DNA of 64,000 nucleotides from Candidatus Hodarchaeota archaeon (GTDB lineage: Archaea > Asgardarchaeota > Lokiarchaeia > Sigyniarchaeales > SOKP01), in assembly GCA_048887225.1 (NCBI GenBank), contig JBHLJY010000004.1:171895-235894 (forward strand). The letters run 5' to 3'. This document shows, one piece after another, positions 1 to 64,000 of the stretch (position 1 is the first letter of the stretch; the number at the start of each line of letters is the position of its first letter). Both the position numbers and the translations under genes were made by a program. The notes beneath the pieces are model-generated. The model saw only the letters and a program-made list of their open reading frames with translations. It had not been told where the DNA came from and made no database searches.

Positions 1-1031
1 AAAGTGTTATTGGAAAAAAGGTATTGTGTACCCAAGCTATCTTTATGTGTATAATTACCATTGTAACATGCATAGAGATTATAGAATAGAGGTTGGGTAT
101 TTAGAGCATTTAATGTTACGGTATCAAACGTGCCTTCAACAGGATTTGGTTGTACTCCAGTTATCATACCAAATAGATGATCAGATTCATTAGAATGACA
201 TAAGAGATGAACCCATTCATAGTCTAAGGTCAAATTATTCTTATAATTTGTTGGGTTTGTAGTTGCATTGGTACTATGAACAATTCGCTCAGCTCCAGTA
301 TAAGTACTGAAGCTACTTGTCCATCCTGGAATCCAACTTGGTCTCGCCCATTCATCATCTATATATAGCATACCTTTATGTGGTCTTGAAAGTTTTCCAG
401 TTCTATACTCATGGTTTCGTTTAAAATATTCTCGAAGTGCCTTAGACTGGTTAATACCACTTAAAGGGAGTGGATTAATACGTGCAACCCATATTTCAGG
501 TTGTACATCACTCCCAGGTAGCGCGGGTGGGTTAGTATTATGATCATCATAGATACCATCTGGTATAGTATCACACCAAAAAGCATCTAAATCCATAAGA
601 TATAAGTCACATGGATATATTCCCCACGGATCTGGAAAATTCAAATCATTATACCATACATATGGAAATTCTCCAATAAGTATCGCACCTTTTAGACCTA
701 AAGCATATTCAGCAGTTAGATTAATTTTCAGTAATTGTGCGGTAGGAAACATAGTATTATTGATAATTTTGACGGTATAACTATTATTATTTATTATATC
801 TTGCTTATATTGATCTACTTCGTTAGTAATGTTAGCATAGATTGTAGAATTAACATAAATTATAACACGCCCTTTAGCACTCGTTATTGGCACAAAAGCA
901 CTATCATTGCCATCATCTTCTTTACTAAGCCCTTCAGATTGTAAAACATCAGAAAACCATATATTTGAAACCCCCGCTAAAACTAAGGTAAATGCAATTA
1001 ATATGATTACTGTTATATTCGAGTTTCGCAT
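1..1031 (-). CDS. Secreted C25 (gingipain-like) cysteine peptidase, runs off the left edge
   Basis: Manual translation from ATG 1031: MRNSNITVIILIAFTLVLAG (signal peptide)...GAILIGEFP...PCDLYLMDLD...QPEIWVARI...WVHLLCHS...PLFYNLYACYNG; His/Cys dyad context of C25; frame open to base 1; missing from the ORF track. Confidence 0.7.
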   Translation of the reverse strand, partial: MRNSNITVIILIAFTLVLAGVSNIWFSDVLQSEGLSKEDDGNDSAFVPITSAKGRVIIYVNSTIYANITNEVDQYKQDIINNNSYTVKIINNTMFPTAQLLKINLTAEYALGLKGAILIGEFPYVWYNDLNFPDPWGIYPCDLYLMDLDAFWCDTIPDGIYDDHNTNPPALPGSDVQPEIWVARINPLPLSGINQSKALREYFKRNHEYRTGKLSRPHKGMLYIDDEWARPSWIPGWTSSFSTYTGAERIVHSTNATTNPTNYKNNLTLDYEWVHLLCHSNESDHLFGMITGVQPNPVEGTFDTVTLNALNTQPLFYNLYACYNGNYTHKDSLGTQYLFSNNT

Positions 1032-1159
1032 AATTTAATCATTTTGGTTTTTTTATATTATTGAAAATAGTATTATAGTAAGAATATTAAGGAATAATAT
1101 GATGTCTTTAATATTTAAAATTATTTCGCAATTATGGAAATTTTTGTCCAAACTTATAA

Positions 1160-2842
1160 TTAAGAAAGCAAATTAGTGGGCGGTTGAAGACCTTTAAACA
1201 AGGAAAGGGTATACATAATTTCTTCTGAGCCCTCAATTAACCTCCTTAAGTTATAAGGAAAGTTTTGAAACTCAACCTTTCTGCCCTCGTAGACCCAATC
1301 TATGATCATTTTTATCATTTCTTTATATTTTTTGATCGTATTACCTTCTGAATCTATTTCCGATATGATTTTCCACGCTTTTTTTAATTTCCCATTAAGA
1401 ATAAGGGATAAAGAGGCTAATACGTAAGAATGGACTATATGTGAATAGCCGATTTTTTTCAAATTTGCTGCTCGATAATAATATCTATAAACAGACCTTA
1501 CAGCTTGCCTTAAAAAATAATCTTGTGCAATATCTAATTGCTCATAAAATTTTATGCTTTCTAGAAGGAGTGTAGCTGCTGTGTAAAATTGCTTATTTTT
1601 TATACCTTCTTTGGCGATTTTCTTTAATCCACTGATAATTTGGTTAAATATTCCATATCGGTTAAATTCTAAGTTTCCTTCAACTGCTATATCATAAGCA
1701 TTTAAATACCATTCGGTAGATTGATAAAAATCCCCAATTTTCCAAAAATTATCTCCTGCTTTGATGCAATGCTTATAAGACATTTCAAAATTGTTTAAAT
1801 CCTGAAATATATCCGCCGCATCAAGAAAATTTATTGCTGCTTGAGAATAATCTTCATCCTTTTCAATATAATTTCCAGCTAAAATAAAGCAAGAAGCAGA
1901 TTCAATTAGGTTATCAGTACTTTCTTTATAACACAAACCAGCAGCACGGTAATATCTAGCTATTTTCTGAAAATTTTCTGCATTTTTTTCTAAACTCTCT
2001 GCTAAATTAATATATGCCCCTGCCTCCTTTCTTGAATAATTAAGATATTGTTCCTCATCGTCTAAGGTCTTATAGAGATTTTTTAATATTTGACATATTT
2101 GAGCTAATTCTAAGTTTTCGTTCTTTTCTTCAAATTCATGAAATAAATTTGAGAAAAAATCTATTCCATCTAAAACAATATTTTTAGATGTATTATAATC
2201 GTCTAATTCTTCGAAGCAAAGAGCAATTTGTTGATAAGAAAACGATAAAATATCATAATACTTATAAATTTTTGCGATCTCGATTACATCCTGGTAAGAT
2301 TTAGTAGCTTTTTTAAAATTAGACGCCTTTACGTATAATTCGGCTATATTTTGATAATTTTGAGTTAGTTTTCTCGTTTCAACGTTACTCCCATTGTTAA
2401 AGCCCTTCAAAAGTTTGTTTTCTTGCTCCAAATATTTAATACTTTTTAAAATATTATCTTTTTTTGATTTATCGTCTTGAAATTTTTCACCATAGATCTC
2501 AGCGATTTTTAAATAAATTTCAGCAATTTCGTGTAATTTAGCTTGAATAGTAAAATTCTCAATTAATTTTTCCCATAACTTTATGTTATGCTTATATAAT
2601 TCAAGGGCATATGAAAAATCAAGATCCTCTAAAATTTCAGCTGCAGAATAAATAAATTCTCCTGCTTCCCAAATTTCTCCTGATTCGGCAAGCTCGTTTG
2701 AAAACCTAATTGATATTTTAACAATTAGTTGAATTGAATTTTTCTTTTTATTTTTATCGATGATTTTTTGTACATATCCTACAGAATCTCTTAGTCTCTC
2801 TAAAAAATCTGTGTAATCACTGTAATCCTCTTCTTCAAGAAT
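1160..2842 (-). CDS. TPR / alpha-SNAP-like helical repeat protein (about 560 aa if the ATT start is used)
   Basis: Frame of ORF 1160..2431 stays open to 2854 with no ATG/GTG/TTG; ATT at 2842 follows SD-like GAGTTGAT; repeated A-x-x-Y/F-x-x-A-G/A helices. Confidence 0.7.
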   Translation of the reverse strand: MLEEEDYSDYTDFLERLRDSVGYVQKIIDKNKKKNSIQLIVKISIRFSNELAESGEIWEAGEFIYSAAEILEDLDFSYALELYKHNIKLWEKLIENFTIQAKLHEIAEIYLKIAEIYGEKFQDDKSKKDNILKSIKYLEQENKLLKGFNNGSNVETRKLTQNYQNIAELYVKASNFKKATKSYQDVIEIAKIYKYYDILSFSYQQIALCFEELDDYNTSKNIVLDGIDFFSNLFHEFEEKNENLELAQICQILKNLYKTLDDEEQYLNYSRKEAGAYINLAESLEKNAENFQKIARYYRAAGLCYKESTDNLIESASCFILAGNYIEKDEDYSQAAINFLDAADIFQDLNNFEMSYKHCIKAGDNFWKIGDFYQSTEWYLNAYDIAVEGNLEFNRYGIFNQIISGLKKIAKEGIKNKQFYTAATLLLESIKFYEQLDIAQDYFLRQAVRSVYRYYYRAANLKKIGYSHIVHSYVLASLSLILNGKLKKAWKIISEIDSEGNTIKKYKEMIKMIIDWVYEGRKVEFQNFPYNLRRLIEGSEEIMYTLSLFKGLQPPTNLLS

Positions 2843-3118
2843 CTTACGATCAACTCATTAAAACTAAGTAAAGATCACTTATTGAAATTAATTGAAAAAT
2901 AAAAAGAAATGGTTTTTCAGAATCAGCTGTAGACTTTTAAAAACAACAATCCATAATTCTAAGAAAATTAATCGATTTTACAATAAAGTAAATACCTCAA
3001 ACTTATAAATCTAAACAATAACTATAAAATATGAGTAATGTAAATAATTATTTAAATGAAAATTATCTTAATATAATTATAAAATATAAATTAAATTATC
3101 AAGGATGGTAAAAAAAGA

Positions 3119-3328
3119 ATGAAACAAGTTTCAGAACTGTTAGAAACCGGGATATATGAGACATTTACTCCAGACAGATCGATGACAGTCAGAGATTTGC
3201 TCAAAGAGCTGAATCTCGAAGGAAAATACTTCGGAATCCTTATAAATGGAAAGAAAGCAACCGAAGATATGACTATAAAAGAAACCGACGAAATAGTGAT
3301 CCTACCACACATAGCTGGTGGATTGTAA
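3119..3328 (+). CDS. MoaD/ThiS/SAMP family ubiquitin-like beta-grasp protein
   Basis: 69 aa, ILINGK...DEIVILPHIAGGL. Confidence 0.85.
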   Translation: MKQVSELLETGIYETFTPDRSMTVRDLLKELNLEGKYFGILINGKKATEDMTIKETDEIVILPHIAGGL

Positions 3329-3477
3329 AGAATTAAATAACTTTTTTTTATCTCACTTTTTTTAAAGGATTTAATGCAAAGATAATACAATTAATTTTAA
3401 AATTTTATACGATTCTTTAAAATTAATAACTTAAATTTTGCTAGAATTTCTAAAAAATTCTTAAGGATTAGCTAATA

Positions 3478-4338
3478 ATGGAAATTTTTAATGAAATGGA
3501 AGAGAGATATGTAGAAACTAATGGAATAACACTTCACACTGTTATAATTGGTTCTGGAGAACCTTTAATGTTATTGCATGGTTTTCCAGATTTTTGGTAT
3601 GGATGGAGAGATATTATTTTAGGTCTAAAGGATACATATCAGTTAATCGTTCCTGATATGCGAGGGTATAACACTTCTGACAAGCCAGAGGGAGTAGAAA
3701 ATTATACGTTAGAGATTTTGGTTGAAGATATCAGAGGATTAAGCGAAAAATTAAATTTGGGTAGATTTTCACTAGCAGGACATGATTGGGGCGGACCTGT
3801 AGCGTGGGGATTTGCGGAGAAATATCCAGAATCATTGAAAAAATTGATACTTTGCAATGGACCTCACCCAATAGTAATGAGAGAATCCCTTGGTAAATCT
3901 AAAGCTCAACAGAAAGCAAGTTCCTACATATTAAAATTTATAAAGCCTAATAGTGCGGGTGAATTAATGGCTAATGATTTTCAATTTTTAAAGCTTGTAG
4001 TATTTGGAATGCCAAAAAAAAAGAATGCTTTAAGTGAGTTTGATAAGGAAAAATATATAGAAGCTTGGTCCCAACCAGGAGCTATAAATGCAGGATTAAA
4101 TTATTATCGTGCGGCAGTTAAATCAATGTTCGGAGGAGGAGATTGGACTGGAATAATAAATGTTCCAACTTTGGTTATTCACGGTATGAAAGATATTGCT
4201 TTAACACCTAAAATATTAGAAGGTTTATCAGATTACGTAAAAGATTTAAAAATCGTGCGAATTGAGAATGCCTCTCATTGGGTAATGGTAGACGAGCCAG
4301 AAGTGGTTATTTCAAGCATAAAAAAGTTTATAAATTAA
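3478..4338 (+). CDS. Alpha/beta hydrolase, epoxide hydrolase-like
   Basis: HGFPD, GHDWGG nucleophile motif, C-terminal SHW. Confidence 0.9.
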   Translation: MEIFNEMEERYVETNGITLHTVIIGSGEPLMLLHGFPDFWYGWRDIILGLKDTYQLIVPDMRGYNTSDKPEGVENYTLEILVEDIRGLSEKLNLGRFSLAGHDWGGPVAWGFAEKYPESLKKLILCNGPHPIVMRESLGKSKAQQKASSYILKFIKPNSAGELMANDFQFLKLVVFGMPKKKNALSEFDKEKYIEAWSQPGAINAGLNYYRAAVKSMFGGGDWTGIINVPTLVIHGMKDIALTPKILEGLSDYVKDLKIVRIENASHWVMVDEPEVVISSIKKFIN

Positions 4339-4384
4339 AAGCTTATATTTCAAATTTTTTTTGTATTTCCATTGAAGGCTTCTG

Positions 4385-5365
4385 TTATTTTAGAGTTATT
4401 CTTAACAAGTCTTTAGCTAAAATAGTGTTTGGAAATATTTTTTTTGCCTCTTCAAGTAATTTTAATGCTTCTTCTTGATATCTCGAAGAAATATGAGTTA
4501 GTATCAATTGTTTGGCGTTCATATTTTTAGCGTCATTTGCGGCATCCACGGAAGTTGAATGTTTTCTTTCATCTGCTATATCCTTTAATTTAGAGCTAAA
4601 GGTTGCTTCGTGTATTACAATGTCAGAATTTTTTCCTAAATCGATTAATGCTTGGCATGGGCTTGTGTCTGCTGAATATATTATTTTTCGTCCAATTCTT
4701 TGAGGTCCTACGACTCTTTCTTTTACGGGATCAATGATTTTATCATTAAAATTAATAGATTCCCCTTTTTGGAGTTTTTTCCACAATCTACTTTCAGGGA
4801 TTCCTAATTCCCTGGCCCTATCAGGATTAAACTTTCCATAGCGCGGCTTTTCATTAAAAGAATAAGCGAATGTTATTACAGAATGATCAACGAGCGCATA
4901 TTTTATAAGGTATCTATTAGTTTCGTAAACAACATCTTTAATTATTTGGGTAGAATTAGTAGAATTTTCAGTATCTAATCCATTAAACTCAATTAAAGCA
5001 TTATTCACGTGATCAATTTCGATAATTTTTATAGAGTAATTTGCTTTAAGTCCGAGAATTTTTCTATGAAGAAATAAGTAAAGAAAAAGATTTTTTGGTC
5101 CAATTATCGTGAGTGGAGCAGTTCTATCGATTAAACCAAATCTAAACAATAAACCAGGAAGTCCGATTATGTGATCTCCATGAAAATGGGATATTAAAAT
5201 AATCAATGGTTTATTGAATTTTAATCCAGCACCGTTAAAATTGCGTTGAATGTCTTCTCCACAATCGAATAAAATAATGTGGTTTCGAAATTTTAAAGCG
5301 GTTGCTGGTAAATTTCGATTCTTAACAGGAATAGCGGCAGATGAGCCAAGGATAATAAGTTCCAT
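4385..5365 (-). CDS. rnz: Ribonuclease Z
   Basis: LGSSAAIP, DCGE, SHFHGDH, HEATF, LTHISSRY, exosite arm. Confidence 0.95.
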   Translation of the reverse strand: MELIILGSSAAIPVKNRNLPATALKFRNHIILFDCGEDIQRNFNGAGLKFNKPLIILISHFHGDHIIGLPGLLFRFGLIDRTAPLTIIGPKNLFLYLFLHRKILGLKANYSIKIIEIDHVNNALIEFNGLDTENSTNSTQIIKDVVYETNRYLIKYALVDHSVITFAYSFNEKPRYGKFNPDRARELGIPESRLWKKLQKGESINFNDKIIDPVKERVVGPQRIGRKIIYSADTSPCQALIDLGKNSDIVIHEATFSSKLKDIADERKHSTSVDAANDAKNMNAKQLILTHISSRYQEEALKLLEEAKKIFPNTILAKDLLRITLK

Positions 5366-5374
5366 TGATTTTCA

Positions 5375-6460
5375 TTAAGCTATTTTTTTTCTTAACTGAG
5401 AGATCTCTAATCTCTGTTGTTCGTTTTGTTTTTCTAAATCTTCTACTAAATTTTTAAGTTCTCTCACTCTCAAAGCTAAGTTAATGTCATCTTCGGCAAC
5501 TATTTGAACTTGACTGATACCACTCTCTATTTCTCCTTTCACTTGTGCCTTCTCGGTGTTATATTCTTTAAGCTGTTCTTGAAGATTTTGAATTTGTTTT
5601 TTTGCAGTGTTCAATTTACGCTGTAATTCCTCTGATAATGCCTTAAAAGTATCTTCAGAAGATTTAATCTCTTCTCTTGGGGGTATTCTTTCTTTAGTAG
5701 CTTCTAAAATAGAAGTAGATTTTTTTAAATCTTGAATTTCGAGATTCTTATTGTTTAATTCTACTCTCAAATCGTCAATCTTTTTCTGTAAGTGGGCGGT
5801 CGAACGTTCACCTTTTTTCTTACCTTCCTTGGTTTGGTACTTATCACCTATACTTTTTAACTTTTTTACTTTCTTCTCACTCGTGGAGCTTTTTAATTTT
5901 TTTTGAAGTCTTTTTATCTCTTTTGACAAATCTTCGTTTTTAATTCTTGCATTTGACTTAGTATGTTCTAATTCTTTTCTTAAATCAGCGATTTTTGAAT
6001 TTAACTCATTAATTTCTTCCTTTTTGCTTTCTTCTTTTAGCTTATCTATTAAATTTTGTTGTTTGTTAATTTTTAACGTTAATTCCTTTACTAAAGCCTC
6101 TAGTGGTTCTTTTTTCTCCTCAATTCTTATTACTGTACTTTCATTATTTTTTTTCGTATGTTTTTCAAGTTCTTGTTGAAATTGTATCTTTTCTTTTCTT
6201 AAAAAACCCATTTTATCCTTTAAATCTCTAATCTGTTTTTCTTTTTCTTCGAGTTCAATAGCTAATTTAGAATCCCCTTTTACTTTTTTCCCTTTCTTTT
6301 TTGAGTCTTTTATACCACTATCTGGTATTAAGGCCTCCAATTTCATAATAGTATCTTCTAATTGCTCGATTTTTTGGAGATATCCTATAATTTCTCTGTC
6401 TTTGGATTCCAATTGATGTTCTAATTCGCTTAATTTATCTATTAAAGCATCTTCAGTCAT
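5375..6460 (-). CDS. Long coiled-coil protein
   Basis: 361 aa with E/K/L/Q-rich heptads. Confidence 0.7.
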   Translation of the reverse strand: MTEDALIDKLSELEHQLESKDREIIGYLQKIEQLEDTIMKLEALIPDSGIKDSKKKGKKVKGDSKLAIELEEKEKQIRDLKDKMGFLRKEKIQFQQELEKHTKKNNESTVIRIEEKKEPLEALVKELTLKINKQQNLIDKLKEESKKEEINELNSKIADLRKELEHTKSNARIKNEDLSKEIKRLQKKLKSSTSEKKVKKLKSIGDKYQTKEGKKKGERSTAHLQKKIDDLRVELNNKNLEIQDLKKSTSILEATKERIPPREEIKSSEDTFKALSEELQRKLNTAKKQIQNLQEQLKEYNTEKAQVKGEIESGISQVQIVAEDDINLALRVRELKNLVEDLEKQNEQQRLEISQLRKKIA

Positions 6461-6586
6461 CTTTGAATCTCATTTTTTAATTGAATTTTTTTTTTATATT
6501 TTGCATTTAAAACATTTTCATAATTAAATATTAAGTCTTTAATTATAAATTATCAGATCCTCCTTCTTAGTAATAGTTTTATTCTA

Positions 6587-8533
6587 TTAATATATATCGA
6601 AATCTTTGATGGAAAATTTTTCAATCTTCTTCATAATAGGGATTAAACTTAGATAATTTAAAAGAACCATTGCACTAAAAAGAATAGAAATTCCAACAAA
6701 AGGAACATATAACGGGGGTAAGTACGCACGATCAATTAAAAATATTGAGTTTATAATCATTCCTAATCCTAAACTTAGTAAAAGAGACGGGATAATAACA
6801 AATAAAGCTTCTAAAAATAAGACTCTCTTCAAAGATTTTTTCTTAGCACCGACAGCCCTCATTATTAAGAAGTCTTTTGCTTTTTCTAATAACCCTGCTT
6901 TTTGATAATTATATAGTGTAAGTATGGAAATTACTCCCATAACAATTATTAAAATTATAGGGTATAATGTCAAATTTGAAAGATAAGTTAGATTTTCTTC
7001 AAAAATAGGATCCAACAATAGACATGTAAAATCATTTCCTAATTTTCCTTCTATAATTTCTTCAAGTTCTTCTTCTATATCTTCATAGGAACCACTCTCG
7101 AGTTTCATTAAAACGATATTAATCTCATTATTAGTAAAATTCAATTCTTCTCGAAATATATCTAAGCCTATATATCCAACATTTCCACTGTAAAAACTAT
7201 CTATTATGACGCCTGAAATGTGAAATCTATGTCCTAAATCTTTGATTCTCAAACTCTGATCAAGAGCATAATCGAAAAAATTATAGGCTAATCCATCTCC
7301 AATGGTCATATTATCATATGAGTCGTCATCATCGAAAAATCTCCCTTCAATTTCAAAATCTTGGATCTTATCGTCTGGATTTACTCCAATAATAGGATAA
7401 TTTCCTTTTCTTCCTTGACCCACAGTTTGATATCCCCCTCTACCCTCCTCTTCTCCATAATAATAATGATATCCATCTAACTCTTCGACATCGCAGAATT
7501 TTATCAAGCGCGGGTCTACTTCTTCGATTTCGTCTATTGAATTAATTTCTACAATATCGCTAAGGTTAAATAAATATTTTGGTTCCATAAAATCTATATC
7601 GTCTTCATCGACAGAAACTGAAGGATCTGAAAACATTTTATACATATCCGCGTAAGAATCAACAGCTTCTTCGTGGCCTATTACGACAATATTGTCCTCT
7701 TGAGATTTTTTTATCCACTCTTGTGAAGAAGTATTTAACACAATAGTTCCCAATCCCAATGTAAAAATAATAAGGAAGATAAAGGAAAAGATAAATAGAA
7801 ATCTAAAAAATTCACCTTTTCTTCTGATTGTATTTATAATCGCAATTTTTAAATTAAAACCTAAATTCGAAAGCCATCTTGGAATCAATATTAATTTTTT
7901 TGAAGCGTCATAATTGTAGGGGATCTCTTTTGAAAATGTTTTTGTAATTTTCTGGTTTCCTATTTTTCTTAGGGCAAAACCAGATATAAAAAAAATGCCA
8001 AGTAAACATGAAAAAAACAAAATTAATGTATAAAACAAATCAATATAAAACAGAATTTTTAATCCTACCAAGAGCATAACAAGAGCAAATATACCGTACG
8101 CAACCAAACCAAGAATTAATCCTAGTACAAATCCCAACAAGTAAATGATATACGCTTCGAGAAGATAAAAACTATATAATCTATTAGGCAGCGTTCCTAA
8201 TGCTTTCATTATAGCAATATCTCTTTTTTTACTAATAATTAAAGAAGTAGTGATTGCTACGACAACTATGAAAGCAAGAAAAAGAACTAATACTAGAATT
8301 AATGTATTAAACTGAGAATAGATTGAATTAATAGCTCCCGAAAAATAAAGATCATTACTATTTAAATCGTCTTCGATTGTAGTAAAACTTTGGATAATCA
8401 GGTTTAAGCCTAATGAAGATGAAAAATAAATCATAAATATTGCCAAAGAAATTACCAAAGCTATTGTTAAAACATATGGATATGTTTGAGATTTCTTTCT
8501 CATAAAATCCTTTATTGCGAAATCTAAAGACAT
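6587..8533 (-). CDS. FtsX/MacB-like ABC transporter permease (two FtsX domains)
   Basis: KRDIAIMKALG and IMRAVGA motifs, multiple TM helices. Confidence 0.85.
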   Translation of the reverse strand: MSLDFAIKDFMRKKSQTYPYVLTIALVISLAIFMIYFSSSLGLNLIIQSFTTIEDDLNSNDLYFSGAINSIYSQFNTLILVLVLFLAFIVVVAITTSLIISKKRDIAIMKALGTLPNRLYSFYLLEAYIIYLLGFVLGLILGLVAYGIFALVMLLVGLKILFYIDLFYTLILFFSCLLGIFFISGFALRKIGNQKITKTFSKEIPYNYDASKKLILIPRWLSNLGFNLKIAIINTIRRKGEFFRFLFIFSFIFLIIFTLGLGTIVLNTSSQEWIKKSQEDNIVVIGHEEAVDSYADMYKMFSDPSVSVDEDDIDFMEPKYLFNLSDIVEINSIDEIEEVDPRLIKFCDVEELDGYHYYYGEEEGRGGYQTVGQGRKGNYPIIGVNPDDKIQDFEIEGRFFDDDDSYDNMTIGDGLAYNFFDYALDQSLRIKDLGHRFHISGVIIDSFYSGNVGYIGLDIFREELNFTNNEINIVLMKLESGSYEDIEEELEEIIEGKLGNDFTCLLLDPIFEENLTYLSNLTLYPIILIIVMGVISILTLYNYQKAGLLEKAKDFLIMRAVGAKKKSLKRVLFLEALFVIIPSLLLSLGLGMIINSIFLIDRAYLPPLYVPFVGISILFSAMVLLNYLSLIPIMKKIEKFSIKDFDIY

Positions 8534-8554
8534 ATCTATTTTACCTCACACAAT

Positions 8555-9340
8555 TTACCTATTAATTGTAGAATTCACTTCTTTTATTATCCTTCCATCA
8601 TCAAAAGTAATAACCCGATCTGCTAAATCAATTAATTTATCATCATGAGTAGCCAGAATTATTGTTTTTCTGAGATCTTTAAGATCTTTAAATAAATCTC
8701 TTATGAATTCGCTCGTTTTTTTATCTAAATTTGCTGTGATTTCATCTCCAAATATTACAGGTGGATCATTAGCTAATGCCCGTGCAATTGCTACACGTTG
8801 TTGTTCTCCAGCTGAAAGTTGAAAGGGTAAATGTTCTCTTCGCTCATCTAAACTAACTTTCTTTAATAAATTTACGGCTCGTTTTCTTGCCTCTTTAAAT
8901 GGTACTCCTGCAGTCCTTAAAATAAAAAGTATGTTTTCTTCTGCCGTCAAAGTCGAGATGAGATTATAATTTTGAAAAATAAATCCTGAATTGATTAATC
9001 TAAAAGTTGCTAGTGCTTCTTCTTCCAAATTACTAATTTTGATCCCATGAGCATATATAATTCCTTTGTTTGGAGAATCTAATCCACTAAGTAAATTTAA
9101 TAGCGTGGTTTTTCCGGCTCCAGAAGGTCCTTTTATTACAACAAATTCTCCTTCCTCAATCTTTAAAGATACACCATCAACAGCTCTAACAATAAAATCT
9201 CCTATCTCGTAATCTTTAACCAAGTTTTCAGCAAAAATTATTACATTATCTTTTAATATCTCTATGATTTTATCTGCTTCAATATCTTCTTCTATTGATT
9301 CGTCATCTTCAGTCTTCTTCAGCGAATCTTTCTTAGACAC
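8555..9340 (-). CDS. LolD/MacB-type ABC transporter ATP-binding protein
   Basis: GPSGAGKT, LSAGEQQRVAIARAL, THD. Confidence 0.9.
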   Translation of the reverse strand: MSKKDSLKKTEDDESIEEDIEADKIIEILKDNVIIFAENLVKDYEIGDFIVRAVDGVSLKIEEGEFVVIKGPSGAGKTTLLNLLSGLDSPNKGIIYAHGIKISNLEEEALATFRLINSGFIFQNYNLISTLTAEENILFILRTAGVPFKEARKRAVNLLKKVSLDERREHLPFQLSAGEQQRVAIARALANDPPVIFGDEITANLDKKTSEFIRDLFKDLKDLRKTIILATHDDKLIDLADRVITFDDGRIIKEVNSTINR

Positions 9341-9515
9341 AATTTATACAATTTTTTTAAGATTTTATCTCTTATGCATTTTTTAAGAGGTTTTAAATTC
9401 GGTTTTTTAAGGTTAGAATTATTGCTTTATGTAATAATTGCTTTATTAAAGAAAGATAAAATTTCAACGTTCGAGAAAATAGATTTAAATATCATCTTGT
9501 TTTAATAATTTATTA

Positions 9516-9657
9516 GAGGGAATTCGTGAGACGAGCAAAATATAATATCCCCTAATTTCCTAATATTTTAAATGGTAACTAAATTTTATCCCAAATCTAA
9601 AGCCACAATTGTTAGTTTTAGATTAAGCTTCTCCCGGATCCCTCAATCTCTTTTTTT
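9516..9657 (+). ncRNA. Candidate structured small RNA
   Basis: Complementary GC-rich ends (9516-9536 / 9627-9644), internal 10-bp hairpin, TTTAAATA about 25 nt upstream, T-tract downstream. Confidence 0.4.
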
Positions 9658-9906
9658 CAAAAGCTACAAAATAAAAAATATATCAAGTTACACTTAGAGG
9701 CACTATATTTTACGTGATTTATAAATTATAAAAGTCTTTTTAAGCTTGTTTTATAGTAATTTTCCAATTAGCGATTATTTTCACTAAATTATAAGAATAA
9801 CATTTTTCTTTTAGAGAAAAGATTTATATCACAATATTAAATTTAATAAAAGATATCCTTTCTAATTAACGAAATCATTAAGATTTCTTATTAATAGAAA
9901 AAGAGG

Positions 9907-10170
9907 TTGAAAAAATTGAGTGAAAAGGAAAATAACGAATTTGAAATTGATAAGGAATTAGATACAACCGGATTATATTGTCCAGAACCCTTGTTTGAAG
10001 TACGAAATCTATCTGAAACTCTTGAAATTGGCCAGTGTTTTAAAATAATTGCTGATGATCCGGCCGCTGAAGAAGATTTATCGAGGTGGGCTAAAAGAAC
10101 TGGCACAGAAATTCTCGATTTTAGAAAGGAGGATAATATTTTAACATTTATTTTTAAGAAAAACAAATGA
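9907..10170 (+). CDS. tusA: TusA/SirA family sulfurtransferase
   Basis: LDTTGLYCPEP motif, ADDPAA. Confidence 0.9.
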   Translation: MKKLSEKENNEFEIDKELDTTGLYCPEPLFEVRNLSETLEIGQCFKIIADDPAAEEDLSRWAKRTGTEILDFRKEDNILTFIFKKNK

Positions 10171-10187
10171 AAAAAGGGTGATGTGAA

Positions 10188-10544
10188 ATGGGAAAAAGTA
10201 TATTATATGTACAAACAAGTGATAATCCTGAACGCCAGTATTCCCCCTTAGTGTTAGCGCAAACAGCGAAAGCTATGGATATTGATGCAACAGTTTATTA
10301 TTTGGGGGCAGGCTTAAGAATATTAAAACCAGGCGAAGCTGAAAGAATAAAGCTAGGCGATTTTCCATCTGTTAAAGAAATGATTGATAAGACCTTAGAA
10401 GCGGGGGTTGAAATTTTAGTTTGTGAAGCTTCAAAAAGAATGTTAGGATGGGAGAAAGTTGAACTAATTCCAGGTGTAAAAATTGTAGGAGCAGCTACTC
10501 TAAACGATTTAGTATTGGAGCATGATGCAACCCAATGGTTTTAA
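10188..10544 (+). CDS. DsrE/DsrF family sulfur-relay protein
   Basis: PLVLAQTA, GVEILVCEAS, VGAAT. Confidence 0.85.
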   Translation: MGKSILYVQTSDNPERQYSPLVLAQTAKAMDIDATVYYLGAGLRILKPGEAERIKLGDFPSVKEMIDKTLEAGVEILVCEASKRMLGWEKVELIPGVKIVGAATLNDLVLEHDATQWF

Positions 10545-10604
10545 CAAAATTTTTTTTATTTATTTATATTAAAATAATTGATTTAATGAAAGAAGGATGA
10601 AACA

Positions 10605-11795
10605 ATGAGCATCTATTTAGATTATCAGGCTGCGAAACCCATAGATGATAGAGTTTTATCAGAGATGTTACCGTATTTTAAACAAAAATTCGCAAATCCT
10701 TCTTCTTTACACAATGATGGTGATATTGCAACCGATATTTTAGATATATCACGTAAAAAGGTTGCTAAATTTATTAATGCACCGAACGCATCTGATATCA
10801 TTTTTACTGCGAGTGCCACAGAATCAAATAATCTAGCTCTTATCGGTGCTTCAATGAATCGGAAAAACAAAGGAAATCATATCATTATTTCTGAAACTGA
10901 GCATATTTCAATATTGAACTTAGCAAAATATTTAGAAAGACAAGGATTTGAAATTAGTAGAGTTCCTGTGGATCAATATGGAATCATAAGACTTGATAAA
11001 TTAGAACGCTTAATTAAAGATAAAACCATTTTAATATCAATCGCTTCGGCTAGCAACGAAGTAGGTTCTCTTCAACCATTAAAAGAAATAAGTGAAATCG
11101 CTTCTGATAAAAAAATTTTATTTCATACTGACGCCGTAGCTAGCGAATCTACTATTCCGATTGATGTTCAGAGGATTCCAATTGATTTAATTACATTATC
11201 TTCAAATGACATTTACGGCCCTAGAGGTGTAGGTGCCCTATACTTGAAAAAAGGAGTTCGAGTAAATCCAGTAATAATAGGTGGAGGTCAAGAAAGGGGT
11301 ATTAGATCAGGTTCTGAAAATATACCAGGAATAGTAGGTTTTGCTAAAGCAGCTGAGATTATGATGGAGGAAATGGAGATTGAGGCAGAACGCCTTAAAA
11401 AATTGAGAGACAAAATTATAAAAGAAATATTAGAAACGATTCCAAAATCTTATTTAAATGGACATCCCGAAAAAAGACTTCCAAATAACGTACATTTTAG
11501 ATTTGATTATATTGAGGGAGAGTCCTTAATACTCGGTTTAAAAGACGAAAATATTGCGGCTGCGACAGGTTCTGCGTGTACTTCAAAAACATTAGAACCT
11601 TCTCACACATTAATAGCAATGGGTTTGTTGCATAAAGAAGCTCACGGAAGTTTATTACTTTCATTGGGACGATTCACAAAAAACTCAGATGTCAATAAAG
11701 TCATAGAAGTTTTACCTGGAGTTGTCAAAAGATTAAGGATTATATCACCACTAACACCTCCTGATTTATTAGAACAATATAATGAGGTGAAATAA
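10605..11795 (+). CDS. iscS: IscS/NifS-like protein with Asp at the PLP-lysine position
   Basis: YLDYQA, FANPSSLH, ATESNN, HTDA, SSNDIYGP (normally SxHKxxGP), GSACTS. Confidence 0.9.
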   Translation: MSIYLDYQAAKPIDDRVLSEMLPYFKQKFANPSSLHNDGDIATDILDISRKKVAKFINAPNASDIIFTASATESNNLALIGASMNRKNKGNHIIISETEHISILNLAKYLERQGFEISRVPVDQYGIIRLDKLERLIKDKTILISIASASNEVGSLQPLKEISEIASDKKILFHTDAVASESTIPIDVQRIPIDLITLSSNDIYGPRGVGALYLKKGVRVNPVIIGGGQERGIRSGSENIPGIVGFAKAAEIMMEEMEIEAERLKKLRDKIIKEILETIPKSYLNGHPEKRLPNNVHFRFDYIEGESLILGLKDENIAAATGSACTSKTLEPSHTLIAMGLLHKEAHGSLLLSLGRFTKNSDVNKVIEVLPGVVKRLRIISPLTPPDLLEQYNEVK

Positions 11796-11800
11796 TATCA

Positions 11801-12604
11801 ATGAAATCTACAAATTATAGTGAAAAAGTTCTGGATCATTTTAGAAATCCTAGAAATATGGGTGAAATTGAAAATCCAGATGGTTTCGGTCGCGTTGGAA
11901 ATCCTGTTTGCGGTGATCTAATGTTTATGTATATAAAAGTAGGAAAAAATGAGAATGATGAAGAAATTATTGATGAGATCAAATTTAAAACATTTGGATG
12001 TGGTTCAGCAGTGGCAACATCATCAATGATTACTGAGATGGCAAAAGGTAAAACACTTGATGAGGCTTTTAAAATAACAAGACAGGATGTGGCAGATGAA
12101 CTAGAAGGCCTGCCACCTATCAAAATGCATTGTTCCAATTTAGCTGCTGATGCATTACAGGCTGCCATCCGAAATTATCGTGAAGGGACAGAACCAGAGG
12201 TTAGTGTAGCAACATCATGTCAAATAGAGATAGAAGTTATTCTCGGATTTGATAAATTTTTAGGAAAAGGAGTTTATAAACAAAAACCTGATAATTTGGA
12301 AGAATTAAGAGATAAAAGAATATTAATCATAGATTCTGGTGATGATTCTTTAGAACTTGCTATGAACTTAAGTAAATATACAGGAAGAGTTATCCTGGTT
12401 ACTTCTTCTAAAGAGGTTCCTGGAAGAGATCAGTTGGCGAAAGATATAAAAAAGTCCGATGTAAAAATATTGTTTCAATCTGAGCTGATTGAAATTAAAG
12501 GAGAGTTAGATGAGGTCGAAAAAGTAGTAATTCATGATTTTGATGAGGATGAGAATTATGAATTATTCGTGGATGTTGTAATCCATTTAGATTATAGAGG
12601 TTAG
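11801..12604 (+). CDS. iscU: IscU/NifU scaffold fused to a thioredoxin-reductase-like nucleotide-binding domain
   Basis: YSEKVLDHFRNPRNMG, CGD, FGCGSA, LPPIKMHC; C-terminal GKGV...DKRILIIDSGDDSLELA. Confidence 0.85.
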   Translation: MKSTNYSEKVLDHFRNPRNMGEIENPDGFGRVGNPVCGDLMFMYIKVGKNENDEEIIDEIKFKTFGCGSAVATSSMITEMAKGKTLDEAFKITRQDVADELEGLPPIKMHCSNLAADALQAAIRNYREGTEPEVSVATSCQIEIEVILGFDKFLGKGVYKQKPDNLEELRDKRILIIDSGDDSLELAMNLSKYTGRVILVTSSKEVPGRDQLAKDIKKSDVKILFQSELIEIKGELDEVEKVVIHDFDEDENYELFVDVVIHLDYRG

Positions 12605-12740
12605 GCGTCCAAATTTTCTTTTTTTATATTTCAATTAGACCTATAACTTTTTTTATTAAAAGTCTATATTTAACCTTTAATTTACAAATAATTAATCACT
12701 CTATTTTATATAATTAATAATTATTCATTAGGATGAAATT

Positions 12741-15116
12741 ATGAGTAAAGTACTAATTGTAGGTGGAGTAGCCGGGGGGGCATCTGCTGCAGCCCGCCTT
12801 CGAAGAATGAAGGAGGATTTCGAGATAATTGTATTGGATAAGGGACCTTATGTTTCTTTCGCCAATTGTGGTTTACCTTATTATGTTGGAGATGTAATAA
12901 AGGAACGGAAATCTTTAGAATTAGTTTCACCTCGTCTTTTTAAATTATGGTTTAAAATTGATGTAAGGGTAAATAATGAAGTATTATCAATCGAACGAGA
13001 GAAAAAGAGAGTAAAAGTAAGAGATTTAATAAAGTCAGAGGATTACACATTAGAATATGACTATCTTTTATTAGCTACAGGATCAACTCCAAATATTCCT
13101 CCTTTTCAGGGGCTTGATTCTGTTCCATATCATTCAATTTGGACAATCCCCGATGCAGTAAAAATAAGAGATTTTATTGATAAATATAAAATAAATAAAG
13201 CAGTGATTGTTGGAGGAGGATTCATAGGATTAGAAATGGCAGAAAATTTAGCTAAGAAAGGGATAAAAGTAAAAATAGTGGAAATGTTTGACCAAGTAAT
13301 GCCTCCAATTGACAAGGAAATGGCTCAATTTATTCATCAAGAATTAATTTTAAATGGTGTGTGCTTAGTTTTAGAAGATCCAGTTGATTCCTTTGGACGA
13401 TCGGATAATGATAAACCGTTTGTAAAAACAAAAGGCGGTCGTATAATTGAAACAGATCTGATTATTTTATCTATTGGGATAAGGCCTCAAAGCAAATTGG
13501 CTAAATTAGCAGGACTCGAATTGAGTCAGGGAGGATATATTATTGTCAATGATGAGATGCGGACATCTGATCCTAATATTTATGCTGTTGGAGATGTCGT
13601 TCAAGTTCTCCATTATCAAACCAAGGAACCAATTTCGATAGCTTTAGCTGGACCTGCAAATAAACAAGGAAGAATTGCAGCAGATAATATTTCAGGAAGA
13701 AAAATGCAATATAAGGGGATTTTAGGCGCTTCAGTAGTAAAAGTTTTTGATTTAACTATAGCTTCTGTAGGACTTACAGAGAAACAACTTAAAAACATTG
13801 ACATTAAGTATGAAAAAGTATATGTCCATCCAAATAATCATGCTGGTTATTATCCGGGAGCCACACCACTCGCTATTAAATTAATTTTCGAGGTGCCATC
13901 TGGAAAAGTTCTTGGGGCTCAAATTGTAGGCGGAATGGGAACCGATAAAAGAACTGATGTTATTTCAACGATTATAAAAATGAATGGTAGTGTTTTTGAT
14001 TTAGAGGAACTCGAACTTACTTATGCTCCTCCTTATAGTTCTGCTAAAGATCCAGTCAATATGGCGGGTTTTGTAGCATCTAATTTTTTAAGAGGAGATA
14101 TTTCAATTAAACAATGGCATGACATTGATAAGTTTAAAGAAAATGAGGGATTCATTTTAGATGTTAGAACAACTGCTGAATATGAGGCGAGTAGGATTGA
14201 AGGCTCAACTAACATCCCCTTGCATGAGTTAAGAACAAGATTAAATGATTTACCAAGTAAAAAACCTATAATAGTATACTGTGAAGTCGGCTATAGAAGC
14301 TATTTAGCAACTCGAATACTATTACAGTCTGGTTTTAAAGAAGTTTATGAACTAACTGGAGGTTTTAATTTATATGAGATGGCTAATGCTAAAACAGAGG
14401 ATATTATTGCTGCATGTGGTGGTTCTGCACCTATTATGGAGGAATATATTAAACAGAAATCTACTGAGAGTGATAAATACATAATAGTTGATTGTAGCGG
14501 TTTAGCATGCCCAGGACCTTTAAATGCAATGATAAAATCTCTTGAAACCTTGCCTCAGAATAAGAAGTTAAAGGTCTATGCAACAGATCCAGGATATAAA
14601 TCAAGTGTCGAGGCCTATGCGAAATTGAATGAAGCAGTTCAATTAATATATTTAGGAAAAGAAGAAGGTAAATTAGTTGCTACACTAGAAAAAGGAACAA
14701 CACCATTCATTGAAGTTGAAGTACCAACTAAGGTAAGAAAAAAGTCTAGAAAAGAAATACGGGGTCCAAATGCACCTGCTTTATCGGATATCTCACCAGA
14801 GGAACTATACGAAAGAGTTGATTCAGATGATCCACCTGCGATCCTTATCGACGTACGCACACCTGAAGAATATTATGGCCCTCATGGACGTATAAAAAGT
14901 GCTAAATTAATCCCTTTAGGTGAATTAATGAATAATATAGATCAATTAGGGGATTTTAAAGAAGAAGAAATAGTGACAATTTGTCATAGTGGCGCACGCT
15001 CGATGATGGCAGCACAATTTTTAGCGCAAGCAGGATTCAAGGATATTAGAAACCTTACGGGAGGAATGATGATGTGGCATAGAAAAAATTTTCCAGTTGC
15101 GAGAGGGAAACATTAA
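12741..15116 (+). CDS. CoA-disulfide/persulfide reductase fused to rhodanese, TusA and a second rhodanese domain
   Basis: GGVAGG, SFANCGLPY, YAPPYS; rhodanese CEVGYR; TusA CSGLACPGP; rhodanese CHSGAR. Confidence 0.9.
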   Translation: MSKVLIVGGVAGGASAAARLRRMKEDFEIIVLDKGPYVSFANCGLPYYVGDVIKERKSLELVSPRLFKLWFKIDVRVNNEVLSIEREKKRVKVRDLIKSEDYTLEYDYLLLATGSTPNIPPFQGLDSVPYHSIWTIPDAVKIRDFIDKYKINKAVIVGGGFIGLEMAENLAKKGIKVKIVEMFDQVMPPIDKEMAQFIHQELILNGVCLVLEDPVDSFGRSDNDKPFVKTKGGRIIETDLIILSIGIRPQSKLAKLAGLELSQGGYIIVNDEMRTSDPNIYAVGDVVQVLHYQTKEPISIALAGPANKQGRIAADNISGRKMQYKGILGASVVKVFDLTIASVGLTEKQLKNIDIKYEKVYVHPNNHAGYYPGATPLAIKLIFEVPSGKVLGAQIVGGMGTDKRTDVISTIIKMNGSVFDLEELELTYAPPYSSAKDPVNMAGFVASNFLRGDISIKQWHDIDKFKENEGFILDVRTTAEYEASRIEGSTNIPLHELRTRLNDLPSKKPIIVYCEVGYRSYLATRILLQSGFKEVYELTGGFNLYEMANAKTEDIIAACGGSAPIMEEYIKQKSTESDKYIIVDCSGLACPGPLNAMIKSLETLPQNKKLKVYATDPGYKSSVEAYAKLNEAVQLIYLGKEEGKLVATLEKGTTPFIEVEVPTKVRKKSRKEIRGPNAPALSDISPEELYERVDSDDPPAILIDVRTPEEYYGPHGRIKSAKLIPLGELMNNIDQLGDFKEEEIVTICHSGARSMMAAQFLAQAGFKDIRNLTGGMMMWHRKNFPVARGKH

Positions 15117-15312
15117 TAAATCAGCAACATCGTATTGAAATCGAGATTAAAGAATTTTAAAAGATTGCATCATTTTTATAGCATTCATCAGATATATTTC
15201 ATATTTAGCTATTTCTGCAGTATATATTCTTATTTATATGGATTGTTTTTTACTAAATATAATGATATCTATTAATTTATTTTTTTAAAAAAAAAAGAAA
15301 AGTGATAAATTT

Positions 15313-16590
15313 ATGGAATTGAAAGAAGTATGGCTAATTGACTATGCTCGTACTGCTTTTTCTCGTTCTAGACCAAAACAACCTGAAAGAGATGTTTTTG
15401 GTGAAATAAGGGGCGATGAATTACTCGCAGAATTATTAATAAAATTTTTTGATCAGAAATTGGCAGATAAAGGATTAGAAAGAAGTGATATTGATGAAGT
15501 TTCTGTAGGTGTTGCTGCGGGTGTGCTTGAAAATTGGACTTATGGAGGTAGAATTCCTATCTTTTTGGCAGGTTTTCCAGTAGACGTTCCAGCTTTCTCA
15601 ATAGATCGACAATGTGGTTCGGCAGGATCTGGTATGCATGTAGGGATCATGGAGATTATGACAGGTAATAGTAAATGTATATTAGCAACGGGTTTTGAGC
15701 ATATGACGCGTGTTCGAGGCAGGGGTGCAACTCCCAACTTAAAATTAATGGATAAGAAAAGCAAATATTATCGTCCTGCATTAGATATGCCTACATCATT
15801 TAATATGCTTCAAACAGCTCAAAAATTATATGAAGAAGAAGTACCAAAATTTATTAAAGAAGATTTAGATAAGTTTGGTGTGCGAAGTCACAATTTAACA
15901 ATCAAAAATCATGAGGCAGGATGGTTTAAAGGCGAAATACTTCCTATTGAAGGGCATATGGAAGGAAATATTGAAGTCCCAATGATGGTTGATAGAGACA
16001 TGAACGCTAGAAAATCAAATTTAGAAACAGTTTCGAAACTTCCCAGATTATCTAAACCGTTCTATCTAAAGAAAAATGGAGGTAAAAAAGGTTATATTGA
16101 AAGGGAAGGTACTGCAGAAGGAGTTATAACTGTTGGGAACTCATCCCCTTTAAATGCTGGCGCTACGGCCGCTATTCTTATGGAGGCTGAAGAAGCAAAA
16201 AAAAGAGGAATTGAACCGATGGCTAGAATTCTATCAATTGGATGGGCAGGTGTTCATCCAGCTACGATGGGTCGTGGACCTGTTCCCGCAACTCGTAAGG
16301 CTTTAGAATACGCAAATTTAATTGCTGAAGATATTGAATTTTGGGAAATTAATGAAGCATTTTGTATCGTTGCATTGAATTGCATGGATAAGTTTGGTAT
16401 TCCCGAAAAAAAAATTAATGTTATGGGGGGTTCGACTGCGATCGGTCATCCGTTAGGATCAACTATGATTCGGCTTACAGGAACTTTAGCGAGAATTCTC
16501 AAGAATAAAAAAGCTAAATATGGTGTTGCTAATGCTTGTGTCGGTGGTGGTCAAGGAGTTGCTACAATAATAGAAAATCTTGATGCATAA
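15313..16590 (+). CDS. Acetyl-CoA C-acyltransferase (thiolase)
   Basis: DRQCGSA, EINEAF, GHPLG, CVGGGQG. Confidence 0.95.
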   Translation: MELKEVWLIDYARTAFSRSRPKQPERDVFGEIRGDELLAELLIKFFDQKLADKGLERSDIDEVSVGVAAGVLENWTYGGRIPIFLAGFPVDVPAFSIDRQCGSAGSGMHVGIMEIMTGNSKCILATGFEHMTRVRGRGATPNLKLMDKKSKYYRPALDMPTSFNMLQTAQKLYEEEVPKFIKEDLDKFGVRSHNLTIKNHEAGWFKGEILPIEGHMEGNIEVPMMVDRDMNARKSNLETVSKLPRLSKPFYLKKNGGKKGYIEREGTAEGVITVGNSSPLNAGATAAILMEAEEAKKRGIEPMARILSIGWAGVHPATMGRGPVPATRKALEYANLIAEDIEFWEINEAFCIVALNCMDKFGIPEKKINVMGGSTAIGHPLGSTMIRLTGTLARILKNKKAKYGVANACVGGGQGVATIIENLDA

Positions 16591-16686
16591 CTCAATGTTA
16601 TGAAAAAATAAGCAATTATTTTATAAATTAATCACAAATTTAATGAGTTCATAAAAAATAAAAGATTTCAATTTTTTTCTTAACTA

Positions 16687-18138
16687 ATGGAGAAGATTGA
16701 GTTAGAAGAATTCAAAAAATTTGATACGCTTTTTAATCCAAAACATATTGCTTTTATTGGCGCTTCTGAGAGCTCAACTTTTGGTGCTATGCTCTATCTT
16801 AGGGCGTTTAAAAGATCAAAATGGTCTGAAACATTTTATCCTATTAATCCAAAACGAGAAGAAATTATGGGATGGAAATGTTATCCTTCAGTTCTGGAGG
16901 TTCCATATCCCATTGATACTGCTTATGTTTCTTTAAAGACACAATTCATTCCTCAAGTAATAAAAGAATGTGTAGAAAAGAAAATTCGTTGGGTAATTAT
17001 ATTTGCTTCAGGATTTTCTGAAACAGGAGATCCAGAAGGAAAAAAAATGGAACAAGAGCTCATAGAAATAATCAAAGATTCAGAAACAAGAATTATTGGA
17101 CCAAACTGTTTAGGTCCTTATTCTCCTGGAAATGGGATGATGTTCTCCTCATCTTTTGCCCGACCTGGGAGTTTAGGCTCCGTTTCTTTTATGTCGCAAA
17201 GCGGTGGGCATCTGACTCAACTTTTAGACGTTGGTTTTAAAAGAGATATTAGATTCAGATATGGCGTCTCATTTGGGAACCAGATTGATTTAAGTTGTTT
17301 AGATTTTTTAAGACATTTTCACAAAGATTCAAAGACTAAAGTGATTGCGGCTTATTTAGAATCCTTTGGGTCCGCCCACGGCTATGATTTCTTTTTAGAA
17401 CTTAAAAAAACAACTCGGATTAAACCAGTAATTATTTGGAAAGGTGGTTACACCGATGATGGTACTCGTGCAGCGTTTTCACATACAGGTGCTATGGCTT
17501 CAAACTTAAGCTTATGGAAAACAATGGCAAAACAAACTGGAACGATATTAGTTAAAGATAACGAGGAATGGTGGAATACAACGAAAACTTTTGAATTGCT
17601 TTTTCCTAAATATTTGCCTAAAGGAAGAAATGTGGCAATTATTACTCCTGGTGGAGGTAATAGTGTTAACGTAACTGATTTATTTGCAGCACATAATTTA
17701 AAAATCCCTGATTTAACAATTAACTCTCAAGAAAAGGTCTCTAAAATTTTACCAAATGTAAATGTCAATATCAAAAATCCAATAGATTTAGGTGCCTCTG
17801 GATTTGTAATAGATCTTTTTGTCGAATGTATAGAGATCTGCTTGAACGATCCTAATATTGACATTGTGATTGTTCCATTTTGGCCCCATCATTTGTTTAA
17901 CTGGGTATTTAAAAGAATGCTTAAAATCCAGCAGAGGACTGAGAAACCAATAATCTTTTGTATACCCAGTGTTGCTGATTCTATAGACATAGCGAAAAAA
18001 TTCAATCGTGTGCAAAAAATTCTCAACAAGAAAAGGGCGCTTTATTTCTTATCGTTTAGAGACGCTGCGAATAGCATCTCATTGTTTTGCGATTATGCCG
18101 ATTATCTAAGATCTCGTAAAATTGAAATTAAGAGATAA
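16687..18138 (+). CDS. Acyl-CoA synthetase (NDP-forming) alpha-like subunit
   Basis: IGAS, SGFSETG, IIGPNCLG, SQSGG, SHTGA, NPIDL. Confidence 0.9.
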   Translation: MEKIELEEFKKFDTLFNPKHIAFIGASESSTFGAMLYLRAFKRSKWSETFYPINPKREEIMGWKCYPSVLEVPYPIDTAYVSLKTQFIPQVIKECVEKKIRWVIIFASGFSETGDPEGKKMEQELIEIIKDSETRIIGPNCLGPYSPGNGMMFSSSFARPGSLGSVSFMSQSGGHLTQLLDVGFKRDIRFRYGVSFGNQIDLSCLDFLRHFHKDSKTKVIAAYLESFGSAHGYDFFLELKKTTRIKPVIIWKGGYTDDGTRAAFSHTGAMASNLSLWKTMAKQTGTILVKDNEEWWNTTKTFELLFPKYLPKGRNVAIITPGGGNSVNVTDLFAAHNLKIPDLTINSQEKVSKILPNVNVNIKNPIDLGASGFVIDLFVECIEICLNDPNIDIVIVPFWPHHLFNWVFKRMLKIQQRTEKPIIFCIPSVADSIDIAKKFNRVQKILNKKRALYFLSFRDAANSISLFCDYADYLRSRKIEIKR

Positions 18139-18172
18139 TTATAAAAATTTATTTTTAAAGTTGAATTGTAAA

Positions 18173-18859
18173 ATGAAAAAAGAAGGAATTTTGAAAGGTG
18201 GAGATCGTAAAGAACATAATTGGAATAAAACAAAATTAGGAGAACCGTTCAAAAAGGCTTTAGACAGATTTCGTGAAGAAGTGCTTGAGCGAGAAGATTT
18301 CGATCCAACCTCGCTATTACAATTTGGATTATTTATGGCAAAGGCAGTTATTAATATATTAAAAGAAGCTGAAGCCGAATTTGGAGTAGAAGGCCAGAAA
18401 ATGGTTAATAACGCTTTGATTAAAACTGGGTACGATATGGGTAAACAAATATTAAAGGATATTGAAATACCACCAGAAATCTCAGACATAGAATTAATTA
18501 GTTTTTTAGCAACAATTATTAATACTCAGGCTTGGACATCGATTGAAGACCCTCGGATTGATAACGATGAACAATGCTCGTTCGATATTATTTGGTGTCC
18601 GCTTCAAGATGTTTACTCTGCCTTTGACTGTCGAGTTCAACGTTATTTAGTACAAGGAATTATTGATGCTTTTAGAGATTCTAATATTTTAGATTCTGAA
18701 TTTCAAATAGAATTCAAGAAAACTATCCCTGCTGGAGCAAATACATGCTTATTTGTCCTTAATAAAAAGAAACTAGGAGAACCAGATAAATGGGAAGCAT
18801 ACTCTAGGTTATTAGAAAAGAAAGCTCTGAATAGAATGAAAGAACGAAAAAAGAAATAA
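18173..18859 (+). CDS. ATC hydrolase / V4R-like ligand-binding protein
   Basis: WCP...C...KTIPAGANTC pattern; ATG 18173 preferred over the overlapping TTG. Confidence 0.55.
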   Translation: MKKEGILKGGDRKEHNWNKTKLGEPFKKALDRFREEVLEREDFDPTSLLQFGLFMAKAVINILKEAEAEFGVEGQKMVNNALIKTGYDMGKQILKDIEIPPEISDIELISFLATIINTQAWTSIEDPRIDNDEQCSFDIIWCPLQDVYSAFDCRVQRYLVQGIIDAFRDSNILDSEFQIEFKKTIPAGANTCLFVLNKKKLGEPDKWEAYSRLLEKKALNRMKERKKK

Positions 18860-18962
18860 TTATTTTTTTTTAACTTAAGTTATCATTTCATAAAAATGAA
18901 AGAAAAGCTTTATATTAGGAATCAGAAAATATTAAATTAAAACTTCTGAAAAAGGTTATATA

Positions 18963-20351
18963 ATGGTTGAAAATCATATTATTCCGAAATTTTCTACTTC
19001 TGATAAGTTTATATGGGGATTAGCTAGTTTTGGCACTTCTCTAATTGCTGGAGTATATGCTGCAATGTTAGTAATGTTCTTTCACGTATATCTCGAGTTG
19101 GATCCCGTTCTTATTGCCATTGCCGCAGTTTTATACGCCATATGGAACGCTGTAAACGATCCTCTTTTCGGATTTCTTTCTGATAAAACAAAAGGAAAGA
19201 GAGGACGCCGCATTCCTTATATGCAATTTACTGCTCCTTTTTTGGCTTTGTTTTTTACCGTGATTTGGTTCGTTCCACCAAAATGGGACGATTTTGGTAT
19301 TTTTTGGTGGATGCTAATTACGATGTTATTATACGATACTGCTTATACGATTATAGGTTTAGTCTACTCAGCTTTACTTCCTGAGATTACCGAAGATGAT
19401 AGTGAACGAGGAGAACTTCAAAAATATAATTCTTTATTCTATTTGTTTGGGGCGATGTTTGGATTTCTTATACCTGATTTACTCCGGCCAAAGGCAGGTG
19501 AAACTAATTTATTTCCACTCTACATAGGAATGATTGTAGTAGGTATTGCCTCCGCTATATGTGTTGTAGTTACCTCCTTAAGATTTAAGGAGCGTCCCGA
19601 ATTTACACAAATAGACGAACCACTTGGTCTTGTCGATTCGGTTAAATATACCTTTAAAAGTAAAGCTTTTTTAATATTAACCGCTGCCAATTTTATGTCG
19701 ATTCTTTTTCAGCAAATCCTTTTGTCTTACTTGTTTTATTTAGCGGATTACGTCATGCGGGTATCGACAGTTATTTTAATTTTGTCAATATTTCTAGGTT
19801 TAATCATTGGTGTGTTTTTTGCAAATGTATTTGCTAATAAATTTGGTGTTGTTAAAGCAAATCAAATTCTTTTAATAATTGGAGCTATACCATTGATAAT
19901 GCTGCCATTTATCCCTCTAATACTTATATATTTATGTTTATTTCTTGGTGGATTTGGCTTATCTGGACCGTTAGTTTTAACAAACGTACTTTATGCTCAA
20001 GTGGCTGATGAGGACGAGACAAAATCAGGTGTTAGGAGGGAAGCATCGTTTTTTGGAACAAACGCAATGATTACCAAACCTGCTCAATCTATTGCTATTG
20101 CAATAGGGCCTTTATTATTAGCATTAGCTAGCTTTGAAACAGGAGGAAAAATAATTTTAGATCAACCCGAGTCGGCTTTATTCATGATTAAAGTATTAGT
20201 AGGACTTATACCTGGAATCGCAATGGTAATTGGTGCATTAATCCTGTTATTTTATCCGCTTAAAGGCAAATATTTAAAAGAAATTCAAGAAAAAGTTTTA
20301 GAAATGCATGTGGATAAACAACAAAAATTAGCAAAAAAACAAATTGGGTAA
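18963..20351 (+). CDS. MFS transporter, GPH (MelB-like) family
   Basis: WNAVNDPLFGFLSD, RGRRIP, DEDETKSGVRREA. Confidence 0.9.
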   Translation: MVENHIIPKFSTSDKFIWGLASFGTSLIAGVYAAMLVMFFHVYLELDPVLIAIAAVLYAIWNAVNDPLFGFLSDKTKGKRGRRIPYMQFTAPFLALFFTVIWFVPPKWDDFGIFWWMLITMLLYDTAYTIIGLVYSALLPEITEDDSERGELQKYNSLFYLFGAMFGFLIPDLLRPKAGETNLFPLYIGMIVVGIASAICVVVTSLRFKERPEFTQIDEPLGLVDSVKYTFKSKAFLILTAANFMSILFQQILLSYLFYLADYVMRVSTVILILSIFLGLIIGVFFANVFANKFGVVKANQILLIIGAIPLIMLPFIPLILIYLCLFLGGFGLSGPLVLTNVLYAQVADEDETKSGVRREASFFGTNAMITKPAQSIAIAIGPLLLALASFETGGKIILDQPESALFMIKVLVGLIPGIAMVIGALILLFYPLKGKYLKEIQEKVLEMHVDKQQKLAKKQIG

Positions 20352-20505
20352 TTAAATATAAAAGTTTATTACTTTTTTTCTTTTTCATTAGCTCAAATTT
20401 ATTCTCGAATTGATTTCCTAAATAAAAAGAACTTAAAATAATTAATCAGAAAAATTTTAAATTAGATCAGAATTACTAATTTAAATTTAATAATAGTGAT
20501 ATATT

Positions 20506-21822
20506 ATGGCAACCTATAGCTCAAAAAGCGAAAAATATCATTTAGACAAAATTAAAGGGAAGAAATTACCTGAAAAATTCAATTACATGAAGAACAGAGT
20601 AGCAGTTGTCAAATTAGACGATTATGAACCAAAAAATATTAGAAATGCGTTAAAATCAGTCATCGAATTGTTAGGGATTAAAGATTTCTTTAATAATAAA
20701 TCAATTTTATTAAAACCTAACGCTCTCGCACCTATAAAAAATGCAATTACACCAACAGAAATAATTATGGAATTAATAAAATTAATAAAAAGTAAGGCGA
20801 ACGCTAAAAAAATTATTGTTGGGGACTCAACAATGACAAAAAAATTAACAAATATAACTTTTAAAAGGAGTAAAATTAAAGAAAAATGCGAGGAAGAGGG
20901 AGCGACGATCGTTAATTTTTTCGAATCTGAAAGAACTAAAGTTAAATTAGATAACCCCCCTCATGAAGTTGAAGAGAATATATATTTACCTAAAGAGGTA
21001 ATTAACGCTGATCTTATTATAAATTTACCCAAATTAAAGACACATAAGGGATACGTTTATACTGGAGCAATCAAGAATCTCTTTGGGCTTTTAGGAAATA
21101 AAATGAATATGCATATGACTCATAAAAATAAAATCGATTTTCAGAGAATGCTAGCAGATATCTATTTCGCTGTTGAAGAAACTAACAATGAAAATTTACC
21201 TAAAGTTTTAACTATTATGGACGCTGTTGTGGCAATGGAAGGTAAAGGTCCAAGGTCTGGCAAACCAAGAAAAATGGGTCTAATTATAGCAGGATTTAAT
21301 TCTGCTGCGGTGGACATTGTCGGTTACACATTAATGAATGGAAACCCAAGCGATTTAGAGGCTATAACTTCATTAGCTAAAAGGTCTCAGCTCCCATTAG
21401 ATATATCTCAATTGAACATCGTCGGAGAAATAGATTTCAACAAATATATCGTAAAGAATTTTAAAAAACCAAAAATTGTTACATTAAAAGAGGCTATTGT
21501 TCCAGAAAATGGACTATATTCAAAGATTAGTAAAAAATTAATGAGTATTTCTATTAAGATAAAACGTAAAAAATGCATCTTGTGTGAGGAATGCGTAAAA
21601 CATTGTCCTGCTGAGGCATTAGTTCGCAGAAGCGAAAAAATTGTAGTTGATCAGGACAAATGTATAGAGTGCTTTTGTTGTGGCGAAAGCTGTCCAAACG
21701 ACGCGATAAATGCTAAATTTTATCTATTTAGAATATTGCCCATTTTAATATTAGTTTTAGCGATAGGAAGCTTTATTATAGTTTGGTTTTTCACTCAATT
21801 AATAATCAGTGTTTTTCAATAA
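20506..21822 (+). CDS. DUF362 protein with 2x[4Fe-4S] ferredoxin domain and C-terminal TM helix
   Basis: LKPN, NLPKLKTH, GAIKNLFG, MEGKGP; two CxxCxxCxxxCP motifs. Confidence 0.85.
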   Translation: MATYSSKSEKYHLDKIKGKKLPEKFNYMKNRVAVVKLDDYEPKNIRNALKSVIELLGIKDFFNNKSILLKPNALAPIKNAITPTEIIMELIKLIKSKANAKKIIVGDSTMTKKLTNITFKRSKIKEKCEEEGATIVNFFESERTKVKLDNPPHEVEENIYLPKEVINADLIINLPKLKTHKGYVYTGAIKNLFGLLGNKMNMHMTHKNKIDFQRMLADIYFAVEETNNENLPKVLTIMDAVVAMEGKGPRSGKPRKMGLIIAGFNSAAVDIVGYTLMNGNPSDLEAITSLAKRSQLPLDISQLNIVGEIDFNKYIVKNFKKPKIVTLKEAIVPENGLYSKISKKLMSISIKIKRKKCILCEECVKHCPAEALVRRSEKIVVDQDKCIECFCCGESCPNDAINAKFYLFRILPILILVLAIGSFIIVWFFTQLIISVFQ

Positions 21823-21919
21823 TCCTTAAACTTTGAAAAATCCTTTTTTCTAAGAGATTTTTATTAAACTCTATCTCATAAATTTAAATTATTTTTTCCC
21901 TTATTATAATGATATACTG

Positions 21920-22963
21920 ATGAAAATTGATAAAAAAAAGCTCTCTTTAGGGAAACTCAAACATAAATATTTAGCTAAAATGTTAAAGGATTTTGTATCG
22001 GATTTAGACATTCAAGACAAAAGAGTAATTCAGGGATCAAAAATAGGAGAGGATGCCGCAGTTATTGATATGGGCGATAATTATTTAGTTGCAAAAACTG
22101 ATCCTATAACATTTGCTACAGATGAGATTGGATATTACGCCGTTCATGTCAATGTAAATGACGTAGTTTGTATGGGTGCGATGCCAAAATGGTTTCAATC
22201 TACAATATTATTACCAGAAATAGGTACAAGTGAGGACTTAATTGAAAATATCTTTAAAAACATTCATGATACTTGTAAATCTATGGATATAACGGTTATA
22301 GGAGGACATACTGAGGTAACTCCTAATCTTGATAGACCAATTGTTATTGGTTCATTATTAGGAGAAGCTGAAAAAGAGAAACTTGTGTTAACTTCGGGAG
22401 CAGAACCTGGTGATACCCTCATTTTAACCAAGGGTATTTTTATCGAAGGAACTGCCATAATTGGTCGAGAAAAAGAAAATGATTTAGTAGCTAATGGTTT
22501 AAATTCAGAATTTATAGAAAAATGTAAGAATTACCTTTATAATCCAGGTATAGGCGTTTTTCAAGACGCTCTTTTATCAAATAAATATTTTACAATTAAA
22601 AGCTTTCATGACCCAACTGAGGGGGGTTTAGCATGTGGTATTGCTGAAATGACAATAGCTTCTAATACAGGGATTTTAATAGAACAAGAAAAGATTAAAG
22701 TGTTACCTGAACCATTGGAATTGAGTAAACTTTTTGGATTAAACCCTATGAATACAATATCATCTGGTTCGCTTTTAATCGCAATTGATGATAAAGATGG
22801 ATGCGCTTCTGAATTAATTGATTTACTTATTAAAAACAACATAATAGCGATAAAAATAGGTGAATTTACAACTAACGATAAAGGATTAATGATTAAAGAA
22901 AAGAATGGGAATATAACGAATCTTAATTATAGTGAAACTGACGATATCACTAAGATCTTTTAA
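21920..22963 (+). CDS. AIR synthase / HypE-like family protein
   Basis: IGEDAA, TDPIT, VNVND, GGHTEV, HDPTEGG. Confidence 0.85.
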   Translation: MKIDKKKLSLGKLKHKYLAKMLKDFVSDLDIQDKRVIQGSKIGEDAAVIDMGDNYLVAKTDPITFATDEIGYYAVHVNVNDVVCMGAMPKWFQSTILLPEIGTSEDLIENIFKNIHDTCKSMDITVIGGHTEVTPNLDRPIVIGSLLGEAEKEKLVLTSGAEPGDTLILTKGIFIEGTAIIGREKENDLVANGLNSEFIEKCKNYLYNPGIGVFQDALLSNKYFTIKSFHDPTEGGLACGIAEMTIASNTGILIEQEKIKVLPEPLELSKLFGLNPMNTISSGSLLIAIDDKDGCASELIDLLIKNNIIAIKIGEFTTNDKGLMIKEKNGNITNLNYSETDDITKIF

Positions 22964-23083
22964 TTATATCAAAGTTAATTGGATCTATTCTTCTCATGAC
23001 ATTATTTCTTATATCATATTGAAATATAATATTACCCGATTTTGGGGAATCATGGATCAAAATATTTAAAGTTTGTAAAACTT

Positions 23084-23593
23084 TTATTTAATGTTAAATA
23101 TCTCTAAAAATCTCCCAAATTCTTTCTTTATATCAATTATTGGTAAATTTATATCGATTTTTTCTTTTTTACGAGCATTTTGAGAACAAATCAGTCCAGA
23201 AATCATCCTAACATTTTTTGTTAGTTGAGGTTTTATTTCTTCAAAATTCTTTAAGCATAGTATAGTAGGATAATTTAAATTCCTAAAACCTTCTATAAAA
23301 ATTAGATCAATCTTGTAAGGACCACTTGTAATCCATTCCAGTAATTCCTTTATACTAATTTCCTTTCTTAAAAAAATTGTAGTTTCATTTTTCACATTTT
23401 TAGTTATAGAAAATTGCGCTCCAGCTTTCCCATATTTAAATGAATCCTTATCTTCTTTATCAATTTGATGTTCGTGAATGTTTTTAACTATAGCTACCTC
23501 GTAATTCAAATTCTTTTTTAATAATTTTATGGCATTCAAAATAAAATGCGTTTTGCCGCTTCCAGAATATCCAATCAAACAAATTATTTTAAT
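23084..23593 (-). CDS. mobB: Molybdopterin-guanine dinucleotide biosynthesis protein B
   Basis: (I)KIICLIGYSGSGKT, IEGF; probable ATT start at 23593. Confidence 0.8.
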   Translation of the reverse strand: MKIICLIGYSGSGKTHFILNAIKLLKKNLNYEVAIVKNIHEHQIDKEDKDSFKYGKAGAQFSITKNVKNETTIFLRKEISIKELLEWITSGPYKIDLIFIEGFRNLNYPTILCLKNFEEIKPQLTKNVRMISGLICSQNARKKEKIDINLPIIDIKKEFGRFLEIFNIK

Positions 23594-23750
23594 AAATAAT
23601 CACATTTCCCTTATCTTGATAAATAATTAATAATGAGCGTACATAATTATAAATAATATCTTTTTGAATTAATTTCAATAAACATTAATATAGTTCCTTT
23701 TCATATAATTAAATATATTTTTTAAGCAACTAAAGTATTAATGTGAATTT

Positions 23751-25748
23751 ATGGCCGAGAAAAAGGAAAGAATCGTATTCGACGCTAATTTTTTTATATG
23801 TATGAATCAAGTTAAAGCACGGAACATTTTAGGGAATTTGGCCAATGCAGGAAAAGATTTAGACTATGAATATTATATCTCTCAAGTAGTTTTTGATGAG
23901 ATTAAAGCACCTTTAACATTTAAGGAGAGATTCAAGAAGATAATAAATATTAAAGAAGTTAGCGATTCTGAAATTGAGCAGATAAAAGATGACTTAATTG
24001 AATTTAAAATCCGTTTCCCGGCCCAAGATCCTGATTTATCTCTCATTGTTTTAAGCAAGAGATTATTAGATGAAGACGAGTCTTTACCAGTCCATTTGGT
24101 TACTGACGATTTCAAATTAGCTAAAAACGTAGGATTATTGTATAGAGGTAAAATTAATCTCTTGTCTCTCTCAAGTTTTTTACTAAAAATACAGAGATCT
24201 GTTACTACAGTACAAATAAGAAATTATTTTAAGAACATCTGGAAAAAAAGCTTGAACTATACTCTCAGCTATATGATAGAACGCTCAAAAGTCTATCCTG
24301 CTGAGCAGAAAATTACATGGTTAATCGAAAAAGCGATAAGCGTGACAGAAGATTCCATTATTACTAAAGATTCAGAATTAATAGAAGAAAAAATCGTAAA
24401 ATTTGAGGTGGGAGCAACTAAAGAATATTCTGACGAAATAATAATTGCTGAAAAGTATATTGAAAGTCAAAGTCTCCCTGCAAGGGAAGAAGCAAAAGTT
24501 CAAGACATAATTAATTTTCTTGAAAATCTGAAAATTTCCCGTGAATATGTTAAGCGAGCAAGAGATGCCATCGTTAAAAACGATTCCGTCAGCGCTGTAA
24601 AATTCTTAAAGAGAGGAAATGGTTTTTTAGTATCATTACTTCAACTTGCCTCAGGTCAATTAAAAAAACTTAAAGATTACGAAATCGTGGAAACTTTGAT
24701 ATGTAGTGAGATTAGCAAGATGGAGTTTTTAAGAGCTTTTCTACTGGTTTCTTTAGCCCGTGTAAATACTGCCATAGATTCTTTGGAGAGAGCTGCTTTA
24801 TTTTCAACAATTATTCATAATTTCCAAACATGCCTTACACTGAATTACTTAAAAGCGTTGATCCAACTATTTCACGGTTTTTATAAATCTGCTATTATGC
24901 AATATAATTTTACAGAGGAATTAGCAGATATTTATCAAGATGAGAAATTAAAATTAAAATGTCTTATTGGAAAAGCTATCGCTCTTTATATCAAAGGAGA
25001 AGAAGACGATACGTATAATGCTGTTGCAATTATGGAAGAGATATCAAATATGAATCTTGAGGAAAATTTTTTAGACGCAATTATAGTATTTACAGAACTA
25101 GGAGATTATTTCTTAGCATTGGGCCATTCTCAAATCGCTACGAATCTTTATAATCAAGCGCTTGAGATCTCGATTGATTATAAATTGAAATTCAAAGCAG
25201 ATGTATTAATTGAAAAACTTAAACGCGCTTATATTGCCACTGTTATAAGTGGGTTTTCTGCCGAAGATATGGTAGATAAATTGGATGTTTTATTAGATAA
25301 AGCTTATTCAGTTAAAGATGTAGAAAAATATAATGAGCAAATCAAAAAAATTTCAAGTTTTAACAAATTATTTTATACACCATTTGAATATATCTCCGGT
25401 AAGAAAAAGATAATCACATACAATAAGCTTCCAAAAGAACTTCAAGAAGATTATTTAGAAGTCGTTTATTTTAAAAAATTAAATGAAGAAAAAAATCAAA
25501 TTCTTTTTATAGTTTCTCATTACGAATTAGGATTATTAGGAATTAAATTAAAAACTGATGAAAACATTACAGGAATAGCTGAAAACTATTCTCTCAAATT
25601 AAAACCTACTGCTAAATTTAAAATTTACGAAGCTGACGAAAAGTTAAAAGATACATATCTTATTCGCGCAATAATTGAAGTTTTACCGAAAAATCAATGC
25701 GAAATTATTTATGCTTTACCCGCATTCTTCAAACAATTAAATCTCTAA
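23751..25748 (+). CDS. PIN-domain protein with C-terminal TPR-like repeats
   Basis: VFDANFF, VFDE, DPDLSLI, LVTDDF acidic PIN residues, then helical repeats. Confidence 0.7.
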   Translation: MAEKKERIVFDANFFICMNQVKARNILGNLANAGKDLDYEYYISQVVFDEIKAPLTFKERFKKIINIKEVSDSEIEQIKDDLIEFKIRFPAQDPDLSLIVLSKRLLDEDESLPVHLVTDDFKLAKNVGLLYRGKINLLSLSSFLLKIQRSVTTVQIRNYFKNIWKKSLNYTLSYMIERSKVYPAEQKITWLIEKAISVTEDSIITKDSELIEEKIVKFEVGATKEYSDEIIIAEKYIESQSLPAREEAKVQDIINFLENLKISREYVKRARDAIVKNDSVSAVKFLKRGNGFLVSLLQLASGQLKKLKDYEIVETLICSEISKMEFLRAFLLVSLARVNTAIDSLERAALFSTIIHNFQTCLTLNYLKALIQLFHGFYKSAIMQYNFTEELADIYQDEKLKLKCLIGKAIALYIKGEEDDTYNAVAIMEEISNMNLEENFLDAIIVFTELGDYFLALGHSQIATNLYNQALEISIDYKLKFKADVLIEKLKRAYIATVISGFSAEDMVDKLDVLLDKAYSVKDVEKYNEQIKKISSFNKLFYTPFEYISGKKKIITYNKLPKELQEDYLEVVYFKKLNEEKNQILFIVSHYELGLLGIKLKTDENITGIAENYSLKLKPTAKFKIYEADEKLKDTYLIRAIIEVLPKNQCEIIYALPAFFKQLNL

Positions 25749-25799
25749 ATTTATCGCATTAAGATATTTAAAAATTTAATTCAATAGTTAATAAAATTA

Positions 25800-26072
25800 T
25801 TAAGTTTTACGTAATTGTTTATCACGTTGAGCAATTTGATGGCGATGTATTGCACAACTTATACAATAATATTTCTTAGTCGAGCCCCCCATAATTATAG
25901 TTCCTGCCTTTTTTAATTCTCCGTACATCCGAGCATCGACTAGATTTGTTCGTCGAGTAACAACTTTCGCTTTACTTCTAGCAACAAATCGTCCGCAATT
26001 TACACATTGTACCTTTCCATAATTACCTTTGCTACTACCAGTTTTTCCTCCCGATTTACGTTTTTTCGGAAT
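25800..26072 (-). CDS. rps26e: Ribosomal protein eS26 (S26e), ATT start
   Basis: Manual translation (I)PKKRKSGGKTGSSKGNYGKVQCVNCGRFVARSKAK...YCISCAIHRHQI; AGGAGG 8 nt upstream of ATT; missing from the ORF track. Confidence 0.93.
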   Translation of the reverse strand: MPKKRKSGGKTGSSKGNYGKVQCVNCGRFVARSKAKVVTRRTNLVDARMYGELKKAGTIIMGGSTKKYYCISCAIHRHQIAQRDKQLRKT

Positions 26073-26207
26073 AAGATTAACCTCCTTTTTTCTATTTTTC
26101 TCTCTTCTAGTAATTAAATAATTAAAAATTTAAATAAGTTATTCTTAGCTGTAGATTTTTAAGAAGACTTTTCAAATCAAGTGTATAAGATATTGAATTT
26201 AATTATT

Positions 26208-26900
26208 TTACTTCTCCTTTACTTCTGATTTCCTTAAGTCTTTAAAAGTAAATACAAATCTCTGTATTAATGTAAGGCAGAGTAACCCTGTAAAGATTAA
26301 TATGAAAGTTAGAAAAAAAAATTCGGCAAGAAATAATAAAACAAGATTCCAAGTGAAAATTCTTGATAAATAATAAATCCAATTTTCTAAACTTAAAATA
26401 AACATTATATAAACTAATCTTTCAGCTCTTTCCATAAGTCCAACGCCTTTCATGTTCACACCTTCATTTTCTGCTCTTGAACGCGTATAAGATATCATAA
26501 TTATAAGAAATAAAATGATAAAACCTAGTAGAAAATCAATTAATTGCCCATAAATCATTCCAAGAATGAGTGCTGCATCAGAAAGGCGGTCCAAGTTCGA
26601 ATCAAGAAAAGCACCAGTGTGAGATTCTCCTCTCGTCTTTCTTGCAACCTCTCCATCGAATACATCAAATACACCACTCCAAAAAATTAAAAATGGAGCA
26701 GGCCAAGCAAACCAAATTGGAAAATGTGTGGCTCCTATTGCTATAAAAAAAGCAGCCAATAATGAGCATAAAAATCCTATAACGGATAATAAGTTTGGAC
26801 TAATATTATGTCTTATTAAAAATTCCACAGGCCCTTCAATAAATCTTTCTAGAGTTTCTCTTTGGCGATCTCGTTTATTTTTTCCTTCCAATTCGTTCAA
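26208..26900 (-). CDS. CDP-alcohol phosphatidyltransferase (archaetidylinositol-phosphate synthase-like)
   Basis: DVFDGEVAR...GAFLDSNLDRLSD, GLMERAER. Confidence 0.9.
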   Translation of the reverse strand: MNELEGKNKRDRQRETLERFIEGPVEFLIRHNISPNLLSVIGFLCSLLAAFFIAIGATHFPIWFAWPAPFLIFWSGVFDVFDGEVARKTRGESHTGAFLDSNLDRLSDAALILGMIYGQLIDFLLGFIILFLIIMISYTRSRAENEGVNMKGVGLMERAERLVYIMFILSLENWIYYLSRIFTWNLVLLFLAEFFFLTFILIFTGLLCLTLIQRFVFTFKDLRKSEVKEK

Positions 26901-26972
26901 TTCCTTTTTAAATCCCTAATTTCGAAAAAATAAATTATTATAATTTAAAAGTTAATTAAAATTAAAAATTTA

Positions 26973-27572
26973 TCATAAAAATTTCATTATATACAATTTA
27001 ATTAATCGGATTACTGACGACGCTAAATAAGATTGAGCCCCTAAGCTAATATTTGTAAAGTCCATAGCCGATAGCTCTTTTGAACTAATAAATTCACCAC
27101 TTTGGCTTCCTATAACGAAAATCATATTGTCTTTTGAATATAACTCGTTAATACATGTGAAAAAATCTACGCCTTCTTCACTTAAAACAAAAATGTCATA
27201 ATTTAATTTCTTAAATTGTTTTAATGCATCAAAGATATCCATTTTTGAAATTTGTACTGAACTTAAAGGATTATCGTTTAATTTAATAGTTGAATTATTA
27301 TTTTGAATTAAACAAACCAAAAAATCAGCAAGCAATAATTCGTTTTTAGGGAAATTATCATATTCCAATTGTTCAGAATCAAAAATAAACGTCCCATATT
27401 TTTCTAAAAATATCCAAATTTGAACGTTTCTTTCAAATCTATCTTTATTTAATAAAGCAGCTAATATACACCTCGAAATTACGTCTAATCTACCTGAAGA
27501 ACTTGGAAGATTTTTAATTGTGTATTTACTAATGTCTACACTAGGAGATTCAACAAAAAAAATTATGCTCAT
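26973..27572 (-). CDS. trmY: tRNA (pseudouridine54-N1)-methyltransferase, SPOUT family
   Basis: LPSSSGRLDVISRC, ISLG..SYLAS. Confidence 0.8.
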   Translation of the reverse strand: MSIIFFVESPSVDISKYTIKNLPSSSGRLDVISRCILAALLNKDRFERNVQIWIFLEKYGTFIFDSEQLEYDNFPKNELLLADFLVCLIQNNNSTIKLNDNPLSSVQISKMDIFDALKQFKKLNYDIFVLSEEGVDFFTCINELYSKDNMIFVIGSQSGEFISSKELSAMDFTNISLGAQSYLASSVIRLIKLYIMKFL

Positions 27573-27727
27573 ATATATTAAAAATCTTTACTAATCAATT
27601 AGTAATAATTTAAAATGTTTTAATATAAAAAAAGTATATAAAATTGGGAAGATAATATATTTTAATTTTTAATATTATAATACTCTCACAGAAAAATTAT
27701 AACTTTTAATATTATTGGAAAAAAATT

Positions 27728-28264
27728 ATGCCGATAGAGAATTATGTTAGGAAAAACTATTTCAAAATTATACTTGCAGGAGATGGCGCAGTTGGAAAGA
27801 CCACTCTTAGCAAAAGACTGACTGGAACTTTAAAAAAGAACGAGAGAATTGAAATGACTCCTGGAGTTGACTTTCATATCCTGAAAATTAAAAAAAATGT
27901 CATCCATTTACAACTTTGGGATCTCGGAGGACAGGATCAGTTCCGATATTTTCAGAATGATTTTTTCGGGGGCGCTACTATCGTAATATTAATTTATAGC
28001 ATAGATTCTTGGAAATCCTTTAATGGGCTCAATACTTGGCTAGATTTTGTTCCAGAGGAAATGTATAAAAATGTGTATCTCATAGGAAATAAAATAGATT
28101 TAGAAAATCGTTTGGTAAAAATCGAAGATGCCCGAAAATACGCAGAAGATCACGGTTTTCGAGGGTATTACGAAACTTCAGCTTTAAATGGATTAGGCAT
28201 CGACGAATTCGAATTTGAATTAGTGAAAACAATCGAAGAAATCTTCATTGCTGGTAAAGAATAG
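27728..28264 (+). CDS. Rab/Ras-like small GTPase
   Basis: GDGAVGKT, WDLGGQ, NKID, ETSA. Confidence 0.92.
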   Translation: MPIENYVRKNYFKIILAGDGAVGKTTLSKRLTGTLKKNERIEMTPGVDFHILKIKKNVIHLQLWDLGGQDQFRYFQNDFFGGATIVILIYSIDSWKSFNGLNTWLDFVPEEMYKNVYLIGNKIDLENRLVKIEDARKYAEDHGFRGYYETSALNGLGIDEFEFELVKTIEEIFIAGKE

Positions 28265-28446
28265 ATGTTTTAATAACTTCTTTTAATAGTTATTATTTTC
28301 ATTCTGATTGTTTTTTGTTAAATTTATTGACCAATTTTATCATACTGGAGTATAAATTTTTCATATTATAAGCTATATGCGTATAGTTTAAATAGTGTTC
28401 AAAGTATAAATATAATAGCAACTTAAATTATAAAGTATTGATCAAA

Positions 28447-28566
28447 ATGAAAATCACCAAAAAAGAAAAGAAGACAATTGCCGCATGCAAATGCGGTGGT
28501 GGTTGTGTTTCCGACAGCTGCAAGTGTGGCGGAGGTTGCATTTGCAAGTGTGGAGACAGCTGTTAA
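28447..28566 (+). CDS. 39-aa Cys-rich peptide (RiPP precursor or metallothionein-like)
   Basis: MKITKKEKKTIAACKCGGGCVSDSCKCGGGCICKCGDSC; GC-rich island in AT-rich spacer, synonymous variation between CKCG repeats, downstream T-tract. Confidence 0.8.
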   Translation: MKITKKEKKTIAACKCGGGCVSDSCKCGGGCICKCGDSC

Positions 28567-28682
28567 TTCAATAAACAATAATTAATTTACTTTTTTTTTA
28601 TATTTTTTCCTCTTTTAACACAATAAAAAATTTAAGTAAATGTCATCTTTTTTTTAGTAATTAATATTGGAGAGAAAACTAA

Positions 28683-29189
28683 ATGTCTTATATGGATTAT
28701 AGTAAAATGTTTAGCTGTCCTCGATGTGGAGCTGAGGGGGCCATTTATCTTTTAAAAGTTGCTAAGGATAAAATTATTATAAAACAAAGATGTCCAAAAC
28801 ATGGAGGGAGAGCTTTTAAACTTCCTTTAATGCAAAAGGATCAGTTTATTTCTTATATTCGTGATGGAATTTTTCGGTGTTTCAAATGCGGGCAAGACGT
28901 TACTACGGTGGATCATATAAAAGGATCAGGACCTTGGACCCTAATTAGATTAGCTTGTCCAACTCACAGAAATAAACTGCCTTTCCAAAAAATTTGGAAT
29001 ACTGTTTATTCTGAAATTTCTACCATGGCAGCTACAGCTCCACAAGCAGAACAATCACAAGCAGTAGAACCAACGCCAGAACAACCACAGCCTACTTCAA
29101 GCGAAAAAAAGAAGTTTTGCCCAAATTGTGGAACACCATTGGAGGGAGTAGAAGTATTTTGTGGCGCCTGTGGTGCTGAAATAGATTAA
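28683..29189 (+). CDS. Multi-zinc-ribbon protein
   Basis: Two CxxC...CPxH repeats, Q/P/A linker, C-terminal CPNCG...CGACG ribbon. Confidence 0.75.
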   Translation: MSYMDYSKMFSCPRCGAEGAIYLLKVAKDKIIIKQRCPKHGGRAFKLPLMQKDQFISYIRDGIFRCFKCGQDVTTVDHIKGSGPWTLIRLACPTHRNKLPFQKIWNTVYSEISTMAATAPQAEQSQAVEPTPEQPQPTSSEKKKFCPNCGTPLEGVEVFCGACGAEID

Positions 29190-29339
29190 ATTGAATCTTC
29201 TAAATTTTTTTTCCCATCTTTTATAATTCTCCATTTCTGAAGAATTTTATACTTTTCACCAACTCTTTCTACTTTATCTAAACGTCTTTTTTATTTTATT
29301 ATCTTAATATTTTTATTTAAAAAGATTTTACAATAACCA

Positions 29340-30614
29340 ATGAATCTTAATTATTATCCTTACGTTCCAAAACATATTGTTTTAAGGAGATATGACCAAA
29401 TTAACATTTATGATTTAAAGAATGATGAGTCATATGTAATTGACAACGAAGCTTATTCTGTTTTAAAGAATATTAACGGAACAAATTCAAATAAAGAAAT
29501 TGTTGAAAAATATCATAAAAATAAACAAAAAGAAGTCATCGAAGCCTTAGATGATTTTCACGAATTAAATATTATCAATTTAAGTCAAAAAGCAATTACG
29601 GATACTTCAAAAATTTCGCTTGATCATATCGATATCTCAGATCAAAACCTTTTTGATCCTCCCTTTCTAAAAAACTTAATGATAAATATTACCGAAAAAT
29701 GTAATTTAAAATGTAAGCACTGTTATATTGCTGATAAAAATCTCGTGGATTTTCCACTTGATAAATTAAAGGAGGTTATTAAAGATTTCTACCAATTTCA
29801 AGGAATTAGATTAATATTAACGGGGGGAGAACCTTTTCTTTATTCTAAATTAAAAGACTTGTTGATTTTTCTTAAGGATGTTCCGATACAAAAAGTATTG
29901 TTATCAAATGGTTTATTAATTAAGGATAATCAGGAAATTTTAGATTTATTAAAAAACAATTATTTCGAGGTTTACGTTAGTGTTGATGGCTTAGAAGCAT
30001 CTCATAACGATTTTAGAGACGCTGATTGTTATAAAGACACAATTGATGGAATAATGATCCTTTTAGAAAATAATATAAATACTTCTATAAATACAATGGT
30101 TCATAAACAAAATTTAAGCGAATTTGATGACCTTTTCAAGTTGTTAAATTCATTAGGGAAGATAAAAAATTGGTCAATTGATATTCCTACTTTTGATGAC
30201 TCTACGCCACAATCAATTAAAGATAAATACGAGATATCCTTTGAAGAGGGAGGCCGAATATTAAAACATTATGGTTGGGGCGTGATTTTTGAATCTGAAT
30301 CAGAATCGAACGATTTTGCTTATGCGTGTGGACCACATCTCATGGCAATCGATGTTGTTGGAGTTATAACAAAATGCGGATTCTTTACAGAAAAGAGCGT
30401 TGGTAATATATTCGACTTAGGAATTAAAAAAGGTTGGGAATTAATCCAAAAAAGCCTAAATTGGTGTCTAGAGGATTTAAAATGTAGTGAAGAGAATTGC
30501 AAATTTATTGGAGATTGTCGTGGCGGTTGTAGATATAGAGGATTTAAATATACAGGAGATATTTATGGTGTAGATTCATTTAAATGTTATCAATTTGGTA
30601 AATTAATCAAATGA
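29340..30614 (+). CDS. Radical SAM/SPASM enzyme with N-terminal PqqD/RRE-like domain
   Basis: CNLKCKHC, TGGEP, SPASM C...KC...C..C...CRGGC...C; N-terminal roughly 90 aa with 3-strand plus 3-helix pattern. Confidence 0.85.
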   Translation: MNLNYYPYVPKHIVLRRYDQINIYDLKNDESYVIDNEAYSVLKNINGTNSNKEIVEKYHKNKQKEVIEALDDFHELNIINLSQKAITDTSKISLDHIDISDQNLFDPPFLKNLMINITEKCNLKCKHCYIADKNLVDFPLDKLKEVIKDFYQFQGIRLILTGGEPFLYSKLKDLLIFLKDVPIQKVLLSNGLLIKDNQEILDLLKNNYFEVYVSVDGLEASHNDFRDADCYKDTIDGIMILLENNINTSINTMVHKQNLSEFDDLFKLLNSLGKIKNWSIDIPTFDDSTPQSIKDKYEISFEEGGRILKHYGWGVIFESESESNDFAYACGPHLMAIDVVGVITKCGFFTEKSVGNIFDLGIKKGWELIQKSLNWCLEDLKCSEENCKFIGDCRGGCRYRGFKYTGDIYGVDSFKCYQFGKLIK

Positions 30615-30654
30615 GATAAAATAAGAAAAAAATGGGAAAAAAGAGTTATTATAA

Positions 30655-30900
30655 ATGGCAAAAAAACATAAAGTAATAAGAACAGAGGATGACATTAGCC
30701 CATTAAATAGGCAATTAATAGATGCTTTATGCCACAAATGTAATTTTTACGCGGAGGGTCAAGAATACTGGGAAAAAGAATATGAATGCGGGGCTTATAA
30801 GTTTATTCGCCAATTATTACAAGATAAAAAGATAACTATAGACGAGATCGAAGATTTATTTAAGAAAATTGATTTAAATCCTGAAAGAGAATTAAGATAA
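30655..30900 (+). CDS. Small Cys-containing hypothetical protein
   Basis: 81 aa, CHKCNFY...ECGAY; directly after the radical SAM gene. Confidence 0.7.
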   Translation: MAKKHKVIRTEDDISPLNRQLIDALCHKCNFYAEGQEYWEKEYECGAYKFIRQLLQDKKITIDEIEDLFKKIDLNPERELR

Positions 30901-30956
30901 TTTATATAGAATTATTTCTCTATTTAAGAGTCCAACAAGAGGAAAAAAAAATAAAG

Positions 30957-31397
30957 TTACCTAGTTTTGAAGGCAATAATTGCTGAACCCTGAGTCGTAA
31001 TTATTTTATTTTTTAGTTCGCTAGTGACTTCTATCTCAACAAGATTCTCGCCATTTTCTTTGTATTTTTTTATTACTTTTCCTTTCATAAATATAGTACT
31101 TCCTTCTGGAGTGATCCCTGAAAATTTAACTTTAAAATTCTTAAGAACACCGCCCTTTGCCCAATCAGTTATATAAGAACCAATAATCGCCATCGAAAGC
31201 ATTCCATGAACTATACAACCTTCTAGACGAGCCATTTTAGCCATAGATTTGTCATAATGTATGGGGTTGTAATCGCCAGAAGCAGATGCATAATCAACTA
31301 ATTGTTGTCGCGTAATTGGACCTTTTTTAACTTCTGGCAATTCTATTCCTTCTGAAATATCATCAAAATATAATATATCATTTGCCATAATTATCAC
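30957..31397 (-). CDS. MaoC family dehydratase
   Basis: SGDYNPIH, IVHGML. Confidence 0.9.
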   Translation of the reverse strand: MIIMANDILYFDDISEGIELPEVKKGPITRQQLVDYASASGDYNPIHYDKSMAKMARLEGCIVHGMLSMAIIGSYITDWAKGGVLKNFKVKFSGITPEGSTIFMKGKVIKKYKENGENLVEIEVTSELKNKIITTQGSAIIAFKTR

Positions 31398-31401
31398 CTA
31401 T

Positions 31402-31851
31402 CTAGTGAAATACAATCCAAGTATGAATTTGATCAAATACATTCTCGTTAGTTTCATTATTTTTTGCCGTTGTAATTGATGTAACAATATCAAAAGGACC
31501 TCTTTTTCCTTTTTTTTCAACAATACTTTCTACTCTTGTTTGATAGATAATTGTGTCCCCTGCACAGCATTGAGAGTAGTATTTAAATTCTCTTCCGCCA
31601 TCTAATAGTTTTCTAAAATCTATTTTTAATTTCGTGAAAAATCTGGGATCTGAGAGAGCAACAGTAGTAAAAAATGTTGGCGGGACTAATAAATCTCTGT
31701 AGCCTTGTTTTTTAGCAAAATCTACATCATAATATAATGGATTAGTATCCCTAATTGCATTGGCAAACTGAGATACTTTCCAACGAGAAATTTTTTTTTC
31801 GGCGGATTTAAACTCGCGCCCGATATTTTTTCTATCAATCATAAATTTCAA
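31402..31851 (-). CDS. MaoC N-terminal / FAS1-like dehydratase partner
   Basis: FANAIRDTNPLY, VPPTF, GKRG. Confidence 0.85.
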   Translation of the reverse strand: MKFMIDRKNIGREFKSAEKKISRWKVSQFANAIRDTNPLYYDVDFAKKQGYRDLLVPPTFFTTVALSDPRFFTKLKIDFRKLLDGGREFKYYSQCCAGDTIIYQTRVESIVEKKGKRGPFDIVTSITTAKNNETNENVFDQIHTWIVFH

Positions 31852-31939
31852 AAAAATTATAAAAATTTATTAATCTAAATTATGATTGATTCTATTAAAA
31901 ATATCATTTTTGTTTGAAAATTCAAGGAATTGCTTATCT

Positions 31940-32467
31940 TCAAATTAATCCAGCTTTTTCCATCATTATCCGAGCAATTGTAACAAAGATATCTTCAACA
32001 TTCTCACCAGTTTTAGAAGAACATTCCAAATAATCATAAAACTGATATTTTGATGCCAATTCAACAGCATCTTCACGAGGTATAGCTCTTTTTTCGTGTA
32101 AATCAATCTTCCCTCCAACCATAATCATTGGAACTACATCTGTTTCTTGAAAACTCTTTTTGAATACTTCTAACCATTCCTCCACACTTTCAAGACTAGT
32201 ATAACGCGTAATATCGAACATAAAAATTGCCCCATGTGAACCCAAAGCATAATTGGGCAATAAAAATCTAAACCGATCTTCACCTGCGAAGTCCCATATT
32301 TGTAATGTGGCTTTTTTTCCTTCTATATCAACCGATTTTATGTGAAAATCCACACCAATAGTCAAAGAACCCTCAGTAAACACACCAGTAAGATAACGAT
32401 TTACTAATGAGGTTTTTCCTACTCCACCATTTCCAATGATCATTAGTTTAAACTTAGGTCCTATCAT
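31940..32467 (-). CDS. Rab-like small GTPase
   Basis: GNGGVGKT, TIGVDF, WDFAGEDRF, GKID, ECSSK. Confidence 0.92.
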   Translation of the reverse strand: MIGPKFKLMIIGNGGVGKTSLVNRYLTGVFTEGSLTIGVDFHIKSVDIEGKKATLQIWDFAGEDRFRFLLPNYALGSHGAIFMFDITRYTSLESVEEWLEVFKKSFQETDVVPMIMVGGKIDLHEKRAIPREDAVELASKYQFYDYLECSSKTGENVEDIFVTIARIMMEKAGLI

Positions 32468-32628
32468 GATTATTTACTTTATAGTTTCCCTTTAGAAATA
32501 TAGTAATAAAACTAATATATAATTTTAACATCAAAACATTAATAAGTTAGATCTTAGCTAGATCTTTAAAAATTTCTATTTAAAGAAATAAATAGATTAA
32601 GATCTTCAAGATTTAATTCCTATGATTA

Positions 32629-34341
32629 TTAAGTTGCTAATGATTTCTCTTGTTTTTCTAATTCCATTTCTCTCAATTTTTTTCGATATATTTTACCAAT
32701 AGTCGTTCGAGGTAATGATTTTATAAATTCTACTTGCCGTGGATATTTATATCCAGCTAATCGCTCTTTAGACCATTCAATGATATCGCGTTCAGTAATT
32801 TGTCCCTCTCGATATTCTTTCTTAAGAACTACAAAAGCCTTGATCGTTTCGCCAATGTTAGGATCTGGAACACCTACTACTCCTGCTTCTAAGATTGCGG
32901 GATGTTCAAATAGTTTTTCTTCAACTTCTCGAGGCATTACCTTATACCCCTTATATTTAATCATATCTTTAGTGCGACCCTCAATATAAAAATAACCATT
33001 ATCATCCATTCTACCTAGATCACCACTCCTTAACCACCCATTAACGATATCTCTTTTAGTAGCTTCTGGTCTTTTCCAATATCCTTTCATTATTTGAGGG
33101 CCTGTAATTAATATCTCTCCTATTTCACCAGTTTTGAGTTCCTCTAATGTGTCGGGATCTACAATTTTAACATCAGTATTAATTAATGGGATGCCAATAC
33201 TTTCTGGTTTAATTCCTTGCATCCACTCTCCAGCCATATGTGTGCCTGGTGATGCTTCAGTAAGACCATAACCTTGAAAAACCTTAGTTCCTACGATTTT
33301 TTCCCATCTTCTCGCTAATTCCGGAGCTAAAGCTGCTGAAGAAGAGCCTGCACTTTCGATGCTCGAAAGATCTCTTTCTTTAAAGTCAGGATGGTTGATT
33401 AACATTTGAAACATGACAGGTACACCAATATACATTTTAATTCGATAATATTCAATAGCTTCTAAAACTTCAGCTGGATCGAAAGAAGCAAACATCACAA
33501 GCATCCAGGCAGCATATAGCATAATTATTACTATTATGAATCCAAAAGAATGACATAATGGTAAGATGGATAAATTTACTTCTTTACCTAATGATGCTTC
33601 CAGCTCTTCAAAGGTTGAATCTCGAGAACAAATAAGTGCAAGTGCATTAGATACTAAGTTATTATGTGTTAACATTACTCCTTTAGGTAGACCAGTCGTG
33701 CCACCTGTAAACATTAGAGCGGCAATATCATTAAGCGGATCTAAATCCACATCTGGGGATTTCGCCACTTTATCATTAATGAATTCTTCAAGGGTAATTG
33801 TATCCTCTTTAGCCTCCTCTGCCGCAAGTAAAATCACATTTGGCACTTCAACTAGTTTTCTTGTTTTTTTTATTGTTCTATAGTTGGCTTTATGTACAAA
33901 TATTGCTTTAATATTGCCAGCTTCTCGAACTATGTGAGTAACATCTGATTGCCTAAGAAGTGGATTAATTGGCACTACCATAGCTCCAGTTTCTAAGATT
34001 CCCAAAACACAGAATATAAATTCAGGGCAATTTCCTGACATTATACCAACTCCATCCCCTTTACTAACACCTATTTCATACAGAGCATTTGAAATTTTGG
34101 ACGCAGTATATATTAACTCTCGATAAGTATATTTTTTATCTGTGGGTTTATGATAAACGCAAATATTATTAAGAAATTTTTTAGCATTTAACTTCATAAA
34201 TTCATGAACTGGTATGGGCTCGAAATATATTGTTTTTGGCATCTTAGATGTTCGATGTTTTGACCACAGTCTATTTGGATCAACATATGGAGATTCATTT
34301 TCATAATCATAAATTAGTTCCCAATCTGAATAATCTTTCAA
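32629..34341 (-). CDS. Long-chain fatty acid-CoA ligase (paralog 1)
   Basis: FTGGTTGLPKG, GYGLTE, SGD, GRTKDMI. Confidence 0.92.
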   Translation of the reverse strand: MKDYSDWELIYDYENESPYVDPNRLWSKHRTSKMPKTIYFEPIPVHEFMKLNAKKFLNNICVYHKPTDKKYTYRELIYTASKISNALYEIGVSKGDGVGIMSGNCPEFIFCVLGILETGAMVVPINPLLRQSDVTHIVREAGNIKAIFVHKANYRTIKKTRKLVEVPNVILLAAEEAKEDTITLEEFINDKVAKSPDVDLDPLNDIAALMFTGGTTGLPKGVMLTHNNLVSNALALICSRDSTFEELEASLGKEVNLSILPLCHSFGFIIVIIMLYAAWMLVMFASFDPAEVLEAIEYYRIKMYIGVPVMFQMLINHPDFKERDLSSIESAGSSSAALAPELARRWEKIVGTKVFQGYGLTEASPGTHMAGEWMQGIKPESIGIPLINTDVKIVDPDTLEELKTGEIGEILITGPQIMKGYWKRPEATKRDIVNGWLRSGDLGRMDDNGYFYIEGRTKDMIKYKGYKVMPREVEEKLFEHPAILEAGVVGVPDPNIGETIKAFVVLKKEYREGQITERDIIEWSKERLAGYKYPRQVEFIKSLPRTTIGKIYRKKLREMELEKQEKSLAT

Positions 34342-34544
34342 ATTATCGAATTCACCTTAAAAAAATTTGATTAAATAAAATTCGAATTAATTGTATAACT
34401 GCATTATTTTCATTTTTAAATATTATGGTCATATATCACAAAAAATAAGAGAATATTTATCCCCAGACAAAATTTATTAGAGGAAATTAGTAAATAAAAT
34501 TATATTAAATTCTTTTCTAACTATAAAGGTGCTAGTGGTCTCCG

Positions 34545-36236
34545 TTATTTTCTTACTTCCATTTCTCGTAACTTTCTCCGAAATATTTTACCGACAGCGG
34601 TTCGTGGTAGTGATCTTAAAATTTCCACTTGACGCGGGTATTTATATCCTGCTAATCTTTCTTTTGCCCATTCAATAATGTCTCGTTCTGTAATCCCTTT
34701 ATCTCTATATTCTTTCTTAAGAACTACAAATGCTTTGATTGTTTCACCTATATTTGGATCTGGGACACCTATTACACCTGCTTCTAAGATTGCGGGATGT
34801 TCAAACAATTTTTCTTCAACTTCTCGAGGCATTACCTTATACCCCTTATATTTAATCATATCCTTGGTTCTGCCCTCAATGTAAAAATACCCTTCCTCGT
34901 CCATTCTTGCTAAATCGCCTGTCCTTAACCAACCATTAACGATATCTTGTTTCGTAGCTTCTGGATTTTTCCAGTACCCTTTCATAATTTGAGGCCCTCT
35001 AATTAACAATTCACCGATTTCATTGGTTGGTAATTCCTCTAAAGTATCTGGACCTACGATAATAGCATCGGTATCGACAATAGGAACGCCTATACTCTCT
35101 GGTTTAATTTCTGGCATCCATGCCGCAGCCGTATGTGTGATTGGTGATGCTTCAGTGAGGCCAAATCCTTGACCAACATTAATTCCCACAACTTGTTCCC
35201 ATTTTTTGTTCAATTCTGGAGGTAAAGCTGCCGAGCCAGAAGCCGAGGACTCAATACTTGAAAGATCTCGTTCAGTAAAATCAGGACAATTGATTAACAT
35301 TTGATACATAACAGGCACACCAACGAATAATTGAATTCGATAATATTCAATAGCTTCCAAAATTTCAGCTGGATCGAAAGATGCAAACATCACGAGCATG
35401 GCGGCAGCAAACATTGCTATAATTACAACTGTGAATCCAAAAGTATGGCATAAGGGCAAAATAGATAAAGTTACAGCTGTCCCCCACAGCGCTTCCAACT
35501 CTTCACGCGGCTCGTCTGAGTTGAATATTAATGAAAGTGCATCAGATACTAAATTATTATGTGTTAGCATTACACCTTTCGGTAGCCCTGTCGTGCCACC
35601 TGTAAACAATAACGCAGCAATATCGTTAATTGGATCGATATCCACATCTGGTTGTTTAGCCGCTTTTCCATTTATGAATTCCTCTAGAGTAATTGCATCT
35701 TCTTTAGCCACATCTGAAGCAATTAAAATCACATGTTCTACCCCAACTTTTTTTCTTGTTTTCTTAATTGTTCTATAGTTTGCTTTATGGACGAAAATAG
35801 CATTAATATTACCAGCTTCTCGAACTATATGAGTTACATCTGATTCCTTAAGTAAAGGATTTATTGGTACCGTAGCAGCTCCAGTTTCTAGGATCCCTAA
35901 AACACAAAACAAAAATTCTGGACAGTTTGTCGACATTATCCCTACGGCGTCCCCTTTCGAAACCCCTAAATCGTTTAGAGCATTTGCTATTCTGTCAGCA
36001 AAATTCACTAATTCACGATAAGTATATTTTTTATCAGTTGGTTTATGGTAAACACAGACATTGTTTGGAAATTTGTTGGCTGATAATTTTATAAATTCAT
36101 GAACTGGTATCGGATCAAATCTTATCGTTTTTGGCACAGTAGGAGGGCGATGTTTTAACCAAGGTCTATTTGGATTCACATATGGTGAATCATTCTCGTA
36201 ATCTAGAATTGGTTCCCATTCTGAATAATCTTTTAT
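34545..36236 (-). CDS. Long-chain fatty acid-CoA ligase (paralog 2), probable ATA start
   Basis: Same AMP-binding motifs; ATA at 36236 aligns with the TTG start of paralog 1, and the track's GTG lies inside the GAGGTG SD. Confidence 0.9.
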   Translation of the reverse strand: MKDYSEWEPILDYENDSPYVNPNRPWLKHRPPTVPKTIRFDPIPVHEFIKLSANKFPNNVCVYHKPTDKKYTYRELVNFADRIANALNDLGVSKGDAVGIMSTNCPEFLFCVLGILETGAATVPINPLLKESDVTHIVREAGNINAIFVHKANYRTIKKTRKKVGVEHVILIASDVAKEDAITLEEFINGKAAKQPDVDIDPINDIAALLFTGGTTGLPKGVMLTHNNLVSDALSLIFNSDEPREELEALWGTAVTLSILPLCHTFGFTVVIIAMFAAAMLVMFASFDPAEILEAIEYYRIQLFVGVPVMYQMLINCPDFTERDLSSIESSASGSAALPPELNKKWEQVVGINVGQGFGLTEASPITHTAAAWMPEIKPESIGVPIVDTDAIIVGPDTLEELPTNEIGELLIRGPQIMKGYWKNPEATKQDIVNGWLRTGDLARMDEEGYFYIEGRTKDMIKYKGYKVMPREVEEKLFEHPAILEAGVIGVPDPNIGETIKAFVVLKKEYRDKGITERDIIEWAKERLAGYKYPRQVEILRSLPRTAVGKIFRRKLREMEVRK

Positions 36237-36497
36237 AAAAAACACCTCAAAAAGATCTGAATTATTTATACTAATATTTCGTTAATAGAAATGGATAAAG
36301 AATTGAATGATGAGTTACAAAAAAATATACTTAATTAAATTTTTTTTTTTCTTCTCCTTTATATTATTGCCAAATTTAAATTTCACAATTTTGTGGAAAG
36401 CTTTATATTAATCATTATCTTACTTTTCATTTGTAAATCTTTCTAAAAAAAAGATATCCAATATATTATATATCATAAATAAGAGATGAGAAATTAA

Positions 36498-36887
36498 ATG
36501 ACGGAAATCTCAAAGCAGATGAAAATAATAGTTATAATAAATATAATTGTTGGCATTATATATGGATGTTTGTATTTCGCAGTACCAGATGCTATTTCTA
36601 AATACTTAGACGCAACTTATTTTGACCCACACTTTATGCGACTAGCTGGTGGAACTATTTTAGTATTAACAGTTAGTATGATACTTGCTCTTATAAGAGG
36701 AGAATGGGAGAATGTAAAACCCGTGTTAGAGGTAGTTATATTATGGTTGATAATGACATTTATTGTAATCATAATAGCCTTAATTGCTTTGCCTCTTTCA
36801 GCAAGACAAATACCACAATATTGGTTTGATGCCATAATATGTCTCATACTAGCAGCAGCCGACGCCTATTTCTGCTATCGAGAATAA
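36498..36887 (+). CDS. Four-TM membrane protein
   Basis: Four hydrophobic segments. Confidence 0.7.
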   Translation: MTEISKQMKIIVIINIIVGIIYGCLYFAVPDAISKYLDATYFDPHFMRLAGGTILVLTVSMILALIRGEWENVKPVLEVVILWLIMTFIVIIIALIALPLSARQIPQYWFDAIICLILAAADAYFCYRE

Positions 36888-37014
36888 AAGTAAATGAAAT
36901 GTAGAAAAGAATGTAATTCAAAATAATTTTTTTTTCCACTTTCCTAATTTACAATACTATGTGAAATCGGGAGAAGAATAAAAATAAATAATCAACTTAT
37001 AATATAAATTAGAT

Positions 37015-37302
37015 ATGAACGATTTAAAAGAACTAATTTTAAAGGCATATAAGGCAATTTTCGAGGGAAAAAAAAGTGTATCCATCAATGACGTCGAATA
37101 TCCACTAAAAAAATTTTCAAGCGGATTGAGATATATAGATTTGCTTGGATATCGATTTATTGAACAGAATCCAAAAAAACAATCTCAATGGGCGAAAAAA
37201 GCACGGGAAGGACATAAAATCATATGGGGCTTTAAAGGAAGGCAATATATCGCTCAATTGTTCGACGGCGAATTTAAAGATTTAAGAAAAAAGAAGAGTT
37301 AA
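37015..37302 (+). CDS. Hypothetical protein
   Basis: 95-aa ORF with FIEQNP...WA motif. Confidence 0.7.
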   Translation: MNDLKELILKAYKAIFEGKKSVSINDVEYPLKKFSSGLRYIDLLGYRFIEQNPKKQSQWAKKAREGHKIIWGFKGRQYIAQLFDGEFKDLRKKKS

Positions 37303-37422
37303 TACTTAAAGAGATTAATTAGTATTTTCATACTAACTTATAATATATTCATACTAGATTTTTAAATGATATTAACTTAATAATTCTAGATTTCCTAAAA
37401 AAATTGAAGAAAAAGAGATATA

Positions 37423-38142
37423 ATGCATTTACCAGATGGTTTGTTAGACCCAATAACAACGGTAATGCTATGGGTTATTACGGTAGCGATACTGATATTT
37501 TGTTTCTCAAGTATTGTAGATGCTTTTAAAGAAGAGGATTCTGAGAAAATAGTACCCTACATAGGCGTGTTAGCGGCCACGATTTTTGCGTTTCAATTTG
37601 TCAATTATCCAATTCCAGGAGGTACATCAGGACATTTAGTCGGTGGAACCGTGGTTGGAGTAATTCTTGGGCCTTGGGCGGCGGTTATTGTTCTATTTAT
37701 GGTTTTAATAGTTCAGAGTTTATTTGGTGATGGAGGAATTACAGCTATAGGCGCAAATACTTTTAATATGGGAATAATTGGTGGAATTGTCGGATTTTAC
37801 ATTGTTAAAATGATTATTATGATATTAAACAAAACTAATCTTAGAAAGGAGACAAAATTAACAATAGCTACTGGGATTGGTTCTTACATTGCGATTATTT
37901 TGGCAGCATTAGCGTGTGCTATTGAAATTGGAATTGGAGGCGCTATACCGATGGAGATAATAATCCCTGCTATGATTTTCTGGCATATTTTTATAGGTAT
38001 CGGAGAAGGGATAATCTCAGCATTAATTGTGTGGTTTATATACAAAACAAAACCTGACTTAATCACAACAGAAGAAAAGTTGAAGCTCGATGATGAAGAA
38101 CATGTAGTTTTAACATCAGAAGAAGTTGTGGAGGTTACATAA
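37423..38142 (+). CDS. cbiM: ECF Co/Ni transporter substrate component CbiM/NikM
   Basis: MHLPDG N-terminus, GTSGHL, DGGITAIGAN. Confidence 0.92.
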   Translation: MHLPDGLLDPITTVMLWVITVAILIFCFSSIVDAFKEEDSEKIVPYIGVLAATIFAFQFVNYPIPGGTSGHLVGGTVVGVILGPWAAVIVLFMVLIVQSLFGDGGITAIGANTFNMGIIGGIVGFYIVKMIIMILNKTNLRKETKLTIATGIGSYIAIILAALACAIEIGIGGAIPMEIIIPAMIFWHIFIGIGEGIISALIVWFIYKTKPDLITTEEKLKLDDEEHVVLTSEEVVEVT

Positions 38143-38145
38143 GAG

Positions 38146-38454
38146 ATGAGTGGTATTGAAAAATATAAATGGCCAGTTCTTACAATTGTAATAATAATTG
38201 TTGCTTTAATGTTAATGATAGCAGTCGGATTTACAATTGGTATCTTAACTGAAGATCCAGATGGATTAGAGAGATCAATAATTGACGCTAGAGGTGAGGA
38301 TTGGCTTGAAAGTTTATCCTCTCCATGGGAGCCAATATTAGGATGGATTGGAAACGATTACATTATAGGAATTGTGGGTATTTTTATTACTGTTTTCTTA
38401 ATAATTGCTGTGTTTAAATTAGTCGTTAATCTAAAAAAGAAAAAGCAGCAGTAA
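38146..38454 (+). CDS. PDGLE-domain ECF component (NikN/CbiN-like)
   Basis: DPDGLE between two TM helices. Confidence 0.85.
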   Translation: MSGIEKYKWPVLTIVIIIVALMLMIAVGFTIGILTEDPDGLERSIIDARGEDWLESLSSPWEPILGWIGNDYIIGIVGIFITVFLIIAVFKLVVNLKKKKQQ

Positions 38455-38541
38455 TCTTTAATATCTCAAAAATTAACTAAATCATACTCGAGACAAATTT
38501 TAATAACCTAAATCAAAGACATCCAAAGGAGTAATAATAAT

Positions 38542-39339
38542 TTGGAAGCAATTTTACCATTTAGACACGAAAACGAGAAAACATTCTTGAATGAAGTTCA
38601 TCCTTTAGTTAGAATGATTTTACCCTTTATTTTTATAATTCCATTTCTCCTAATCGATAATGTTTACCAGATATATATATTTATCATAATTACATTTTTC
38701 TTCAGTCTGATCGTACATTTACCTCTTTTGAGAATTCTTTCAAGACTCAAAAATATTATTCCTTTTATATTTTTTATTACCATTTTTATACCTTTTTATG
38801 TAGGAGAAACTATAATTCTTAAAATTGAAATCGGAATTACTATTAATATTTATAAGGAAGGCTTAACTCGAGCACTTTTATTATTTATGAGAATTTTTGG
38901 AGCTACGTATATTTTCATGTCATTTTTCTCTTCTTTAACGTATTCAGAGTTTATTGAAGCTCTAACAATGATGAGACTTCCTTCATTTTTAGTTGGTAGT
39001 TTCATTATAATGCTTCATTATATTCCGATTATAGTTAGTTCAAATAAAAAAATACTGGAGGCTCAAGAACTCCGTGGAAAAAAAATTACAAATTATTGGG
39101 AAAAGTTAAAAGCTCATGGCTACGTAATGGGAAAGAGTCTTGTATCAAATATGGAACGTAGCGAAAAGCTGTACGAAAGTTTAAAAATGCGAGGATTTAC
39201 AGGTAAACTAACTCTTGCTCCGAGGAATATTAAAATAATTGATATAATGTTGTTAGTTCTCTTTCTCGTACTTACTATATATTTCATTTATTTTTTCAAT
39301 TTGGATATGTTTTATAAGGAGGTTTTAGCACAATTTTAG
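38542..39339 (+). CDS. cbiQ: ECF transporter T component CbiQ
   Basis: AQELRG and LKMRGF motifs. Confidence 0.88.
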   Translation: MEAILPFRHENEKTFLNEVHPLVRMILPFIFIIPFLLIDNVYQIYIFIIITFFFSLIVHLPLLRILSRLKNIIPFIFFITIFIPFYVGETIILKIEIGITINIYKEGLTRALLLFMRIFGATYIFMSFFSSLTYSEFIEALTMMRLPSFLVGSFIIMLHYIPIIVSSNKKILEAQELRGKKITNYWEKLKAHGYVMGKSLVSNMERSEKLYESLKMRGFTGKLTLAPRNIKIIDIMLLVLFLVLTIYFIYFFNLDMFYKEVLAQF

Positions 39340-40082
39340 CTGTAGAAGTTGAAGATTTGAATTTTAATTATAAAAATGGTTTTAGTATTCAGAATTTATC
39401 GTTAAAAATAGAAAAAAATTCAATTTATGCCTTAACGGGTAATAATGGTTCAGGTAAAACAACTTTATTGAGGTTGTTGGTTGGTTTATTAAAACCAAAA
39501 TCGGGAACAATCAAGATTTTTGATGAAGTTCTTACGAGAAATAAAATGCAACTATGGAAGATTAGGCAAAAAATTGGATTTTTATTTCAGAATCCAGATG
39601 ATCAATTATTTGCTCCAACTATAGAAGAAGATGTGGGTTTCGGAGCAAGGAATTTAAAACTAGAGCAAAGCGAAGTAAAAAAACGTGTAGAATGGGCTCT
39701 AAAAGCAGTTAATTTATTAGATTTTAAAGAATTTTCACCCTTTAATTTATCTTGGGGACAAAAAAAACGAGCTTCATTAGCCGGCTTATTAGTAATGAGA
39801 CCAAAACTTTTAATTTTAGATGAGCCATTTGCTAATCTTGATTTTAAATCAATTTACAGCCATCTTGGAATTTTTGAAAAATTAAGGAAAGAAGAGAGGA
39901 TGACAATTTTATTCACATCTCATAATTTATTTTTTGTGGAGAATTGGGCGGATAAGATGCTCGTATTAAATGGCGGTAAATCAATATTTGAAGGCAATCC
40001 GAAAAAAGGACTAGATCATCCCAAAGTTAAGAAAATAATGGGATCATACGACGAGATTAGTGAATTAATTAAAAAGAAATGA
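39333..40082 (+). CDS. cbiO: ECF transporter ATPase CbiO, probable ATT start
   Basis: GNNGSGKT, FQNPDDQLF, LSWGQKKR, LDEP; frame extends to ATT 39333 after AAGGAGG. Confidence 0.9.
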   Translation: MLAVEVEDLNFNYKNGFSIQNLSLKIEKNSIYALTGNNGSGKTTLLRLLVGLLKPKSGTIKIFDEVLTRNKMQLWKIRQKIGFLFQNPDDQLFAPTIEEDVGFGARNLKLEQSEVKKRVEWALKAVNLLDFKEFSPFNLSWGQKKRASLAGLLVMRPKLLILDEPFANLDFKSIYSHLGIFEKLRKEERMTILFTSHNLFFVENWADKMLVLNGGKSIFEGNPKKGLDHPKVKKIMGSYDEISELIKKK

Positions 40083-40168
40083 TTTCTATAATATGAAATC
40101 AACCTTTTTTCCATGATTAATAAATATACACCATCATTAAAATAAAAAAAATATTTTAATAATATAAA

Positions 40169-40624
40169 ATGCATCTCGTATTAACTTACTTTCACAACAT
40201 AAAAGGACCTGATATTTTAATGTCTTATCCAGACATAAAATTAGAACAAGATATAATTGAAAAATTGATGCGATTTTTTGATCTGGACATTAACGAGACT
40301 TTTTTTGAGATTATTTTGATAAACAAGCATAAAAGAATTATAAATTTATTTTTTGAACTTCCTTCTGAGTGGGCCCGTGGAAAAATACAACTTGCTATGC
40401 TTTCTTTGATAATGAAAGAAAAGTACGATAGTAGAATGATTTATACGTTCTTAATTGATGCTGTTCATAAAATTATCTCCACTGAAAATGTTTTTAAGGC
40501 TTTTTATAAACGCGATGACTTTCAAGATAATGATATTGGAATTGATTTAGGTTATGAAGCGATAAAAAAGATTTTATTTAATTGTTTAAGTAGTTTAATA
40601 AAGAGATTGAAATCTAAAACTTAA
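40169..40624 (+). CDS. Longin/uDENN-like domain protein
   Basis: LTYFHNIKGP...FELPSEWARG pattern typical of Lokiarchaeal longin-like proteins (from recall). Confidence 0.55.
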   Translation: MHLVLTYFHNIKGPDILMSYPDIKLEQDIIEKLMRFFDLDINETFFEIILINKHKRIINLFFELPSEWARGKIQLAMLSLIMKEKYDSRMIYTFLIDAVHKIISTENVFKAFYKRDDFQDNDIGIDLGYEAIKKILFNCLSSLIKRLKSKT

Positions 40625-40678
40625 AAATAAAAAAGGAATCTTTAAAATATTTTTTTCTATTATTATATTGGGAAAATA

Positions 40679-40912
40679 ATGACGGAACATCCGCGTTTTC
40701 GAGGGCACATATGAATATGGATGATTATGTGTGCAAAGAAATGCGAACATCCAGAATTTGATAATCAGTAATTACCTGCGAATAAAACGGGCTCTTTACT
40801 AAGCTATGATAAAGATCAATGCAATGAGGTTGAAGCCAGCACCCAGATCGCAGACATGATTATTTCCCAAAAAGGCATGAAATTAACGCCTAACACGAGA
40901 GAACTTTTTTAA
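40679..40912 (+). pseudogene. Possible decayed small gene
   Basis: Coding-like composition; frame from ATG 40679 has two internal stops (MTEHPRFRGHI*...CAKKCEHPEFDNQ*...). Confidence 0.3.
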
Positions 40913-41068
40913 TTTTACGGTATATCCTATAAAAATGAGAAAAAAGTGTTAGTGTGTTTCGGCTCCTTAGGCTACAATCATGCCTTACCCACTTAATACT
41001 GATTTTTTAATTTATTTATTTATATTTAAAAAAATAAATCAGTTGAAATCTAAAAATAAGTTTTAATA

Positions 41069-41539
41069 TTAAAATCCTAAAGAATTAGTGCTAAATAATT
41101 CTTTTAATTCTTCTTTTAATTCTTCTTTATCGCTGCTCTCTAAGTATCTACTTAAAATTTTTGCGATTCTTGGGGCCCATTTTTTCAAAAGAGCACGGAC
41201 AAACCCAACTTGAACATTAAAATCGGTTGCAAGAACCAAAGCACCATTATCAAGTTTAATTGAAAAAATCATGCCCTTTTTATATTCAGTAATTTGAAGA
41301 TTTATAGTTCCATAACCAAGGATTTCTCCTTGTTCTTCTCCAGCAGTAAAAACAGCACCGCCAATAGCACCAATTTTATCAACCGAAATGTGCTCGTTTT
41401 CGGTAAAAGTAAATTTAGATTGAGAGGCTATCGTTATCCCCGTATCATCAATTATTATGGCGTATTTTAATCCCGCCGTACTATTAATAATTGTAGTTAA
41501 TATCTGCTTTAACATTGTCTCATCATCAGAAGAACTCAA
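41069..41539 (-). CDS. Roadblock/LAMTOR2-like protein
   Basis: AIIIDDTGITIAS, IGAIGGAVF, VQVGFVR. Confidence 0.8.
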   Translation of the reverse strand: MSSSDDETMLKQILTTIINSTAGLKYAIIIDDTGITIASQSKFTFTENEHISVDKIGAIGGAVFTAGEEQGEILGYGTINLQITEYKKGMIFSIKLDNGALVLATDFNVQVGFVRALLKKWAPRIAKILSRYLESSDKEELKEELKELFSTNSLGF

Positions 41540-41725
41540 AATGATGCCACCCTTTTATTATGACTTAATTCAAGATATTTATTTAAAGTAAATTCTAAAC
41601 CTTTTCCCTGATATTTATCTAAATTCCTTGATTATATATAAAAAAATAATAATATTTATCATTTAAAAAATTAAGTCGCTTCTGAACTCATCGATTTTTT
41701 GTCATTTTTTTTCCAATACTACTTC

Positions 41726-42061
41726 TTAAAAAATAACTTGTTTTTTTATAATATTTTTCAATTTTTTAAATCCATGTGTTAATTTTTTAGTTTTGTGTAA
41801 TAAAAGAAATAATTTAAAGTTCTTTGACTTATCTAAATTCCTTTTAACTTTTATAAACCTCGAATCTTTTATAAAATCTCGTTTATCTTCTATCGCTGAT
41901 AAAGCAAGTATTGATTCATGAATGTGGAAATTTGGAGGTGTTTTTGCTGCTAAAGGAAATCCATGACGATCGGTAATGATTCCTGCTACAAAATTTGGAA
42001 AATTTCTTTCTATCTCTTTAAGAAGAAAATTAACATCTTGTTCATTCAAAATATATTCCAA
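41726..42061 (-). CDS. Divergent roadblock-like protein
   Basis: GIITDRHGFPLAA. Confidence 0.55.
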   Translation of the reverse strand: MEYILNEQDVNFLLKEIERNFPNFVAGIITDRHGFPLAAKTPPNFHIHESILALSAIEDKRDFIKDSRFIKVKRNLDKSKNFKLFLLLHKTKKLTHGFKKLKNIIKKQVIF

Positions 42062-42478
42062 TTTTAAATCAACTAACCTATCAATTATTTTTGTTTGATA
42101 TGTTAAGTTTGAAAGAAAGATGTCTTTAAATGTTATATTATGGAGGTATTATTAGATAAATATAATACAACTTCTTGGAGATTCTTGAATTAGATTGAAA
42201 TTGAAAAAGATGAGAAAAATTTCCTCCAAGTCAAGGCACTTAAAGCTGGAGGAAAAAAGTTTTGCGCTTTTCAAAATCGTTTTTAAAATTTTCTTATTAA
42301 TGAAGATAAAAAAAAAGAAAGATAATAATGTATAAATATTCATACATCATAATTTTAATTAATCTTTAAAAAAAACTTAATCCAAATAAAAAACCAATTA
42401 AAAAGCAGAAGTCTTTCCTTAATGATGGTAAGGAATATATAATTACTATAAAAATTATATCAAGTATGGAGGGATAGA

Positions 42479-42787
42479 ATGGCTTTAATATGTGGTTATT
42501 GTGGTGCAGAGATCGCTTGGAAAAGAAAAAGGACATGGAAAAGAAAAAGAATTGTACACATTAATATTTGCCAAAAGCCATCTATTATATATTTCTGTAA
42601 CCGAGATTGCAAATTAAATTGGATTTTTAAGAAATCCCATTTGAGGCCTGAGTTAGACATCAACGGTAATTGGATTAAAGAAGAAGTTAATTCTATTTTT
42701 GATATGGCAGTAATTGAAGATAACACAAACGAGTTAGAGAAGTATCTAAAAGATAATAATTTAAGGATACTTAGGAGGCTTGAATAA
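42479..42787 (+). CDS. Small zinc-binding (TRASH-like) protein
   Basis: CGYC...FCNRDC. Confidence 0.6.
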   Translation: MALICGYCGAEIAWKRKRTWKRKRIVHINICQKPSIIYFCNRDCKLNWIFKKSHLRPELDINGNWIKEEVNSIFDMAVIEDNTNELEKYLKDNNLRILRRLE

Positions 42788-42848
42788 TAGAAATAACTAG
42801 AAAATCGCTCAAATAAAGATAATAGTTGATTTCAATTCCATTACTTTT

Positions 42849-43442
42849 CTAATCGTTATAATTGTAGCGTTGTTCTTTCCATGGATCTGCTTTATTAGAA
42901 TATCCCGCTCTTTCCCAATAACCTAATCTATCCTCCTTTAGAAAAGTAATTTTTACAACCCATTTTGCTGATTTATAGAAATATAAATCAGGGATAATTG
43001 GTCGGACAGGTCCCCCATGTTTATCATTTATGGGCTCTCCCTCATAAGATAGAGCTAAAATGCTATTTCCTTTTTTAATTGCCTCAATCGGAACTGTCGT
43101 TGTAAAATTATCATCTCCGCATAGAAATTCAACAAAATGAGCTGTTTCTTTTGGTTTTACAATATTCAAGAGTTTTTTAAAAGAAATCCCCCCCCATTTA
43201 GTATCGAATTTGCTCCAAGAAGTAACACAATGGATATCTACAATGACTTCTTTGTCTTGAAGTTTTTCAAGACTTGAAAGCGTAAAAGTCGTTGGATTTT
43301 CAACCTCTCCCTCAATATGTAGTTTATAATTCTCTCTGTTTATGCGTACGATTCGGCCTTTTTGGAGGACCGGAAATCTTTCTGTTATATGTTGACCTGG
43401 AGGTAATCTTGGTCTTTCTTCATTTTTAAAATTTTCATTCAT
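42849..43442 (-). CDS. Sulfite-oxidase-like molybdopterin-dependent oxidoreductase
   Basis: RLPPGQ, DIHCVTSWS, HGGPVR, YKSAKW, GYWERAGY. Confidence 0.92.
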   Translation of the reverse strand: MNENFKNEERPRLPPGQHITERFPVLQKGRIVRINRENYKLHIEGEVENPTTFTLSSLEKLQDKEVIVDIHCVTSWSKFDTKWGGISFKKLLNIVKPKETAHFVEFLCGDDNFTTTVPIEAIKKGNSILALSYEGEPINDKHGGPVRPIIPDLYFYKSAKWVVKITFLKEDRLGYWERAGYSNKADPWKEQRYNYND

Positions 43443-43576
43443 TAAAAATATAATTCTCTTTTATTGTATCTAAAATTATTAATTATTATACAATTATAAA
43501 ATTTTTAATTGAAGTGTTTATATTGACAGGAAAAAAAGGAAAGATACAATGCATAAATGATGAAATTCTAGAAAAG

Positions 43577-44836
43577 ATGAGTTTGAAGAATCGTAATAAA
43601 TTTATAGATAATAATTTGATTAGTGTTTTAAAGCCTGAACATTTTAATTTTCTACGCAAAACTCAGAGATTTTACGAAAGGTTTGAAAGTAAAAATAACA
43701 TAACCCACGATGAAGATTTTTATGATTGGATTCCAATAATGGGCAAGGAAGGTTTAATTAGTCGTGTTACCAGATTTGAAGATATTGGCTTAAATTACGA
43801 TCCTTATGGGATAACAATAGAGTTTCTAAGAATTTTGGCTACTGACTTATTTGACCCCCAAATGGCTATATTTGCTTAAAATCGCAATTCGCGAGCAAAA
43901 GCTATGGGTATGGGGGCTAGTGTGTTGGCAATAAACCCATTAACGCTCCATCACGAAAATATTGACATTAGATTGAAAGCCCTTAAAGAGTTAGTCACTG
44001 GAGAGAAAATTGGTTGTTGCTGTATTACAGAGCCAGAAAGAGGATCTGATGCTGTACATATGTTAACAACCTGCGATGAAAATGAAGATGGTGGTTATAC
44101 GATTAATGGACAAAAAATTTACCAGACGAATGGTCCTAAGGCAGACTGGGCTATTGTTTATGCATGCACCGAGAAAGATAATGGAAATACTATGGCACAA
44201 TTTTTAGTAAATTCTTCATGGGAGGGCTGGAATGTTGAAAGAGTAAATATCCCGTGGACTCCAAGGATCTTTATAGGGAAAGAAACCTTTAGAAATTTAA
44301 AAGTTCCTAAAGAATACGTATTAGGACCCCCAGGGATGGGTAGAGATCATCTTTTTGAAGGATTAAATTTAGAACGTTTAGGTATTGTTGCATTAAATCT
44401 CGCACAGGCATGGAATGCAATATCCCACGCAGTAATTTATGTAAACATGAGAAAACAATTTAATCAAGAAATTTTAAAGTTTCAAGGAGTTGGATTTCCT
44501 CTATCAGATCTATGGGCCAAAACTATGAATTTAACTTTAGCTTTTTTATACATTGCTCAAACCGTTGATGAAAAGATCGAAAAAGGTACTCTTACTAAAG
44601 AATTTAATTTGGCTCTTGTTGCATCTGCCTCTCAATTAAAATCTCAGAGCGCAAAGCTAAGTGAACGGGTTTGTTACGAATGTGCGAATTTAATGGGCGG
44701 CGCGGGAGCTTGTGATAATACATTAATGCACGATTTACTTGGAATCTCTAGAATTCAAGAAATGGGGGGAGGAACCCGTCAGATACAACAATACATAATG
44801 AGCCTAAGTTTGAGGCAGTTATTCAAAATGTTATAA
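43577..44836 (+). CDS. Acyl-CoA dehydrogenase, join(43577..43869,43906..44836), 407 aa after predicted splicing
   Basis: ITEPERGSD, INGQKIYQTNG, RKQF, GGGTRQIQ; the two track ORFs share a frame and are separated by a 36-nt insert containing TAA. Confidence 0.85.
43870..43905 (+). other. Putative bulge-helix-bulge mRNA intron
   Basis: Helix GGCT/AGCT, 3-nt bulges AT^A and AT^G, intron stem TTTGCT/AGCAAA, exon stem CCCCCA/TGGGGG. Confidence 0.7.
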
Positions 44837-44887
44837 AACTTTATTTAAAGTTTTTTTTTTAAAAAAGAAAAATATAATAAATTCAAA

Positions 44888-45859
44888 TTATCTTTTTTTT
44901 AACGAAATTCCTAGGTTAAGATTTTCAAATAATTCGCTAAATCTATTTCTAATTGTAACTTCTGTAACCTGTGAAATTTTAGCAATTTTTCTTTGAGTTC
45001 TTCTTTCTTTACATAATATTGAAGCCGCATATATGGCAGCTGCGCAAACTCCAGTTGGACCTCTCCCAGAAGTTAAACCACGTAGTTCTGCTATTTTTAT
45101 TATTTTTTTGGATTTTTTATGGCACTGTTGAGATAAACCTAATTCACTTATAAAGCGTATGAGGAAATCCAAAGGTTTAGTAGGATTCAAATTTAATTTT
45201 AATTCTTTTGAAATAAATCTAAAAGACCGACCAATTTCTTTTTTATTGACGCGTGCAACTTCCGCAATTTCATTTAATGTTCTAGGTACATGGAACATTC
45301 TACAAGCTGCATATAAGCTTGCTGCAGCGACCCCTTCAATAGATCTTCCACGAATTAAATGTGCTTCTACTGCATCTCTGTATATTTTTGCTGAGCATTC
45401 TCGTAAATTCTTTTGAAGATCTAAATTTGAAGCCATACGATCTAATTCACTTAAGGCGAACGTTAAATTTCTTTCAGTTGCATCAGATACTCTAATACGG
45501 CTCTGCCATTTTCGGAGCCGATAAATTTGTGCTCTTAATTTAGCGGGTATTTCCTTTCCGAAGATATCACGATTTTTCCAGTCAATCATTGTACTTAGAC
45601 CTTTATCGTGTATCATGTATGTCATTGGTGCTCCTGTTCTTGTTCTCTTCTTTTTCTGATCAGCATCAAATGCTCGCCATTCTGGCCCGTGATCAATCCA
45701 TTTCTCGGATTTTATTAACCCACATTGTTCACATACCATGAAACCTCTATTTCCATCATAAGAGATAGTATTGCCACATTCTGAACAATGTTTTGATGAT
45801 AATCCATCATCATCATGTTTTTCTTCATGTAAAGTCTTAACTTCTTTCCAACTTGAAAT
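44888..45859 (-). CDS. tfb: Transcription initiation factor IIB, ATT start
   Basis: CSECG...CEQCG Zn ribbon is complete only when extended to ATT 45859 after AGGTG; GPEWRAF, cyclin repeats. Confidence 0.95.
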
Positions 45860-45916
45860 ATTTTACACCTTTTTTTTAAAACTATTTCTTACTTCGAAAA
45901 TTTTGAAAGATTGTTA

Positions 45917-46165
45917 TTACACTTTCACATAAAGATTGCTTTTCGGGTTAAATTCTTGACTGGTAATGATTTTAATCGATATAAAAGGTAAAGAGAGAGG
46001 CCCAAATATTTCTTTAATATATCCAATTTTCTCGTATTTTTCATTATAAACAGGTTTTCTAAAAATTCTTTCGTCTCGGCCTCTATTCCAACTCGTCGTC
46101 CTAAAAATTCGATTTTTTTTAGACTCTCCTAAATAATATAAGTTTAGTTTAACCCAATCTTTCAA
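45917..46165 (-). CDS. gar1: Gar1/Naf1 family H/ACA RNP protein
   Basis: KIGYIKEIFGP..PFISIK; adjacent to tfb; TTG 46165 avoids overlap with the upstream gene. Confidence 0.75.
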   Translation of the reverse strand: MKDWVKLNLYYLGESKKNRIFRTTSWNRGRDERIFRKPVYNEKYEKIGYIKEIFGPLSLPFISIKIITSQEFNPKSNLYVKV

Positions 46166-46241
46166 ATTATTACCATACCAAGTTGCTAAGTAATGAATAG
46201 TTGATTGGTAGTTAATATTTAAATTTTTCCTCCAAATTTTT

Positions 46242-47342
46242 TTAACAATAATGTCGTTGTAGATGATACATCGTTTTACAACCACATTCTTCGTATGGTT
46301 TTTCTAAGAAATTTATATTTTGATTTAATACAAAATTTTTAAGAAGCTTAATCATATTTTCATTGCAGTTTCTTTTTAAACAATTATGAATCCCTCGTTT
46401 GGTTCCTGCTCCTGAAGGATCAGAAATAATTCTCACGCTTTTAAGGTTATCTTGAGTTATCGATTTTTTTAGACATTTTATGAGGGAATAGAACCAAGGA
46501 GGTCTATACCTATTTTGAAACCACAGATATTCTGTAAAGCTTCCTTTTTGAATATTTAAGGGATTAATAGATATTGTATTTAATTTTAAATTAACTAAAG
46601 TCTTTATTGATTCTACGCAATCATCTATTGCACTTATTTCATTAAAAAAAGGTGGTTTAAATAATAAGTAAGTTTTGACTCCTATGCTATGTTCTTTACA
46701 AAGTTGGAGAGTATTTTTAAATTCGTCATATAAAAGTCCTTTATTAATATAGTTATTTCTGATATAATCATTAACAGTTTCAAGACCAATTCCAACTTCA
46801 ATATATTTATTTTTTAAAGAATCACACAATTCTTCAAGTTTCTCAGACGAGACATATTCAATCCGAGATTCAATTACAACCTCTTTTATTTTTGTAATTT
46901 TTGCTATTTTGTTGTATATATAAGAGCGAACATTTTTGGCAACTTCATTCTCGTCAAGAAAACTTCCTGAATTAAATAATTTTAACACATAATTATACTT
47001 ATCATTTTCAATCTCATCTAATTTGTTTTGGAGTGCATAATTAAATTGACTTATAATTTGATTAGGTTTGACTTCGTTAATATTAGCGTCTTGTACGTAT
47101 CCGCACATGGAACACCCTCCTGTTCCACCTAAAGCCCAATTGCAACCACGAGTTCTTAAAATAATTGTGAACTCTTTTCCAATCTCGTTTAGAAGTCTAT
47201 CTTTTTTTATCCAAAAACTTATTGGTTTTTCTAACTGTTCTTTTGTAAATTCTAGTTTCTTTTTAAGTTTTTCCCTCCTAATACTTTTTATTCTATCAAC
47301 TAACGATTCATTATATTTAATGTTTCTATTACCTGCTCTCAT
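46242..47342 (-). CDS. Archaeosine biosynthesis radical SAM protein RaSEA
   Basis: LRTRGC.W....GGCSMCGY, FNSGSFLD, YRPPW, GTKRGIHNC; next to arcS. Confidence 0.9.
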   Translation of the reverse strand: MRAGNRNIKYNESLVDRIKSIRREKLKKKLEFTKEQLEKPISFWIKKDRLLNEIGKEFTIILRTRGCNWALGGTGGCSMCGYVQDANINEVKPNQIISQFNYALQNKLDEIENDKYNYVLKLFNSGSFLDENEVAKNVRSYIYNKIAKITKIKEVVIESRIEYVSSEKLEELCDSLKNKYIEVGIGLETVNDYIRNNYINKGLLYDEFKNTLQLCKEHSIGVKTYLLFKPPFFNEISAIDDCVESIKTLVNLKLNTISINPLNIQKGSFTEYLWFQNRYRPPWFYSLIKCLKKSITQDNLKSVRIISDPSGAGTKRGIHNCLKRNCNENMIKLLKNFVLNQNINFLEKPYEECGCKTMYHLQRHYC

Positions 47343-49401
47343 AAATTCTTGCTATCCTTCCATTTTTTGAATTTTTCAAATAATTGGAGCCAATTATTAA
47401 TTGACCAAGCCCTATAATATTCTTTTTCTTATTATCTAAAATAATTGTAAAATTAGAGGGCAATAAATCATTACTGTATTCAATTACGCCTGGACGAAAC
47501 AAAGTATTTCCAATAATCTTATTTTCATTGAAAACAATAACATTTGAATAAGAAAATGGTGCCAATCTCTTAGCTCCTTCTATTGTTAGAAATATTTGTC
47601 CTAAAGTACGTTTAAAAACACCTAGCAGCACATCAGTTTTAGAATCTATGAGATTAGTCATATTATTATATTTATTTCTTCTTGTAAATAGTCCGTTTGA
47701 AAGTATTTTCATTCCTGATCCTACACCGAATTGGTAATCTAATATTTTAACAAACTTTCTAGTCCATGTTTTTGATAAGTAAGTTCTATTTTGATTCTTA
47801 TTTTTAGGTGAAAATTTATCTTTATAATTTCTTATTAAATTTTCCAGGGAATTTAGTGAATCAACGGAAGTAATTCGATCGTGAATTTCAGAAAAATAAA
47901 AATTCCGATGGAGTTTTTTTTGTGCCGTTTTAGCAATTTCAAGATATCCTCCTTCAAGATGGCAGATAATTGGAATAATACTATCGTATTTTTCTAATAT
48001 CTTAACAAGCATATCCGCAGCAATGATTACCTCTTCGTTATCCCAATCGCCAGTCACTGAGATATCGTAAGAATTAACAGGATAGATATTTTCTAATTGT
48101 CTTGGAATTGCTCCTAGCGGAGAAGTTAAAATAATCTCTTGAAAATTAGGGAAATCAGGAAACTTTCTTATAACCTTATAGAACTGTTGATGAGACTTAG
48201 ATTCTGAATATGGTTTTTTTGAGGAACAAGGGAGTATTATAATTAATGTAGTTGATGGCTCTGGAATAAAACTTTTAATTGTTCTATCTCTAAATATCTG
48301 AAAATCAGGACGATAATAAGAAGAAGGTCCAAGGCAATTTATAATTATATTTTTTTGATTAATTGGGGTCTCGTATTTAATTATCTCAAAATATTCCTTA
48401 TCTAATATTTTTAACATTGAAATAAGGTTAGTATCATCTAATGTAGATTTCTCGACAAAGGCACGAAAATCCTCGTAATCTAAATATTGCTTTATTTTAT
48501 TTAAATAATTTCTTGCTGTAATTAAGTTATGTAAGCAAAGAAAGATTTTTTTTTCTGAGGAGTATTTATCTTCTGAGATTTCTTTAAGTCTTCCTCTACA
48601 TACTCTGCAAGAACATGGTAAATATTTAATTTTATATATAGGAAGTAAAAATTCTATTGAATCATAAAAGTTTTCTGAAGATAAATATAATAAATAAGAA
48701 CAATCAATTAAATCTATTCCTAAATATATAAGCATAGGATACATTTTAGGTATAATTCTTCCCGATGCAATTAAAACTAGGTTATTGTCAAGCTCTTGTT
48801 TAAGTTGAACAATACTCTTGATTGTATTTCGATAATTATGTAATTTATCAAAAATATCAGCTAAATTTAGAACTTTGATGTTTTCATTATTTTTAATTAT
48901 TGGAAAATATAAATTAATCAAATCAATATAATCGAAGATTTTTATAGTTAAACCGAAACTAAGATCTGGATTATTTTTCAGTAGTTTTTCAGCAATTTTG
49001 AGATAAGATTCAATTTCTTTTATGGCAAAATTCCTATTAATAGTTGTAGTCGGAATATTAAACGGAATTATAGATATGATATTATTTTCGATGAGTATTT
49101 TCTTTTTTTCTATCAATACTTCTTGAAATTTTTCTATCATTCCCATATGAGTGTAAAAAAACCATGAATTTCGAAAGTTTTCATGAAAAAAGTCTTTTTT
49201 TAGAAAATGATCTTTAAAAATCATAAATAAAAGATTTTCCTCAAATTCCTCAATAAAATTTTTCTGGTTCATTAAGATTTTATTTATTGGAATAATAATA
49301 TTCGGAGTTGAGATGTATTTTGTAGAATCTGTTGATAGACAAATCCTACCTATTCTTGAAAATCCTATTCTCTTTTTTAAGAGCTCAAATAAACTTTTCA
49401 T
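47329..49401 (-). CDS. arcS: Archaeosine synthase subunit alpha (TGT-like, PUA)
   Basis: LPCSSKKPYSESKSH, TSPLG, YDISVTGDW, DYQFG. Confidence 0.9.
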   Translation of the reverse strand: MKSLFELLKKRIGFSRIGRICLSTDSTKYISTPNIIIPINKILMNQKNFIEEFEENLLFMIFKDHFLKKDFFHENFRNSWFFYTHMGMIEKFQEVLIEKKKILIENNIISIIPFNIPTTTINRNFAIKEIESYLKIAEKLLKNNPDLSFGLTIKIFDYIDLINLYFPIIKNNENIKVLNLADIFDKLHNYRNTIKSIVQLKQELDNNLVLIASGRIIPKMYPMLIYLGIDLIDCSYLLYLSSENFYDSIEFLLPIYKIKYLPCSCRVCRGRLKEISEDKYSSEKKIFLCLHNLITARNYLNKIKQYLDYEDFRAFVEKSTLDDTNLISMLKILDKEYFEIIKYETPINQKNIIINCLGPSSYYRPDFQIFRDRTIKSFIPEPSTTLIIILPCSSKKPYSESKSHQQFYKVIRKFPDFPNFQEIILTSPLGAIPRQLENIYPVNSYDISVTGDWDNEEVIIAADMLVKILEKYDSIIPIICHLEGGYLEIAKTAQKKLHRNFYFSEIHDRITSVDSLNSLENLIRNYKDKFSPKNKNQNRTYLSKTWTRKFVKILDYQFGVGSGMKILSNGLFTRRNKYNNMTNLIDSKTDVLLGVFKRTLGQIFLTIEGAKRLAPFSYSNVIVFNENKIIGNTLFRPGVIEYSNDLLPSNFTIILDNKKKNIIGLGQLIIGSNYLKNSKNGRIARIYESR

Positions 49402-49436
49402 TTGTCAATTTCTTTAATTAGAAATTAGTATTTAAA

Positions 49437-49724
49437 TCAATAAGCAGGGAACATTGGTGGTAAATCTTCTTCAAAAATTTTATTTCCAATCCTAATGTCA
49501 AGCTCTGCGATTAACCAGCATAAAACATCATAATTTGGTTCTGGCTCAGAACAAAATATCTCAGCTGTTCTTTTAGTTACTAAAATTTCTGGGGCATTTC
49601 TATAATTATTTTCAATATATAACTGTCTTCTAGCGAGCATATTACATAGAGTGTCAATTGGAAGATATTTTTGCGAAAGATAATACGCCGCTACATTTAT
49701 TTGTTCCCTTAAATCATCATCCAT
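49437..49724 (-). CDS. Hypothetical protein with a duplicated short motif
   Basis: AAYYLS...DTLC / YDVLCWLIAE repeat. Confidence 0.65.
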   Translation of the reverse strand: MDDDLREQINVAAYYLSQKYLPIDTLCNMLARRQLYIENNYRNAPEILVTKRTAEIFCSEPEPNYDVLCWLIAELDIRIGNKIFEEDLPPMFPAY

Positions 49725-49748
49725 TTTACTTCTATTATATCATAAGAT

Positions 49749-50708
49749 TTAAAAGATTATAAAATTTGTATAAGGTTTTAATTCATCAAGTACAAAATTA
49801 GTAGATGTATCTTCAATTTCACCTGTATCATAAAGATTTCTTATGAAAAAGGCATAATTCTGAATTTCCTTAACTCTTATTATAGCAAATAAACCGAATT
49901 GTTCTCCAATTCTAAATAAATCTGTGATATTATGATTTTTTTCTAGTTTTAATGCAATTTCATCATATTTTGAAGGATCCTTAGGTTTAATCCTAACTAA
50001 AAATTTTCCTTTATATCCAATTCCTACGGGACAGAAATTAATTGAATAATTTAATATCACATCTGATTCTTCTAGCTTTTTGATTCTATTATAAATTGTA
50101 GCTTGAGACATTTCCAAATTATATTCTGCTTTAAGCAATTTGGACATATTATACGTGGATATTAATTTTGAGGTTTGCCTTTCTTGAAGAATTTCAAGGA
50201 TTAAATAGTCTTTATCATCAAACTTCAATCTTGGACTAATTTTTTTATCTGACAATTTAATGCCATTGGTTTTAAATACTTTTATAGTCTCAGAGAGTTG
50301 ATATTTTTTGAAATAAGATTTTGCCATGATATAATCTATTTGAGTCAAAATATGGTTGAATTCTTCTGTGGATTTAAAGATAAATAAAGCTATGAGAGAA
50401 AATTCTCCAAATATTCCATCAAGCATCTTTAATTGGCTTATTTTTAATAATTCCTCAACTAAATATGGTTCTTTTGGGTTTGTTTTTATTTCTAAAATAA
50501 CATAATTTAGCTTAGGGAAAATATTTGGATTTATATTTATTGTGAAATTATTAATTAACTCCTTCTGCTTTAATTTATCAAATTTATTTTGAAATGTTTG
50601 CCTAGTTATTCTTAATTTCTTGGAAATTCTTTTAAAATTAGGTTTTGATTTAGAATTTAAGAACTTTATTAAATTATGGATACTTTCCGATTGCCTAATA
50701 CTTTTCAT
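49749..50708 (-). CDS. Tandem Lrp/AsnC family regulator
   Basis: Two HTH+RAM units. Confidence 0.85.
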   Translation of the reverse strand: MKSIRQSESIHNLIKFLNSKSKPNFKRISKKLRITRQTFQNKFDKLKQKELINNFTININPNIFPKLNYVILEIKTNPKEPYLVEELLKISQLKMLDGIFGEFSLIALFIFKSTEEFNHILTQIDYIMAKSYFKKYQLSETIKVFKTNGIKLSDKKISPRLKFDDKDYLILEILQERQTSKLISTYNMSKLLKAEYNLEMSQATIYNRIKKLEESDVILNYSINFCPVGIGYKGKFLVRIKPKDPSKYDEIALKLEKNHNITDLFRIGEQFGLFAIIRVKEIQNYAFFIRNLYDTGEIEDTSTNFVLDELKPYTNFIIF

Positions 50709-50846
50709 ATTATCAACTAATTAATTAAATGCCTATTTCTAAATAATATTATTTTACTATTTCTTAAAAATATATTTAAATTTTAATTAAAATTACAAAT
50801 TATAAACTTATAAATTCTAATTATAAGAAAAAGTGAATTATAAAAA

Positions 50847-52115
50847 ATGGTAAATTATAAAATCGCTGACGAAAGTTTAGTTGATAAAGGAGTAGAAGCG
50901 ATATATGTTGCTGAAAATAAAATGCCTGTAGTTTCAAAAATTCTTCGTGAAAGATTTATAAAACAAAAGCCACTTGAAGGGATAACTTTTGCGGGGTGTT
51001 TACATATTACAAAAGAGACCGCAAATTTAGCAAGGACATTAAAGGCAGGTGGTGCTGAAGTATATTTATGTGGAAGTAACCCTCTCTCTACCCAAGATGA
51101 TGTTGCTGCAGCTTTAGTAAAGGAAGGTATAAATGTTTTTGCTTGGCATGGAAATACTGATGAAGAATTCTATTGGTGTATTCGTGAGTGTTTGAAGGCT
51201 AAACCAAATATTCTAATTGATGATGGCGCCGATATGATTGTGACTGCTCATAAAGAATTCCCCGAATTAATTACTGAGGGAGTTATTATTGGTTGCCAGG
51301 AAGAAACGACGACTGGCGTTAAGAGATTTAAAGCGATGGAAAAAAAAGGTGCATTAAAGGTACCATTATTCCCTGTGAATGACGCACGATGTAAGAATCA
51401 ATTTGACAACGAATTAGGCACTGGGCAAGGCATTGTTTCTGCAATTTATGGTATGCATGTTCTTTTTGCTGGCAAGACAGTTATCGTGGCAGGGTACGGT
51501 CATTGCAGTAGTGGCATGGCACTCAGAGCAAGAGGATTGGGAGCTAATGTCATTGTTACGGAAGTAGATCCAATAAAAGCTCTCCAAGCAAGATTTGCTG
51601 GATATCAGGTGATGCCAATCGCAAAAGCGTTGCCAGAAGCGGACATCATTCTCACTTCTACTGGTTGTAAGCATGTCATTGCACCCACTAAAGAGATGTT
51701 CGATAAGTTCAAGGATGGTGTAATTCTAGGCAATTTAGGACATTTCGATATAGAGTTTCCGACCAAACAGCTTTATCAATATGCAAAAGAGATAAAACCT
51801 ATCCGTAATCATGTTGAGGAATTAATCTTTCCTAATGGTAAAAAGGTTTATCTTTTAGCAAAAGGGCGCTTAGCCAATTTAGTGCTTTCAGAGGGACATC
51901 CAAGTGAAGTTATGGATATGTCGTTTGCCCTCCAATCATTAATGTCCGAATATATAGTAAAAAATAAGGATTCGCTCAATCCTGGCATTCTTGAAATTCC
52001 TGTTGATATTGACAATAAAGTTGGTTTTCTGAAACTCCAATCGATGGGAATTGAAATTGACACTTTAACGGAAGAACAATATAATTATATCCATGGTTAT
52101 GAAGAAGGCACATAA
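50847..52115 (+). CDS. ahcY: Adenosylhomocysteinase
   Basis: GSNPLSTQD, EETTTG, VNDA, GHFD, GHPSEVMD. Confidence 0.97.
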   Translation: MVNYKIADESLVDKGVEAIYVAENKMPVVSKILRERFIKQKPLEGITFAGCLHITKETANLARTLKAGGAEVYLCGSNPLSTQDDVAAALVKEGINVFAWHGNTDEEFYWCIRECLKAKPNILIDDGADMIVTAHKEFPELITEGVIIGCQEETTTGVKRFKAMEKKGALKVPLFPVNDARCKNQFDNELGTGQGIVSAIYGMHVLFAGKTVIVAGYGHCSSGMALRARGLGANVIVTEVDPIKALQARFAGYQVMPIAKALPEADIILTSTGCKHVIAPTKEMFDKFKDGVILGNLGHFDIEFPTKQLYQYAKEIKPIRNHVEELIFPNGKKVYLLAKGRLANLVLSEGHPSEVMDMSFALQSLMSEYIVKNKDSLNPGILEIPVDIDNKVGFLKLQSMGIEIDTLTEEQYNYIHGYEEGT

Positions 52116-52179
52116 CTAAAAATATAAAAGAATTGAAATTATTAGGAATAATATAAATAAAAAATAGGAAAAAAATAAA

Positions 52180-52518
52180 ATGACATATAAATTAAAGGAA
52201 AAATGCGATAATTCCCGGAAAAGAGAATTTTTTTATGGTAATAAAGAAAATCGCAAGATTAAAGATGTTTATTTAGGATTGTGTTATCTTGAGCCAAATG
52301 AATCTGGAAGAAAGGCAGGACCAGGTAAAGGACACGAAGAAATTCTTTATTTATTGAGTGGTAAGATTCAAATTGAATCAAAAGAAAAAAAAATATTATT
52401 AACTGAAGGCGAAGAATATTTTATTCCTGATGGTTATTCTATTTCATTAAAAAATCTAACAGAGAATAGGATTTATTTTATTATTGCTGGCGGTCATCCA
52501 AAACCACATAAGCATTAA
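52180..52518 (+). CDS. Cupin domain protein
   Basis: HEEILYLLSG, YFIP. Confidence 0.75.
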   Translation: MTYKLKEKCDNSRKREFFYGNKENRKIKDVYLGLCYLEPNESGRKAGPGKGHEEILYLLSGKIQIESKEKKILLTEGEEYFIPDGYSISLKNLTENRIYFIIAGGHPKPHKH

Positions 52519-52581
52519 TTAAATATGAATTTTTCTGTTTAGGGCTAAAAAATTTTTTAATATTATTTAATTCAAATTATA

Positions 52582-53619
52582 TTAATCCTTTTTTTTAGCC
52601 ATTGGATATAAAATATCTTCAGGGGTCGCAACTCCGTAAATTTCGTGAGCTAATTTTCTCAATCCTTCAAGTCCAATCGGTTCTTCTTTAAGCTTGTTAG
52701 ATTGCCAAATTTTCGTTTTTTTAAATTCGTTAATAATTTCTTCTATATAATTAAGTTGGATAGAACGCATATTGTTGCAGAAAACACATTTTTTTGATTT
52801 TGGAGTGATCATATTAATATGAACTCCATCAAGTCTAATATATTTTTTAGTCAAATCTCTTGCTCTTTTAATCTCTTCGAACGAAGGTTTCTCTGCAATA
52901 GTTACTAGTCTAAGCGATCCTACGTCATGGATTAAATTTGATATACGTTCTCCTCTCTGTTCTAGCTCATTTAACATTTTTACAATTTCATCCCCCAAAT
53001 TTACTCTATTTCCCTCTGGTTCAAAAGGATGAAGTATTTTTCGAATCATTTGTGAGACACCTTTAAGCGCGTGTTTTATTGAATTATAAAAGTTTAAAGA
53101 ATACTTCAAAACAACTTTAACTTGATCTTCTGGGATATCGAAAAGAGCTAGCATGTTTGCAGTTGGGGGAAAATCCGCAATAATAACATCAAATCGTAGA
53201 CCTTGAGAATTTAAATCTTCCGCATCTAAGATTTTTTGGAAAAACATGGCATTTTTAAGAGCTAGTGGAATAGATTCTGCTGTAAAAGTTGTATCTATGA
53301 AATTTTTTATTTTCGGTATTAAACCAACAATAGGCATTTTTTTTATTAAACTTCTCAATTTTTTTGCAAAAACTTCCGTGTATTCTCTTGCGTAGACATC
53401 TGGATCAGGTTCAATAGCCCAAAGATTATTTGTCAAAGGTGTTAATTTATCACCAATTTCGATCTTAAATAGATCGCTAAGATTATGCGCCATGTCGAAA
53501 GAAATAAGAAGAATTTTTTTATCTGGAAGGAGATCAGATAAGAAAACAGCTGTTGCTGCGCTTATGGAACTTTTACCTACTCCGCCTTTACCGCCGAGGA
53601 CAATGATTCTTTCAATCAT
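52582..53619 (-). CDS. ArsA/GET3 family ATPase
   Basis: GGKGGVGKS, DMAHNL, DFPPT, CVFC, EPIG. Confidence 0.88.
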   Translation of the reverse strand: MIERIIVLGGKGGVGKSSISAATAVFLSDLLPDKKILLISFDMAHNLSDLFKIEIGDKLTPLTNNLWAIEPDPDVYAREYTEVFAKKLRSLIKKMPIVGLIPKIKNFIDTTFTAESIPLALKNAMFFQKILDAEDLNSQGLRFDVIIADFPPTANMLALFDIPEDQVKVVLKYSLNFYNSIKHALKGVSQMIRKILHPFEPEGNRVNLGDEIVKMLNELEQRGERISNLIHDVGSLRLVTIAEKPSFEEIKRARDLTKKYIRLDGVHINMITPKSKKCVFCNNMRSIQLNYIEEIINEFKKTKIWQSNKLKEEPIGLEGLRKLAHEIYGVATPEDILYPMAKKKD

Positions 53620-54204
53620 GTAAAAAATTCAAGTTTTTTTTAAAAGAAAGGTTATGAATTAAAAACAAGAATACAATAAAAAACTGATTATTTTAAAAAT
53701 AGCTTTAAATTCATTTAATAAAACTAGAAAAAAATACATTCAATTATGATTTTCATTTAGGGAAAAAAACTAATTTCCCTGAAACTTTTGAATCCTTTTC
53801 TTTTTTAAAATAAAAATAAAATCTGCCAATTTCTGTATTTATTTTATATTTAACATGATCTTGTTTCGAATTAGCAAAAAGTTTGTCTAATACGATTTTA
53901 TTCCAATATCTGCTCATAAGTAAGAATTGATTTATAATTTTAATAAAAGAAAATCTTATGGGGATGTTATTTTACCTTTAAATTAATGGAAAGAATTTTA
54001 TTAAATGTTAAACTATATATTTCATAATCATTAATAATTTCTATTTACAATTAACATTCAAAATTAATAAGATATCATTAAATAAAATTATCGATTATAT
54101 AAAAAAATCAGAAATTTTTATCACATAAATAAAATAAAATCATTAAAAACATCAAAAAATCAGAATTATTAATCATATAAACAAATTAAAGTTATCCATT
54201 AAAT

Positions 54205-54320
54205 TCAGACACAATAACTGAGCTTATAGTTGCAGCCTATAAGTTGGGACTTTTATTCGAAATAATAAGTTAAGATTTTAGTTCGAAGGTATAAGACGAG
54301 AGTTATTCTGATTTTTTTTT
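54205..54320 (+). ncRNA. Candidate multi-stem RNA upstream of dnaG
   Basis: Closing stem AATAACT/AGTTATT, hairpin CTTATAG/CTATAAG, second hairpin, T-tract. Confidence 0.35.
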
Positions 54321-54363
54321 AAAATGTAAGAAGTTTAATCAAATCGAAATAAATCTTATAGGA

Positions 54364-55542
54364 GTGATTACAATTACAAATAATCAAACTGATTTTACAA
54401 CTAAATATATTATCGAAACAAAATTTACAATCAAAGGAGTAGTTGAAAAATCTGATATTGTAGGCGCGATTTTTGGACAGACAGAAGGCCTCCTTTTGGA
54501 CCTTGACTTAAGAGATCTTCAAAAATCGGGGCGAATAGGAAGGATTGAAGTTGAAAACGAGTCAAAGGAAGGAATCTCTGAGGGTGTCATTAAAATTCCA
54601 TCTAGCCTTACTCGTAAAGAAACAGCACTACTTGCGGCAACAGTAGAAACAGTGTCCCGTGTAGGGCCCTGTGAAGCTGAGATAAAATTAATGGAGATAA
54701 AGGATGTTCGAGAAACAAAAAGGAAAAAAATCATAGAAAGAGCAACTGAATTATTAAAAGAATGGGATTCAAAATCTTTAGAACCATCGGAAATAGAAGA
54801 AAAAATAGATGCAGATATTAAACTTGGAGAAATTGTCTCATGGGGGCCAGATAAACTTCCAGCTGGGCCTGAAATTAAAGATAGTCAAGAGATAATAATA
54901 GTAGAAGGACGCGCAGATGTCCTAAATCTGTTAAGAATTGACGTAAAAAATACTATTGCAGTGGAAGGAACTCAAGTTCCAAAATCTTTAATCGATTTAA
55001 CAAATAAAAAAGGAACTGTTACTGCATTCTTAGATGGTGATAGAGGTGGCACGATTATCTTGAACGAGCTTTTACAAGTGGCTAAAATTGATTTTGTTGT
55101 AAGAGCTCCTGAAGGATATGAGGTGGAAGAACTAACAAGAAAACAGATGGTAAAGGCTCTACAAAATAAAAAGCGCGCGAAAGACTTAAAAGAACCGGAA
55201 ATAAGTGAAGAAAAATACGCAGGAAAAGAAAGCAAGCTTATCAAAATATTAAAAAAACTAAAAATAAAAGATGTATCAGCTATAGTTGACGCGATTAACA
55301 ATATTGAAGCTGGACATAGCATTGGATTTAATAAAAAAGTACAGAAAGTTTTTGAGATGCCTGTAGGAGAAATTTTTGAAAAAATCCGTGATTTTAAGGA
55401 TTTAACATACCTTATTATCGATGGCGTGCTTACAAAGCGATTGCTTACAATTTCCGTTGACTTAAAAATAAAGTTTATAGCTTGTAAAAATAAAGAGAAT
55501 AAATTAAAAATACCAAGTCATATTACTGTATTTTTCTTTTAA
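54364..55542 (+). CDS. dnaG: Archaeal DnaG (exosome-associated)
   Basis: GAIFGQTEGL, GRIGRI, VEGRADV, DGDRGG TOPRIM. Confidence 0.95.
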   Translation: MITITNNQTDFTTKYIIETKFTIKGVVEKSDIVGAIFGQTEGLLLDLDLRDLQKSGRIGRIEVENESKEGISEGVIKIPSSLTRKETALLAATVETVSRVGPCEAEIKLMEIKDVRETKRKKIIERATELLKEWDSKSLEPSEIEEKIDADIKLGEIVSWGPDKLPAGPEIKDSQEIIIVEGRADVLNLLRIDVKNTIAVEGTQVPKSLIDLTNKKGTVTAFLDGDRGGTIILNELLQVAKIDFVVRAPEGYEVEELTRKQMVKALQNKKRAKDLKEPEISEEKYAGKESKLIKILKKLKIKDVSAIVDAINNIEAGHSIGFNKKVQKVFEMPVGEIFEKIRDFKDLTYLIIDGVLTKRLLTISVDLKIKFIACKNKENKLKIPSHITVFFF

Positions 55543-55578
55543 ATTTAAAATAATTTATTAAAAATATACAGAAAATGA

Positions 55579-55821
55579 TTATTTGCTGATTGGAAGTGCT
55601 ACGGAAAAAATCAATTGAATAATATAGGATAAAACCCCTAAAACAACAAGACCAATCCCACAAATCTTAAATATCAGCCAATACTCTTTTTTTGAAGGTT
55701 TACTCGCGATTTTGAGAATTCTCTTTGCATTACTTATAAATTGGGTTAATCTTTGATACCTTCCTGGCTTCTTTTTTGCTTGATACCTTGCGTACTTTTC
55801 GTATTTAGGATAATTTGACAT
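55579..55821 (-). CDS. secE: Protein translocase SecE/Sec61-gamma
   Basis: RILKIASKPSKKEY followed by a TM helix; ATG 55821. Confidence 0.9.
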   Translation of the reverse strand: MSNYPKYEKYARYQAKKKPGRYQRLTQFISNAKRILKIASKPSKKEYWLIFKICGIGLVVLGVLSYIIQLIFSVALPISK

Positions 55822-55885
55822 GCTATTACACTTCAATTCATAATCTTTAAAAAATTTAACTAGTAGCAAATATTTTAGGAAAAAT

Positions 55886-56785
55886 TCAATTCATATCGAG
55901 TATATTTGAAATAAATAAATCGCGATTAAATGGTTCTAAATCATCATAGGCTTGACCCACCCCGACAAATATAATTGGTTTTTTAGTCTCAAAGGAGATT
56001 GACAGGGCTGCGCCTCCTTTCGCATCAGCATCAAGTTTGGTTAAAATATTAGCATCTATGCCAACATGCTTTTTAAACTCTTTAGCTTGATATAGTGCAT
56101 CATTTCCAGCAAGACTATCACCAACAAAAACTTTCAAATTCGGTTGGGCAACCCTGACGATCTTTTGCATTTCAATCATTAAATTTTTATCTGTTACTTG
56201 TCTGCCTGCTGTGTCTACTAAAACCACATTGATATTTTTAGCTTTGGCATGTTCTATTGCATCATAACATACACTTGCAGGATCAGATTTATAATCATGT
56301 TTAATGACTCTAACTCCGACATTATCCATATGATATGATAACTGCTCTATAGCTCCTGCTCTAAAAGTGTCAGAAGCTACAGCTACAGATGAGATATTAT
56401 GTTTTTTAAGATAATAAGCAATTTTAGCTATTGTAGTTGTCTTACCAGTACCGTTAGTCCCGAAAAATACTATGACATAAGTCGAATTTTTTAAATTTTT
56501 TTTCTTTATCTCTTTTAGTAAATCAATCTCTTGATCCGGTGTTAATACATCAGTAATAATTTCTTCTAACGCATAATATAATATATTTTTTGTTGATGAT
56601 AATCGTCCTATTTGCTCTCCTTTGAATGATTCAACAATTCGATCACAAATTTCGTCTGCGGTGTCGATAGCTACATCATTACTTAAAAGAAGTAGCTTTA
56701 AATCAGTAATCGAATTAGATAATTTCTTTTCGTTTAAAGTTCGCTTGACAAAAGAAGAAAAGCCTTTTTTTAATTTTTCTAACAT
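55886..56785 (-). CDS. ftsY: SRP receptor FtsY (NG domains only)
   Basis: GTGKTT, DTFRAGA, DTAGR, TKLD. Confidence 0.95.
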   Translation of the reverse strand: MLEKLKKGFSSFVKRTLNEKKLSNSITDLKLLLLSNDVAIDTADEICDRIVESFKGEQIGRLSSTKNILYYALEEIITDVLTPDQEIDLLKEIKKKNLKNSTYVIVFFGTNGTGKTTTIAKIAYYLKKHNISSVAVASDTFRAGAIEQLSYHMDNVGVRVIKHDYKSDPASVCYDAIEHAKAKNINVVLVDTAGRQVTDKNLMIEMQKIVRVAQPNLKVFVGDSLAGNDALYQAKEFKKHVGIDANILTKLDADAKGGAALSISFETKKPIIFVGVGQAYDDLEPFNRDLFISNILDMN

Positions 56786-56844
56786 TTTTTTCCTATAAAA
56801 TGAAGCATACTTTAATAAAAAATTAACTTGGACAAAATTAAAAT

Positions 56845-57264
56845 TTATGATTTCTGTTGGAAATCACTTCTCTGAAAAGATCTGGACATATTTTGAAGGT
56901 TTACGTCTAGATTTTGAATTTGAGTTCTTAAATATTGTTGTTGTTCGTTATGCTGCCCAATTATTTTATCAATAAATTCTATCGAACTATCTAAATCCTT
57001 TTCAATCACGACATCTTGAGAGATATAAAATAGAATCCTACTAGGATTCTTAATGGTTGCTTTTAAATTAATTAGCCCCCCTATTGGGACTAGTATTTCT
57101 TCCCCCTCCTTCACATCTTTTAAATTTTCTATTGTAGTTTTAGTATTCATAAGATTATTAAGAGAAATATTAATAATTTCCAATTGATTGGCGAACATAT
57201 CCCTTTGTTCCTTGAGATTGCGAAATTCATATAGGAGTTTGTTTGCCTCTTGAGAATTTTCCAT
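56845..57264 (-). CDS. pfdA: Prefoldin alpha subunit
   Basis: EILVPIGG, coiled coils, operon position. Confidence 0.9.
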   Translation of the reverse strand: MENSQEANKLLYEFRNLKEQRDMFANQLEIINISLNNLMNTKTTIENLKDVKEGEEILVPIGGLINLKATIKNPSRILFYISQDVVIEKDLDSSIEFIDKIIGQHNEQQQYLRTQIQNLDVNLQNMSRSFQRSDFQQKS

Positions 57265-57295
57265 ATTTTTCCACCCAAATTTAATTAGTTCTTAT

Positions 57296-57526
57296 CTATT
57301 GAGATAATTCACGGATAAGATGATCTTGACTCTCTTCTGGAGTAATTTCCTTTATTTCTTTAATTTTAATTTGTCGCCTATAAATCCCTATAGATGTTAT
57401 TTGCGATAATGCTTTTTCAAGAGCATCTTCTTCTTTAAGAGCTCTTATTTCTTTTCTAAAAAGATATTTTTTGTGTTTCTTTTTGTAAGTACCGATTATT
57501 TGGAATATTTTTATCTCTGATGACAT
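57296..57526 (-). CDS. rpl18a: Ribosomal protein eL20 (L18Ae/LX)
   Basis: FRKEIRALKEEDALEK...RRQIKI. Confidence 0.85.
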   Translation of the reverse strand: MSSEIKIFQIIGTYKKKHKKYLFRKEIRALKEEDALEKALSQITSIGIYRRQIKIKEIKEITPEESQDHLIRELSQ

Positions 57527-57599
57527 TTTTAAATTGCATAAATATTTAGAAAATAATAAATTTTAGTTTTTTATTAGATTTAGGAAAAAATAGTGTTCT

Positions 57600-58268
57600 T
57601 TATAATTTTAGAACGGATGTAAGCCTCATTAACTCTGGTCCCGTTGAATCTAAGCCAAAAATCCCACTTTTATCGTTAACAATAGCACCCGCACTAAGAT
57701 ATGGAATTCCTCGATTGATTGTGGAAACATCAGTATCCTCGACTTTTAAAATTGATGTAATCTTCTCAATTTCATCGTCACTTGCAAGAGGATGGACCAA
57801 ACAGCCATTGTTATTTACTATAGAGATTGATCCTGGAAGAAAAGAGCCTGCGAATTCAAAAACCTCTGTTTCAACGTTTAAAATATCTTCTATTTGTTTC
57901 ATACAGTCTTTTAAAAACGAGCTAATGATTGCCCCCTTGTCGTTGCAAAGTATTAGGTTTCCAAACGCATTATCTATTGATTTAAGAATTCCAATTTGGG
58001 CTCCCCCCACATATGATTTAAGTAAGTTAAGCTCATCTTCCTTTATAATATTCGGAACAATAATTCCATATTTATTTGACGCCGTGTATATCCCTAATAA
58101 ATTAGAATTATTTAGGGTTAATGGGTATAATGGTTCATCAAAAACAGATTTGAACTTCTTAATTATTGGCTCTAATAAAAGATGAGGATATAAAACATAA
58201 GAATTGTTTGCTGTCAAATAGACGCCTATTAAACTTCCGCCAAATATTTGGGATTTTAAAATAGACAA
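57600..58268 (-). CDS. eif6: Translation initiation factor 6
   Basis: GNLILCND.GA, STINRG, TGPEL. Confidence 0.93.
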   Translation of the reverse strand: MSILKSQIFGGSLIGVYLTANNSYVLYPHLLLEPIIKKFKSVFDEPLYPLTLNNSNLLGIYTASNKYGIIVPNIIKEDELNLLKSYVGGAQIGILKSIDNAFGNLILCNDKGAIISSFLKDCMKQIEDILNVETEVFEFAGSFLPGSISIVNNNGCLVHPLASDDEIEKITSILKVEDTDVSTINRGIPYLSAGAIVNDKSGIFGLDSTGPELMRLTSVLKL

Positions 58269-58334
58269 GTACTAAACATTCACCGAATATCTTTTTTTAA
58301 AAACCAGAATGATTTCTTTAAAAAATATTATTTT

Positions 58335-58811
58335 TCAAGCTAAATAGACCACGACCAAACCGTCAATATTTTTTGTTGCTCTTACCTTTAATTTACGAGG
58401 TGGCTTCTGAGCACCTCGTTCCCAGATTTTTTCATTTACTTCTTGTGAAATGACTAAAGATTCGGGTTTAAAATGGCGATTCATATATTCCCTTAGATAC
58501 CTGATCGATTTCTTTGCCCTTTTAATCCTTGGACCTCTTCGAGCTTTTGCGAAGGGAATAATATATATTCGCTCGTCAATAATTTCTTCTTCAGCCTCAA
58601 CTTCTTCAATTTCTTCCTCCTCCAATTCTTCTTCAAATATTTCTTCAATTTCCTCTTCTTCGGAAACCTCTTCTATTTCAAATTCATCAATTTCTTCAAT
58701 CTTTTCTGCTTCATCAGCTTCTTCTTCTTTAATCTCTTCTACTTCTTCAACTTCTTCCAATTCTTTCTCTAAATCATCTAAATCGATTTCTTCACTTTTT
58801 TTTTTCGCCAT
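58335..58811 (-). CDS. rpl31e: Ribosomal protein eL31 with long acidic N-terminal extension
   Basis: ERIYIIP...RAKKS...VNEKIWERG.QKPPRK; about 77 E/D-rich residues before it. Confidence 0.92.
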   Translation of the reverse strand: MAKKKSEEIDLDDLEKELEEVEEVEEIKEEEADEAEKIEEIDEFEIEEVSEEEEIEEIFEEELEEEEIEEVEAEEEIIDERIYIIPFAKARRGPRIKRAKKSIRYLREYMNRHFKPESLVISQEVNEKIWERGAQKPPRKLKVRATKNIDGLVVVYLA

Positions 58812-58846
58812 TATAATTCTAATTCTTTTGTTTATTAATGATTAAC

Positions 58847-59008
58847 TTAATCTTTCTTGAGCTTAGTATTTCTCCATTCTCTTCTCGTATATGGACTATT
58901 TCTAACCCTACCTCCAGTCCTCATAATCACCCAACTTGGGATCGATTTACTTTGCTTTAACTTCTTTGCTCTTCTTAGTTTGGAGGGTAGATCTTTATTT
59001 CTGGCCAA
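58847..59008 (-). CDS. rpl39e: Ribosomal protein eL39
   Basis: Manual translation from TTG: MARNKDLPSKLRRAKKLKQSKSIPSWVIMRTGGRVRNSPYTRREWRNTKLKKD. Confidence 0.93.
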   Translation of the reverse strand: MARNKDLPSKLRRAKKLKQSKSIPSWVIMRTGGRVRNSPYTRREWRNTKLKKD

Positions 59009-59024
59009 TAGGTCTCTCATCTCT

Positions 59025-59369
59025 TTAAATATTTTGATTAAATTTTTTAATTTTAAAATCTTTTTTCTTATCAGCTAATTGTTCCAACAGCCTTTTAAAA
59101 GCGGTGTCCGATAATGGACCCCTTAATCTTCCTGCTTGAGCTAATTGTATCAATTGGATCTCAACTTGTTGAGCAAATTCAGGTTTAACCATTCTAATAT
59201 TTTCTAATCGTTGTCGTCCCTCTTGAGTAAGAATCTTTCTCATGATTTGGTATTTCTTAGTTTCAAATTCCTGTTGCTGTGCCTCAGCATATTGTTGCTG
59301 AGCAACTTGTAGCTGCAATTCTTCTAATTTCTTTTTTCTTAATTTTTCTAATTCGTCTTCATCACTCAA
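59025..59369 (-). CDS. PDCD5-like DNA-binding protein
   Basis: ILTQEGRQRLENIRMVKPE, VEIQLIQL. Confidence 0.9.
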   Translation of the reverse strand: MSDEDELEKLRKKKLEELQLQVAQQQYAEAQQQEFETKKYQIMRKILTQEGRQRLENIRMVKPEFAQQVEIQLIQLAQAGRLRGPLSDTAFKRLLEQLADKKKDFKIKKFNQNI

Positions 59370-59403
59370 AGTAAAACACGAGAGATTATTTTATTAAAAA
59401 ATC

Positions 59404-59835
59404 TTAGCTCTTTTTTCTTAAAATTGAATATGCCATTCTTTCCAATAAACTTGTTCCTTCACTAGACACAATTCTTCCTTTTTTTTCTATTTTCGCGATT
59501 AGATTTGCCTCCTCTAATTGTTGTAATGCTACTCTTATTATTTTACCAGATCCTTTAGAACTATGGTTCAAACCCGAACCCCTTTTATTTCTTCCTCCAT
59601 ATTTTTTTCTTAAACGGTTTACGCCGATTGGGCCAAATTTTTTAACCTTTCGCAATAAGGACGCGCAACGGACATACCAAAAATTTTCATGGTCTTTAGG
59701 TGCCAATTCTTTAAAGAATGCACTTTTCCAGAATTCGCTCCCCTCCGGTGGTTTTACAATTTCGCCATAGGATTCTTTTAACTTCTCCGCAATTATTTGC
59801 ATTAATGCTTTAGGCTCAACGACATATATCGACAT
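59404..59835 (-). CDS. rps19e: Ribosomal protein eS19
   Basis: WYVRCASLLRK, GSGKIIR.ALQQLE. Confidence 0.95.
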   Translation of the reverse strand: MSIYVVEPKALMQIIAEKLKESYGEIVKPPEGSEFWKSAFFKELAPKDHENFWYVRCASLLRKVKKFGPIGVNRLRKKYGGRNKRGSGLNHSSKGSGKIIRVALQQLEEANLIAKIEKKGRIVSSEGTSLLERMAYSILRKKS

Positions 59836-59929
59836 GCCAATATCTTTAATTTATAGTTCTTAATTATTATATAATACGATATAAAAAGAAGTTAGAATTA
59901 AAAATTTTTTTATTTTAGAAACTTAAAAG

Positions 59930-60202
59930 ATGGTTTATACCAAAGAATTTAAAAAAATACTATTGTCAGATCCAAATGCTATTTTAGGTAAAAAAGGAAT
60001 TTCAGACGAATTCATTAATCATATAAATAATCTACTAAATCAATATAAAATCATTAAGATTAAAGCTTTAAAAACAATTGCTAATAAAACAAATATAAAA
60101 GAAATAGCTAAAAATGTTGCTGCTTACACAGAATCATATTTACTTGATGTGCGCGGCTTAAAATTCATAATTTCAAGAGAAAAAATGAAAAAAAAACAAT
60201 AA
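59930..60202 (+). CDS. YhbY/CRM RNA-binding protein
   Basis: LGKKGI, IIKIK, DVRG. Confidence 0.8.
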   Translation: MVYTKEFKKILLSDPNAILGKKGISDEFINHINNLLNQYKIIKIKALKTIANKTNIKEIAKNVAAYTESYLLDVRGLKFIISREKMKKKQ

Positions 60203-60215
60203 AACACTTTTTGAT

Positions 60216-60551
60216 ATGCCTAATTATAAGTATATTATTAAACAAATTGCAAAATCGAGAATGGAATATTTATTCCAAAGGGCACATAAAATTTTTCCTG
60301 AAAAGAAAAAATTAAGTAATAGATATGTATATTTAGCCCAGAAATACGCACAGAGAGCCCGAATTACAATTCCTGCTGAATGGAAAAAACGCATATGCCA
60401 CAAGTGTAAAAGATTTCTCTATCCAGGAATAAATTGTAGAATAAGAATGCAATCACGTAAAGGAGGGGGTGGATCCCATATCAGTATGACCTGTTTTGAG
60501 TGTAAGAAAACAACACGCTATTTTATTAAAACCAAAAAAAGATCCAAATAA
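60216..60551 (+). CDS. rnp4: RNase P protein Rpp21
   Basis: RYVYLA, CHKC...PG...CFEC. Confidence 0.92.
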   Translation: MPNYKYIIKQIAKSRMEYLFQRAHKIFPEKKKLSNRYVYLAQKYAQRARITIPAEWKKRICHKCKRFLYPGINCRIRMQSRKGGGGSHISMTCFECKKTTRYFIKTKKRSK

Positions 60552-60563
60552 TGTAAATTTAAA

Positions 60564-61238
60564 ATGCCTCTTATTATTATTTTAGCTGAATGTGGACTTG
60601 AATTAATTCCAAGAGAAATTAGAAACCATCCTATAGTTAAAAAACATCTTTCTCGTAAGAATTATTCCTCTCAAATTTTGGATAATGCTCTACATCATTC
60701 AGCTATGATTAATTTACCGAATAGAGAAAAAAGAGGCCGCCCTGATATTGCACATATATGTATTTTAAATGCTTTAGGGACTCCTTTAAGTAAAAGCGGA
60801 AATTTAAGATTAATTATTCAAACAGTCCAAAACAGAATTTTTGAAATTAATCCTGAGATTAGAATTACTCGAAACTTTAACAGATTCAAAGGTTTAATGG
60901 CAAAATTATTAGTTGATGGAGCTATTGCTGTTGACAATACATTCTTAATCTCTGGTTTTGATGGAACTCTAATTGATTTAATACAAACTTTTAAAGATCC
61001 TCACATTACAATTCTTTCTAGTAAAGGAAGGCAAATTAAAAATTTTCACGAACTATTTCCTTATAACTCATCGTATAATAAAATTGTAATAATAGGAGGA
61101 TTTCAAAAAGGTAATTTTACAAAAGATATCTTAGCATTTTCAGATAATATAGTCTCTATCTCAAAATATCAATTAGATGCATGGATTGTAGTGAATAAAA
61201 TAATTAACTATTATGAAATTACTCAAAATATATCCTAG
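60564..61238 (+). CDS. nep1: Nep1/Emg1 rRNA methyltransferase
   Basis: RGRPDI.H, RNFNRF.GL, IGGF. Confidence 0.93.
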   Translation: MPLIIILAECGLELIPREIRNHPIVKKHLSRKNYSSQILDNALHHSAMINLPNREKRGRPDIAHICILNALGTPLSKSGNLRLIIQTVQNRIFEINPEIRITRNFNRFKGLMAKLLVDGAIAVDNTFLISGFDGTLIDLIQTFKDPHITILSSKGRQIKNFHELFPYNSSYNKIVIIGGFQKGNFTKDILAFSDNIVSISKYQLDAWIVVNKIINYYEITQNIS

Positions 61239-61317
61239 AATGTATAAACCAGTAAAGTTATAAAATATAATTATTTTTTTAACTTACAAAAAAAGTCAAA
61301 ATTTACTAATTATTAAT

Positions 61318-61389
61318 GCGCTCGTAGTCTAGGGGTTAGGATAGCGGGCTTCCAACCCGCCGACCCGGGTTCAATTCCCGGCGGGCGCA
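61318..61389 (+). tRNA. tRNA-Gly(TCC)
   Basis: Cloverleaf GCGCTCG/CGGGCGC, anticodon arm GCGGG-CT TCC AA-CCCGC, T arm CCGGG-TTCAATT-CCCGG. Confidence 0.97.
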
Positions 61390-61569
61390 TTCTTATATTC
61401 TATCTTAATTTTTCCAAGTTTTTTAAAACCTGAGATTTAAGTTGTAAATTCAATTTGATTAAAACTTAACAATAAAAGACGGAAAATTTTATATGATCTC
61501 TTTTCCTTTCTACCTTACGTTTACTAAGTTTTATTCTTACTTTTAGAAGAAGTTAAGAAATTCTTGTAT

Positions 61570-61693
61570 GCCAAGGTGGCGTAGCCCGGGAACGCACCAG
61601 AATCTCTCAATGATGGTGAAACTGAAGATCTGGGTATCGTGGGTTCAAAAAAAAAGCCCCATTCGAGCTTTTTGGAATGTCCCACCCTTGGCA
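61570..61693 (+). tRNA. tRNA-Phe(GAA) with two non-canonical introns (61601-61620 at 30/31; 61650-61679 at 59/60)
   Basis: Acceptor GCCAAGG/CCTTGGC; after removal CCAGA-CT GAA GA-TCTGG and GTGGG-TTCAAAT-CCCAC; 74-nt mature tRNA; BHB-like motifs at both junctions. Confidence 0.92.
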
Positions 61694-61934
61694 TATTAAA
61701 ATTTTAATTTATCAATTATTTTTCTAGCTTGATCATCATAAGTTAATATTATTTCTTTTGAAAGACACTCGTATTAGTATAATTTAACCATAAGATATTC
61801 AAATTTAAAAGGCCTCTATTTTGAATTCATTAGAATCTTATAGTTTTTCTACTCGAATAGAACTTATCTTTAAAACAAAAGAATAAATATTAATTTTTTT
61901 ATATAACTTTTAAGCATCTTTTTGAGGTTGTGGT

Positions 61935-64000
61935 ATGAGAAAATTGGGGTTAGTATTAATATTAAGTATAATTGTTATTTCAACCTTTTTTATATTTTAT
62001 AGCATAAATTATCCGATAAGCGATGCAAATTCGGAGAAGGATAGAAATCTATCAGAGATTTCTTATGTTCAGAATGACCAGCCTAAAATTAGTGATTCAT
62101 TTGAGCCGAATAATAATTTTAGTAGTGCGATTGAGATAGCTAAAGGATGGCATTCACTTTTAGATTGTAATGATGACGACTGGTTTAAATTTTGGATTAA
62201 TATTAATGAAGAATTTACAATTGATATATTTTTTCTGCATAGCATGGGGGATTTAGATATGGAATTACGAGATAATTCTAATGGATGGCTCGACGGATCG
62301 TATTCGGTAGATGATAATGAGACAATCACATGGACAGCGGGTTATTCGGGATATTACTATATTCATATTTATAACTTAACTGTCGGCGGTAATTATTATG
62401 ACTTAGATATTTATATTAATTTGTTGGGTGATGATGGTTTTGAGCCTAATAATTATTTTAGTAATGCTGTTGAAATAGGTAAAGGATGGTACCCTTCATT
62501 AATGTGTAAGGATGATGATTGGTTTAAATTTTGGATTGAGAAGGACGAAGAATTTACAGTTGAAATATTTTTCCCGCATAGTATGGGGGATTTAGACATG
62601 GAATTATACAATAATTCTAATGGATGGCTCGACGGATCGTATTCGGTAGATGATAATGAGATGATCACTTGGATAGCAAATTATTCTGGATTTTATTATA
62701 TTCATATTTATAATTACTCTTTCACCATTGGTAATTATTACGACCTAGATATTTATATTGGATGGAAATGGTGGGATGATGAATATGAATATAATAACGA
62801 TTTTTGGAGTGCTAAGGAGGTCTTTAAGGGTTTACACCGCCATCTAAAATGCCAAGATGAAGATTGGTATATGATTCATTTATTTGCTGGTGAAGATATA
62901 ACAGTTGACATTTTTTTCTTTAACGACTCCGGAAATTTAGATATGGAATTATACAATAATACTTATGGTTGGCTAAACGGTTCGTATTCTTGGGATGACG
63001 ATGAGACAATTTCGTTCACAGCAAGTTATACAGGCTATTATTTTATATTTGTAAATAAATACTCTTTTGATGACGATAATGAATATGATATGAAAATTAG
63101 TGGTCAGCAGATTACCGTTTTCTACGAAGATTTTGAAGGTCCGATTTCATCTAGTTGGTCTGGAGTGAATGAAGGAAATTATATGCATGTAACCTCCCGT
63201 GATTCCTCTCCTGAAAGCCCGTTTAATAGTTTATGGTGTGGAAATGAAATCACAGGGTTTTATGATAAACAAATTAATGGTTCAAGTATTCCATATAAAG
63301 AATCCGCTATAATAAATGATCTTGATTTAAGAGATTATTGTTATGTTGAATTAACGTTCGATGTTAAATTATCTGTTGGATTTAATTTTAGCGATTATGC
63401 TAGTATCTCTGTTAATTTACTTGGTGATGAATATTATCTTAGTCCAAAATATACTAATTGTGATTTTGAATTAGGTAAAGGTTATGAAAATACAGGAGGA
63501 TGGGTTAATCAAACCGTTGATTTATCTTTCTTTAGTGGTTATGAACTTGTCGACATTATCTTTAATTTTGGGGCGGATGAGGTTGATAATTACTATGAAG
63601 GAGTAATGATTGATAATGTGCGAATAAAAGGTATCCCTGATGATGAACCTATAGGTTATGAACTGGGTATTCATGTAGGAGATGAATTCTATTATTACTT
63701 TCCATATATTGATCAATATTCATGGACCGAAATTTTTGACAGTGGAATACACGGATTTTACGACGAATTTATAAAGATTGAAATTATGTCCATCAATGAT
63801 ATGGGGTCATATTGGGAAGTGACTTCACTATTTTGGGATCCATGGGATGATTTTGAAGAATTTGCTGGCACTGATGAAATTAAATATAAAATTTATAAAA
63901 ATCCTATCAATATGAAAGATGGTGCAGACTTCTTTATTCCAAGAGGTGATATGTGGAGATATTTCGAAAAAGCTGATAATTTTGATCGTGATTGGACAAA
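61935..64000 (+). CDS. Secreted/surface protein with three PPC-like (pre-peptidase C-terminal) repeats, runs off the right edge
   Basis: ATG 61935, signal peptide MRKLGLVLILSIIVISTFF; three copies of D.FEPNN...DDDWF...GDLDMELY...GSYS.DDNE...GYYYI; missing from the ORF track. Confidence 0.8.
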   Translation, partial: MRKLGLVLILSIIVISTFFIFYSINYPISDANSEKDRNLSEISYVQNDQPKISDSFEPNNNFSSAIEIAKGWHSLLDCNDDDWFKFWININEEFTIDIFFLHSMGDLDMELRDNSNGWLDGSYSVDDNETITWTAGYSGYYYIHIYNLTVGGNYYDLDIYINLLGDDGFEPNNYFSNAVEIGKGWYPSLMCKDDDWFKFWIEKDEEFTVEIFFPHSMGDLDMELYNNSNGWLDGSYSVDDNEMITWIANYSGFYYIHIYNYSFTIGNYYDLDIYIGWKWWDDEYEYNNDFWSAKEVFKGLHRHLKCQDEDWYMIHLFAGEDITVDIFFFNDSGNLDMELYNNTYGWLNGSYSWDDDETISFTASYTGYYFIFVNKYSFDDDNEYDMKISGQQITVFYEDFEGPISSSWSGVNEGNYMHVTSRDSSPESPFNSLWCGNEITGFYDKQINGSSIPYKESAIINDLDLRDYCYVELTFDVKLSVGFNFSDYASISVNLLGDEYYLSPKYTNCDFELGKGYENTGGWVNQTVDLSFFSGYELVDIIFNFGADEVDNYYEGVMIDNVRIKGIPDDEPIGYELGIHVGDEFYYYFPYIDQYSWTEIFDSGIHGFYDEFIKIEIMSINDMGSYWEVTSLFWDPWDDFEEFAGTDEIKYKIYKNPINMKDGADFFIPRGDMWRYFEKADNFDRDWT
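62090..63100 (+). repeat. Three intragenic repeats of about 340 bp
   Basis: ATAATTCTAATGGATGGCTCGACGGATCGTATTCGGTAGATGATAATGAGA is identical in copies 1 and 2; boundaries approximate. Confidence 0.8.

What the first reader, a model, noticed from the sequence alone, without database searches (positions are those of the whole stretch)
43855..43916. Candidate bulge-helix-bulge (tRNA-endonuclease type) intron in a metabolic mRNA of an Asgard archaeon
Seen: the acyl-CoA dehydrogenase is split into two same-frame ORFs by a 36-nt insert with an in-frame TAA. The RNA folds into an archaeal splice motif. It has a 4-bp helix GGCU(43864-67)/AGCU(43900-03) and 3-nt bulges AUA(43868-70) and AUG(43904-06) on opposite strands. 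The intron stem is UUUGCU/AGCAAA plus CGC/GCG, and the exon-exon stem is CCCCCA/UGGGGG. Established: EndA cuts after the second nt of each bulge and RtcB ligates. Applying that rule removes exactly 43870-43905 and yields ...DPQMAMGMGASVLA..., an uninterrupted 407-aa ACAD-sized protein. Validated archaeal mRNA introns of this type are few (crenarchaeal cbf5 is the classic case). Inference: this is a spliced, possibly regulatory protein-gene intron in the lineage closest to eukaryotes, reminiscent of HAC1/XBP1 non-spliceosomal splicing. Caveats: the outer stem next to the 3' bulge is imperfect, and the insert is flanked by a GCTAT direct repeat, so an inactivating micro-insertion is the alternative.
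Basis: partly seen in the sequence, partly recalled or inferred. Interest (0 to 1): 0.93.

Follow-up and report, generated by a model that had tools for sequence, protein, structure and literature searches.

The report
tRNA-type intron in Asgard metabolic gene
A 36-base insert with a stop codon interrupts an otherwise healthy acyl-CoA dehydrogenase gene of an Asgard (Lokiarchaeia-type) archaeon; it has the conserved RNA shape that the tRNA-splicing enzyme cuts, so the messenger RNA is very probably spliced, which published work documents in archaea only for the cbf5 gene.

Summary
Confirmed. At 43870-43905 a 36-nt insert with an in-frame TAA splits an otherwise intact 428-codon acyl-CoA-dehydrogenase-family gene of a Lokiarchaeia-type Asgard MAG. 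Seven further alleles from independent metagenomes or MAGs carry a homologous 34-36-nt insert at exactly this site, and two of those lengths shift the frame. About 200 homologues lack it precisely, including a 96%-identical sister. Both exons are under strong purifying selection (dN/dS 0.03-0.06). The RNA fold is kept, with two compensatory pairs: a 5' 3-nt bulge, a 4-bp central helix, an intron stem and a 6-bp exon-exon clamp. Only the EndA cut rule restores the invariant Met codon in 7 of 8 alleles. Helix-forming synonymous bases are fixed in intron-bearing alleles and decay after intron loss. The 3' cut site lies in a loop, a relaxed bulge-helix-loop form. That fits the two-subunit EndA and the RtcB encoded in this genome. 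The uL11 and rtcB genes of the same genome carry canonical BHB inserts. It is therefore a tRNA-type mRNA intron, very probably spliced. No RNA data could be obtained. A regulatory role is untested, and repeated precise losses suggest the intron is dispensable. This scan has noted the same class in other genes and other Asgard genomes.

The parts
43514..43869 (+). Exon 1 of the acyl-CoA dehydrogenase-family gene. It starts at a GTG and ends with the first two bases (AU) of the split Met codon.
   Evidence: ORF list. Homologues start at the same position. dN/dS in exon 1 is 0.03-0.05 between intron-bearing alleles.
43870..43905 (+). 36-nt BHB-type (relaxed, bulge-helix-loop) intron.
   Evidence: It is absent precisely from the 96%-identical orthologue L002. 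Homologous 34-36-nt inserts lie at the same site in L023 and L183-L188.
43877..43879 (+). In-frame TAA that ends translation of the unspliced mRNA after 121 codons.
43906..44836 (+). Exon 2. It begins with the G that completes the Met codon, holds the ACAD middle and C-terminal domains, and includes the stop codon.
   Evidence: Pfam PF02770 and PF00441. PDB ACAD hits align from about residue 90 onward. dN/dS is about 0.05.
43855..43860 (+). 5' strand of the exon-exon clamp helix (CCCCCA). It pairs with 43911-43916.
   Evidence: Predicted by MFE and RNAalifold. Kept in 6 of 8 alleles, with one U.G variant. Both halves occur together in 0 of 162 distinct intron-less junctions.
43911..43916 (+). 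3' strand of the exon-exon clamp helix (UGGGGG).
43864..43867 (+). Central 4-bp helix H, 5' strand (GGCU, exonic). It pairs with 43900-43903.
   Evidence: Invariant in 8 of 8 intron-bearing alleles. GGCT occurs at this codon position in only 2 of 162 intron-less junctions, both recent losers of the intron.
43868..43870 (+). 5' 3-nt bulge AUA. The predicted cut lies between 43869 and 43870.
   Evidence: Predicted as a 3-nt bulge by RNAalifold and by the MFE of 5 alleles. Invariant.
43871..43876 (+). Intron stem h', 5' strand (UUUGCU). It pairs with 43894-43899.
   Evidence: G-C becomes A-U in L023 and C-G becomes U.G in L184 and L185.
43882..43894 (+). Apical hairpin of the intron (UCGC, loop, GCGA).
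   Evidence: G-C becomes A-U as a compensatory change in L188.
43894..43899 (+). Intron stem h', 3' strand (AGCAAA).
43900..43903 (+). Central helix H, 3' strand (AGCU, intronic).
   Evidence: Invariant in 8 of 8 alleles.
43904..43906 (+). 3' cut-site triplet A-N-G. The predicted cut lies between 43905 and 43906. It sits in an internal loop, not a closed bulge.
   Evidence: The triplet is AUG, AAG or AGG among alleles, and the third base is always G, which completes the Met codon. Loop geometry.

Best explanation
The 36 nt at 43870-43905 are an archaeal tRNA-type (bulge-helix-bulge family) intron inside a protein-coding mRNA. In the pre-mRNA, exon bases GGCU pair with intron bases AGCU to form the 4-bp central helix. 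A 3-nt bulge (AUA) followed by a 5-6-bp intron stem presents the 5' cut site. The 3' cut site (A-N|G) lies in a loop that is held in place by a 6-bp G-C-rich exon-exon clamp. The genome's two-subunit (alpha-beta)2 splicing endonuclease cuts after the second base of each triplet. RtcB joins the exons, rebuilding the AU|G Met codon and an uninterrupted 428-aa acyl-CoA-dehydrogenase-family protein. The intron is probably released as a small circle. Unspliced mRNA can only give a 121-aa fragment. Shown here: the anatomy, its conservation and covariation, selection on both exons, and the presence of the enzymes. Inferred: the cleavage and ligation themselves. The intron was most likely gained once in the ancestor of a genus-level clade and then lost precisely at least four times. 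It behaves as a tolerated, dispensable passenger whose RNA shape is under selection while it is present.
For: (1) Eight alleles from different assemblies carry a homologous insert at the same site: G000, L023, L183 (an NCBI MAG) and L184-L188 (ENA and JGI). Lengths are 36, 35 and 34 nt, so two alleles are frameshifted and all contain stops, yet both flanking ORFs are intact in all eight. (2) dN/dS between intron-bearing alleles is 0.03-0.06 in exon 1 and in exon 2, with dS from 0.8 to saturation. (3) About 200 homologues have no insert and read DPQx[AT]M[GA] without a gap (206 junctions). The 96%-identical orthologue lacks exactly these 36 nt. (4) In 7 of 8 alleles the flanking repeat is only GCTA, and only the cut rule 'after base 2 of each triplet' restores the invariant Met; any other register gives K or R. 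(5) For the structure, 98% of pair cells are standard pairs against 27-52% when partners are slid, two pairs show compensatory double changes, and there are further G-U variants. RNAalifold finds the same helices on its own, and the MFE of 5 alleles is this fold. (6) The exon bases that form the helices co-vary with intron presence. GGCT is present in 8/8 intron-bearing against 2/162 intron-less junctions, and both clamp halves in 6/8 against 0/162. The sister clade that lost the intron has three substitutions within the 12 clamp bases. (7) The machinery is present. There is an EndA catalytic paralogue with Tyr/His/Lys, closest to the Aeropyrum, Sulfolobus and Pyrobaculum catalytic subunits. 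There is a second paralogue without the His, and one RtcB. Asgard EndA is reported as (alpha-beta)2 with the broad-specificity L1 loop (PMC5829648). (8) The same genome has canonical BHB inserts in uL11 and in rtcB, which I checked myself. Their removal by the same rule restores invariant motifs.
Against: The 3' site is not a canonical 3-nt bulge, because next to it there is at most one G.U pair before the loop. In G000 itself a competing fold is 5 kcal/mol more stable than the BHB fold. L188 has a weak clamp, with 4 of 6 pairs. Covariation rests on two double changes in eight related sequences: 7 of 500 shuffles reach it, which is not a probability. The high conservation of the intron could partly reflect recent spread by recombination rather than constraint.
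Confidence: 0.85

Rival explanations
1. Split gene: the insert is a short intergenic spacer, and the enzyme is made as two polypeptides (121 aa ending ...AIFA, and about 308-310 aa starting at a nearby ATG) that assemble after translation.
For: An in-frame ATG lies within 5 nt of the junction in all eight alleles, and gene callers annotate two ORFs. Purifying selection on both parts would also be expected for a split enzyme.
Against: The break lies inside the N-terminal helical domain, not at a domain border: exon 2 residue 6-9 aligns with ACAD residue about 90-100. It also lies in the middle of a motif that is contiguous in about 200 homologues. A spacer has no reason to keep a co-varying hairpin, a 4-bp exon-intron helix, an exon-exon clamp or a split AU|G codon. 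It would also not be deleted to the exact base at least four times. No Shine-Dalgarno-like motif is evident in the insert (by eye).
Confidence: 0.05
2. Translational bypassing (as in phage T4 gene 60 or the yeast mitochondrial 'byp' elements): the ribosome takes off at GCU (43865-67), slides over the hairpin and lands on the matching GCU (43901-03).
For: Identical take-off and landing codons (GCU) flank a stable hairpin in all eight alleles. In G000 the hop would give the same protein as splicing.
Against: After landing, the next codon would be AAG or AGG in 7 of 8 alleles. That would put K or R where about 200 homologues have an invariant Met. The take-off codon is followed by AUA, not by a stop, unlike gene 60 (from my own knowledge of that system). 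The exon-exon clamp and its co-variation with insert presence have no role in hopping. Bypassing has not been described in archaea to my knowledge, whereas the BHB machinery is encoded here.
Confidence: 0.03
3. Inactivating micro-insertion: the gene is a young pseudogene, or the insert is the footprint of a small mobile DNA element.
For: The insert brings a stop codon and G000 has a 5-nt flanking repeat. G000 has about a dozen ACAD paralogues that could cover a loss. A clearly degraded copy of this gene exists elsewhere (L192).
Against: Eight alleles are separated by saturated synonymous divergence, yet they keep both exons intact with dN/dS about 0.05 and no second lesion. There is no other copy of the insert in the genome by BLAST. 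A covariance model finds none in 40 relatives at E below 0.01. The repeat is only 4 nt in the other alleles.
Confidence: 0.03
4. Assembly or sequencing artefact.
For: The genome is a MAG of 49 contigs, and reads could not be inspected.
Against: Homologous inserts occur in eight assemblies from NCBI, ENA and JGI projects, with their own substitutions.
Confidence: 0.01

Closest known systems
cbf5 (pseudouridine synthase) pre-mRNA intron of Crenarchaeota (Yokobori et al. 2009, PMC2738675, and the earlier work cited there)
   Same: It is a short BHB-type intron inside a protein-coding gene, often with a relaxed cleavage motif. It is attributed to a hetero-oligomeric splicing endonuclease of broad specificity. 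It shows patchy presence, with gain and loss among close relatives.
   Different: The gene differs (a metabolic ACAD-family flavoprotein, not an RNA-modification enzyme) and so does the phylum (Asgard/Promethearchaeota, not Crenarchaeota). No homology between the introns is apparent. Splicing is shown experimentally for cbf5 and is only inferred here.
Non-canonical archaeal tRNA introns with relaxed BHB (HBh' / bulge-helix-loop) motifs, cut by (alpha-beta)2 or epsilon2 EndA (PMC5829648, PMC3241643)
   Same: It shares the 4-bp central helix, a 3-nt bulge with the cut after base 2, one site in a loop rather than a closed bulge, and a size within the 11-175-nt range of tRNA introns. The predicted enzymes are the same. 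This genome's tRNA genes are heavily interrupted.
   Different: The host RNA is an mRNA, so the exon halves of the helices must be written in synonymous codon positions. This is visible here as codon choices that track intron presence.
HAC1 / XBP1 unconventional mRNA splicing in eukaryotes
   Same: It is spliceosome-independent removal of a short intron from an mRNA by an endonuclease that leaves ends for a tRNA ligase (RtcB in animals). The unspliced form gives a truncated or different protein.
   Different: The nuclease there is IRE1, which recognises twin stem-loops and acts as a stress-regulated switch. Here the motif is BHB-like, the expected nuclease is EndA, and nothing indicates regulation. 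The resemblance is by mechanism class only and was not tested.
Programmed translational bypassing (T4 gene 60; mitochondrial byps)
   Same: A short stop-containing insert with a hairpin lies between matched codons in an otherwise intact ORF.
   Different: Bypassing would give the wrong residue in 7 of 8 alleles. There is no stop directly after the take-off codon. The exon-exon clamp would be unexplained.

Membership tests
Archaeal BHB-family intron (EndA-cut, RtcB-joined), relaxed HBh'/bulge-helix-loop form | A 4-bp central helix with a 3-nt bulge on its 5' strand, followed by an intron helix | tested here: met
   GGCU/AGCU, AUA and a 5-6-bp stem are present in 8/8 alleles. RNAalifold and the MFE folds predict them.
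Archaeal BHB-family intron (EndA-cut, RtcB-joined), relaxed HBh'/bulge-helix-loop form | The second cut site lies four base pairs away on the other strand, in a bulge or loop, and cuts after base 2 of each triplet give a functional product | tested here: met
   A-N|G follows AGCU in 8/8 alleles. The rule restores the ORF and the invariant Met in all eight, and no other register does so in seven.
Strict hBHBh' motif (canonical tRNA 37/38 type) | The 3' 3-nt bulge is closed by at least two base pairs of an adjacent outer helix | tested here: not met
   Only one G.U pair (two in L023) can follow the triplet. The 6-bp clamp begins after a 2-nt / 6-nt internal loop.
Archaeal BHB-family intron (EndA-cut, RtcB-joined), relaxed HBh'/bulge-helix-loop form | Helices are maintained by compensatory change | tested here: met
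   There are two pairs with double changes plus three G-U variants, and 98% of cells are paired against 27-52% when slid. The support is modest, because the eight sequences are related.
Archaeal BHB-family intron (EndA-cut, RtcB-joined), relaxed HBh'/bulge-helix-loop form | The host encodes a splicing endonuclease able to cut relaxed motifs, and the RtcB ligase | tested here: met
   Two EndA paralogues are present, one catalytic and one lacking the His, and RtcB is present. The broad-specificity (alpha-beta)2 type with the L1 loop is reported for Asgard (PMC5829648). I did not check the L1 loop itself in this protein.
Archaeal BHB-family intron (EndA-cut, RtcB-joined), relaxed HBh'/bulge-helix-loop form | A spliced junction and the excised (circular) intron are observed in RNA | not testable with these tools
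Translational bypass element | Matched take-off and landing codons, with a product that matches the conserved protein | tested here: not met
   GCU/GCU are matched, but the codon after landing is AAG or AGG in 7 of 8 alleles where homologues have Met.
IRE1-type (HAC1/XBP1) splice sites | Twin 7-nt-loop hairpins with a conserved cut-site consensus, and an IRE1 kinase-RNase | not tested
   This is a resemblance of outcome only. I made no search for IRE1 or for the loop consensus.

The most novel reading that the evidence does not exclude
The intron may not be a neutral passenger but a gate. ACAD expression would then depend on spare EndA/RtcB capacity, together with that of the other intron-bearing genes of this genome, including uL11 and rtcB itself. 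Because rtcB carries its own intron, this would form a feedback loop. The element would spread or be erased between alleles by short recombination tracts that carry its flanks, which would amount to a homing-like dynamic without a homing enzyme.
Probability: 0.1. Interest if true: 0.92.

Novelty: new member of a known kind. Interest (0 to 1): 0.8.

Why it matters
In the papers I could search, tRNA-type introns inside archaeal coding sequences are documented only for cbf5 of Crenarchaeota. This case sits in an ordinary metabolic gene of the archaeal lineage closest to eukaryotes. It has unusually complete comparative support: eight alleles, presence/absence polymorphism down to near-identical sequences, and exon codons visibly shaped by the splice motif. 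The same genome also has inserts in uL11 and rtcB. Together these suggest that these archaea routinely translate mRNAs that must first be cut and rejoined. That bears on how intron-bearing genes were tolerated before the nucleus existed. It also has a practical consequence, because annotation pipelines currently call such genes as two fragments or as pseudogenes.

Tried and rejected
Close intron-less alleles from Logan and JGI (L196, L197) belong to the L002 loss clade with decayed clamp bases, and they are not cDNA evidence. (2) Genome-wide census. A scan for H(4 bp) plus an inner stem of 4 bp or more, with ORF restoration, gave thousands of hits. There was no excess for the correct cut rule over rules shifted by 1 or 2 nt (2271 against 2300 and 2328). 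The scan is swamped by ordinary same-strand gene junctions and cannot count introns. (3) Other copies of the insert. BLAST found none in G000. An exact pattern search found none in genome contigs. A covariance model of intron plus H found only the self hit, and nothing below E 0.01 in 40 relatives. (4) The truncated proteins P0009, P0010 and P0011 are not further intron positions. L192 is a copy with an internal deletion, and L191 and L193 are short or chimeric contigs. (5) My first mapping of two earlier notes to contig coordinates was wrong and was corrected for uL11. I did not confirm the HypE-like case; my scan found only a different 44-nt candidate there. (6) An alternative register of the central helix (UGGC/GCUA) would remove 38 nt and break the frame, so I rejected it by inspection.

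Full report
OBSERVATION. The window holds two same-frame ORFs on the plus strand, 43514-43879 (121 aa) and 43904-44836 (310 aa). Read through, they give one protein with Pfam acyl-CoA dehydrogenase middle and C-terminal domains. This protein falls below every NCBIfam equivalog cut-off, so the substrate is unknown. Removing 43870-43905 yields an open 428-codon frame from the GTG at 43514. That is the length and start of the closest full-length homologues.

WHAT RELATIVES SHOW. The window is G000:C4:171895-235894, in a 98%-complete MAG. Relatives' record titles name Promethearchaeota/Promethearchaeia, which are Asgard archaea of the Lokiarchaeia type. All 40 related species representatives have orthologues without stops. 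The closest (L002, 96% aa) lacks exactly the 36 nt. Among 206 homologous junctions from genomes and metagenomes, the motif DPQx[AT]M[GA] is contiguous.

One metagenome contig (L023) has a 35-nt insert at the same site. I then searched the protein collection with the exon-1 ORF at 'near' lengths, which selects truncated forms. This found six more N-terminal ORFs ending ...MAIF[AV]. Their contigs (L183-L188, from NCBI, ENA and JGI) all carry an insert there, followed by the rest of the gene. The insert lengths are 36 nt in six alleles, 35 nt in L023 and 34 nt in L188. The in-frame state in G000 is therefore incidental, and two alleles are frameshifted.

IS THE GENE ALIVE? Between intron-bearing alleles, dN/dS is 0.03-0.06 in each exon separately, while dS runs from 0.8 to saturation. 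None of the eight has a second lesion. This excludes a pseudogene. The eight independent assemblies exclude an artefact.

THE RNA SHAPE. On the 8-sequence alignment, 98% of the pair cells of the proposed structure are standard pairs, against 27-52% when partners are slid by 1-3 columns. Two pairs carry compensatory double changes: G-C to A-U in the intron stem of L023 and in the apical stem of L188. There are also C-G to U.G changes in L184, L185 and L186. RNAalifold, given no hint, returns the same 6-bp exon-exon clamp. It extends the 4-bp central helix by a U-A pair, and it returns the 3-nt AUA bulge and a 5-bp intron stem with an apical hairpin. The single-sequence MFE of five alleles is this fold. 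In G000 a competing pairing is 5 kcal/mol better.

The 5' site is canonical. The 3' site is not, because the triplet A-N-G lies in a 2-nt / 6-nt internal loop with at most one or two G.U pairs beside it. The motif therefore fails the strict hBHBh' definition and fits the relaxed HBh'/bulge-helix-loop class. That class is cut only by (alpha-beta)2 and epsilon2 endonucleases (PMC5829648). The cbf5 mRNA introns also 'frequently' show it (PMC2738675).

THE CUT RULE. In G000 a GCTAT repeat makes six deletion registers equivalent, so that allele cannot test the rule. In the other seven alleles the 3' triplet is AAG or AGG. There, only cutting after base 2 of each triplet joins AU to G and restores the Met that about 200 homologues keep. 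Every other register gives K or R. This also argues against ribosomal hopping from GCU to GCU, which would decode AAG or AGG next.

EXONS ADAPTED TO THE INTRON. All eight intron-bearing alleles have GGCT at the H position, which needs a codon ending in G followed by GCT for Ala. Only 2 of 162 distinct intron-less junctions have it, and both lie in the clade that recently lost the intron. Both clamp halves occur together in 6/8 intron-bearing and 0/162 intron-less junctions.

The L002/L140/L196/L197 group lost the intron. It differs from G000 by about 5% overall, but by 3 of the 12 clamp bases. Third-position differences within -24..+12 of the junction are 0.24 against 0.55 elsewhere in intron-bearing pairs. 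In intron-less pairs of the same clade they are 0.35 against 0.50. This is a modest effect, partly due to Met codons.

HISTORY. In an IQ-TREE of 45 homologues and a FastTree with all eight alleles, the intron-bearing alleles fall in one genus-level clade. They are interleaved with intron-less ones and tend to branch at the base of each subclade. The simplest reading is one gain and at least four precise losses. I did not test this formally.

L186 (with intron) and L003 (without) are 96% identical over 531 nt. However, 14 of their 22 differences lie between -41 and +9 of the junction. The L003 patch resembles the intron-less L005, and the L186 patch resembles the intron-bearing L188. Short recombination tracts therefore appear to move the presence or absence state between alleles.

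MACHINERY AND CONTEXT. The genome has two EndA paralogues of about 200 aa. One has the Tyr/His/Lys residues and is closest to the crenarchaeal catalytic subunits (3p1z_B, 3ajv_B, 2cv8, 2zyz_B). The other lacks the His. RtcB is present, and its gene is itself split by a 29-nt canonical BHB insert. Removing that insert by the rule restores ...SPGGVGYDINCG....

Its second insert (28 nt) is a textbook hBHBh'. A distant ACAD paralogue in another genus carries a canonical 30-nt BHB insert ten codons downstream of this site. ARAGORN finds many tRNA genes with introns at unusual positions. This fits a recent preprint on heavily interrupted Asgard tRNA genes, which also reports two EndA paralogues in most Asgard genomes.

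KNOWN OR NEW. Searches of the held literature found mRNA BHB introns only for cbf5, and nothing on protein-gene introns in Asgard archaea. The mechanism class is known, so this is a new member of that class in a new gene and phylum. Other notes of this scan report the same class in this genome and in many other Asgard genomes. Apart from uL11 and this genome's rtcB, I did not check them.

LIMITS. Splicing is inferred, not seen. A regulatory role is untested, and the repeated precise losses suggest the intron is dispensable. My attempt at a genome-wide count failed for a stated reason.

Noticed in passing
G000:C13:33458-33486 (outside the window; locus L189/L190): The only rtcB gene (the RNA ligase expected to join BHB-cut exons) is itself split by a 29-nt frameshifting insert. 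The insert has a canonical BHB: H UUGG/CCAA, bulges AUA and AAA, and an 8-bp intron stem. Removal by the rule restores the invariant ...SPGGVGYDINCG... motif, so making new ligase would need ligase already present.
   Followed up: partly
G000:C4:65567-65594, minus strand (outside the window), plus a second insert about 60 nt upstream in the same gene: The ribosomal protein uL11 gene is interrupted twice near its N-terminus. The 28-nt insert is a textbook hBHBh' (7-bp outer helix, GGCU/GGCU, bulges GUA and UAA, 8-bp inner stem), and its removal gives ...GGPPIGPAVGPTGINIKDV.... I did not analyse the other, roughly 36-nt insert further.
   Followed up: partly
L195:1099-1128, minus strand (= G018:C2:21448-21477): A distant ACAD paralogue (about 37% aa identity) in another genus has a 30-nt in-frame, stop-containing insert ten codons downstream of the window's site. 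It has a canonical BHB (outer GGAA/UUCC, H UCCU/AGGA, bulges ACA and AAG). Removal gives GNPTFQHGE, matching the intron-less L194.
   Followed up: yes
L186 versus L003, junction region (-41 to +9): Two alleles are 96% identical over 531 nt, one with and one without the intron, and 14 of their 22 differences lie in a 50-nt patch across the junction. This suggests a short recombination or gene-conversion tract that adds or erases the intron together with its flanks.
   Followed up: partly
G000 whole genome (ARAGORN); in the window, tRNA-Gly(TCC) at about 61317-61390: ARAGORN finds only 32 tRNA genes in a 98%-complete genome, many with introns at non-canonical positions and one with a 268-nt intron. 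The tRNA set is probably heavily interrupted and under-detected.
   Followed up: no
L192:990-1060: One metagenome copy of this ACAD (P0010) lacks about 45 codons after the DPQ motif and runs into a stop. It is a truly degraded copy or a misassembly, and it shows what decay looks like in this family, in contrast to the eight intron-bearing alleles.
   Followed up: partly
window 42849-43442 (-) and 44888-45739 (-): The gene neighbours are conserved around the intron-bearing alleles in other contigs (L183, L185, L187). They are a molybdopterin oxidoreductase-like ORF upstream and a TFIIB homologue downstream on the other strand. This confirms that these contigs are orthologous loci.
   Followed up: no
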